A stretch of DNA of 25,778 nt from Nitrospiraceae bacterium. Lineage in GTDB: Bacteria > Nitrospirota > Nitrospiria > Nitrospirales > Nitrospiraceae. Below are positions 1-25,778 of the stretch, one piece after another. The translations under genes were made by a program, and so were the position numbers. The stretch is taken from assembly GCA_031418735.1 (NCBI GenBank), contig JANOJM010000279.1, positions 1 to 25,778 of the forward strand. Direction: 5' to 3'. The notes under the pieces are model-generated. The model saw only the letters and a program-made list of their open reading frames with translations, made no database searches and was not told the DNA's origin. Position 1 is the first letter of the stretch; each line of letters starts with the position of its first letter.

Positions 1-415
1 TTGTGCGGGCTCCTCTCTCCACTGCAAGGCCGCCCTCGTTTGATTGCACGAGCGGGATGGGGTTCAGGGTGATGTAATACATATTGGGAGAGTACTCAAT
101 CATGGCATCGGAAGCATAGTCTGTTGTTGTACTGACAGGAAAGAAGAGGAAATTGGCCCAAAAATATCCGTTCGTTTTGGTTTGAAGCATGAGAGATTGA
201 TCCTCATAGCCATTCTTTTTAGCCATGAGCATCGTAGTCTTCGAACGTTTCACGGCCATAGTTAATGGGGTCGTGCCAAGCTCCATACCGTTAACATAAA
301 TCCTGGCACCGTTTGGTGACGAGTTGAAAGTTACGGGTTGACTAGAGCCATCGATAATGGTCGCGCAACCCGAAGCAACCATAGCGAGCACTAGGATGGA
401 CAATCGAAACAGCAT
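1..415 (-). CDS. PEGA-domain lipoprotein (3' end runs off the left edge; absent from the ORF track)
   Basis: Manual translation from ATG at 415 is open for 138 codons to the edge: MLFRLSILVLAMVASGC (lipobox) ATIIDGSSQPVTFNSSPNGARIYVNGMELGTTPLTMAVKRSKTTMLMAKKNGYEDQ (PEGA-like S-x-P-x-GA-x-I-Y-V-NG...G-x-TP...KxGY). Confidence 0.8.
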   Translation of the reverse strand, partial: MLFRLSILVLAMVASGCATIIDGSSQPVTFNSSPNGARIYVNGMELGTTPLTMAVKRSKTTMLMAKKNGYEDQSLMLQTKTNGYFWANFLFFPVSTTTDYASDAMIEYSPNMYYITLNPIPLVQSNEGGLAVERGART

Positions 416-538
416 TTCTACCTTTCGCCTATGACCTAAGAGAAGGATGAAAGCCAGCCACCCCGTGAACTTGATCATGATGAGCCCCCTTATGAAATAG
501 GAACCAACAGTAGATGAATAAGGACGTAATGCACTCCC

Positions 539-577
539 TACACTCAGAAAGTGTATCTGACAGTTCTATTTTGTCAA
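539..577 (-). promoter_or_regulatory. Leftward sigma70-like promoter overlapping a perfect palindrome (candidate XRE operator)
   Basis: TACACT-cagaa-AGTGTA at 539-555. On the minus strand, TTGACA (577-572)-N16-TACACT (555-550). Lies between the divergent PEGA and XRE genes. Confidence 0.45.
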
Positions 578-649
578 TTTATTACGCCTACTGGTGGGTT
601 AATCTCACGTGGCTGTCGCCGCATACTCCCGCTCAAGAGGGGTGGCAGC

Positions 650-976
650 ATGGATATCAAACGAGCGGTGGGGAAGCGTATCAAGATCGTGCGGCAACGG
701 AGCGGACTGACTCAGGATCAACTCGCCGAACAGGTGGGGTTGAGTCCGAAATACATTAGCGGCATTGAGCGAGGGGTTGAAAATCCCACAATGGATATTC
801 TTATCCGCCTGGCGAAGATGCTTGGAGTTGAGCCGTATGATCTCTTCCTGTTTGGAGAATCAGAGGAGAGTGAGAAGGCGTTGCGAAAAGGGATCGAGAA
901 GATGGTACGGGAAGCGGATCGGGAGAAGCTTCAGTTGTATTTCGATGTCATGAGGAACATTCTCCAACTCACCTGA
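650..976 (+). CDS. XRE-family HTH transcriptional regulator (108 aa)
   Basis: MDIKRAVGKRIKIVRQRSGLTQDQLAEQVGLSPKYISGIERGVENPT is a classic HTH_3 pattern. ATG 650 with GAGGGG upstream is preferred over GTG 551. Confidence 0.9.
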   Translation: MDIKRAVGKRIKIVRQRSGLTQDQLAEQVGLSPKYISGIERGVENPTMDILIRLAKMLGVEPYDLFLFGESEESEKALRKGIEKMVREADREKLQLYFDVMRNILQLT

Positions 977-1079
977 GGCCACAGTTGAGGACAATTCCCT
1001 ACCTTCAGATACCCCTGCTGATTCCGCCTCAGTTACGCTTCCAAACTCCACCAGCTAGGCTGAATAGCTGATGAAACAG

Positions 1080-1243
1080 TCGGCGGGCCTTCGCTGTGAT
1101 AATTTGTGATAGAGGGGGTAAAAATCACAGACCCTATCGACCCCATAGAATCTATAGACAAATCACAAGCGCCTGAATTTATGAAAGAACGGGGAAACCG
1201 TTGACCGATCAAACCCTTGTAAAAATGGCCGTGATCCGGCTCT
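1080..1243 (+). repeat. att-arm direct repeat, copy 1 (ends in partial core GATCCGGCTCT)
   Basis: Colinear with 3267-3430 (offset 2187), 152/164 identical by manual alignment. It diverges right after CTCT (CTCTAGG versus CTCTTAA). Confidence 0.9.
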
Positions 1244-1245
1244 AG

Positions 1246-1520
1246 GAAATTGTGGTGGTCATGGGCGCAACCAACAAAATTCTCGCGCAGCAAGTTGATG
1301 AACTGACTGAGGGACTAACCGACGTGCGAGAATGTGTTCAGGAGGTCAAGGAGGCTGAGGATATGGCCGAACTGAGCGATACGACTGCTGAGATTGTCGA
1401 AAACATTGATAAATCATCGGGCTTGAAGACAATGACGAAGATGACGGGCAAGGGTCCGCTGAAGGATTTGAGGAAGCTCAGAGGAAGAGTACCACGAAGA
1501 AAGTGCGGCGGCCAATCTAG
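1246..1520 (+). pseudogene. 5'-truncated, frameshifted remnant of a helical protein with an acidic tail
   Basis: The frame is open directly from the arm junction (EIVVVMGATNKILAQQVDELTEGL...ENIDK). Adding one A at 1411-1413 continues it as IIGLEDNDEDDGQGSAEGFEEAQRKSTTKKVRRPI* (TAG 1518-1520). Confidence 0.55.
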
Positions 1521-1583
1521 GGTCGTCGCTCCTGGAGTCTTTATCACGAAAGTGTGCCAAGCCTAGGGGAACACTGCAAGATT

Positions 1584-2510
1584 CTACAAGACTTTGGTTT
1601 TGACTACAGTTTCTACTCCTTTGCCTCGCACTGTATCAGTAAACATTCCTACTCCAGTCTCTGTCATGAAATTAGGCAAGAGCACCACAATCAAGTTTCG
1701 CCCGTATCGCGTTTGGTAGTCCTCTAATTGGCCATGTGCACGGTGTATGTCACCCTGGCTATTGGGCATCTTGAACTCGATTCCAACTCCCCCCTGCTGA
1801 GGATGACCAATATGAAAATCGATCTTCAACGTGTTGCCATGAGCGATAGCGTACTGTTCATGTACCTTGTCCTTCCCAAATACCTCGGCCATCTCAGTGT
1901 GAAAGTCTTCATAATAGTCTTTCTCATACTCTCTATTTTTGAGGATTGGATACCACAGCACAAATGGAAGAACGGCTTCCTTGGTAAATGCCGCACCTCC
2001 ATTTACAACGCGGGGTAGCCAGCCCTCCTGAAATCCCACTTCTCGATAGATTTGCCTGAAGAGTACATCTTTAGAACCCTCGCACTTCAAGCCTAAACTT
2101 TCAGCTATAAGGAATAGTCCATCTCCGGAAGACAACTGGCGGAGGTAGTTTATTGTTTGACCAGGAAAGGTCTCTGCGGGCATTGAAAGATATTTCGTGT
2201 GTTGCCGAATCTTAGCTATTTTCTCTTCCGCTGTACCGCTGGGATCTTGGCCTAGATCTCGTAACCATTCTGAGAGTTCTTTCGAGGTTGAAACGTTAAG
2301 GTAGCAATCGAGGAGCTTCTGCCTAAATTCTGAATTTGCAGTAGGCTTTAATACGGAAAGGGGAGGCATGGACCGCACATCCTCCTGAGACGAGTCTTCA
2401 TGACCGTCTTGGACTGCTGTCAAACTTTGTTGAGTTGAAGTGGCTGCACCACAGGATTGGCAGAATCGAGCCGACTCAGGAAGTTTGTGGCCACAGGAGA
2501 TACAGAACAT
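1584..2510 (-). CDS. Zn-ribbon + two SAP-like motifs + C-terminal PD-(D/E)xK nuclease-like domain
   Basis: N-terminal CISC..CQSC. SAP-like segments ELSEWLRDLGQDPSGTAEEKIAKI and LFLIAESLGLKCEGSKDVLFRQI. Nuclease-like core YEKDY...KIDFHIG...GIEFK...GQLEDY. RBS AGGAG upstream. Confidence 0.75.
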   Translation of the reverse strand: MFCISCGHKLPESARFCQSCGAATSTQQSLTAVQDGHEDSSQEDVRSMPPLSVLKPTANSEFRQKLLDCYLNVSTSKELSEWLRDLGQDPSGTAEEKIAKIRQHTKYLSMPAETFPGQTINYLRQLSSGDGLFLIAESLGLKCEGSKDVLFRQIYREVGFQEGWLPRVVNGGAAFTKEAVLPFVLWYPILKNREYEKDYYEDFHTEMAEVFGKDKVHEQYAIAHGNTLKIDFHIGHPQQGGVGIEFKMPNSQGDIHRAHGQLEDYQTRYGRNLIVVLLPNFMTETGVGMFTDTVRGKGVETVVKTKVL

Positions 2511-2752
2511 ACTTTCTCCTCCCTTTTCTCCACGGACTTTTCAGGGCAAGAATTTGTACGGAAAGATTAGCAGCTCTTGATTGATTGTCCAGTTTTTCAG
2601 AGAATTGATAGGGCAAGCCTTTGGCCGAACCAAACAAGAGTGTAAGGCAGGAATGACAATCAGGTTGATGGTCGGGCAAGAAGATCAGCCGAAGATATTG
2701 GCATGTGCATTCCCTGCTATCTCTCAAACGCGCGGGCATTAGTCGTTTTTTG

Positions 2753-2793
2753 TGTTACCATTCATCGATATGAATATCCTTATGGGATTCATA
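2753..2793 (+). promoter_or_regulatory. Extended -10 element followed by a palindrome (candidate operator)
   Basis: TG-n-TACCAT at 2753-2761 and TATGAAT-N11-ATTCATA at 2769-2793, in the divergent intergenic region. Confidence 0.3.
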
Positions 2794-2825
2794 GCAGTTC
2801 CCTTATTCTTGACAAGGAGATTTTC

Positions 2826-3257
2826 ATGAACAAGAAACTGGCGCGACGACTCATTGGCCGGGATCTGCGCCTCTCTCCCGTACCATTAAGTTTAACCTGG
2901 TCATCCTACCCCATTATCATCCCTGAGTATCTAAATGTCTGGCGCATGGAGGAGGTAAAGGCAAACGCCTATAGTTTGACGAACCCGCAGGGCTACCGCT
3001 TGGACCTACCCGCTGAGTTGGCCCTCAGCTATACTGGGCCTGACGTCCTCGAACTGCGTGCCCAGATAATAGTGCAGGGTCGCAAGCTCACTCTCTATCC
3101 TCTAAGGGTGTACCGATGGGATATGCCTTTCCCCTTCACTGCCGTCACACAGCGCACGGCAACACAGCGAAATACCGGACCGGCCTCCGCTTCGGCATCG
3201 CCCGTCCTCGTAAGCTTAGCGCTTGGATTGATGCTCGGTCTGGTCGTGAGCTCCTGA
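2826..3257 (+). CDS. Hypothetical protein with a C-terminal transmembrane anchor (143 aa)
   Basis: AAGGAG RBS before ATG 2826 (MNKKLARRLIGRDLRLSP...). Beta-rich body, Thr/Ala/Ser linker, terminal hydrophobic helix VLVSLALGLMLGLVVSS. Confidence 0.75.
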   Translation: MNKKLARRLIGRDLRLSPVPLSLTWSSYPIIIPEYLNVWRMEEVKANAYSLTNPQGYRLDLPAELALSYTGPDVLELRAQIIVQGRKLTLYPLRVYRWDMPFPFTAVTQRTATQRNTGPASASASPVLVSLALGLMLGLVVSS

Positions 3258-3266
3258 TATTGAATA

Positions 3267-3430
3267 TCGGCGGGCCTTCGCTGTGATAATTTGTGATAGA
3301 GGGGCTAGAAATCACAGACTCTATAGACTCCATAGAATCTATAGACAGGTCACAAGCGCCTGAATTCATGAAAGAACGGGGAAACCGTTGACCGATCAAA
3401 CCCTTGTAAGAATACCCTTGATCCGGCTCT
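3267..3430 (+). repeat. att-arm direct repeat, copy 2 (P arm of attR)
   Basis: TGTGATA x2 (3282, 3292), inverted ATCACA/TCACA, 9-mer array 3312-3347, IHF-like ATCAA-N4-TTG at 3395-3406. Abuts the tRNA fragment. Confidence 0.9.
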
Positions 3431-3471
3431 TAATCAGCGGGCCGTAGGTTCGACCCCTACACGGCCCACCA
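3427..3471 (+). tRNA. 3' half of tRNA-Lys(CTT), non-functional attR fragment
   Basis: Anticodon loop CT-CTT-AA, 3' anticodon stem TCAGC, T-arm GTAGG-TTCGACC-CCTAC, acceptor strand ACGGCCC-A-CCA. There is no D-arm or 5' acceptor strand upstream. Confidence 0.9.
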
Positions 3472-3580
3472 AACCTCGCTTCGTTCGTGCCGTTCGCCTA
3501 GCTATCAGGGCAAACGGATACACCCCTCCTGTAGCTGTCGATTGTTATCATTCGTGAATAGTCCAGGCTAGAAGATCCAT

Positions 3581-4939
3581 ATGCAGGCCACACCACGCTT
3601 GATCCCGCTGCCGCTCTACACGCAAGTGCTCATCGCTGTGGCTTGTGGCGCGGTGCTGGGAGTGGTCTTTGGTCAAGAGCCCTATCTGGGCGGCTTAAAG
3701 AACGAGCATTTGGGCTGGCTCGGGCTGCTGCTCGTCACGCTGTTGAAGACCCTTGCCATCCCGCTCATCTTCTTTGCGATCCTCGATGCGCTCATCCGCA
3801 CCAGTCTCCCGCTACGTCAAGGGACCAAGCTGCTCCTCATCTGTCTCATCAATGTCTCCGTGGCCATGACGATCGGCCTCGTGATCATGAATACCTGGCA
3901 GCCTGGCCTAACCTGGTACGGCCACGTCGACGAATTGCTAAACGTCGTGCCAAGCCCTAAGCCATCGGCGGGCGCCGCTGCAACAGTGCAAACCGGGACG
4001 CAGAGTCCGATCGAATACCTCGCGTCCTATATTCCCCGCACCATCATGGCGCCGTTTTCGAGCGGAAACATCATCGGAGTCGTCCTCCTCGCCCTGTGCA
4101 TCGGTGCCATGCTTCGCCGCCTGCATGGCAATGCAAATCAGGGTCGTGGAGTCGTTCATACCCTCGTGCGAATCATTGAGCGCGTTTATTCGTGGCTCGT
4201 ACAAATGCTCGGATGGATCATCCTTGCAGTGCCGCTCGCCGTCTTCGGCGTCGTCGCCCAGGTCGTCGGCAAGGCGGGCATCGGCGTCTTCGTCGTCCTC
4301 TGGATATTCCTCGTCACCATGCTCGTGGGACTCGCCATCCATGCGCTGGGCTACTACCCGCTCGTCGCCTGGCTGATAGGGAAGAAGTCGCCGAAGGTCT
4401 ACATCGGACAGGGAGCTGACGCGATCATGACCGGCGTATCGTGCAACAGCAGTCTCGCCGCCGTGCCAGTCACCCTCCGGTGCCTCGATCGCATGCAGGT
4501 CTCGCCTCAATCGGCGCGTCTCGCAGCCTGTGTCGGCACGAACCTCAACAACGACGGTATCACCCTCTATGAAGCGATGGCCGCGCTCTTTCTTGCGCAA
4601 GCGCTGGGCTACGACCTCTCGATGGGCAGTCAGGTGTTGATCGTCGTTGCGTCGATGATTGCGGGGGCCGGCGTGGCCGGCATTCCGGAAGCGGGGATGA
4701 TCGTGTTGCCGCTCGTCCTCTCAGCCGCCGGCTTGCCCCCTCATGTCATCGGTGCAGCCATTCCACTCATCATGACGGTGGATTGGATCATCGCCCGAGC
4801 CCGCTCCGGCGTGAACGTCCTGAGCGACATGCTCGTCGCCATCCTCCTCGATGTCGGGCGTGTCACACCCGAGACGGAACAGGCCGCGCTTCAATCCCAA
4901 TCCGACGTCACGACTCCCACAGAGCCCCAGCCCTCCTGA
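3581..4939 (+). CDS. Dicarboxylate/amino acid:cation symporter (DAACS/SDF family)
   Basis: Multi-TM protein with CNSSLAAVP, GTNLNNDGITLYE, GVAGIPEAG and DWIIARARSGVNV motifs. Confidence 0.93.
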   Translation: MQATPRLIPLPLYTQVLIAVACGAVLGVVFGQEPYLGGLKNEHLGWLGLLLVTLLKTLAIPLIFFAILDALIRTSLPLRQGTKLLLICLINVSVAMTIGLVIMNTWQPGLTWYGHVDELLNVVPSPKPSAGAAATVQTGTQSPIEYLASYIPRTIMAPFSSGNIIGVVLLALCIGAMLRRLHGNANQGRGVVHTLVRIIERVYSWLVQMLGWIILAVPLAVFGVVAQVVGKAGIGVFVVLWIFLVTMLVGLAIHALGYYPLVAWLIGKKSPKVYIGQGADAIMTGVSCNSSLAAVPVTLRCLDRMQVSPQSARLAACVGTNLNNDGITLYEAMAALFLAQALGYDLSMGSQVLIVVASMIAGAGVAGIPEAGMIVLPLVLSAAGLPPHVIGAAIPLIMTVDWIIARARSGVNVLSDMLVAILLDVGRVTPETEQAALQSQSDVTTPTEPQPS

Positions 4940-4951
4940 AGAAAGGGATGG

Positions 4952-5003
4952 TCTGTCTGGTCTATTTGGTTCTCCGATCAGCTAACCGAATAAACTAGAT
5001 AGA
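4952..5003. terminator. 20-bp hairpin built from 9-mer units between convergent genes
   Basis: TCTGTCTGGTCTATTTGGTT pairs with AACCGAATAAACTAGATAGA (3 G-U wobbles, 1 mismatch on the + strand RNA). Confidence 0.55.
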
Positions 5004-5173
5004 GCAGTTTCGGCTATCCCTACGACCGCGGCCTTCGGATTGAAGGACGCTGACCCAGTGGCTGAATCGCTCCATGTAAGATCATTGTTGCTTGTCCCCG
5101 GATAGCAGGTGACGATGAGGAGGGCTGACGGCAAACGTACATTAGGTAAGAGGGTCACGTGGAGCGACCTCGT

Positions 5174-5857
5174 CTATCGCCGTAAGAAGGCGATCCATCG
5201 CCACAGGTTCAGCAGGCTCGCGAGGGAGGCCGCCACGTAGGTCAGTGCGGCCGCGGTAAGGATGCGGCGGGCTCCCTGCTCGTCTTGAGGCGACAGGTAG
5301 TTTTTTTGCTGGAGTATCGGTAGTGCACGTCTGAAGCTGGCGTCCCACTCGACCGGAAGCGTGACAAGGTGGACAAGCGTGGCGATCCCCATCGTTGCCA
5401 TCCCGGCAACCAGGACGAGGACACCCGCCACAGGGGTCTGAGCTAATGTTGCCGCGATGGGAATGCCCAGCATCACTATCCCTCCGAGCTTTTCCGCCCC
5501 CTGTGCGACCCGCACCAGCCGCGTGCGCTCCGTGAACGGCTGATAGCCCGCCTGGTCTTGAATAGCATGCCCGACTTCGTGGGCGGCGACGGTGATCGCG
5601 GTGAGAGATTTTCCATTGAATTTATCGGGCGTCAGACGGACTGCTTTCATCTCAGGGTCGTAATGGTCACCCAGTTCGGTTGCTTCCACCTTGATGTGCT
5701 GCATGTCTAACTGATCGAGCAGGTGCCGCGCTAACTCCGCTCCCGTTCCCGGATAGTCAGGACGAGGCACACTATGCTGGGCAAACACCCGCCTGGTCCA
5801 TAGTTGCGGACCAAATACGACGATACCGACAATGACCAACAGCAGGACTAGCCGCAC
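5174..5857 (-). CDS. Neutral zinc metallopeptidase (YugP/Zn_peptidase_2 family)
   Basis: GDHYDP, AAHEVGHAIQ, TLPVEWDASFRR and AAALTYVAA motifs. GTG start with GGGAG RBS. Confidence 0.92.
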   Translation of the reverse strand: MRLVLLLVIVGIVVFGPQLWTRRVFAQHSVPRPDYPGTGAELARHLLDQLDMQHIKVEATELGDHYDPEMKAVRLTPDKFNGKSLTAITVAAHEVGHAIQDQAGYQPFTERTRLVRVAQGAEKLGGIVMLGIPIAATLAQTPVAGVLVLVAGMATMGIATLVHLVTLPVEWDASFRRALPILQQKNYLSPQDEQGARRILTAAALTYVAASLASLLNLWRWIAFLRR

Positions 5858-6006
5858 CCTATACTCCCATCCCCTCTCCCCCTGTCAGGCGAGGCACTCG
5901 ACCAAGGCCATCGGTACACCCATGTGTGGGATCGATCCCTTGTTCACTTACGATAGCACAGTGGATGGATGGAAGGGACGGATGGACATACCTTGCGCAT
6001 AACCCG

Positions 6007-7191
6007 TCACTCATCGAGGCTCGGACGAAAAATGAAGGGTCCATAGACCAGGGCAAACAACAGATAGGCCCCACTCCAACTACCTGCCGCCACCGCCAAT
6101 ACAAGATTGGCCGGGAGATCCGTCATCGGCCCGAATACTCTCAGCACGGCGCCCAGGTTGACCAGCATATAGATGAGGACCGTCAAAGGGCCCGCATGCC
6201 GGGGACGCCCCGTATGGCCCAGGCTGGCACGGGTCATCACCGCCAGCGTCATCGCGCCCACTGCGCCGCTGGTAAAGGCATGCACCGCATCCTCTTTCGG
6301 CAAACCAATCCCGAGGATCGAGCCTCCCAGTATGAGCAACGACAATGCGAACCAGCCATAGCCAACATGCAGGATCAGCACCAAGGGCTCACGCCATGTG
6401 GCCCAGCCGTACCAGCGTGCCAGACGACCAAGATTGGCCAACCCGGCTAGCGCGAATAGCCATCCCGTTACCATGGAGGAGGGCTGAACAATCCAGGATA
6501 GAACGGCGAATCCTACGAGTGCGATCGAGAGACCATCGTAACGGGAAAAGGATGTAGGCCGATCAACCCTGCCGGAATTCGCCAGAAGCTCGCCGGTAAA
6601 GTTGGGGATGAGGCGCCCACCGATCAGTGTCAGCAACAGCATCACCATCGCGAGCGCCATGCGTTCGGGACGATCTGTCTCCGCCCCGCTCAGTGAAAGT
6701 ACATGGAACAGGATGTTGGCGCCGGCCAGCAGACTCACCAACACCCCCATCGGCGCACGATCCCAGTTTTTCGACGCGATAATTTCTCGCCAGACCAGCC
6801 CCGCCACCGCGACAAGAAACCCTACATCGACGATGGCTGACACGAGGGGCGTGAACCATGGAATAGCGATCAGCACACGTCCGGCCAGCCAGAGGGTAAA
6901 GAGCGACATCAACTCAGGCCCTCGAATCGGCGGACGATCGGTCCAGTTGGGAATGGCCGTGAGCAGAAAACCCGTGATCACGGCGGGGAGAAAACCGAAG
7001 ACCATCTCATGCACATGCCAATCCCGAGCCGGATAGAGAAAATTCGAGTGGCCGACTTCGGCAAACACCAGAATCCAGACAGGGATCGCCACGCCGGCAA
7101 ACAATGCGGCGCCAAGGAAAAATGGCCTGAACCCGTACGAAAAGAATGCAGGCCCCTGGTAACTTGGACCTTCGCTCGCCTGTTCAGCCAT
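6007..7191 (-). CDS. nnrS: NnrS family membrane protein (NO/nitrosative stress response)
   Basis: FFSYGFRPFFLG, WHVHEMVFGF, GFLLTAIPNWT, GGRLIPNFT and MTRASLGHTGR motifs. Start ATG 7191 (or 7206). Confidence 0.93.
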   Translation of the reverse strand: MAEQASEGPSYQGPAFFSYGFRPFFLGAALFAGVAIPVWILVFAEVGHSNFLYPARDWHVHEMVFGFLPAVITGFLLTAIPNWTDRPPIRGPELMSLFTLWLAGRVLIAIPWFTPLVSAIVDVGFLVAVAGLVWREIIASKNWDRAPMGVLVSLLAGANILFHVLSLSGAETDRPERMALAMVMLLLTLIGGRLIPNFTGELLANSGRVDRPTSFSRYDGLSIALVGFAVLSWIVQPSSMVTGWLFALAGLANLGRLARWYGWATWREPLVLILHVGYGWFALSLLILGGSILGIGLPKEDAVHAFTSGAVGAMTLAVMTRASLGHTGRPRHAGPLTVLIYMLVNLGAVLRVFGPMTDLPANLVLAVAAGSWSGAYLLFALVYGPFIFRPSLDE

Positions 7192-7422
7192 GGATTCGAT
7201 CCTCAATGCTCAATTCGTGAGAAACCTGGCACTGGTCAATGCGTCCTGCCTGAGCAAGCCAAACGGAATTCGTGCCAAGCTACGTGCGGCGAACGGCCCT
7301 GTCAACGGATGGCTGATCGCATGTCAACCCATCAGAGGTTGAAGAAACTCTCTATTTAATGGGAAACTGCCGACAACAACAGAGCGGATTATTTGTCCAT
7401 CCTTATCTCGGCGTGAAATGCT

Positions 7423-8493
7423 GTGAACCCTCACTCCCGCATTGACAAAGTGGTTTCTACCGGACCAGCGCTACGGCTCTTAGTCCTATCGGATATTGAT
7501 GACTGGGATTTTGGCCGGCGATTGAAAGATTGCGGCCATAATATTGTCGCCTGGGCTCGCCCTAAGTGGAAGCAAGGGCCAAAGTGTGGCGCCCTTCGTC
7601 ATGCGATGAGAACGGCCGTCAGAGCTATTTTGTGCCTACCCAGACCGATAGGGCGCATTACACCGCAATTCAATGCCTGGAAATGGCTGGATGAAGAAAA
7701 GATACCGCGGATACCCTGCCCCAACGTGAACGATCCGAAATTTATTGAGTATGTGAAGGGCTTGAACGTCGATCTTATCGCGGTCTATTTCTTCCCACAG
7801 ATTTTAAAGCCGGCCATGCTCCAAACCCCCCGGTTGGGGGTCATCAATTGTCACCCCTCGCTGCTCCCTCGATACGGAGGACCACATCCGGCATTTTGGA
7901 TGCTCAAGAATGGTGAGTCGATTGCAGGGGTCACCGTTCACATGATGACGGAGGGCATCGATACAGGGGCTATCGTCGCTCAACAAGAGCTACTGATCGG
8001 AGAGGACGAAACGAACGGGCAATTGACGCAGCGGCAACACCGTGCAGCCACGACACTTTTGACTGAAGCCGTCAATGCCATGGCGCAAGGAACCATCGCT
8101 CCCAAGCCACAAAACATCGCGGAACGCAGCTATTTTGGAAAGATGAAAGCGTCCGACACCGTTGTCGATTGGAACGGGTCTGCAAAACAAATTGCAAACC
8201 TGTGGCGCGCGCTACAACCCTATGAACCTCTCGTAGCATGTCTCAATGGCATCACCATCAAGATTTTCGATGCACACCCTCAAGAGGGGCCTCCGTCAGG
8301 GAGAGTTCCTGGAGAAATCATGTCCAAGCAATCGGGGACACTCCTCGTCCAGACCGGCAACGGGTATGTCGAGATCCGGTCCTATGAAATTGAACCGTTT
8401 CACGGTTGGATCAATCGTCTTCTCCAAACGTTCCTGCTGCCTGTCGGCAGCCGTTTTGACCACTGCCCCGTCGGCAGTGGGGCTGGCATATAA
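7423..8493 (+). CDS. Formyltransferase of the Fmt/ArnA-N family (probably not the housekeeping Fmt)
   Basis: INCHPSLLPRYGGPHP...GVTVH...GIDTG catalytic motif plus a C-terminal domain. Lacks the canonical N-terminal FMGTPEFA. Confidence 0.85.
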   Translation: MNPHSRIDKVVSTGPALRLLVLSDIDDWDFGRRLKDCGHNIVAWARPKWKQGPKCGALRHAMRTAVRAILCLPRPIGRITPQFNAWKWLDEEKIPRIPCPNVNDPKFIEYVKGLNVDLIAVYFFPQILKPAMLQTPRLGVINCHPSLLPRYGGPHPAFWMLKNGESIAGVTVHMMTEGIDTGAIVAQQELLIGEDETNGQLTQRQHRAATTLLTEAVNAMAQGTIAPKPQNIAERSYFGKMKASDTVVDWNGSAKQIANLWRALQPYEPLVACLNGITIKIFDAHPQEGPPSGRVPGEIMSKQSGTLLVQTGNGYVEIRSYEIEPFHGWINRLLQTFLLPVGSRFDHCPVGSGAGI

Positions 8494-8502
8494 AGGAATC
8501 TC

Positions 8503-8880
8503 ATGAACAGAATATGCAAATCCGACAGAATCAAGGGCCTCGCCTCTGCTCTGCGTATGACCCTGACAGTCATCGCTTCATTCGGCTGCTTGATTGTCAG
8601 CTCGTTACCGGTCAACGCTGCCGGGCCACTCACGCCATCCGATAAAAAGTCTTTCAAGACAATCCCTTTCGATCCGGCGCCCCCGGAAGCGCAGCGGCGT
8701 GAACTCGAACGGGTGGTCGCCCTCTGCATAAAGACCGTTGGAGAAGAATTACCGGGCGGCCATTTTGAAGCCTCTGTGAACGGCGGTATCGTCAATAGTG
8801 TCGGCATCGATAGGGAACGATTTAAGTTTTGGAAGTGTATGACGGAGAGCGGACACCCGCTTGCTCCAATCAACAAATAG
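8503..8880 (+). CDS. Hypothetical secreted protein
   Basis: AAGGA RBS, signal-peptide-like N-terminus ending VNA, two Cys in the mature part. Confidence 0.7.
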   Translation: MNRICKSDRIKGLASALRMTLTVIASFGCLIVSSLPVNAAGPLTPSDKKSFKTIPFDPAPPEAQRRELERVVALCIKTVGEELPGGHFEASVNGGIVNSVGIDRERFKFWKCMTESGHPLAPINK

Positions 8881-8984
8881 GGTGCCGCAACGGCGTTGAA
8901 CGCAGCCCATGAGTGACAACCGCCCCAAGTGTAACCCCTACCCCTGAGGCTCTCTTTGACTGCAGGAAACAAAAGGTGGATCGC

Positions 8985-9353
8985 ATGACAGGCTCGAACG
9001 CTTTGATTGTCCTTCTCTTGGCCATCACGATGAATATTGCGTCGGGGATGTCGATTGTGCTCGCTGAAGATGCGTTATCTGTCCCGATACAATTGACACC
9101 GTTGAACCAGCCGCCACGAAAAGGGCCGATCCAGGAAGATTCACAAATGGTGAAACCTACGCAGAAGGAGCGAGAGGCTATCCATCAATTGCTTGCGACC
9201 AAACCGCGGCAGAAGGCTCTGCTGAATGCAGATAGGAAATACCTGAAGGGACTGCTCGACAAAGCCGCATGGGTTGGTTTCGAACGACGAATTGTGCATG
9301 AAATGTGGTCAGAGATGAGCGGGAAGGAGTGGCGTGATATTGCGGGGCCTTAA
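8985..9353 (+). CDS. Hypothetical secreted protein
   Basis: AGGTGG RBS before ATG 8985. Hydrophobic signal peptide ending VLA. Confidence 0.65.
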   Translation: MTGSNALIVLLLAITMNIASGMSIVLAEDALSVPIQLTPLNQPPRKGPIQEDSQMVKPTQKEREAIHQLLATKPRQKALLNADRKYLKGLLDKAAWVGFERRIVHEMWSEMSGKEWRDIAGP

Positions 9354-9383
9354 CCCGCATTACGACAAATTGGAATCGGCACA

Positions 9384-9701
9384 ATGAAGTGGACCGTCTA
9401 TATCCTGGAATGTTCGGACAACAGCCTGTACACCGGCATCACCATTGATCTTGAGCGACGACTGGAAGAGCACAGAACAGGCCGGGGCGCAAAGTACACG
9501 AAACACCGAAATCCGTTGACGGTCCGGTATACCGAACATCGACGCACCAAAAGCGAGGCGCTCACACGTGAAGCCGCAATCAAATCCCTCGTCCGCTCAG
9601 AAAAACTGGCACTCATCGCCACTCAGCCCGCAACCTGGCTCTCTGAGCCAATCGATGGGCCGTTGACCAAGCCTCTCCATCGGCGTACCATCATCACCTG
9701 A
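9384..9701 (+). CDS. GIY-YIG nuclease family protein (YazA/YhbQ-like)
   Basis: WTVYILECSDNSLYTGITIDLERRLEEH...GAKYT...EALTREAAIK. Confidence 0.92.
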   Translation: MKWTVYILECSDNSLYTGITIDLERRLEEHRTGRGAKYTKHRNPLTVRYTEHRRTKSEALTREAAIKSLVRSEKLALIATQPATWLSEPIDGPLTKPLHRRTIIT

Positions 9702-10089
9702 CGTTCCAGTGACGGTGGCTGCTGAACCTTCCGCACGCTACTACTCGTCATCCCGCGCGCCGGATCTCACACAGCCCCTGCACTCCTACGCCGGACTCTT
9801 TTCAGAACGCATCACCGCATGAATTCTAGCCCTTTTGAACGAGGGTTCAATGGTGACTGTCAGCCGCCGAGCCCTCCATCCCCTCTTGGCGCCGATCCTT
9901 GCGTCAACTGTCTGTCCCACGCTTACATCACATCCAGTTCCGACCGGTGAGACTGCGTCCTTGCTCGACACATCATGCGAACGAGGAGTTCGGCATGATC
10001 TATCCCGGACCGAAAACCACGCTACCAATGGGAGGAGGTCGTATTTGAAATTGCGGTGAACATCCGAACATCAGAGGAAGGGTCTGATC

Positions 10090-10329
10090 ATGGCTTCACA
10101 TACACCTGTGACTGATCGCATTCTCGGAACAGTCCAACGCACGCATGGGTGCGACCTGGATACCTTGACGAACAGTCTCACCGACCTGTCCTGGGGCCAG
10201 GTCTTTCTTGAAGTCGATCGGCTGAGCCGGGAAGGACAAGTACTGGTAACACTCGGCGCCGGAGGCCGCTACCTGATCCGGTTGCCGGATCACGACAGAG
10301 AGTCCGAGCACAGCCTCGTCCGTTCCTAA
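10090..10329 (+). CDS. Small hypothetical protein, winged-helix-like
   Basis: GAGGAAGG RBS. Pattern helix-helix-helix (LSWGQVFLEVDRLSREG) followed by a beta-hairpin (VLVTL...YLIRL). Confidence 0.65.
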   Translation: MASHTPVTDRILGTVQRTHGCDLDTLTNSLTDLSWGQVFLEVDRLSREGQVLVTLGAGGRYLIRLPDHDRESEHSLVRS

Positions 10330-10447
10330 TCGACGAATAGGGCGCAGGGGATCGCGAGCGACGCAAGGTTTCTCATGCTTGTTCACGCCTGTGGTATAGG
10401 CCTGCCTCCATAGCCTCCATTCCAGCTCTCCCCTTTCTCTCTTCAGA

Positions 10448-10509
10448 GGGCGGCCTGGATCGGTCCTATCGTGCGCGTTCCGCGAGCACAGGGACCGACC
10501 AGGCCGCCC
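10448..10509. repeat. Long GC-rich hairpin (REP-like or bidirectional terminator) between convergent genes
   Basis: GGGCGGCCTGG(A)TCGGTCC pairs with GGACCGACCAGGCCGCCC (18 bp, 1 bulge), with an inner GTGC/GCAC stem. Confidence 0.7.
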
Positions 10510-10518
10510 CCTTCTCTT

Positions 10519-11154
10519 CTATTCGAACAGCTTCCTCACCCCCGCTTTAATCTGGTCCAGGCCTTCACGCAAGTCAGCCTCAAGCACATCGGCCTTGGCC
10601 TGCACCACCACGCGCTTGGCCTTGAGCTGGTCCTTAAACAACACCAGCTTGGTCAGTAGCTCTTCCTTCTTCCACTCCAACGTGACCTGCTGCTTATCTT
10701 TCTCACTTTCAAACCGATCCTTGAGTGCCTCAAACTCAGCTTCGAGCTTGCTCGTCCGGCCCACGAGATCCTCCCAGACCTTGCCTGACTCAAACGTAGC
10801 CCCTCTTAGTTTCTGTTCTGCAACTGATTCGAATTCATTCAGCGCCTTGAGAATCTTTGTCCTCTGTTCCTCAAACACATCACGGGCGTCCGCTTTACCG
10901 AGGGCCAACTGGACTTGAAGATGCTCGAGCTTGGCCTGCACCTCCATTTTTGCTTGCCCGGCTATGTCCTTCGACTTCTGCACGTCGGCCTGGACTTGCT
11001 TGAGCAGATCCCGCAGCTGTTGCTTACGCTGTTCCAGCCCCTGTAGCGCCTGATCTTTCGTCCGGGTGAGTTGCGCTTCCAGCGCCAGAGCCTGATGCTC
11101 CAACGCATCCATCTTCTTGTCGAACGACGCTCTGAGCTCTGTGATTCGCGACAT
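10519..11154 (-). CDS. All-helical coiled-coil hypothetical protein
   Basis: AGGAGG RBS. K/E/Q/L-rich heptad pattern throughout. Co-oriented 52 bp after the HglS-like gene. Confidence 0.8.
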   Translation of the reverse strand: MSRITELRASFDKKMDALEHQALALEAQLTRTKDQALQGLEQRKQQLRDLLKQVQADVQKSKDIAGQAKMEVQAKLEHLQVQLALGKADARDVFEEQRTKILKALNEFESVAEQKLRGATFESGKVWEDLVGRTSKLEAEFEALKDRFESEKDKQQVTLEWKKEELLTKLVLFKDQLKAKRVVVQAKADVLEADLREGLDQIKAGVRKLFE

Positions 11155-11205
11155 GAGGCCCTCCTTTGGTGTGAAAGGGAAAAGATTGGCCGGTGAGGCA
11201 GGACG

Positions 11206-11802
11206 CTACCGAATCGCAGTGGATTTCATTAAACTGTCTGCCTGAGGAGGCGAGAACCCCTGGTATCCTCTGTGGCGCTCGGCAAGTTCCAATACGGAAA
11301 AGGGCTGCCCGTCCACCATCTCCGGCATGGTGAAGATTTGCCGTAGCTGGCCACCGCGGGCACCGACGATCTGGCTGGTAAAGACCACCCCTTGTGTCTT
11401 CAACCGTTCAATCGCCTGCTCGATGTCTTCCACGCGCACCGCCACATGGTGGAACACTTGGTCGCCAAACTTATTGACCCAACCAGGGATGATGCTCGAG
11501 CGACCCCGCTCGTCGGAGTACGCTTGATCCACGAAGAGCGCCGGGTACCCAACCTTCCGATAGACCTTCGCATACCAGTCTTGATATTCAATCGTTTCAC
11601 TGTACCCATATCCAAGCCTCGTGAATTCCTCCGCCCGCTGATCGATATTCAACGTTCTCAACGTGAGATGATCTGCGACCGGGTAGAAACCAACCCCCGC
11701 CTTGTCCAGCGAGTCCTGCAACACTTTGGCTGCCTGATTGTGCGACACATAGTCGTCGATCATCCGACTGATCAACACATCGAGTTCAACGCCTTGATCC
11801 AT
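11206..11802 (-). CDS. Compact DUF1338/HglS-like VOC-fold metalloenzyme (candidate 2-oxoadipate dioxygenase/decarboxylase)
   Basis: DHLTLRT, LGY, AKVY, PALFVDQ, HHVAVRV, GGQLRQIFT, LELAER and YQGFSPPQADSLMKST parallel the DUF1338 motifs NDHxAxRT...NHFTVS...EQSST...YEFAKR...GFxxxSADKIFEST (recalled from memory). GGAGG RBS before ATG 11802. Confidence 0.7.
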   Translation of the reverse strand: MDQGVELDVLISRMIDDYVSHNQAAKVLQDSLDKAGVGFYPVADHLTLRTLNIDQRAEEFTRLGYGYSETIEYQDWYAKVYRKVGYPALFVDQAYSDERGRSSIIPGWVNKFGDQVFHHVAVRVEDIEQAIERLKTQGVVFTSQIVGARGGQLRQIFTMPEMVDGQPFSVLELAERHRGYQGFSPPQADSLMKSTAIR

Positions 11803-11828
11803 GATGGCTGCCTCCATGGCTACGGATA

Positions 11829-11899
11829 GTCATTCGTCACTGGTCATGGCAAAAGCTGCTTCTCGGTCTGCCTCTGCATTTCTCCCATTGACCAATGAC
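11829..11899. repeat. Heptamer (GTCAyTG-type) inverted array
   Basis: GTCATTC-GTCACTG-GTCATGG ... CCATTGA-CCAATGA-C. Confidence 0.75.
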
Positions 11900-11905
11900 T
11901 TCTTT

Positions 11906-13435
11906 TTACTCCCCGAACTTTATCCCCTGGGCCAACGGTAAATCGTGACCCCAATTAATCGTGTTCGTCTGCCGCCTCATGTAGGCTTTCCAGGCATCCG
12001 AGCCGGCTTCGCGTCCTCCGCCGGTTTCCTTTTCGCCTCCAAAGGCGCCGCCGATTTCCGCTCCTGACGTCCCGATGTTCACATTGGCGATCCCGCAGTC
12101 GCTGCCGGCGGTGGACGTAAATCGCTCGCTGCTCCGCACGTCGGACGTAAAAATCGCAGAAGACAGCCCTTGGGGGACCGCATTCTGCATCGCAATGACA
12201 TCGTCAAGTTCCTTGAAGGGCATCACATAGAGAATCGGCGCAAAGGTTTCGCGCTGGACGATGGGCCAATGGTTCTCCGCTTTCACGATGGCCGGTTCCA
12301 CGAAATAGCCAGGCTGATCCAGCACCTGTCCCCCATAGAGGACTTTCCCTCCCGCCTGCTTGACCTCTTCAATCGCCTTTCGATAGGCCTCGACCGCATC
12401 TCGATCGATCAGCGGCCCCAGGAGGACGCCTGGCTCCAATGGATTGCCGATGTGTATCTGTTTGTATGCCGCGATCAGCTTCGCGACCACTTCATCGTAC
12501 CGAGCCTCATGGACAAATAACCGTCTGGTCGTCGTACAACGTTGGCCGGCGGTACCGACTGCCCCAAACAGGATGGCGCGAATCGCCAAGGAGAGGTCCG
12601 CCGTCTGATCCACGATGATCGCGTTGTTGCCGCTCAGCTCCAAGAGCGTCCGCCCCAACCGTTGCGCGACGGTCGAGGCCACAGCTCGACCGACCGGAAC
12701 CGACCCAGTGAACGAGATCAACGGCAACCGGCGATCCTTCACCAACTTCTCCGCGATGGCCTTCTCGCCCGTGATGATCAGTGAGAAAATCCCTCGATAG
12801 CCCTGCTGTTCCATCACCCGGTTACAGAGGTGCTGCACCGCAATCGCGCAGAGCGGCGCTTTCGGAGAAGGCTTCCACACCACCGTATCTCCGGCAATCG
12901 CAGCCAGGAAGGCATTCCAGGCCCAGACCGCAACGGGGAAATTGAAGGCGGTAATCACGCCAACCGGTCCAAGCGGATGCCATTGCTCCGACATCCGATG
13001 CTGCGCCCGCTCGGAATGCATCGTCGTTCCATACAACATGCGCGACTGGCCCACGGCAAAGTCCGCCATATCGATCATTTCCTGGACTTCACCGTCTCCC
13101 TCCGCCTTGATCTTGCCGACCTCAAGCGACACCAGCGAACCGAGCAAATCCTTATGCTCCCGCAACGATGCACCGATCAGCCGGACGAGCTCTCCCCGTT
13201 TGGGAGCCGGGACCAGCCTCCATTGCTGAAATGCCGCAATAGACTCCCTCACGATGTGCTCATAGTCATCGGCTGAACAGCCGTGAGTTTTTGCAATCGT
13301 CTCGCCTGTCGCTGGATTCACGGACTCCAGCTGCGCGGCGTTCTCGCCGGAAGCCCACCAATGTGTTCCGGTACTACCGCCGGAGTTGACTGCGCTCAAG
13401 CCCAATCCCTTGAGGATTTCCCCGGTGGACATCAT
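11906..13435 (-). CDS. amaB: ALDH7-family aldehyde dehydrogenase (2-aminoadipate semialdehyde / P6C dehydrogenase)
   Basis: [27 protein letters not shown] (catalytic Glu), [10 protein letters not shown] (catalytic Cys), [19 protein letters not shown]. The true start overlaps the upstream stop as ATGA (13435-13432). Confidence 0.9.
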
Positions 13436-14520
13436 TTGTAGCAGGCTCCAAATCGATTCTTGAGCACATCTTGTAACGGAAAGGATTCCTGGGTCACGAA
13501 TCCTTTGTACTGTGTAGGAGCCGCCAGCACGAGGTCGGCGACAGCGCAGAGGCTCGATGCGGTGGTCACTTGAATGGCGGACCACAGCTTCCCTTTAATG
13601 CATTGGGGATAGATCTTCTTCACGTAGTTCTCCTCGAACAAGGCGCCTTCTCTCATGCCCATGACTGAGGTATAGATCAACACAACATCCTGTAAGGTCT
13701 GGGGAACGGCCCGTTCAAGAATTCGCTTGAGCGTCTCACGGTCCTCGTTCAGCTTGAGATCGTTCATCAAGAGGTGAATCTTTTCGCAATGGCCTGGATA
13801 CCGTAGCGTCTTATAGTTCATGGTCCGGACTTTCCCCGCATAGGTATCGGCCAGCGTACCCAATCCTCCGGAGGTGTTGAATGCTTCGTAGAGGAGTCCA
13901 TCCACTTCGATCGTCTCATACCCTTCGAGCGGCAAGAGGGACACCTTCTCTCCCCCTTCAATTCCGTAGCAGATGTTGCCGTACTCGTTGATCAGCCCAT
14001 CGGTGGACCAGGTCAGCGAGTATTTGAGGGCATTACTGGGATGGACCGGCAAGGCTCCAACCCGCATCTTGACCGTATCCACCGTATCGAAATGAGTGAT
14101 CAAGTCGTGCGCGGCAATGCTGATGAAACCAGGGGCCAAACCGCATTGCGGCACAAAGGCTTGCGGGGAGTCGGCACTGAGGACTTTGACCTGATTGGTG
14201 ACCTCGACGTCCTCCGTCAGGTCGAAATAATGAAGCCGGTGTTCACGGGCCAGTCCAGCGACAACGGGATTACAGAAATAGGGCAGGCTCGATAGAACCG
14301 CATCGAATCGATGTGCCGTCATGCATGCGCTGACCGCGTCGGGATGTCGGACGTCGAGGTGCAGGGGGGTCACTCGCGAGAGACCGAGATCCTCGACAAG
14401 CTGCTTGGGAACGTCGAGACTGATGTCACCGAGAAAGACCTCGTAATCCCCGCTTTCTGACAAGAGACAGGCAACCAGGGATCCGATTTTCCCGGCGCCC
14501 AGGACAAGTACACGATGCAT
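13432..14520 (-). CDS. Saccharopine dehydrogenase family, L-lysine 6-dehydrogenase-like
   Basis: Rossmann motif [10 protein letters not shown], plus [34 protein letters not shown] and [16 protein letters not shown] before ATG 14520. Confidence 0.88.
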
Positions 14521-14727
14521 AGTTGGCCTCACTTTGGGTCAGTATACTCCTGCCCTAGCAGGCTCCGGAAACCTTTTTGCAAACTGAACCCTCTATCTTC
14601 AAATGGCGCTTCACGCGCCATGATCGTGAGAGAAAAGTAGTCTAACACATTGACTTGTATGAACATATCAACCATGAAGCGGGAACTGACTTTGTGTTAT
14701 CCTAACGTACTGTCAGGAGCAATGGTT

Positions 14728-14976
14728 ATGTTACGCATGCCTTCTCGAGTCGTACTTCCGTTCGGTTATCGGATCTCCATCCGCCAACTATCCGATACCG
14801 ATATGGACCGTCGGGATCCGAATGCCGACGGAATCTGGGACGACGCCACGAAGACCATTTATCTTCGCAAGCGCTTACCCGTAACCAGACGGCGCTACAT
14901 TCTCGCCCACGAACTTGGCCATGCCTGGCTCGACTGGCAGCATCGGCACTTAGATAACGGCAAAGCCAAAACTTAA
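14728..14976 (+). CDS. Minimal ImmA/IrrE-family metallopeptidase (82 aa)
   Basis: GIWDDATKTIYLRKRLPVTRRRYILAHELGHAW (HExxH). AGGAG RBS 8 nt before ATG 14728. Confidence 0.8.
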   Translation: MLRMPSRVVLPFGYRISIRQLSDTDMDRRDPNADGIWDDATKTIYLRKRLPVTRRRYILAHELGHAWLDWQHRHLDNGKAKT

Positions 14977-14977
14977 T

Positions 14978-15100
14978 AGGATGCTGAAAAAGTCCGCCAG
15001 CGGCGTTCTCAGTCGCTCGTCTCCCTGCAACGTACCCCAAGGGTACGCTTCAGTCGCCGAGCTCCCTGCGGCCTTGCTGGACGGACTTTTTGAGCATCCT
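14978..15100. mobile_element. 123-bp MITE-like element
   Basis: Terminal IRs AGGATGCTGAAAAAGTCCG / CGGACTTTTTGAGCATCCT (18/19), internal hairpin CGTACCC-CAA-GGGTACG, no ORF of note. Sits between convergent genes. Confidence 0.8.
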
Positions 15101-15170
15101 GCAACATCCTCTTCTCGTGCATGATACGCGCGGGGCCAATGAAATTCTTGAATGCCCAATAGTTGCTCAC

Positions 15171-15653
15171 CTAACTGCTCTTAGCCCCGGCTAACTTGAG
15201 CACTACCGCCCATTCGGTTTCTGTCACTGGCTGAACCGAGAGGCGTGAGCCTTTTCGCAATAAGACCATGCCCTTCAGCTTCGATTCCTGCCTCAGTCGA
15301 TCGAGCGACAGGCTGGTCTTAAAGGTCTGACGATACCGGATGTCCACCATGTCCCACCGCGGAGCAGAGGGAACACTGGCTGCGTCGTAGTGGTGGCTGG
15401 TCTTGTCGAACTGGGTCTGGTCTGGATAGGCAGTCCGCACAACCTCCGCAATCCCCACCACAGCCGGCGGCTCGGCGTTGCTATGATAAAAAAACACCTG
15501 GTCTCCGACGGCCATCTCGCGCATGAAGTTGCGCGCCTGATAGTTCCGCACCCCATCCCAACAGGTCGTCTGTTTGGGAGATCGCGCAAGATCGTCGATC
15601 GAAAATACCCGTGGTTCTGATTTCATCAGCCAATAACGGCGCCCCTGTACCAT
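15171..15653 (-). CDS. EVE domain-containing protein (THYN1-like)
   Basis: YWLMKSEP, WDGVRNYQARNFMREMAVGDQVFFYHS and RLSVQPV motifs. GAGGTG RBS. Confidence 0.95.
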   Translation of the reverse strand: MVQGRRYWLMKSEPRVFSIDDLARSPKQTTCWDGVRNYQARNFMREMAVGDQVFFYHSNAEPPAVVGIAEVVRTAYPDQTQFDKTSHHYDAASVPSAPRWDMVDIRYRQTFKTSLSLDRLRQESKLKGMVLLRKGSRLSVQPVTETEWAVVLKLAGAKSS

Positions 15654-15859
15654 CGCATCACCTCTTCCTGTTTGGTCATTCAACGCATTGCCTGTATGCT
15701 GGTCGGCGCTGGCCCCTTGCTGATGGCCCTGTTGAGTAGCCTGCGAGATGCTCGCTTCTTGTCCATGACACGCAGGTGAGCAGCCCGAGCCATGAGTACT
15801 AGTCTAGTGACAGAGAATCATTCACAGGGTTGCACATCGTTGAAGGAACAAGTCATGTC

Positions 15860-16237
15860 TCATCGATCGCTTTCCCGATCCTGTGTTTCCATATATTGAA
15901 TCAGCGCCCGATAGGTTAGCTCCCTGACCCTCGCCTTTCCGGCAACCTGGCTCCCGAAATTTCCCTCCAGCCATACCCGGTCGGACACCTGAGTCGTCGC
16001 GTCATTGCAGAGACCCCACATGTGGTGGAGAAAGCCCTCCGGCAGACCCACTTGCATACCTTCAGATTCAATACGGTCATCCAGTAACGCGAGAAGATCG
16101 GAAATCGCCTGGTCCGGCCGATAGGGCATCACGGCGAATCCAAACTGCTCCTGTGCGAGTGTCTCCTGCTTTGCCTGCTCGACCAAATCATTCATGTACT
16201 CTTTGAGCAAGCCCACCACATGACCCGACAGTGCCAT
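15860..16237 (-). CDS. Hypothetical protein (125 aa)
   Basis: AAGGAG RBS before ATG 16237 (MALSGHVVGLLKEYM...). Helical, acidic composition. Confidence 0.75.
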   Translation of the reverse strand: MALSGHVVGLLKEYMNDLVEQAKQETLAQEQFGFAVMPYRPDQAISDLLALLDDRIESEGMQVGLPEGFLHHMWGLCNDATTQVSDRVWLEGNFGSQVAGKARVRELTYRALIQYMETQDRESDR

Positions 16238-16292
16238 ACCGTTCTCCTTTTCCGACATTATGGGGATGTGCAGGAAAGGGAGCAAGAACCAG

Positions 16293-16395
16293 CTGGTTGA
16301 TTTGGTTTATCTGGCTCGTTTCGTTCAACCAAAAAACCAGACAAACCAAACAGACCAAATGAACAAGACAAGCTGGCGGACTTTTTCAGCATCCT
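16293..16395. repeat. 9-mer hairpin array fused to a solo MITE terminus
   Basis: CTGGTTGAT-TTGGTTTAT-CTGGCTCGT ... AACCAAAAA-ACCAGACAA-ACCAAACAG-ACCAAATGA, then GCTGGCGGACTTTTTCAGCATCCT (16372-16395), the exact reverse complement of 14978-15001. Confidence 0.8.
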
Positions 16396-16475
16396 GCGCG
16401 GGTCATGCGGTTGACCAGCCAACGAACGGTTCTCTATGATGCCGACCATGCGGCTGCATGCGGGGAGAAGTTGCG

Positions 16476-17264
16476 ATGGTCGAGCGGTTTGAGGTTGCAC
16501 TGAATACCCCGGCGGGACGGTTGACTACGGCTATCGATGTGCCGACCGGCTTCATTCCCATCACCTCGATCGTTCCGGTTACACGACGCCTTGGTGAAGA
16601 AGCCGCGCAACTGGAAATCCAGCAGGCCACCGAACTAGGGCAGACCGTTTCTTGCCGGATTGGCTGCGCCGCCTGCTGCCGCATGCTGGTTCCCCTCTCC
16701 GCACCGGAAGCCTTCGCGCTGCGAGACTATGTGGGAGAGCTCCCGGAGGATCGGCGAATCCCTCTGTTGAATCGAATCAGCGGCACAAAGGATCGCCTGA
16801 GCCGCGAAGGACTGTGGGGTCAGCTCAACGATATAGCAAAGGCCTCCAAGCCCGTGCTGGACGAAGAGCTCGACCCAATCAATCGATCCTACTATGAATT
16901 GAGAATCCCTTGTCCCTATTTGGAAAATGAGCTCTGTTCCATTTATGAGGCACGACCGTCCGCTTGCAGGGAACTCCTCGTTACCTCCCCTGCGGAACTC
17001 TGTCAGGATCAAATACAGAATCCGGTCACGCCCCTACCTGTCTCGATGCGAATCAGTTCCATCCTGGGGCTGGCCTGGGGAACCCTGACCAACTCTCCCC
17101 CTCGACTCATCCCCCTCCCGATGGCCCTCGAATGGGCCGAACGGCATGAAGAGGAATCCCGACGGACTTGGCCAGGCTCGGCTCTTTTGGACCAGGTTCT
17201 CGAGCAGATGTGGCGGTTTCTAAGCCAAGCGTTTCAACAACGAAGCAAAAATGCTGACCGCTAG
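16476..17264 (+). CDS. YkgJ-family cysteine cluster (CxxCxxCC) protein
   Basis: SCRIGCAACCR...CPYLENELCSIYEARPSACR. Confidence 0.88.
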   Translation: MVERFEVALNTPAGRLTTAIDVPTGFIPITSIVPVTRRLGEEAAQLEIQQATELGQTVSCRIGCAACCRMLVPLSAPEAFALRDYVGELPEDRRIPLLNRISGTKDRLSREGLWGQLNDIAKASKPVLDEELDPINRSYYELRIPCPYLENELCSIYEARPSACRELLVTSPAELCQDQIQNPVTPLPVSMRISSILGLAWGTLTNSPPRLIPLPMALEWAERHEEESRRTWPGSALLDQVLEQMWRFLSQAFQQRSKNADR

Positions 17265-17297
17265 ATTCTACGACTGCGAGCGAAGAGGAGAGATTGC

Positions 17298-17915
17298 ATG
17301 CAAAAACCTGTGATTGTCTGTTTAGATTTGGAAGGAGTGTTGGTGCCGGAGATCTGGATCAACGTAGCGCTCAAGACCGGCATCGACGAACTGAAAATTA
17401 CCACCAGGGAGATGCCTGATTACGATGCCTTGATGAAACGGCGGCTGGCTATTCTGGATCAGCACAAACTCACCATTCACGATATCCAGGGCGTTATCGA
17501 GAAGATGGGGCCGCTTGAAGGAGCCATGGATTTTGTCGCCTGGATCCGCGAGCGATGCCAAGTGATTATCTTATCCGATACGTTCTATCAGTTCGCCCAA
17601 CCGCTGATGCGCCAGTTGGGATTCCCGACACTCTTTTGCAATCAGTTGGAAATCGATCAAGCCGGCCGTATTGTCAGTTACCACATGCGGATGCCGAACC
17701 AGAAAAAACACTCGGTGGCGGCATTCAAGTCCCTCAACTTTCACGTCCTGGCCGCCGGCGATGCTTACAACGACACAGCCATGCTAGGAGAGGCCCACGC
17801 GGGATTCTTCTTCTGTCCGCCGGAACACCTTCCAAAGGAGTTCCCGCAATTTCCAGTAACGAAGACGTACGGGGAGCTACAGGCACGGTTTGCGGAGGCA
17901 GGGAATCTCAAGTAG
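17298..17915 (+). CDS. thrH: Bifunctional phosphoserine phosphatase / homoserine phosphotransferase
   Basis: CLDLEGVLVPEIW, TTREMPDYDALM, ILSDTFYQF and AAGDAYNDTAML motifs. Confidence 0.95.
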   Translation: MQKPVIVCLDLEGVLVPEIWINVALKTGIDELKITTREMPDYDALMKRRLAILDQHKLTIHDIQGVIEKMGPLEGAMDFVAWIRERCQVIILSDTFYQFAQPLMRQLGFPTLFCNQLEIDQAGRIVSYHMRMPNQKKHSVAAFKSLNFHVLAAGDAYNDTAMLGEAHAGFFFCPPEHLPKEFPQFPVTKTYGELQARFAEAGNLK

Positions 17916-18038
17916 CTGTCAGCTGTCAGCCCCTCAACAAACTTCCTCCCCTTTGTAAGGGAAGACGAGGAGGGGTAGAGACTCTCGTCCCGCACTAGGC
18001 GCAGGCGTTTGCGATCTGATGCCTGAAAGCTGATAGCT
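17914..18038. repeat. Heptamer (AGCTGTC-type) inverted array enclosing a REP-like unit
   Basis: AGCTGTC-AGCTGTC-AGC ... CTGATGC-CTGAAAG-CTGATAG-CT. The inner TTCCTCCCCTTTGTAAGGG...GGAGGGGTAGAG (17943-17980) is 35/38 identical to 20065-20102. Confidence 0.75.
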
Positions 18039-18040
18039 CG

Positions 18041-19900
18041 CTACTCCCCATTCACCACTTCCAGCACTCGACGGCCATAGCGTTCTGCCTTCAGCGCGCC
18101 AATGCCTGGAACCTCCATGAGGGCAGCGGGTGTCACGGGCTTGTGCCCGGCAATGGCCTTCAGTGTTTTGTCATGAAAAATGAGAAAGGCCGCGACGCCC
18201 TCTTCCTCGGCAAGCTCCGTGCGAAGTTGTTTGAGCCGTTCGAAGAGCTGCGGATCCGCTGGCAATGTTCGCAGGACAACCGTAGATAGGGCCTTCTCCC
18301 GGAACGGCTTTGTCACCAGTACATCCGGTTGCGGCTCTTCTGCCTGTTTCAACTGCACTGCCCCGATCCCTTGGAGGATCTCCCGCCCCTTGCGCGTCAC
18401 ATCGAGAATAGGATATTCCGTGCCTTCGACCTGAAGATAGGCTGAGTCGATCAACTCTCTCACCAGACCGGTCACAGACAACTTCGAGCGTGCACGACAC
18501 ATTCCGTATGTCGGACAGTCTTCCGCGCCATAGGCCTGCATCGCTTTCGAACGGCTTCCACGAAGAATCTCGACGATTCGACTCACGCCGAACCGGCCCC
18601 TGCACCAGGACACAGTCTCTAAGACGGCCTTCGCGGAAGCGGCATTGTCGTGCGACACCTCTCTGCTCGGTCGCCGGACAGGCGCGACACAGCGATCGCA
18701 GAGGCCACAGGGGCCCAAAGCCCGCTCATCTTCATCGCTGAAATACTCAAGAATGGCGAGCTGCCGGCAGTCCGATACCGACACATATCCCAGCATTTCT
18801 TGGAGTAGCGTCTTCATCCGCTCGGCACGATCTGCGCCTTCAGGATCTTGCGCCGCCTGCTGAATGAAGTACTCCTGCGTGGCCAGATCCCGCTCATGGA
18901 ACAGCAACACACAGGCAGCGGGTCGCCCGTCGCGCCCGGCTCGCCCGACCTCTTGATAATAGGCCTCCACACTTCCCGGAATGTCGAAATGGACGACCAG
19001 TCTGACATCCGACTTATCGATGCCCATGCCGAAAGCATTCGTCGCAGCCAGAATCCTCACATTCCCCCGGCGAAAGTCGTCGTGGACAAGTTGCCGCTCC
19101 TCATCCGAGAGACCTGCATGGTAGTAGCCGACCGACTGGTGAGACTCTCCCAGCCATTCCGCGACTTCCTCCACCGCCCGGCGCGTCGCGCAGTAAATCA
19201 GGATCGTGCCTTTCTCCGTCTCCCGAACCAACCGCTCCAACGCAGCCAGTTTTTCTTGGCGGGACTGGCAGAGGCGAACAGACAAGGCAAGATTGTCCCG
19301 GCGAAACCCTGCGACTAACTTGAATGGGTCTCGGAGGGACAATCGTTTGCACAGATCCGTTTGAACGCGGGTGGTGGCAGTGGCGGTCAGAGCCAGACAG
19401 GGAGGATTCGTGAGTTCCTGGCGCAGGCGGCCGATTTTGAGATAGTCGGGTCTAAAATCGTGCCCCCACTGCGAAATGCAATGGGCCTCGTCGACTACCA
19501 GCAGCGAAACCCAGAGGGACCGCAAGAGTTGGAGAAATCCTTCGTGCTGCATCCGTTCCGGCGCCAGATAGAGCAACTGGAGCCGCTTCTGATTGAGGTC
19601 CTGTATCACACGATGCTTTTCAAGCCCTGTGAGACCAGAGTGAAACGCCGCCACCTTGATGTTGCGCTGTTTTAAGCTTGCCACTTGATCTTGCATGAGT
19701 GCGATGAGCGGAGAAATGACCAGGGTTAACCCGGGCAACAGGGTTGCCGGCAATTGATAGCAGAGCGACTTGCCCTGCCCTGTCGGCATGACCGCCATCG
19801 CATCACGCCCGGCCAGCACGGCACGAACGACCTCCTCCTGGCCAGGCCGAAACTTCGCAAAACCGAACTGTTCGCTGAGCTGTCGAGTCAGATCATCCAC
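18041..19900 (-). CDS. recQ: ATP-dependent DNA helicase RecQ (helicase, RQC, HRDC)
   Basis: MPTGQGKSLCYQ, VDEAHCISQWGHDFRPDY, ATNAFGMGIDK, YYQEVGRAGRDG, CRQ..C..CDRC zinc site, and a C-terminal HRDC. Confidence 0.96.
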   Translation of the reverse strand: MDDLTRQLSEQFGFAKFRPGQEEVVRAVLAGRDAMAVMPTGQGKSLCYQLPATLLPGLTLVISPLIALMQDQVASLKQRNIKVAAFHSGLTGLEKHRVIQDLNQKRLQLLYLAPERMQHEGFLQLLRSLWVSLLVVDEAHCISQWGHDFRPDYLKIGRLRQELTNPPCLALTATATTRVQTDLCKRLSLRDPFKLVAGFRRDNLALSVRLCQSRQEKLAALERLVRETEKGTILIYCATRRAVEEVAEWLGESHQSVGYYHAGLSDEERQLVHDDFRRGNVRILAATNAFGMGIDKSDVRLVVHFDIPGSVEAYYQEVGRAGRDGRPAACVLLFHERDLATQEYFIQQAAQDPEGADRAERMKTLLQEMLGYVSVSDCRQLAILEYFSDEDERALGPCGLCDRCVAPVRRPSREVSHDNAASAKAVLETVSWCRGRFGVSRIVEILRGSRSKAMQAYGAEDCPTYGMCRARSKLSVTGLVRELIDSAYLQVEGTEYPILDVTRKGREILQGIGAVQLKQAEEPQPDVLVTKPFREKALSTVVLRTLPADPQLFERLKQLRTELAEEEGVAAFLIFHDKTLKAIAGHKPVTPAALMEVPGIGALKAERYGRRVLEVVNGE

Positions 19901-20064
19901 GGTGAGGTTAATCTAGAAACAGGATGGTGGTGGAGCGCAAAAGTGAGCAGAGTATAGACGACTGCCCTACTACGGGCAAGCCGGATGAGCAGATAGGTAG
20001 CAAACGGCCGTCGGCTTCGGAAGGAAGAGATCTCGGAGGCTGAGAGTTGACGGCTTTTGAACTA

Positions 20065-20178
20065 TTCCTCCCCTTTGTAAGGGGAGGCCAGGAGGGGTAG
20101 AGCTTCTGTTCGAAACCAACCGGTCGTTGCAGTCTCATAGGAGCGACCTCCCCCACCCCTCCTTACGAAGGAGGGGGA
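20065..20178. repeat. REP-like element made of two inverted CCCCTCC/GGAGGGG hairpin units
   Basis: TTCCTCCCCTTTGTAAGGGGAGG...GGAGGGG and CCTCCCCCACCCCTCCTTACGAAGGAGGGGAA. A related half-unit occurs at 5871-5894. Confidence 0.75.
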
Positions 20179-20205
20179 AGATGGCGGACGGCTACGCACT
20201 TTACG

Positions 20206-21927
20206 CTAGAAGTTCATCCAGAGCTGTAGATAGGCCCAATCTTGATCGGCCTTGGTACCCAGGTTCTCCTTGATATAGGCCCCGGCAAACAAATGGCCAT
20301 AGACCGCCTGAAGGGACAACTTGCCGTCCATAAATATGTGCGTCCAGGCAAAGTCTATTTCGTCGCCGACGTGCCTCGTGGTGTTGTCCGTTTTTGAAAA
20401 GACATAGACGCCCTGTGTGGCTCGATACCAGTTGTCCTTCGTATTGGCGAGGTTCATCCTGGATGCCCACACTTCAACATGGTCATCCTTGGTAGGACGG
20501 AATTGCAAGTTGACCGCGAAACCCATTAAATTTTTCCAGCCTTGGACATCCATATAGCCCATGTGGAGGTGGTTGGTCGGGTACAGGTTCTCAAACGTAT
20601 TGGCAGTTTTACACTCTGTGTTGCCACCGATATTACAGTTCGCCCTGCCATCGCCAGAAGCATAGTCGAAGTTCAAAGCCAACCGCGGCTTCCAGGCCCA
20701 CTCATAGTGCGTGTAGCCGATCCAGTTTCTGGTCGCCCAGGCGCTGATGTGGAGGTTCTTCGTGTTCCCGTACCCGTTCTGCGTTGCGTTCGTACCAAGC
20801 GCGCTCGGCAGCCCGCCCACCGTACCCACCGTATCGCCATCGCCCATTTGGCCGAACTGATAGAGGGATTCGCTTATCAGGTCGAAGTTGCCCTTGCGCA
20901 TCTCGATCCGGCCTCCGACATTATGACGGGTCTGGTTCGAATGCCTCGGCGTGCCAAGTCCCTGAGCCCGGTTGTCAGCCGAGTTGTACCGGTTGGAGTA
21001 GAGGATGTAGTAGGGCTCGATGATGAATCCCGGCACCGACTTGATCTGGTTGTAGAAAATGAGAACGTCGGAGTCTTGGTTCGCATTGCCGTTACCAATG
21101 GGGGTTGGGCCGATGTTCGGGTCACGCGCGCCGACCGGCACTGCTTGCCCGAGATCTGACTCAGAGGTGCGAAACCAACCAGCGTAGGTATCCCAGGCCT
21201 TGGTGCTGTATTGCAACATCACACCGTCATGGGAAATTCCTGTGTTGGACCAGTCGAAGGCACCGAACAGAGACTGGTTGCCGAACACCACATATTGCCG
21301 ACCGGCCTTCACGCTCAGGCCTTGAAACCCGGCAAAGTTTCGAACCAACATGTAGGCAGCGCGGACCCCCAACGTGCCACAGTTGCCCCCGCCATTAGCG
21401 GTTGCACAGCCGTTATGGTTCCTCGCATCGTCTTGGGTACCCTCTCTGCCATTCGCCCCGTTTCCGCCCCAGGTTCTCGAATCTTGCAGTTCCATGTAGA
21501 AATTCACGTCCGGCGAGAGATCGTAGCCGATACCCAACCTGGTCAACTGTTGGGAGTAGAAGTCGTTTTGTTGGCCAGGAGTACCATTTGGCGTGGTGCC
21601 GGAGTTAGGGCGGTTACAAGCTCCGTTCCCGACGATCGTGCTGCCGAAACAGACGCCGTTCCGCCAGATCGGTCGCACGCGGAGATCGCCGCGTATCCAA
21701 AATTTTGAGAGATCAAAGTTCTTCCCGATTTTCGGATCGTAGATTTCGTATTCTTCCTTATTCGGAATTGAGCGAGGAACGACCCCGACGTGGGTGATTC
21801 TTTCACCCTCCGGCAATTCAAACGCGGCTTGCGCCGGGGCCGTCACGAATGACAACCCCGCTACTATCGCGGCCGCATGGCAATAGGCGGCCACATTGGC
21901 CCACCATGTTCGTTTGATGACTCTCAT
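20206..21927 (-). CDS. Alginate export family outer-membrane beta-barrel protein
   Basis: Signal peptide, GDLRVRP, GRQYVVFGNQSLFG..DW, YPTNHLHMGYMD, C-terminal BAM-type signal YLQLWMNF, Cys-paired loops. Confidence 0.88.
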   Translation of the reverse strand: MRVIKRTWWANVAAYCHAAAIVAGLSFVTAPAQAAFELPEGERITHVGVVPRSIPNKEEYEIYDPKIGKNFDLSKFWIRGDLRVRPIWRNGVCFGSTIVGNGACNRPNSGTTPNGTPGQQNDFYSQQLTRLGIGYDLSPDVNFYMELQDSRTWGGNGANGREGTQDDARNHNGCATANGGGNCGTLGVRAAYMLVRNFAGFQGLSVKAGRQYVVFGNQSLFGAFDWSNTGISHDGVMLQYSTKAWDTYAGWFRTSESDLGQAVPVGARDPNIGPTPIGNGNANQDSDVLIFYNQIKSVPGFIIEPYYILYSNRYNSADNRAQGLGTPRHSNQTRHNVGGRIEMRKGNFDLISESLYQFGQMGDGDTVGTVGGLPSALGTNATQNGYGNTKNLHISAWATRNWIGYTHYEWAWKPRLALNFDYASGDGRANCNIGGNTECKTANTFENLYPTNHLHMGYMDVQGWKNLMGFAVNLQFRPTKDDHVEVWASRMNLANTKDNWYRATQGVYVFSKTDNTTRHVGDEIDFAWTHIFMDGKLSLQAVYGHLFAGAYIKENLGTKADQDWAYLQLWMNF

Positions 21928-21956
21928 GTGATACTCCAGTCAACTTGAGAAGGTAG

Positions 21957-22156
21957 CCGCGGGTAACTCATGAGGTAGTGGCGCAGCTAGTTGAGGGGAT
22001 TACAACAAGAGCAGGACTGACAGTCAACGCCAAACTGGACAAGAGGCAACATTCGGCCGATATGAAAGTGAAGGCAGTCGAGACAGCTTCCGTGAACCTT
22101 GGATCGTATGTATACCATGGGGGAGGACTTATACCATCAGGCCGAGCCGGCTGTGA
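21957..22156 (+). pseudogene. Degraded C-terminal remnant of an ISAzo13-family transposase
   Basis: PRVTHEVVAQLVEGITTRAGLTVNAKLDKRQHSADMKVK...VNL...YHG, then after a frameshift TYTIRPSRL*. This parallels the ISAzo13 C-terminus PLVSHEVIVNLIxxTTTxxGLxVxAxLD...FHGEWNYTIxP (recalled from memory). Confidence 0.72.
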
Positions 22157-22227
22157 ATACCGATCGGTCGACGGCCTAGTGGCTAGAGCTTACTCGTCTC
22201 GCTTCTTCTACTTTTCTCTCCGCACCG

Positions 22228-22527
22228 TTACGCCTGATTGGTTGGTCCCTTTGAATCAACCTGTTTCTCTGCCGACGTTGTCACAGCCTTAATCTGTTCT
22301 TCAGCATCTTTGATCGAAGCCTGAAAATCCTGTTCGACCATCTTCACTTCCTGCTGGATCATGTTGAGCTCCGGCTCCACTGACTTCCGCAAGTCGTCCG
22401 CTGTCTCCTTGAACCCCTTGACCAATTTTCCGACCTGGCGAGCGACTTCAGGCAGCTGCTTGGGGCCAAACAGCAAGAACGCGATCACTAAAATAATAAG
22501 AACTTCGCCGATGCCCAATCCGAACAT
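22228..22527 (-). CDS. Tat translocase subunit, TatB-like TatA/B family
   Basis: MFGLGIGEVLIILVIAFLLFGPKQLPEVARQVGKLVKGFK plus a long amphipathic/coiled tail. Confidence 0.85.
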   Translation of the reverse strand: MFGLGIGEVLIILVIAFLLFGPKQLPEVARQVGKLVKGFKETADDLRKSVEPELNMIQQEVKMVEQDFQASIKDAEEQIKAVTTSAEKQVDSKGPTNQA

Positions 22528-22531
22528 GGTT

Positions 22532-22625
22532 CGTCATACGTAAAACGTCACGCGTCATGCGAAAAGCAAAAAAGGAAGCGGCTGATTCCTCTTGGCGCTT
22601 CACGCCTCACGCCTCACGCGTCACG
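22532..22625. repeat. Heptamer (CGTCAnG/CCTCACG-type) array between the tat genes
   Basis: CGTCATA-CGTAAAA-CGTCACG-CGTCATG-CGAAAAG ... CTTCACG-CCTCACG-CCTCACG-CGTCACG. Confidence 0.7.
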
Positions 22626-22630
22626 TCCCC

Positions 22631-22894
22631 TTACCCTTGCTTGACCTGCGTCCCTGATTGAACAGGCGCCGTGGCCGGTGGAGCGGCCTGCGCGACCTGC
22701 GAGGGTGGCGCTTCAGGCGTATCGGAAGGAGGAGGCGTCACGTCGATGGCATCGGCCTCGTTGACGCTCTTCTTGAATCCTTTGATGGCCTTCCCGAGCC
22801 CTTCACCCAACTGCGGAATCTTGCCGGCGCCGAAAATGATCAAGACAATGACCAAAATCAGGACCAATTCCATCCATCCGAACGATCCAAACAT
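22631..22894 (-). CDS. tatA: Tat translocase subunit TatA/E
   Basis: MFGSFGWMELVLILVIVLIIFGAGKIPQLGEGLGKAIKGFKKS. Confidence 0.92.
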   Translation of the reverse strand: MFGSFGWMELVLILVIVLIIFGAGKIPQLGEGLGKAIKGFKKSVNEADAIDVTPPPSDTPEAPPSQVAQAAPPATAPVQSGTQVKQG

Positions 22895-23066
22895 CAATCA
22901 CCTACTTTCTCTTTTTGCTCCACCCAGGCCCACTCGCCCTGCTGTGTTAAAACAAGCGAACGATGGAGCTCGCCTCATACGAGGAGAAGACTGTAAAGGG
23001 TATAGGAAGAACAAGAACTGAGTCAAGCAGAGAAATTCGGCAATCGGGCTCGGTCGCCTGAGATAA

Positions 23067-24536
23067 TCAGCGCGGTTGGATAAAGGAATGAAAGTAATCC
23101 ACAGGGCTCGGTGGCGCGGTCAAGGCAATCATAAACGACTGCGGATCGTAGCCGATGTCCTCGAGATCCTTCGAGGCCAAGGTCAGCTCTTCCTCTGTAA
23201 GATAGGCAACGGTGTCCGGAATGCCTGTCGGCGTGAGCGCGCGCACAAGGGCCTGAAGTGCTTCACGCTCTTCCGGCGGCACCTCCAACGGAATGGGGAA
23301 ATCCAAATGGCGCGCGTAGGGGCTCCGATAGGTCTCGTTCAATGAATGGAGGGTCTTGAGCATGAGACGGTCCTGTTCCCACGGCGCCATTTTTGTACCG
23401 GCGGAAGGATGGGTGGCGATGAGATCCATAAGGGTCAAGCCGTTGGTCCCCAAACTGCGCCCCACGAACTCACGCTGGCTTTCTAGGGTCATTGAGCCGG
23501 CCTCCAACTGCTTGGCGACCGCTTCGGCCAACGCAAAGTTGACCATAAAGCTCTGTTGCCCGCCGAATTGGCCATAACAAGGCTTCTCCGGATCGTTCAA
23601 CACTTCCATGTCCGCTGTCCCTGCATCGAAACTGCTGAAGCCAATCGCATCGGGAGCCAGCAGGCGCTTGGCCTCCTTGATCGTAGCATAGGCCCCCAGA
23701 TTGACTGGCACCAGTACTCGTTCATCGATACGTTTGAGAAAATCGGCGATCGTCTTCCGGTAGGGAACCTCTTTCCATTCGACCGCCCGATATTCACGCT
23801 CCCACACCAGGTCGTCGAGAAACGGAGGAAAACCTCTGAGTGCCTCCATGTCCATCGTCTCGAACGATCGGACAAAGGCCTGCCAATCGGAAATTTTCGC
23901 ATGTGCAGCCTCGCTCAAATTGGGCCGCATGAACTCCTCTTCAATGTCTCCCCCCTGGCGCGACATCAATTTCGTTGAGAGATCGTTCCACAGTTCGTTA
24001 CAGATGATGCGATCCACCGTGCCATCGGCAACCGCATCGAGTAGGCCTACGGTCCCTAGGTGGACCTCAACCCGATCGCGGTGAGACGCAAGTTCCGGAT
24101 GGGCCATGGCTGCATCAAGCACGGCCTGTTCCCAATCGACCAACACATAGCGAATGCGGGGATACACCAGTCCATTCTTATCGAGAACCTTGAGATAGCT
24201 CAAGAAGCAGGCGGCGAGATTGCCGTTGCCAGGGCCCCATTCATGGATGACCAGGCTAGGGGCTAGCGGCGAGGGGCTAGGGGGCGAAAAATCTTCGCTT
24301 TTACCTCTAGCCTCGTGCCTCGTGCCTCGTGCCTGCTCGCGTCGCACGACGCGAGCGTAGTAGTCCGCCGCGAGAGCATGGGCAAGCCGGTAATCGGCTG
24401 ATGCAAATGTTTGGTAGAAACTACGGATCTGATCGCCCCGGAAACGGTAGAAAAGCCTATTGATGTGGACTTGCCACTGATCCACCGGCTTATAGTCGCC
24501 GATGAGCTGAGGTAACGCGTCTGCATCTTGCAACAT
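23067..24536 (-). CDS. Class I SAM-dependent methyltransferase, MidA/NDUFAF7-like
   Basis: FYQTFAS, IHEWGPGNGNLA (motif I variant), YVLVD, IICNELWNDL and WEREY motifs. Confidence 0.75.
   Translation of the reverse strand: MLQDADALPQLIGDYKPVDQWQVHINRLFYRFRGDQIRSFYQTFASADYRLAHALAADYYARVVRREQARGTRHEARGKSEDFSPPSPSPLAPSLVIHEWGPGNGNLAACFLSYLKVLDKNGLVYPRIRYVLVDWEQAVLDAAMAHPELASHRDRVEVHLGTVGLLDAVADGTVDRIICNELWNDLSTKLMSRQGGDIEEEFMRPNLSEAAHAKISDWQAFVRSFETMDMEALRGFPPFLDDLVWEREYRAVEWKEVPYRKTIADFLKRIDERVLVPVNLGAYATIKEAKRLLAPDAIGFSSFDAGTADMEVLNDPEKPCYGQFGGQQSFMVNFALAEAVAKQLEAGSMTLESQREFVGRSLGTNGLTLMDLIATHPSAGTKMAPWEQDRLMLKTLHSLNETYRSPYARHLDFPIPLEVPPEEREALQALVRALTPTGIPDTVAYLTEEELTLASKDLEDIGYDPQSFMIALTAPPSPVDYFHSFIQPR
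24254..24334. repeat. Heptamer palindromic element inserted in frame within the methyltransferase CDS
   Basis: GGCTAGG-GGCTAGC-GGCGAGG-GGCTAGG ... CCTCTAG-(CCTCGTG)x3. About 81 bp; encodes roughly ARGTRHEARGKSEDFSPPSPSPLAPSL. Confidence 0.75.
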
Positions 24537-24550
24537 AAAAATCCTGATTG

Positions 24551-24590
24551 GAGAGAGAGACAGGACTCCTTCGCTTCCTGAGTCTCACTC
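24551..24590. repeat. Hairpin just upstream of the methyltransferase start
   Basis: GAGAGAGAGACAGGA / TCCTGAGTCTCACTC (15-nt arms, 2 mismatches, 10-nt loop). Confidence 0.5.
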
Positions 24591-24688
24591 GTCACGCGAG
24601 TCCCGTGCATCGAGCCCTTCTCGATTCCAGCTTTAAGGAGGCGGATTCTAACAGAACCAGAAATTTGGTCGCAACCGTCCCTTCCGTA

Positions 24689-24723
24689 CCTCTCGCCCCT
24701 TGCCTCAAGCCGCTCGCCTTGGG
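24689..24723. repeat. Heptamer array (CCyCTnG-type), single arm
   Basis: CCTCTCG-CCCCTTG-CCTCAAG-CCGCTCG-CCTTGGG, same type as the in-gene element. Confidence 0.6.
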
Positions 24724-24767
24724 TTCGCTCCCTTGACAGCTCCCATCGACCAGTGTACCAAGACGCT

Positions 24768-25346
24768 ATGGCGAACAGCATGAGACGAGCGGGGCGAGGG
24801 CTAATCGCGGCGGTCATGATCCTGGCCCTGTCGCCGCTGCCGACAATCCAGGCAACGGAGCTGCCGATCACCAAGAATTCCTCCATCCCTGATTTTCAGA
24901 ACCGCACCCAAGACGTCACCCCCTACAACTTCGATGCTCCACCGCAAGGCCTGTTCCGCACCATTACAACAGCAGAAGGATTTGATGAGCAATTGAGCCT
25001 TCACCGTACGCACGAAATCGTGCCGGTGAACCCGACAGACCGGTTCCGCCCCAATACCCCGGCGGTCTTCATTGTCTTCCTCCTTCACCAGCATTATCAG
25101 GGATTCCAGGTGATCGGACGCTGTTTCCCTGAAGCGGTAGCCGGCCTCGATCCCACCCTTTCGATCGGACAAGACGCGATGTACATTGCGCTCGAAGACG
25201 ACACTGGGTATCTCACGTTCTCCCCTCCACTCGGCGCCTGGAAGCCCGGCCGATATAAAGTGGAAATTCACGTGGGAGAACAGATCAACGAGATGAGTCT
25301 GATGGGCGCGATGCGTTTCACCGTCACCGCGCCGTCAGGAGGGTAG
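24768..25346 (+). CDS. Hypothetical secreted beta-sandwich-like protein
   Basis: Signal peptide (MRRAGRGLIAAVMILALSPLPTIQA). C-terminal W-x-PG-x-Y-x-VEI pattern. Start 24768 or 24780. Confidence 0.75.
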   Translation: MANSMRRAGRGLIAAVMILALSPLPTIQATELPITKNSSIPDFQNRTQDVTPYNFDAPPQGLFRTITTAEGFDEQLSLHRTHEIVPVNPTDRFRPNTPAVFIVFLLHQHYQGFQVIGRCFPEAVAGLDPTLSIGQDAMYIALEDDTGYLTFSPPLGAWKPGRYKVEIHVGEQINEMSLMGAMRFTVTAPSGG

Positions 25347-25366
25347 CGAGAAGAGCGCGGCGCGGT

Positions 25367-25395
25367 TTGACGCTCCCTCCATCATTCTGTAGAAT
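25367..25395 (+). promoter_or_regulatory. sigma70-type promoter of the GT2 gene
   Basis: TTGACG-N17-TAGAAT, 50 nt upstream of ATG 25446. Confidence 0.6.
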
Positions 25396-25445
25396 GCCCG
25401 CGTGAGCCTGTGGACCCCCTTCTGCGTCAGGAATATCTGCCCCGC

Positions 25446-25778
25446 ATGACCGTGCCATCCCATCCATGGGCCTCCGTTCTCATCCCTATCAAGGATGAGC
25501 GAGAGAATCTCGCTCCACTGATTGAGGGGCTGCTGGCCGTCATGGGTTCACATGCGACCTCGCAGACTCGACCGTTTGAAATTATCTTTGTGGACGATGG
25601 CAGCGGCGACGGCAGCGGCGAAGAGCTGGACCGCCTGGCGGGGCAACACCCCCAGATTCGGGTATTCCACCTCGACCGAAACTACGGCAAGACCTGTGCG
25701 CTCGACGCGGGCTTTAATCAATCTTCCGGAGACATCATCATTCAAATCGACGGCGACCTTCAGCAGGACAGTGCGGAC
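25446..25778 (+). CDS. Glycosyltransferase family 2, ArnC/GtrB (polyprenol-phosphate) type; truncated by the right edge
   Basis: Manual translation: SVLIPIKDERENL...EIIFVDDGSGDGS...NYGKTCALDAGF...IIQIDGDLQQD. Confidence 0.9.
   Translation, partial: MTVPSHPWASVLIPIKDERENLAPLIEGLLAVMGSHATSQTRPFEIIFVDDGSGDGSGEELDRLAGQHPQIRVFHLDRNYGKTCALDAGFNQSSGDIIIQIDGDLQQDSAD

Follow-up and report, generated by a model that had tools for sequence, protein, structure and literature searches.

Why does one Nitrospiraceae contig carry two near-identical copies of an attachment-site arm beside a fragment of tRNA-Lys(CTT), and how did the 2 kb between them come to lie there? In the 25,778-nt stretch that we analysed (the window; assembly GCA_031418735.1, contig JANOJM010000279.1), a repeat finder returned a single direct-repeat family, at 1080-1243 and 3267-3430, of 164 nt and 93% identity. 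Counted base by base, the two copies agree at 152 of 164 positions, with 12 mismatches and no indels, and their longest identical runs are 42 and 38 nt. The last letters of both are ...GATCCGGCTCT. Copy 2 runs on into TAATCAGCGGGCC...CCA and is there identical to the intact tRNA-Lys(CTT) gene of relatives over positions 32-76, and copy 1 leads into AGGAAATTG..., which is unrelated, only CTCT being common to the two; the first-pass annotation, which had described this arrangement, is confirmed by the recount. The two-arm structure is real and not an assembly artefact, because arm-specific unitigs from two runs tile the region with zero mismatches and because an independent assembly from another site (L057) has the same arm 1-CTCT-AGG junction at 89-95% identity. 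Unitig depth is equal over the left-hand element, which we call E, and the cargo (14.4 versus 13.5 in run X1 and 7.4 versus 6.1 in run X2).

The right-hand boundary is readily placed. The displaced 3' part of the tRNA lies at the island end in gene orientation and constitutes the core and B' side of attR, and the flank beyond it, with a dicarboxylate/amino-acid:cation symporter-like gene at 3581-4939, recurs at the empty site of a close relative (G044:C80), where tRNA-Arg(CCG) is followed by an intact tRNA-Lys(CTT) and then by the window flank. GC content is 47-49% in the island as against 56% in the remaining window. ARAGORN finds no intact tRNA in the window, and an Rfam scan of 900-3700 gave no matches at E values up to 1, which rules out a known RNA as the identity of the arm. 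We infer a composite integrative island, housed in the tRNA-Lys(CTT) gene of a Nitrospira, of which window positions 1-3471 are the right-hand two thirds; its features are collected in Table 1.

Table 1. Features of the composite island and its right-hand flank (E, left-hand element; R, right-hand remnant)
Feature	Position	Strand	Basis
PEGA-domain lipoprotein gene, 5' part; cargo of E	2..478	-	ORF list; Pfam PEGA, E 2.6e-9
XRE-family HTH gene, 108 aa; last gene of E before the arm	650..976	+	Pfam HTH_3, E 6.9e-17
Arm 1, P arm of E; internal, orphaned	1080..1243	+	Repeat; orthologous arm in G009
Fusion junction of E and R	1243..1244		Break after nt 4 of the 45-nt block identical to tRNA
Small acidic-protein gene of R	1261..1520	+	Alignment and three-frame translation
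308-aa cargo protein	1584..2510	-	Pfam Zn_Ribbon_1; 79 homologues; AF2 model, pLDDT 88
143-aa protein, hydrophobic C-terminus; conserved right-end module	2826..3257	+	ORF list
Arm 2, P arm of R; predicted working attR arm of the composite	3267..3426	+	98-99% identical to the L065 and L086 arms
Displaced chromosomal 3' part of tRNA-Lys(CTT), anticodon loop to CCA	3427..3471	+	Same sequence as positions 32-76 of intact tRNA-Lys(CTT) in G044, G009 and others
Chromosomal flank with symporter-like gene	3472..4939	+	97.7% identity over 929 nt to the G044 empty site

An integrase had been expected upstream of arm 1, and one is present inside the island, together with an excisionase-family gene. Logan contig L066, 100% identical to window positions 1-1117, adds 3.3 kb leftwards with int, HTH_17, a 42-aa gene, a 314-aa gene and the full 254-aa version of the PEGA gene, which in the window runs off the start. 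This int has 84% DNA identity to that of the relative G009, itself a match to the tyrosine integrase family PF00589 at E 7e-41. In G009 a single 6-kb element reads tRNA-Lys, int (PF00589), HTH_17, cargo, XRE, arm and tRNA part; over its last 750 nt it matches window 488-1243 at ∼95% identity, its XRE-family protein has 97% identity to the one at the same position in E, and its arm, orthologous to arm 1, directly adjoins the tRNA part. The contigs that extend the window leftwards end inside int, as do those retrieved by an exact-protein look-up of E's xis, which returned only the same 4.4-kb contigs. The metagenome-assembled genome (MAG) that includes the window, 84% complete, contains no tRNA-Lys, no G009-type int and no further arms.

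Searching with the arm retrieved 52 non-redundant copies, all from Nitrospira or Nitrospiraceae records, 22 of them adjoining the full 45-nt tRNA part, so that the proposed linkage of the arm to tRNA-Lys(CTT) holds in relatives. In at least 10 of those 22 the next sequence is the P' motif that normally precedes int, and these are therefore tandem junctions. The arm ends integrase-bearing elements at tRNA-Lys in G009, L084 and L065, in each of which tRNA-Lys stands directly beside int, and orthologous elements with an intact, regenerated tRNA at the other end occur in G009, L084, L079 and G057. Also anticipated were loci that combine more than one arm or tRNA part with variable cargo, and such arrays are found in G035 (which has no int), L088 and L084. 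L088 is a second double-arm locus, in the order arm, CTCT, 212-aa gene, arm and tRNA part, with the arms 917 nt apart. Aside from these, there are int-less units of 1.26-1.34 kb comprising a toxin-antitoxin pair and an arm (G057, L079 and L100), arrays with truncated integrases (G004, G054, G003, L084 and L076) and, in L057, a 73-nt deletion inside arm 1. In four long contigs the arm leads into foreign DNA (L087, L108, L063 and L118), and 7-10 kb of sequence there includes neither another arm nor a tRNA part; a truncated tRNA-Lys, with the 5' half and 17 nt followed by foreign DNA, was found in none of 85 genomes of the genus. Arms 1 and 2 are not mutual nearest relatives, each being as close or closer to arms from other samples, which upholds the suggestion that they come from two related lineages rather than from local duplication. 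The 164-nt unit belongs to a family of small elements with a tyrosine integrase, in which it is the P arm, the one distal to the integrase.

The arm sequence also has a readable anatomy. A TGTGATA-N3-TGTGATA pair is present in the P arm and in the P' arm beside int, and an IHF-like ATCAA-N4-TTG lies in the best conserved arm block, ∼30 nt from the core; together these are putative features of a lambda-type (heterobivalent) att site. In arm 1 the pair is at 1095-1111, ATCACA is at 1124 and 1162, the IHF-like site is at 1208-1219, and the last 4 nt, CTCT (1240-1243), are the sole remainder of the core; in arm 2 the pair is at 3282-3298 and the IHF-like site at 3395-3406. The match of the integrase to Arm-DNA-bind_2 (E 0.0099) is below the cut-off. 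A sigma-70 promoter in the conserved TTGACC...TAAAAT block was considered and rejected, the spacing of 13-15 nt being too short by eye.

A sister element, here R, has contributed its right end as the 2-kb cargo, which comprises the acidic-protein gene, the nuclease-like gene, the 143-aa gene and arm 2. Relative to an 81-aa homologue in L058 the acidic-protein gene is frameshifted near 1410, and it is therefore a probable pseudogene; the L057 copy is frameshifted too, with a further 2-nt deletion. The 308-aa protein has an N-terminal zinc ribbon, a helical middle and, in the AF2 model, a C-terminal PD-(D/E)xK-like nuclease fold in which D231, E245 and K247 are near-invariant among the homologues found. 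Among PDB folds it is best matched by NucS/EndoMS, the Card1 nuclease and PspGI, though with weak E values (1e-3 to 3e-2), and the model suggests a PD-(D/E)xK-like putative nuclease. The 143-aa protein, 97-99% identical in L065 and L086, has no Pfam, NCBIfam or PADLOC match, and sequence searches with the cargo proteins in PADLOC, NCBIfam and PDB were uninformative. A module covering 1566-3430 recurs at 98.7-99% behind three different left neighbours, those of the window, L065 and L086; its left boundary is at ∼1566, not at the CTCT joint, and there is no core-like sequence there. CTAGG occurs at 1055, 1242 and 1563, but an explanation of the 1056-1565 difference to L065 by this sequence, whether as target duplication or as microhomology, was rejected because the L065 joint (...CAGC/GGGG...) lacks it. 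There is no int between 1244 and 3471, an intact R with int was not found among the sequences searched, and a 215-aa neighbour ORF in L058 was rejected as R's integrase because it has no family match.

The two elements meet in the anticodon loop, C-T-C-T/T-A-A, as the first-pass annotation had placed the joint. It had also put the joint inside a gene (1246-1520), which proved wrong: in L058, the uninterrupted homologue of the junction site, with TCT at the break, the corresponding position is intergenic, between the acidic-protein and HTH_17 genes and 17 nt upstream of a conserved ATG (1261). Three other loci (L102, arm 1 of L088, and L110) have the same break, each with unrelated downstream DNA; altogether four unrelated loci break within one nucleotide, after CTC or CTCT, among ∼25 truncated cases. 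Lambda-type integrases use secondary attachment sites, and the shared break nucleotide points to integrase action at such sites. The presumed cleavage sites of E's integrase are read only from the break points. Other arms break at nt 7, 9-12, 14, 24, 29 and 36, and a larger class breaks after nt 16-17, not nt 4, which tandem insertion followed by deletion leaves unexplained.

Very probably two sister elements have been joined in the att core to form a composite at this locus. E (∼4.7 kb) would comprise int, the xis-like HTH_17, two small cargo genes, the PEGA lipoprotein, the XRE regulator and arm 1, and R, as a 2.2-kb right end, the decaying acidic-protein gene, the nuclease-like gene, the 143-aa gene and arm 2, still adjoining the tRNA 3' part displaced when the site was first occupied. 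For the specific path we prefer, tentatively and at somewhat less than an even chance, a tandem insertion followed by a deletion. R would have been resident in the tRNA, and E would have integrated into the regenerated tRNA to give a tandem whose central site was attP-like, made up of the P arm of E, the core and the P' side of R. The integrase would then have recombined this central site with a weak secondary site (TCT...) between R's HTH_17 and acidic-protein genes, deleting R's tRNA copy and left part and fusing arm 1 to R at core nt 4. The path assumes that an intact tRNA lies upstream of E and that R's left half is absent there. The single-armed L065, with the same cargo, could be ancestral rather than derived, which counts against the preferred path.

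The same arm 1-CTCT-R junction would be produced by a nested insertion, in which the attP of a circular E entered the weak secondary site (TCT...) in intergenic DNA of a resident R, leaving R's int-side half upstream of E and its nuclease-side half downstream. Secondary-site and tandem integration have been documented elsewhere, for example in the account of SGI1 in PMC2297512, and some tyrosine integrases, such as IntDOT as described in PMC2817482, require identity only beside the first cleavage. We nevertheless find this route doubtful, since the regenerated tRNA at R's attL was available as a primary site and would normally be preferred, a second integrase of E's family is absent from the 84% complete MAG, and the site is not inside a gene as had been proposed. 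Unlikely again is an illegitimate, integrase-independent deletion or rearrangement in a tandem or degenerate array that ended in the core by chance. The arrays do show much decay, in their truncated integrases, the 73-nt deletion of L057 and scattered break points, but the coincidence of break points at four unrelated loci speaks against chance, as does the TCT at the break in the L058 partner site. Local duplication of the arm, by slippage or unequal crossing-over, or an assembly chimera is barely credible. Repeats this long often break or mis-join short-read assemblies, and the window start coincides exactly with the contig end, but the arms differ at 12 positions and have nearer or equally near relatives in other samples, the arm-specific unitigs of two runs are free of mismatches, and L057, from another site, has the same joint.

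The first-pass annotation had also proposed cassette-like stacking of units of cargo and arm at the core. Spelled out, int-less units would circularise and be captured serially at the core of a resident attR, much as in an integron. In favour of this are the L088 locus with the same double-arm geometry, the int-less toxin-antitoxin units, the int-less G035 array and the 1566-3430 module behind differing neighbours. That module, however, begins away from the CTCT joint and without core-like sequence, L057 has the same joint without sharing the right part of the cargo, the arms that lead into foreign DNA mostly have no second arm within ∼9 kb (for L087, L108, L063 and L118, neither second arm nor tRNA part within 7-10 kb), and the toxin-antitoxin units can also be explained as deletion derivatives of the L084 type. 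Contigs of four runs over 1-3700, in which rare forms are dropped, contained no arm joints and no circle joints. A cassette platform is thus very unlikely, and its strict form finds little support in a cargo without constant ends (L057, L065 and L086 differ). It is likewise highly improbable that the arm and short core are a portable capture site, with int-less units or elements of 17-nt identity entering only the displaced tRNA part and never the live tRNA. Were that so, the attR end would be an integron-like platform for gene accretion derived from a lambda-type att site, and the sharp classes of break point, at nt 4, 11-12 and 17, would show where strands are exchanged and where the right core-type site has its edge.

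On the preferred path of tandem insertion and deletion, arm 1 without the right half of the core would be useless for excision, and the sole complete site pair would be attL at the tRNA and arm 2 with its tRNA part, so that E would be expected to move together with the captured cargo, as a single unit of ∼6.9 kb.

Several known systems offer parallels. In the ICESt1/ICESt3-type elements of Streptococcus, with their tandem accretion and CIMEs (Pavlovic 2004 and Bellanger 2011, as cited in the review PMC5704250, which includes a tRNA-Lys example with a chimeric internal att site), related elements are likewise described as stacking at one site by site-specific recombination, the older member as decaying and losing its integrase, and the integrase of the incoming element as able to move the composite and thereby capture genes. 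The Nitrospira elements differ in being tiny (1.3-9 kb) and in lacking conjugation and mobilisation genes. Nor is the remnant at 1244-3471 a CIME with intact attL and attR: it has an attR (arm 2 and the tRNA part), and its left site is CTCT behind a foreign arm, an internal site cut to 4 nt of core rather than a complete chimeric att. The ssrA-specific genomic islands of Dehalococcoides (PMC3146451) are many small islands arranged in tandem behind one small-RNA gene and recognisable by direct repeats of its 3' end, each closely preceded, as here, by a conserved motif. Integration modules are missing from some of them, for which mobilisation in cis was proposed. Their recombinase is of the serine type, their repeat is 20 bp long and their site is the tmRNA T-loop; in the Nitrospira family a tyrosine integrase is linked to the anticodon loop, the conserved arm is 164 nt long and the tRNA part measures 45 nt.

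Islander (PMC4383910) assigns 2083 of 3919 islands to an anticodon-loop class, in which, as here, the tRNA is restored, a displaced 3' fragment lies at the far end and identity starts from the anticodon loop. It counts 125 tandems and accepts as such only those in which every member brings an integrase and a tRNA fragment with it. Both are wanting in the right-hand member here, there being no integrase of its own and an internal tRNA fragment of just 4 nt, and the locus is not a tandem array in that sense. Of the overlap, the joint retains no more than a few bases at the left, a pattern that recalls the partial overlap identity described for IntDOT (PMC2817482) and may be because identity is needed only beside the first strand exchange. 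As with integron cassettes, units that each end in a recombination site are stacked beside an integrase-linked platform. Unlike integrons, the locus has no attC-like folded site, a 164-nt duplex-type arm with repeated putative protein-binding motifs standing in its place, and no constant ends; its integrase reaches 72.5 and 43.7 bits with the integron-integrase models, whose cut-offs are 265 and 435, well short of an integron.

Growth of islands by accretion is already known, and tandem accretion with gene capture is established for ICEs, IMEs and ssrA islands, so that current ideas are not overturned; what is new is a family in Nitrospira that displays it. Nitrospira are key nitrifiers, and we found no description of their mobile elements in the literature searched. 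We define from this locus a family of very small integrative elements at tRNA-Lys(CTT) whose att anatomy is readable, and the conserved arm is a practical metagenome marker both for such islands and for the variable cargo that they carry. A concrete prediction of where the integrase cuts follows from the clustering of the break points. For the family itself, the composite would be a snapshot of cargo pick-up, in which accretion of a sister element is followed by loss of the internal site and then by a single-arm element carrying the captured nuclease module, as in L065.

A repeat search returned a single long direct repeat in the window, two 164-nt copies that are 92.5–93% identical, with 12 substitutions, no indels, and the two longest stretches of identity measuring 42 and 38 nt; we treat these as two integrase-distal arms (arms 1 and 2) of an attachment site at tRNA-Lys(CTT). 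Both copies end in GATCCGGCTCT. Beyond its final CTCT, copy 2 has 41 more bases, which with CTCT make up the 3′ part of tRNA-Lys(CTT) from anticodon loop to CCA, and copy 1 enters unrelated DNA; the first-pass annotation had described this two-arm repeat accurately. ARAGORN found no complete tRNA in the window. The window is an entire contig, so the assembly offers no upstream DNA, and neither a tRNA-Lys gene nor arm copies beyond these two were found in the MAG (84% complete, 427 contigs). In a close relative (G044), tRNA-Arg(CCG) and tRNA-Lys(CTT) are directly followed by DNA 97.7% identical to window 3472–4400; this is the empty site, which makes all DNA left of window 3427 an insertion. 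The island has a GC content of 47–49%, versus 56% in the remaining window.

A second relative (G009) has one 6-kb element at this tRNA-Lys: behind the tRNA gene come a tyrosine integrase of 385 aa (PF00589, E 7e-41), an excisionase-family HTH_17 gene, five cargo genes, an XRE gene that shares 97% identity with window 650–976, the arm, and the displaced tRNA part. The attL and attR tRNA copies differ by one T-loop base, and the attR copy carries the empty-site allele, as would be expected from integrative recombination. Contigs from two sequencing runs overlap window 1–1109 and 1–1117 and reach 3.3 kb further left. One of these (L066, found by exact-protein look-up; 100% identical across 1–1117) contains the upstream integrase gene that the first-pass annotation had suggested looking for, cut by the contig end, then HTH_17, a 42-aa and a 314-aa ORF, a complete PEGA lipoprotein gene, XRE, and the start of arm 1. 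The extending contigs stop inside int, short of the tRNA side of this left element.

A search of 85 genomes of the genus, a collection of 185,579 species, and JGI metagenomes gave 52 non-redundant arms; within the species collection, every genome record that carries the conserved block of the arm is a Nitrospira or Nitrospiraceae MAG. Conservation spans ∼165 nt and takes in a TGTGATA-N3-TGTGATA pair, inverted ATCACA, ATAGA-type repeats, and ATCAA-N4-TTG inside a nearly invariant block. The TGTGATA pair also occurs in the P′ arm beside int, and within the window is confined to the two arms. To judge by these motifs, the layout resembles that of a lambda-type attP, with presumptive protein binding. 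The full 45-nt tRNA part adjoins 22 of the 52 arms, and a nearly full or decayed part five more. In at least 10 of the 22, AAATCAACCACTTAC... comes next, the sequence usual behind the tRNA at attL; as it represents the P′ side of another element, these cases are tandem junctions. Arms 1 and 2 are no closer to each other than either is to arms of other samples (arm 2 has 98–99% relatives there), and therefore derive from two sister elements.

The DNA between the arms (1244–3266) holds three genes. The first encodes a small acidic protein, its start codon and ribosome-binding site conserved in the homologue at locus L058; its N-terminal part lies in the ATG frame and its acidic tail in the +2 frame, to TAG 1518–1520, and the homologue in L057, from an independent groundwater assembly, has an additional 2-nt deletion. 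The second product, of 308 aa, has near-invariant D231, E245, and K247 and an AF2 model with pLDDT 88; the closest PDB folds, with weak E-values, belong to NucS/EndoMS, Card1, and PspGI, and the protein is absent from PADLOC. Homologues on other contigs have a SAP domain in place of the ribbon. The third, a 143-aa protein, gave no matches. L065 and L086 contain the stretch 1566–3430 (nuclease gene, 143-aa gene, arm 2) at 98.7–99% identity next to different left neighbors; it is thus a right-end module of the same element family, not a private insertion. L065 is a complete element of 6.2 kb with one arm and tRNA parts at both ends, in which the module lies directly behind the XRE gene of a backbone 88% identical to the left element; in L086 a different lipoprotein gene precedes it, and the chromosomal flank is slightly different. 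Among contigs from other sediment samples placed on window 1–3700, run X5 lacks 2729–3224, like L057, and run X9, resembling L065 or L086, lacks 993–1488 (arm 1 and the acidic gene), so the locus is polymorphic among natural populations.

Coordinates and composition of arm-associated features
Feature	Location	Position	Remarks
Arm 1	window	1080–1243
Arm 2	window	3267–3430
tRNA-Lys(CTT) 3′ part	window	3427–3471	displaced, 45 nt
Small acidic-protein gene	window	1261–1520	frameshifted relative to 81-aa L058 homologue
308-aa protein gene	window	1584–2510 (−)	zinc ribbon, helical middle part, C-terminal PD-(D/E)xK-like domain
Double-arm locus	L088 (Ga0209824_10000127)	5874–6994	1.2 kb downstream of polA and HicAB pair
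Solo arm	L025 (G031:C269)	10783–10938
Solo arm	L026 (G035:C63)
Solo arm	L029 (G039:C58)	4226–4430
Array	L024 (G035:C279)	whole 7.8-kb contig	tRNA part, 1.6 kb, arm + tRNA part + P′ motif, 3.4 kb (IS3-type transposase fragment), degenerate tRNA part, 2 kb (PAS/response-regulator gene), arm-like sequence + tRNA part
Toxin-antitoxin + arm	L027 (G057)	5127–6386
Toxin-antitoxin + arm	L079, L100, L084, L096, L107, L110, L117, L122, L124
16–17-nt class	L067, L063, L074, L076, L081, L085, L087/L092, L108, L118, L093, G035:C12

The junction at 1243/1244 fuses the left element, after CTCT, to the right-end remnant of its sister (1244–3471). L058 shows an unbroken order of HTH_17 gene, 75-nt spacer, acidic-protein gene, and convergent nuclease gene; its homology to the window begins at ...TTCTATAGAAAGG..., aligned to window CTCT followed by AGGAAATTG. 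This places the joint in an intergenic stretch, 17 nt ahead of the ATG, and not at a secondary site inside a gene, as had been proposed. The partner site and the core have only TCT in common. The same joint occurs in L057 at 89–95% identity; there arm 1 has a 73-nt deletion, and the genes to the right of 2555 are different. The joint is thus genuine and old. Among the 52 arms, tRNA identity ends at nt 3–4 in four unrelated loci (window/L057, L102, L088 arm 1, and L110), at nt 7 in one locus type, at nt 9–12 in two, and at nt 16–17 in at least eight unrelated loci. That the break after CTCT recurs favors a site-specific event within the overlap over random deletion. L088 has the geometry of the window: arm, CTCT, one 212-aa gene, arm, tRNA part. 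Its tRNA part is degenerate and no tRNA-Lys lies within 5.9 kb upstream; apparently this is an old relic, its tRNA end lost or moved.

The simplest history would be accretion, followed by an integrase-mediated event joining an internal att core to a weak secondary site. The version we favor, while giving it slightly less than an even chance, is deletion within a tandem. Insertion of the left element into its sister would yield the same joint and seems rather unlikely; the two are decidable only from the DNA left of int, beyond the assembled contigs. With its single arm and captured module, L065 resembles a tidy final product of such a history, and the polarity could be the reverse.

The stacking of cassette-like units, also suggested by the first-pass annotation, has a low probability; it is kept alive by the 16–17-nt class and by integrase-less toxin-antitoxin units. 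In the former, an arm is followed by exactly the first 16–17 nt of the tRNA part (CTCTTAATCAGCGGGCC) and foreign DNA. No live tRNA-Lys truncated at this point exists in the 85 genus genomes, and the class occurs only behind arms. Two 17-mers flank a 1-kb unit in L074, one on each side, and a decayed integrase lies ∼100 nt downstream of the 17-mer in L076. Gp49/RelE-like toxin and XRE antitoxin genes stand immediately to the left of the arm at 10 or more loci; in G057, L079, and L100, tRNA-Lys (or a tRNA part) is separated from the displaced part by only this pair and the arm, in 1.26–1.34-kb units without integrase that are probably addiction-stabilized remnants. Three solo arms lack the first 25 nt and continue with CTCTTAATCAGC and ∼60 nt of common non-tRNA sequence; their contexts are ordinary chromosomal ones, between response-regulator and agmatinase-like genes or near tRNA-Glu, with no integrase nearby. 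Nor was an integrase detected in the L024 array.

Tandem accretion, decay to integrase-less remnants, and cis-mobilization are established for ICESt1/3 and many IMEs, with a tRNA-Lys tandem bearing a chimeric internal att site among the cases (PMC5704250), and likewise for Dehalococcoides ssrA islands (PMC3146451). In Islander, anticodon-loop sites are the commonest class, and tandems are on record too (PMC4383910); for IntDOT, PMC2817482 documents tolerance of overlap mismatches past the first cleavage. Like the ICE, IME, and ssrA-island cases, the present locus is an accreted composite with a remnant, its peculiarity being the truncated internal site; it falls under the strict definition of neither a tandem array, a CIME, nor an integron. 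Accretion is known elsewhere, and the literature searched contains no such description for the Nitrospira lineage. Since arm 1 lacks the right half of the core, the composite should excise only whole, via arm 2. In principle, their 42-nt identical run could also let the two arms recombine homologously and loop out the DNA between them, which would restore an element of the G009 type.

Follow-up and report, generated by a model that had tools for sequence, protein, structure and literature searches.

On balance P0001, the product of a gene on a contig from a Nitrospiraceae bacterium, is best regarded, with modest confidence, as a DNA endonuclease that is metal-dependent, acts on its own and travels as cargo of a small island at tRNA-Lys(CTT), most likely with a single-gene function in genetic conflict. 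A nuclease role is well supported, the activity itself being predicted from conserved residues and a structural model. The window, that is the whole stretch of DNA analysed, is one complete contig (C279) of 25,778 nucleotides in a 2.24-Mb, 84%-complete metagenome-assembled genome. Its relevant features are collected in Table 1.

Table 1. Positions in the window of the putative nuclease gene, its predicted domains and the surrounding island features.
Feature	Positions	Strand	Remarks
PEGA-domain lipoprotein gene, cut by contig end	2..478	-	Pfam PEGA, E 2.5e-9
XRE-family HTH regulator, island backbone	650..976	+	Pfam HTH_3, E 1.4e-16; PADLOC HTH_VI, control protein, capH-like
164-nt island terminal arm, left copy	1080..1243	+	Direct repeat
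ORF104, doubtful gene	1252..1566	+	Travels with the nuclease gene in the 1229-2555 module
Putative nuclease gene P0001, stop codon included	1584..2510	-	308 aa; zinc ribbon / pseudo-SAP-SAP / PD-(D/E)xK
Predicted PD-(D/E)xK-fold nuclease domain, residues 172-308	1587..1997	-	E196, D231, E245, K247, Q261, Y265
Tandem SAP module, residues 58-166	2013..2339	-	Collinear with DEK pseudo-SAP/SAP domain
Low-complexity linker, residues 24-57	2340..2441	-	Predicted disordered, poorly conserved
N-terminal zinc ribbon, residues 1-23	2442..2510	-	C3, C6, C17, C20; Pfam PF13240
Shine-Dalgarno-like GGGAGGAG	2516..2523	-	8 nt before the nuclease ATG; read from sequence
143-aa protein, hydrophobic C-terminal stretch (possible membrane anchor, by eye)	2826..3257	+	Separate module 2665-3264
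164-nt island terminal arm, right copy	3267..3430	+	93% identical to left copy, abuts attR
tRNA-Lys(CTT) 3' half, attR island end	3427..3473	+	98% match to the full tRNA-Lys and the attR copy of congener G009

A homologue used for comparison, from a groundwater sample (locus L029), is 94% identical to P0001. The two genes differ by 7, 8 and 30 substitutions at codon positions 1, 2 and 3, respectively, a split indicating that the reading frame is under purifying selection. An earlier, sequence-only reading had proposed a zinc ribbon, two SAP segments and a PD-(D/E)xK domain in that order, and this architecture is borne out by a match to Pfam PF13240, by an AF2 model, by a profile match to the protein DEK and by Pfam SAP matches within the family. 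The AF2 model of the whole protein has a pLDDT of 86.9. Prediction of a homodimer from two copies of P0001 returned a score of 0.00, which gives no verdict and is uninformative on dimerisation. At the N-terminus, the double CxxC noticed earlier (C3-x2-C6 ... C17-x2-C20) matches Pfam Zn_Ribbon_1 over residues 2-23 with an E-value of 4.5e-7. The ribbon is missing from about half of the homologues in the alignment. It is followed by the linker, where pLDDT falls below 50 over about residues 27-50.

The C-terminal domain (residues 172-308) is modelled with a pLDDT of 92.4. The order of elements is helix, three strands, helix, strand, helix, strand, and the predicted core is alpha-beta-beta-beta-alpha-beta (helix 196-211, strands 216-221, 229-236 and 240-247, helix 252-272 and strand 273-277). 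E196 lies at the start of helix 1, D231, within a KIDF motif, on strand 2, E245 and K247, within IEFK, on strand 3, and Q261 and Y265 on helix 2. The E...D...ExK...QxxxY core of the sequence-only reading thus holds, and none of the six residues varies among 17 homologues, the most distant of which are 48% identical. The pair Q261xxxY265, placed in the helix after the ExK strand, is the RecB/Cas4-type QxxxY. Comparison of the domain with solved structures using Foldseek gives NucS as the best match (PDB code 2vld, E 1.2e-4), with EndoMS (5gke), Card1, SfsA and PspGI also found, and against Swiss-Prot models the list consists of NucS and SfsA throughout. The best PHROG match for P0001, at an E-value of 0.041, is to a family annotated as nuclease. 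An AFDB cluster named Mrr is matched with an E-value of 1.3e-3 and a TM-score of only 0.28-0.35. The core, the conserved acidic and lysine residues and the likeness to solved members together support the assignment of a restriction-endonuclease-like, PD-(D/E)xK fold, the outcome that the sequence-only reading had expected from AlphaFold and Foldseek.

No model in Pfam, NCBIfam or PADLOC covers the catalytic domain, and an hmmscan of P0001 against Pfam at E<=1 lists zinc-ribbon families alone. A profile of the C-domain matches nothing among PDB sequences below an E-value of 0.29. Across Pfam, NCBIfam and the PDB profile search no sequence-level link to any characterised nuclease family was found. 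For the RecB/Cas4 type in particular, P0001 has no match to PDDEXK_1 (PF12705) or related Pfam families, and the Cas4-type four-cysteine cluster is absent since residues 172-308 contain no cysteine.

NucS/EndoMS, an archaeal and actinobacterial mismatch and branched-DNA endonuclease, provides the best Foldseek matches to the C-domain (E 1.2e-4 to 3.6e-4). Both have a RecB-like PD-(D/E)xK core in which the aspartate and ExK are followed by a helix carrying the glutamine and tyrosine, and each consists of two parts, the N-terminal one for DNA binding. In addition, one cluster of look-alikes from an Atlas feature search has NucS_C in 22% of its members. Such observations would suit an endonuclease of host DNA repair, of the same type as NucS/EndoMS and with mismatches or branched DNA as its substrate, but we regard this as very unlikely. 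The identity between P0001 and NucS/EndoMS is only 14-19% and P0001 has no match in Pfam to NucS_C (PF01939) or NucS_N. The N-terminal parts are wholly different, a zinc ribbon and SAP pair in P0001 compared with a beta-barrel in NucS. NucS is a vertically inherited repair gene whereas P0001 is accessory island cargo, and the intact gene occurs in one of 201 genomes of its own taxonomic family, on mobile islands, a distribution atypical of a repair gene.

The SAP module of P0001 (residues 58-166) comprises six helices in the AF2 model, including two helix-loop-helix units of the SAP type (76-85/94-104 and 131-138/147-161), in agreement with the two SAP-like segments proposed from the sequence. 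Pfam SAP (PF02037) gives no match to P0001 itself at E<=1; among 37 aligned family members it finds 12, the best with an E-value of 7e-8. When a profile of the SAP region is compared with PDB sequences, human DEK (2jx3) is found at an E-value of 4.5e-5 over 87 columns, covering both motifs and the spacer. The whole-protein profile finds the same structure at 2e-4. Single-SAP proteins are aligned by the SAP-region profile to the second unit alone, with E-values of 0.04 or worse, and the family profile also matches the SAP proteins 2rno and 1kcf. Foldseek places a DEK-nucleosome structure (hDEK) at a probability of 0.97, although this small helical module scores weakly in structural comparison, with a TM-score against DEK of 0.34 by target.

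DEK is a eukaryotic chromatin protein and, to our knowledge, its type of pseudo-SAP/SAP unit has been regarded as peculiar to animals and plants. The DEK unit (human residues ~78-188; 2jx3, 9l1x) is the sole solved protein to match both P0001 SAP motifs and the spacer collinearly. It is also the only part in common, as DEK has a histone-binding region, a DEK-C domain and no nuclease, and there is no Pfam match to DEK_C in P0001. A recent review describes the pseudo-SAP/SAP module as unique to DEK and notes that the DNA-binding module favours supercoiled and cruciform DNA (PMC13088671, 2026). With the bacterial protein in mind, one speculative and rather unlikely proposal is that bacteria use a DEK-type pseudo-SAP/SAP to target a nuclease of mobile elements. 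A restriction-fold domain would then be led to the shape of the DNA (supercoils, cruciforms, or the branched intermediates of replication and recombination) and not to sequence or modification, making P0001 a single-protein immune nuclease that senses topology or structure. On the same proposal, the SAP pair of P0001 could mark a prokaryotic source, or a sister, of the DNA-binding domain of DEK.

Several other systems are worth comparing. The structure-selective nuclease FAN1 shows the same order of parts as P0001, zinc finger, SAP and a C-terminal nuclease of the PD-(D/E)xK superfamily. In FAN1 these are a UBZ zinc finger, SAP, TPR and VRR-NUC (PMC4103454). P0001 has no VRR_NUC (PF08774) or TPR match, and the top structural matches do not include FAN1, which is an architectural analogue only. 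Neither the CRISPR-ancillary nucleases Card1, Can2 and Cdn1 nor the type II restriction enzymes BamHI, OkrAI and BglII resemble P0001 in sequence, and P0001 lacks a CARF or SAVED sensor, a cyclic-oligoadenylate context and a cognate methyltransferase. The closest predicted structures outside the P0001 family are DUF8371 (PF28130)/PDDEXK_9 proteins in the ESM Atlas, with TM-scores of 0.66-0.74 by query, a likeness of structure alone. Those proteins are fused to AAA ATPases or DUF8370, P0001 to SAP.

A modification-dependent nuclease had also been suggested from the sequence. Nothing supports this: P0001 has no Pfam match to Mrr_cat, SRA, EVE, YTH or similar domains, and SAP is not a modified-base reader. 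Abortive infection, the other suggestion, is like any anti-phage activity of P0001 a conjecture drawn from genomic context. Positions 1-3473, as much of the island as is visible, show no methyltransferase gene, as the sequence-only reading had remarked for the neighbourhood. The same reading did not recognise a named system, and indeed no family of PADLOC-DB 2.0 matches P0001 at E<=1. It had not noticed the likeness of the SAP pair to DEK, the frequent XRE neighbour or the core-deleted relatives on Nitrospiraceae chromosomes. In the literature library searched for SAP and nuclease combinations in anti-phage defence, no description of the P0001 family was found.

A word-indexed search returned 79 homologues of P0001, all unnamed. 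In an exhaustive HMMER search of 1.84 billion cluster representatives only 57 reached E<1e-10, which makes this a rare family. The homologues are scattered over seven or more phyla, with Nitrospirota, Gemmatimonadota, Acidobacteriota, Gamma- and Betaproteobacteria, Binatia and Myxococcota among the taxa represented. None was found in 50,697 phage records or 72,556 plasmids, nor in IMG/VR when scanned with just two degenerate peptide patterns. Distant relatives of the C-domain (P0142, P0155 and P0216) carry one to four Pfam SAP domains and keep the aspartate, ExK and GQxxxY, indicating that the combination of SAP with a nuclease of the P0001 type is recurrent.

Within its own taxonomic family, the intact form is found in the source genome (G000) alone among 201 genomes. 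In 25 of the other 200 the sole relative matches P0001 residues 1 to ~228. This shortened protein of 241-263 residues is without strands 2 and 3 and helix 2, and in four of five loci, from three genera, its gene follows a Usp-like gene (named by eye). From its sequence it appears to be a chromosomally fixed, nuclease-dead and core-deleted derivative. A separate clade (P0114, P0118 and P0120) has lost the catalytic residues. The scaffold can evidently persist without catalysis, which raises the possibility that P0001 is itself without catalytic activity, a DNA-binding or architectural protein in which the nuclease-like domain merely binds DNA or mediates oligomerisation. The invariance of the six catalytic-type residues across the P0001 clade would be unexpected were catalysis dispensable, however, and makes such a role highly improbable.

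The gene lies between the two copies of the 164-nt arm, to the left of the tRNA-Lys 3' fragment. G+C content is 0.47-0.50 up to position ~3500 and 0.56-0.61 thereafter. ARAGORN finds no whole tRNA within the window and an Rfam scan of the window gives no match; it is the comparison with a congener (G009) that identifies the tRNA-Lys(CTT) 3' half and upholds the tRNA-targeted island of the sequence-only reading. The G009 locus starts with tRNA-Arg, tRNA-Lys(CTT), an integrase-like ORF, an excisionase-like gene (both named by eye) and several ORFs. There follow an XRE gene, the protein product of which is 97% identical to that in the window, a single 164-nt arm and a 47-nt copy of the tRNA-Lys 3' half. 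G009 therefore has the equivalent island end without the nuclease cassette, an empty site. In the window the island extends past the first base of the contig and its left part is unseen. The arm occurs in exactly two copies in the genome. It was considered as a structured RNA and rejected, with folding z-scores of -0.44 and -0.68 that are no better than those of shuffled sequences.

Sequence comparison shows the stretch between the arms to be a mosaic, in which the nuclease gene behaves as exchangeable cargo. Positions 1229-2555, containing ORF104 and the nuclease gene, recur in L029 at 95% identity with different flanks, and positions 2665-3264 recur in L037 at 90.5% with the nuclease gene absent. 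Neither adjacent reading frame is retained as a partner of the nuclease. ORF104 has no family match and is ruled out by the lack of a coding signature, with 5, 3 and 6 substitutions by codon position relative to L029 together with an indel. The 143-residue protein has homologues of 142-143 residues and 50% identity that are found without the nuclease; its gene is absent from run X2 and from L029, and it too is ruled out. Four sediment metagenomes were compared by way of assembler contigs, in which rare variants drop out. In run X1 the cassette equals the backbone in contig depth, at 13.5 compared with 14.4. No contig joining the two arms was found among the assembler contigs of the four metagenomes, and an excised or empty form was therefore not observed there.

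We examined 22 genomic contexts of the nuclease gene. At least 14 show hallmarks of mobile elements (integrase, transposase, relaxase or primase-helicase) within ~8 kb. The locus L004 is a 6.65-kb island at tRNA-Glu between 58-nt repeats; besides the nuclease it contains an integrase, an HTH_17 protein, a PEGA lipoprotein and an XRE gene. The divergent pair formed by the PEGA lipoprotein and XRE genes in the window is present both there and in L029. A tRNA and an integrase are beside the nuclease gene in L005, L006 and L011. L011 also has a MobA relaxase, and its nuclease gene is followed immediately by an AbiEii toxin gene. Other loci carry an IS110 transposase (L008), HigB/HigA and a Phage_GPA initiator (L014), a primase-D5 helicase (L012), a serine recombinase with two ParB genes (L028), AlpA/HTH_17 (L026) or an integrase (L023 and L027), and the P0048 contig has a Mu-type transposase. 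Three contexts (L007, L013 and L021) were counted as having no recognisable defence or mobile genes, though an IS3 transposase is also recorded for L021. Type I restriction-modification, DNA methylases, PLD-type nucleases, Fic and T5orf172 occur near the nuclease in several contexts and none is constant. The P0001 gene is accessory and found on mobile elements; as the sequence-only reading had supposed, these neighbourhoods are not those of core housekeeping genes.

A gene so placed might serve the element itself, as a structure-specific nuclease for excision, replication or junction resolution in the manner of XisH-type factors or junction resolvases. We think this distinctly unlikely. The same island backbone exists in G009 without the nuclease gene, the carrier elements are unrelated (tyrosine and serine recombinases, IS110 and Mu-like), the position of the nuclease relative to the recombinases varies, and the module shared with L029 has the character of cargo that is exchanged between different flanks. 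Defence or inter-element conflict is, we infer, the best reading of the distribution.

The sole recurrent neighbour is a small XRE-family HTH gene, adjacent to the nuclease gene in 8 of the 22 contexts and in four of these (L005, L008, L022 and L028) divergent from it across a common intergenic region. For the XRE protein of the window, scores below the cut-offs are also obtained with the control-protein and capH-like models of PADLOC and with antitoxin models of NCBIfam, HipB and Y4mF among them, and the toxin-antitoxin genes HigBA and AbiE lie near the nuclease in other loci. Taken together these features might suggest an addiction system, in which a DNA-damaging nuclease stabilises the island, the XRE protein silences it as a repressor or neutralises it as an antitoxin, and loss of the island or regulator releases the nuclease. 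We view this as unlikely. An adjacent XRE gene is missing in most contexts, and the adjacent XRE proteins differ in size, with at least two unrelated classes of 75-80 and 107-109 residues. An arm and ORF104 stand between the XRE gene and the nuclease gene of the window. This XRE gene belongs to the island backbone and is present without the nuclease in G009, so that the link to a regulator is not obligatory. We note also that XRE genes are common in mobile elements of any kind.

Returning to a stand-alone nuclease with a conflict function, we infer both the substrate preference of P0001 and the role of the XRE protein as follows. The DEK-like pseudo-SAP/SAP module would bind DNA without sequence specificity, probably favouring distorted, supercoiled or branched DNA as the module of DEK does, and would position the C-terminal PD-(D/E)xK domain on the DNA. 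There E196, D231 and E245 are predicted to hold Mg2+, K247 to activate water, and Q261 and Y265 to line the active site. The zinc ribbon, where present, and the flexible linker may provide an extra contact to nucleic acid or protein. A neighbouring XRE-type repressor may often restrain expression of the nuclease. The most likely role would be single-gene defence against incoming phage or plasmid DNA, or some other inter-element conflict. Points that count against this view are the missing sequence-level link to characterised nucleases, the lack of PADLOC matches and of homologues in the phage and plasmid records searched, the contexts with no recognisable defence or mobile genes, and the XRE link that is not obligatory. 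NucS and EndoMS act on distorted or branched DNA and, given these substrates and the shape preference of the DEK module, structure-directed cutting is the most interesting hypothesis to test.

Uncharacterised PD-(D/E)xK families on islands are common and the practical value of another is moderate. The window does illustrate the swapping of cargo at the end of a tRNA island, with a filled site, the empty site of a congener and a module that is found elsewhere with other flanks. If P0001 is active and protects against phage or plasmids it would represent a defence effector encoded by one gene and guided by a targeting module of an unusual kind. The protein has neither a methyltransferase nor a known reader domain and the rule by which it might tell self from non-self is consequently not obvious. 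The collinear match to DEK is the first lead that we found to a bacterial counterpart of the pseudo-SAP/SAP module, and a small, soluble bacterial version could help in studying how a module of the DEK type reads the shape of DNA.

The cargo at the island end (window 1080-3473) is flanked by both copies of the 164-nt terminal arm and lies beside attR, the 3′ half of tRNA-Lys. The corresponding end of the island in the congeneric genome G009 (L019:7304-8112) has one arm only and is without cargo. Two modules (1229-2555 and 2665-3264), each of which is met separately elsewhere, make up the cargo as a mosaic, and the cassette contains no recombinase. The second module carries the gene of a 143-aa protein, homologues of which occur in other metagenomes with the same length and 50% identity; there the downstream genes are unrelated and encode products of 188-234 aa.

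In three Nitrospirota islands the nuclease gene adjoins a divergent pair encoding a PEGA-domain lipoprotein and an XRE protein of 107-109 residues, with an order and orientation that differ from island to island.

Features of the cargo, its neighbours and the core-less relatives
Feature	Location	Remark
143-aa protein gene	window 2826-3257	hydrophobic C-terminal stretch, possible membrane anchor (by eye)
PEGA/XRE divergent pair	window 2-976	
PEGA/XRE divergent pair	L004:9317-10318	
PEGA/XRE divergent pair	L029:119-1290	
Core-less relative	L032:1501-2292	genome G016
Core-less relative	L030:1501-2226	genome G068
Core-less relative	L033	genome G184
Core-less relative	L034	genome G155

Elsewhere, the gene immediately downstream of a nuclease homologue encodes an AbiEii toxin, probably partnered by AbiEi (L011:8889-10670); the element on which they lie is integrative and mobilisable and carries an integrase and a MobA relaxase as well as tRNA-Val. 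In one MAG of the Burkholderiales the nuclease gene is present twice, as diverged copies on separate contigs (L013:1434-2234 and L014:6594-7391), one of them close to HigB/HigA and a Phage_GPA replication initiator.

Just right of attR in G009, directly outside the tRNA-Lys island, a 1006-aa helicase-like ORF is followed by a 621-aa methyltransferase-like ORF (L019:8507-13420). Judged from their translations alone, the former is SNF2-type and the latter resembles a DNA methyltransferase; the pair may serve restriction or defence, at the hotspot that the island also occupies.

A relative of 241-263 residues, present in 25 of 200 Nitrospiraceae genomes, lacks the entire catalytic core: what it retains is the zinc ribbon and SAP pair, together with helix 1 and strand 1. 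At four of five loci a Usp-like gene, assigned by eye, immediately precedes it. This protein looks like a chromosomally fixed, nuclease-dead derivative. The relatives P0114, P0118 and P0120 form a full-length clade of 261 residues, at 23-28% identity, in which Asp231, Glu245, Lys247 and the Gly-Gln of the Q...Y helix are all substituted. The clade is a second loss of the catalytic residues, independent of that in the core-less relative.

Follow-up and report, generated by a model that had tools for sequence, protein, structure and literature searches.

A candidate compact 2-oxoacid dioxygenase in a proposed lysine-catabolic operon of Nitrospira

Why should a nitrifying bacterium keep a single-domain VOC-fold protein of only 198 residues directly behind two genes that resemble the opening of a lysine-degradation route, and what reaction might such a protein add to it? 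The window (the whole 25,778-nt stretch of DNA analysed here) comes from a Nitrospira whose genome bin, 84% complete, also carries amoA. The host is thus a complete-ammonia-oxidising Nitrospira, and the first-pass annotation, which had called it a probable chemolithoautotroph, was right to do so. The three genes in question all lie on the minus strand, exactly where that annotation had put them:

13432-14520, minus strand: Sacchrp_dh-family NAD(P) dehydrogenase (Pfam), probable L-lysine 6-dehydrogenase, 362 aa; first gene of the cluster
11906-13435, minus strand: ALDH7-type L-piperideine-6-carboxylate / 2-aminoadipate-semialdehyde dehydrogenase, 509 aa (NF050084, ALDH7A1 match)
11803-11905, minus strand: spacer of 103 nt between the ALDH7 and VOC genes, with an imperfect hairpin and the Shine-Dalgarno sequence GGAGG of the VOC gene
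11206-11802, minus strand: single-domain VOC-fold protein, 198 aa; predicted Fe(II) 2-oxoacid dioxygenase/decarboxylase of HglS/HPPD type

A further ORF downstream (10519-11154, 211 aa) was weighed as a possible fourth member of the operon but dismissed: its product is a coiled coil that matches no family, and it occurs in the closest relatives only.

Two dehydrogenases predicted to lead to 2-aminoadipate

The first gene starts at the ATG at 14520, with a Shine-Dalgarno-like GTGAGG 6 nt ahead of it; the mechanically called ORF opens earlier, at a GTG at 14532. Its product (hereafter SDH-like) matches the Pfam models Sacchrp_dh_NADP (55 bits) and Sacchrp_dh_C (68 bits), and none of the curated equivalog models of NCBIfam. 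Among solved structures, those nearest to it are PH1688 (3ABI, E 2.6e-19) and 3IC5 (E 5.7e-17), the latter being the N-domain of a Ruegeria pomeroyi 'putative saccharopine dehydrogenase', with the SDH domain of human AASS a weaker match. Judged by these relationships, the protein is probably an L-lysine 6-dehydrogenase (LysDH; EC 1.4.1.18). A true saccharopine dehydrogenase is less likely, because no lysine-ketoglutarate reductase partner is seen in the window and because PH1688 and the R. pomeroyi protein are the nearest relatives.

The second protein is more easily placed. It scores 434 bits with Pfam Aldedh and 778.3 bits with NF050084 (L-piperidine-6-carboxylate dehydrogenase), above the equivalog cut-off of 730, and it matches human ALDH7A1 structures with E-values of about 1e-165 to 5e-165. 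The ATGA stop/start overlap from which translational coupling had been proposed is real: read directly, the SDH-like frame ends in tac aaa TGA and the ATG of the ALDH7 gene occupies 13435-13433.

A lysine route through LysDH and ALDH7 (AASADH) is known from marine Alphaproteobacteria such as Ruegeria pomeroyi; the names of its enzymes occur in PMC9437556 and PMC7253579. The likeness to the present locus is close, with the same two families adjacent to one another, the same predicted conversion of lysine to 2-aminoadipate and the 3IC5 match to R. pomeroyi itself; what differs is that a third conserved gene is attached here and that the host is a nitrifier. Literature searches brought up no relevant work linking Nitrospira to lysine degradation, to aminoadipate or to a saccharopine dehydrogenase. 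The operon had been said to hold no aminoadipate aminotransferase, and a domain search extends this statement, finding no aminotransferase in the operon or in the entire window.

A small VOC family between DUF1338/HglS and HPPD

The reading frame of the third gene reaches an ATG at 11817 (203 aa), but the preferred start is 11802, which has GGAGG 8 nt ahead of it and is the point at which relatives begin. The AlphaFold model of the protein (pLDDT 95.4, pTM 0.90) places a pair of helices at the N-terminus, ahead of a single eight-strand VOC barrel, whose secondary structure fits the paired beta-alpha-beta-beta-beta modules of the VOC superfamily. Membership in that superfamily agrees with the only Pfam model passed, Glyoxalase_4 (PF13669; 31.7 bits, cut-off 27), which is matched by 26 of 29 members of the VOC protein's family. 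Relatives are labelled only VOC, hypothetical or glyoxalase-like, just as the first-pass annotation had anticipated. Its predicted His/His/Glu-type motifs are likewise present. The sequence contains DH50-x3-R54-T, H123-H124, L-R-Q160-I-F-T, L-E177-L-x-E-R and a C-terminal helix, and among 121 close homologues H50, R54, H124, Q160 and E177 are invariant; across 44 full-length representatives, R54 is present in 31.

To which branch of the superfamily does such a protein belong? The same annotation had proposed a compact HglS subfamily, and in the sense of Pfam this does not hold. PF07063 (HGLS, DUF1338) gives 11.6 bits (E 0.16) against a gathering threshold of 25, over residues 112-160 aligned with HMM positions 196-248, and reaches E<=1 in just 3 of 29 family members (best 9.8e-5). 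The VOC protein is thus outside Pfam HGLS by score, and its score there is also lower than with Glyoxalase_4, with TIGR03081 (methylmalonyl-CoA epimerase; 28.5 bits, cut-off 114.95), which is its best NCBIfam match, or with TIGR01263 (4HPPD; 16.8 bits for a single domain of 198 aa, cut-off 277). TIGR00068 gives 19.5 against a cut-off of 120. That the epimerase and HPPD models outscore HGLS counts against the earlier reading; all three scores are nevertheless below threshold, and profile and fold comparisons favour DUF1338.

In a Foldseek search of the PDB, the two top matches to the model are the DUF1338 proteins 3LHO (E 3.5e-11, TMq 0.73) and 3IUZ, which points to the DUF1338 central barrel; hydroxymandelate synthase (HMS) and HPPD (E 3.8e-9) follow, and then glyoxalase I and epimerases. 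HglS and FLO7 themselves are absent from the top 50 chains. The N-terminal part of the family profile leads in the same direction, to 3LHO (E 2.4e-8) and FLO7 (6W1K, E 1.1e-4), with the family motif DHItfRT aligned to NDHIALRT of 3LHO and YDHFAFRT of FLO7, so that DH50-L-T-L-R54-T of the VOC protein falls on the positions of FLO7 His60/Arg64 and HglS His70/Arg74. The HglS metal triad is His70/His226/Glu294, and Arg74 (FLO7 Arg64), four residues after the first of these histidines, binds the distal carboxylate of 2-oxoadipate and determines specificity for it (PMC7286885). By alignment, H50, H124 and E177 would be the counterparts of the triad and R54 that of the arginine. An hhalign comparison of the family alignment with E. 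coli YdcJ, entered as a lone sequence, was uninformative (probability 8%).

The likeness to HglS/DUF1338 (P. putida PP_5260, rice FLO7 6W1K and the uncharacterised 3LHO and 3IUZ) stands in part. It comprises the best fold match, the N-terminal helix and DH-x3-RT strand that align residue by residue with 3LHO and FLO7, the triad, the His+4 arginine and the setting in lysine catabolism. However, the VOC protein has 198 residues as opposed to 254-460, with neither the helical insertions nor the lid loop; its gene adjoins LysDH and ALDH7 genes, which would serve epsilon-deamination of L-lysine, whereas HglS of P. putida belongs to a D-lysine pathway; and in its second half it resembles HPPD more than DUF1338. 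Against the catalytic half of HPPD the family profile gives E 4.6e-12, with H124 aligned to the metal histidine (HHVA here, QHIA in HPPD), E177 to the metal glutamate (LELAER, LEVIQR), the glutamine (LRQIFT, LLQIFT) also aligned and the C-terminal helix shared. The proposed chemistry would be of the same kind, that of an intramolecular 2-oxoacid dioxygenase. Yet HPPD has two VOC domains, the first of which is replaced here by the N-terminal helical pair, and the VOC protein departs from it further in its arginine at His+4 and in lacking any aromatic amino-acid context. On these sequence comparisons, the protein is best described as a member of a separate small family of ~200 residues lying between DUF1338/HglS and HPPD/HMS.

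Could it nonetheless be no oxygenase at all, but an isomerase, epimerase, lyase or glyoxalase-like enzyme acting on a lysine intermediate, or a detoxifier of the semialdehyde or imine, with its metal serving as a Lewis acid without O2? Several features would suit such an enzyme: Glyoxalase_4, the single Pfam model passed, is generic, the best NCBIfam match is to an epimerase, the family profile matches epimerase 1JC4 (E 2.6e-8, positions 42-166), and the protein resembles glyoxalase I and methylmalonyl-CoA epimerase in its size and in having a single barrel domain (TMt about 0.7). They also include Gln98, which stands where epimerases and glyoxalases place their fourth metal ligand, and which is invariant but for one Glu in the 121 close homologues and is Q or E in 27 of the 44 representatives. 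We regard this explanation as unlikely. DUF1338, HMS and HPPD rank above epimerases and glyoxalases in both fold and profile searches, the score with TIGR03081 is far under its cut-off of 115, and epimerases and glyoxalase I have no counterparts of the N-terminal helices, DH-x3-RT, LRQIFT or the C-terminal helix. Of these, the N-terminal helix and DH-x3-RT are specific to DUF1338, and L-R-Q-I-F-T, L-E-x-x-E-R and the HPPD-aligned C-terminal helix mark out the branch of 2-oxoacid dioxygenases.

Outside the cellular genomes, a possible lead is a 226-aa giant-virus HGLS cluster (Atlas score 0.91); when the VOC model was compared by Foldseek with the viral library BFVD, no meaningful match emerged.

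Conservation of the cluster in and beyond Nitrospirales

That the three genes form a conserved unit, as had been supposed from this locus, is borne out by its relatives: the order SDH-ALDH-VOC recurs in 80 of 80 Nitrospira loci, wherever the contig is long enough, with VOC identities of 69-95% and with flanks that change from locus to locus. Such recurrence means that the arrangement is not due to chance, and it is proposed that the three genes constitute one conserved catabolic operon of Nitrospirales. Genomes of the order have either both the VOC and the ALDH gene or neither, apart from two, one genome having SDH and ALDH7 without VOC and another VOC without ALDH; where VOC is missing, ALDH is missing too in 17 of 18 genomes. 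In another family of the order the genes follow one another as ALDH-VOC-SDH, with an ALDH of a different subfamily. Outside the phylum, the gene of a 44%-identical VOC homologue adjoins SDH-like and ALDH genes in divergent orientation, and an ALDH gene is overlapped at its end by the gene of another homologue, 51% identical.

Is the VOC gene then perhaps an unrelated passenger that merely lies downstream of lysine genes and has no part in lysine metabolism? One might think so from the 103-nt spacer that separates it from ALDH7 in this window, whose hairpin (about 11829-11897; MFE -33 kcal/mol, z -3.2 against shuffles) has arms common to the closest relatives only and a variable interior, as well as from the two exceptional genomes and from deeper-branching families of the same class, in which the VOC gene (about 52% identity) stands alone among unrelated genes. 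In most Nitrospira, however, namely the more distant ones, the spacer of the SDH/ALDH-linked VOC gene is only ~20 nt, and adjacency, kept in 80 of 80 loci, spans at least two families of the order, three gene orders and two ALDH subfamilies and is seen again in contigs outside the phylum, with loss and retention of VOC and ALDH correlated. A mere passenger is therefore very improbable.

Among distant members of the family, the neighbours are heterogeneous (malic enzyme, histidine kinases, AhpC), and the VOC family may therefore act on more than one substrate, without a single one common to all. Some members are translationally coupled to an FAD oxidase of the GlcD/LDHD/D2HGDH family, and others follow immediately after the gene of a D-isomer-specific 2-hydroxyacid dehydrogenase, as would suit a 2-hydroxyacid product; the dehydrogenases encoded beside them nevertheless come nearest to D-lactate/glycolate enzymes rather than to D-2-hydroxyglutarate dehydrogenase in particular. 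A canonical PF07063 gene was found neither in the host's own genome nor in 301 Nitrospirota genomes, and the sole PF07063 match in the Nitrospirota scan (21 bits) falls on a member of the VOC family itself. No acyl-CoA dehydrogenase, and hence no glutaryl-CoA dehydrogenase, was found in the host's own bin (84% complete), nor was the 2-oxoglutarate-dehydrogenase E1 N-domain; two sister-genus genomes, each 99% complete and carrying VOC and ALDH7, likewise yielded no acyl-CoA dehydrogenase. Taken together, these absences would leave a need that the VOC enzyme could fill.

The proposed step and what it would mean

The conversion of 2-oxoadipate to 2-hydroxyglutarate first came to light in 2019-2020 and is, to our knowledge, on record for DUF1338 proteins alone; HglS was found to prefer 2-oxoadipate by a wide margin (kcat/Km). 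We give a probability of roughly 0.5 to the reading that the VOC protein carries out the same Fe(II)- and O2-dependent reaction, with an aminotransferase acting in trans. ALDH7, assigned to its family at equivalog level, would oxidise the product of the SDH-like enzyme to 2-aminoadipate, which an aminotransferase encoded elsewhere would turn into 2-oxoadipate, a step that has to be assumed because neither the operon nor the window encodes an aminoadipate aminotransferase. The VOC enzyme would then bind Fe(II) through His50, His124 and Glu177, as profile alignment and fold suggest, chelate the 2-oxo-acid group of 2-oxoadipate and hold its distal carboxylate with Arg54; with O2, decarboxylation and hydroxylation would yield 2-hydroxyglutarate, if chemistry and substrate are those of HglS and FLO7. 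A D-2-hydroxyacid dehydrogenase would finally produce 2-oxoglutarate, for which the host genome offers a candidate on another contig, a 941-aa protein of YdiJ architecture (289 bits against a cut-off of 1350).

Would another substrate serve equally well? The same class of enzyme might act on a different 2-oxo acid with a distal charge, such as 2-oxoglutarate (giving malate), 2-oxopimelate or the 2-oxo-6-aminocaproate that arises by alpha-deamination of lysine, needing no aminotransferase or doing so as a side reaction. An operon without an aminotransferase would be in keeping with this, as would the copies deep in Nitrospiria that have no link to lysine genes and the other neighbours found outside Nitrospirales, once malic enzyme. 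In HglS, moreover, a lid loop (Val402/Ser403) contacts the substrate, contacts that FLO7 does without (PMC7286885), and the pocket of the VOC protein must differ from that of HglS because about 250 residues, lid loop included, are absent. On the other hand, the His+4 arginine, the determinant of 2-oxoadipate specificity according to the HglS work, is invariant in the Nitrospira group, and the sole conserved partners in three arrangements are the SDH-like protein and a semialdehyde dehydrogenase, whose product would be 2-aminoadipate. A substrate other than 2-oxoadipate is accordingly held to be improbable.

A bolder extension of the 2-oxoadipate reading can be put forward only tentatively: that the protein represents a third, minimal lineage of intramolecular 2-oxoacid dioxygenases, a living intermediate between HPPD/HMS and HglS/DUF1338 in which an N-terminal half of one kind is joined to a C-terminal half of the other, and that in nitrite-oxidising and complete-ammonia-oxidising Nitrospira it provides the step that completes an O2-dependent, CoA-independent route leading from lysine to 2-oxoglutarate.

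Should the prediction fail, an ordinary conserved operon with a VOC-fold protein would remain. Should it be true, the step from 2-oxoadipate to 2-hydroxyglutarate would gain a second, much smaller catalyst that now passes for a generic glyoxalase, and lysine catabolism would prove to be under-called in genomes. The combination of an HglS-type and an HPPD-type half within 198 residues would bear on the origin of the 2-oxoacid dioxygenase branch of the VOC superfamily, and the enzyme would provide a compact scaffold for engineering. Nitrospira, nitrifiers of soil, water treatment and drinking-water filters, would gain a defined amino-acid route that releases ammonia, and D-2-hydroxyglutarate would be an expected metabolite in them. 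These 'autotrophs' could then draw from free lysine both a TCA intermediate and ammonia, the latter their energy substrate in comammox strains, and this would matter for mixotrophy and for persistence through shortages of ammonia or nitrite.

The lysine-gene cluster and its surroundings

The cluster comprises three minus-strand genes, arranged head to tail:

13432-14520 (-): SDH-like gene of the Sacchrp_dh family, probable L-lysine 6-dehydrogenase, 362 aa, with both saccharopine-dehydrogenase domains
11906-13435 (-): ALDH7 aldehyde dehydrogenase gene, 509 aa
11206-11802 (-): VOC-fold protein gene, 198 aa, 103-nt spacer after ALDH7

The ATG of the SDH-like gene at 14520 is preceded by GTGAGG, and its TGA is overlapped by the ALDH7 ATG in the sequence ATGA. 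The ALDH7 product scores 778.3 bits on the NCBI equivalog for L-piperideine-6-carboxylate dehydrogenase, passing the cut-off of 730, and matches human ALDH7A1 structures with E about 1e-165. The mechanical ORF of the VOC gene starts five codons before the ATG at 11802; this ATG, however, is the one preceded by GGAGG, 8 nt upstream, and homologues start at the same methionine. What the first-pass annotation had given for the coordinates, the ATGA coupling of the first two genes, and the length of the VOC protein is thus borne out.

The ALDH7-VOC spacer holds an imperfect hairpin (11829-11897, minus strand; arms AGTCATTGGTCA / TGACCAGTGAC...GACT; MFE -33 kcal/mol, z -3.2). The closest relatives share the arms but have a different interior, and more distant Nitrospira, with a spacer of about 20 nt, lack the hairpin, which looks like a small palindromic insertion. 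Three further genes lie near the operon and a fourth about 6 kb away:

10519-11154 (-): 211-aa coiled-coil protein with a good Shine-Dalgarno sequence, 51 nt downstream of VOC
14650-14976 (+): short M78/IrrE-like metallopeptidase fragment, 108 aa, divergent from the operon
15171-15683 (-): EVE-domain protein
3581-4939 (+): sodium:dicarboxylate symporter family gene, with no evidence of linkage to the operon

The coiled-coil protein, which has no family match beyond a weak sll1863-like one (E 0.02), is kept only in the closest relatives, and the M78/IrrE-like fragment and EVE-domain gene accompany the operon in only part of the genus.

A minimal family between DUF1338 and HPPD

Library HMMs say little about the VOC protein: Glyoxalase_4 is just over its cut-off (31.7 bits), methylmalonyl-CoA epimerase is far below (28.5 bits versus 115), and the glyoxalase I and HPPD matches are weak and below threshold. 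Public annotations vary ('hypothetical', 'VOC family protein', 'HPPD-like putative hemolysin', 'catechol 2,3-dioxygenase-like lactoylglutathione lyase family enzyme'). Of 1.84 billion cluster representatives, searched exhaustively, only 150 were relatives at E<=1e-3, which places the protein by sequence in a small unnamed family of roughly 190-240 residues, and a profile of 29 members (A1) proved far more informative.

Positions 94-199 of A1, compared with all PDB sequences, match the catalytic C-terminal domain of HPPD (E 4.6e-12), such that H124 of the VOC protein falls on the HPPD metal His (QHIA), Q160 on the Gln of LLQIFT, E177 on the metal Glu (LEVIQR), and the C-terminal helix on its HPPD counterpart. 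Positions 11-101, by contrast, match DUF1338 proteins (3LHO, E 3.4e-8; the rice hydroxyglutarate synthase FLO7, 6W1K, E 5.5e-5). A profile of the N-terminal half only (A2) repeats this match (2.4e-8 and 1.1e-4, respectively), aligning the family's DH-I-t-f-R-T, plus the helix before it, with NDHIALRT of 3LHO and YDHFAFRT of FLO7. [quoted passage not shown] The Nitrospira protein matches this arrangement exactly with H50 and R54.

The AlphaFold2 model on the family alignment (mean pLDDT 95.4, pTM 0.90), comprising two N-terminal helices, one VOC barrel and a C-terminal helix, agrees with the profile evidence.

Foldseek matches of the model in the PDB, by rank group
1: DUF1338 3LHO; E 3.5e-11; TM 0.73 on query
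2: DUF1338 3IUZ; E 5.5e-10
3: hydroxymandelate synthase (HMS), human HPPD; E 3.8e-9
4: glyoxalase I, methylmalonyl-CoA epimerases; weaker

From sequence and model together we conclude that the protein probably falls within the branch of the VOC superfamily formed by intramolecular 2-oxoacid dioxygenases, as a separate minimal family whose first half would be common to DUF1338 and second half to HPPD/HMS. The resemblance to HglS and the probable mechanism put forward in the first-pass annotation stand, whereas membership of DUF1338, by the HMM test which that annotation had proposed, does not: on the Pfam model HGLS (PF07063) the protein reaches only 11.6 bits (E 0.16).

H50, R54, H123, H124, Q160 and E177 occur without exception in 121 close homologues. 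Among 44 full-length 50%-cluster representatives, the signature H50-R54-Q98-H124-Q160-E177 is intact in 15, or in 24 with position 98 left free. The rest include a subgroup without the ligands. In a subgroup of the family (P0138, P0154, P0166 and P0186, aligned in A1), Tyr, Phe or Leu stands at the His50 and Arg54 positions and the HH pair is gone; these paralogues probably have no catalytic activity or function differently. The conserved Gln98 occupies the position of the fourth metal ligand of epimerases and glyoxalases, as would suit a VOC role other than that of an oxygenase; with the HPPD- and HglS-like residues also in place, we regard such a role as unlikely. In many Nitrospira genomes the family profile has a second, weak match (50-63 bits; positions about 44-198, without the N-terminal helices), found in ORFs of some 200-230 aa (e.g. 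G201:C2:238000-238470 and G104:C1:912236-912736); these encode a distant VOC paralogue.

Conservation of the cluster

Does the VOC gene belong with its neighbours? In 80 loci with relatives of the VOC protein (69-95% identity; all Nitrospira or Nitrospiraceae), fetched from one-genome-per-species contigs, SDH-like, ALDH and VOC genes are adjacent and constant in order wherever the locus is sufficiently long, while the flanking genes vary. A second family of the order has the arrangement ALDH, VOC, SDH-like (L129, G148:C1:2256000-2268500, at 4479-7664), and there, as in loci L130 and L134, a GucD/BADH-like ALDH, which shares about 58% identity with that of L084 (see below), takes the place of ALDH7. 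This is a non-orthologous replacement inside the same cluster: even with one partner swapped, the VOC gene remains beside genes for a semialdehyde dehydrogenase and an SDH-like enzyme. Of 18 sampled genomes without the VOC gene in the order's two main families, 17 also lack the ALDH; the exceptions are one genome with SDH and ALDH7 but no VOC gene and one with the VOC gene but no ALDH. One genus has eight genomes with both and ten with neither. Because the sampled genomes are kin, these counts serve as a description and not as a statistical test. The 80 loci, the constant order, the replacement and the joint absence carry the case that the cluster is a unit.

Outside the phylum, a homologue of 44% identity is divergent from an SDH-like and ALDH pair on a 71-kb metagenome contig (L084, L120), whose class I adenylate cyclase and Lcl_C domain suggest a gammaproteobacterium; both markers are Legionella-like. 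A Tn-seq study (PMC10117105) lists the L-lysine dehydrogenase lpg1350 among the genes required by L. pneumophila to survive long-term in water, a parallel that may hint at a role in starvation. In locus L083, a homologue of 51% identity overlaps the end of an ALDH gene. Linkage to lysine genes is not universal: in families that branch deeper within the class, the VOC gene (about 52% identity) sits amid unrelated housekeeping genes. That it should be a mere neighbour of the lysine genes in this operon is nevertheless very improbable given the cluster's conservation. One genome has a second VOC copy (L133, G186:C1:2306332-2306912) away from the lysine genes; its match falls into two overlapping parts (positions 9-165 and 160-202), and it is probably frameshifted.

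A proposed role in lysine breakdown

The SDH-like and ALDH7 enzymes would make 2-aminoadipate, and the substrate of the predicted HglS-type enzyme would be 2-oxoadipate, one transamination further on; the aminotransferase step is assumed, at least six class I/II aminotransferases being encoded in the genome and none assignable to 2-aminoadipate. To conversion of 2-oxoadipate to 2-hydroxyglutarate by the VOC protein, proposed from sequence and model, we assign a probability of about 0.5. The same chemistry on another 2-oxo acid is conceivable, if unlikely: roughly half of HglS, with the lid loop that contacts the substrate in that enzyme, has no counterpart in the VOC protein, whose specificity may therefore differ.

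Three observations fit action on 2-oxoadipate. First, no canonical HGLS gene turned up in the host bin or in 301 sampled Nitrospirota genomes, the sole PF07063 match (21 bits) falling on a member of the VOC protein's own family. Second, the usual other fate of 2-oxoadipate is a 2-oxoacid dehydrogenase followed by glutaryl-CoA dehydrogenase, and the bin shows no visible acyl-CoA dehydrogenase or E1o N-domain; nor do two 99%-complete sister-genus genomes with the VOC and ALDH7 genes have an acyl-CoA dehydrogenase, while other genera of the family do. Third, family members elsewhere are translationally coupled to a GlcD/LDHD/D2HGDH-family FAD oxidase (L085) or directly follow the gene of a D-isomer-specific 2-hydroxyacid dehydrogenase (L087, L091), neighbours expected if the product is a 2-hydroxy acid, although closest to D-lactate and glycolate enzymes. 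In the host bin, two adjoining genes (L104) belong to such families:

G000:C305:6493-9318: YdiJ-architecture protein, 941 aa, with FAD_binding_4, FAD-oxidase_C, 4Fe-4S and two CCG domains
G000:C305:9583-10548: glyoxylate/hydroxypyruvate-reductase-like D-2-hydroxyacid dehydrogenase, divergent from the former

The 941-aa protein shares its domain order with YdiJ, a D-2-hydroxyglutarate dehydrogenase, scores far below the equivalog cut-off (289 versus 1350 bits), and is a candidate for oxidising D-2-hydroxy acids.

HglS and DUF1338 are the subject of two papers by Thompson et al., with a handful of later mentions; our literature search found no report of a short HglS-like family and none on lysine catabolism in Nitrospira. 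The window comes from a Nitrospira bin, and in public records the homologues of its cluster genes carry the names Nitrospira or Nitrospiraceae. The amoA gene in the bin (2.24 Mb, 84% complete; G000:C258:326-1030, L135; PF02461, 306 bits) identifies the host, by gene content, as a complete ammonia oxidiser, a comammox-type Nitrospira, for which ammonia freed from lysine would be an energy substrate.
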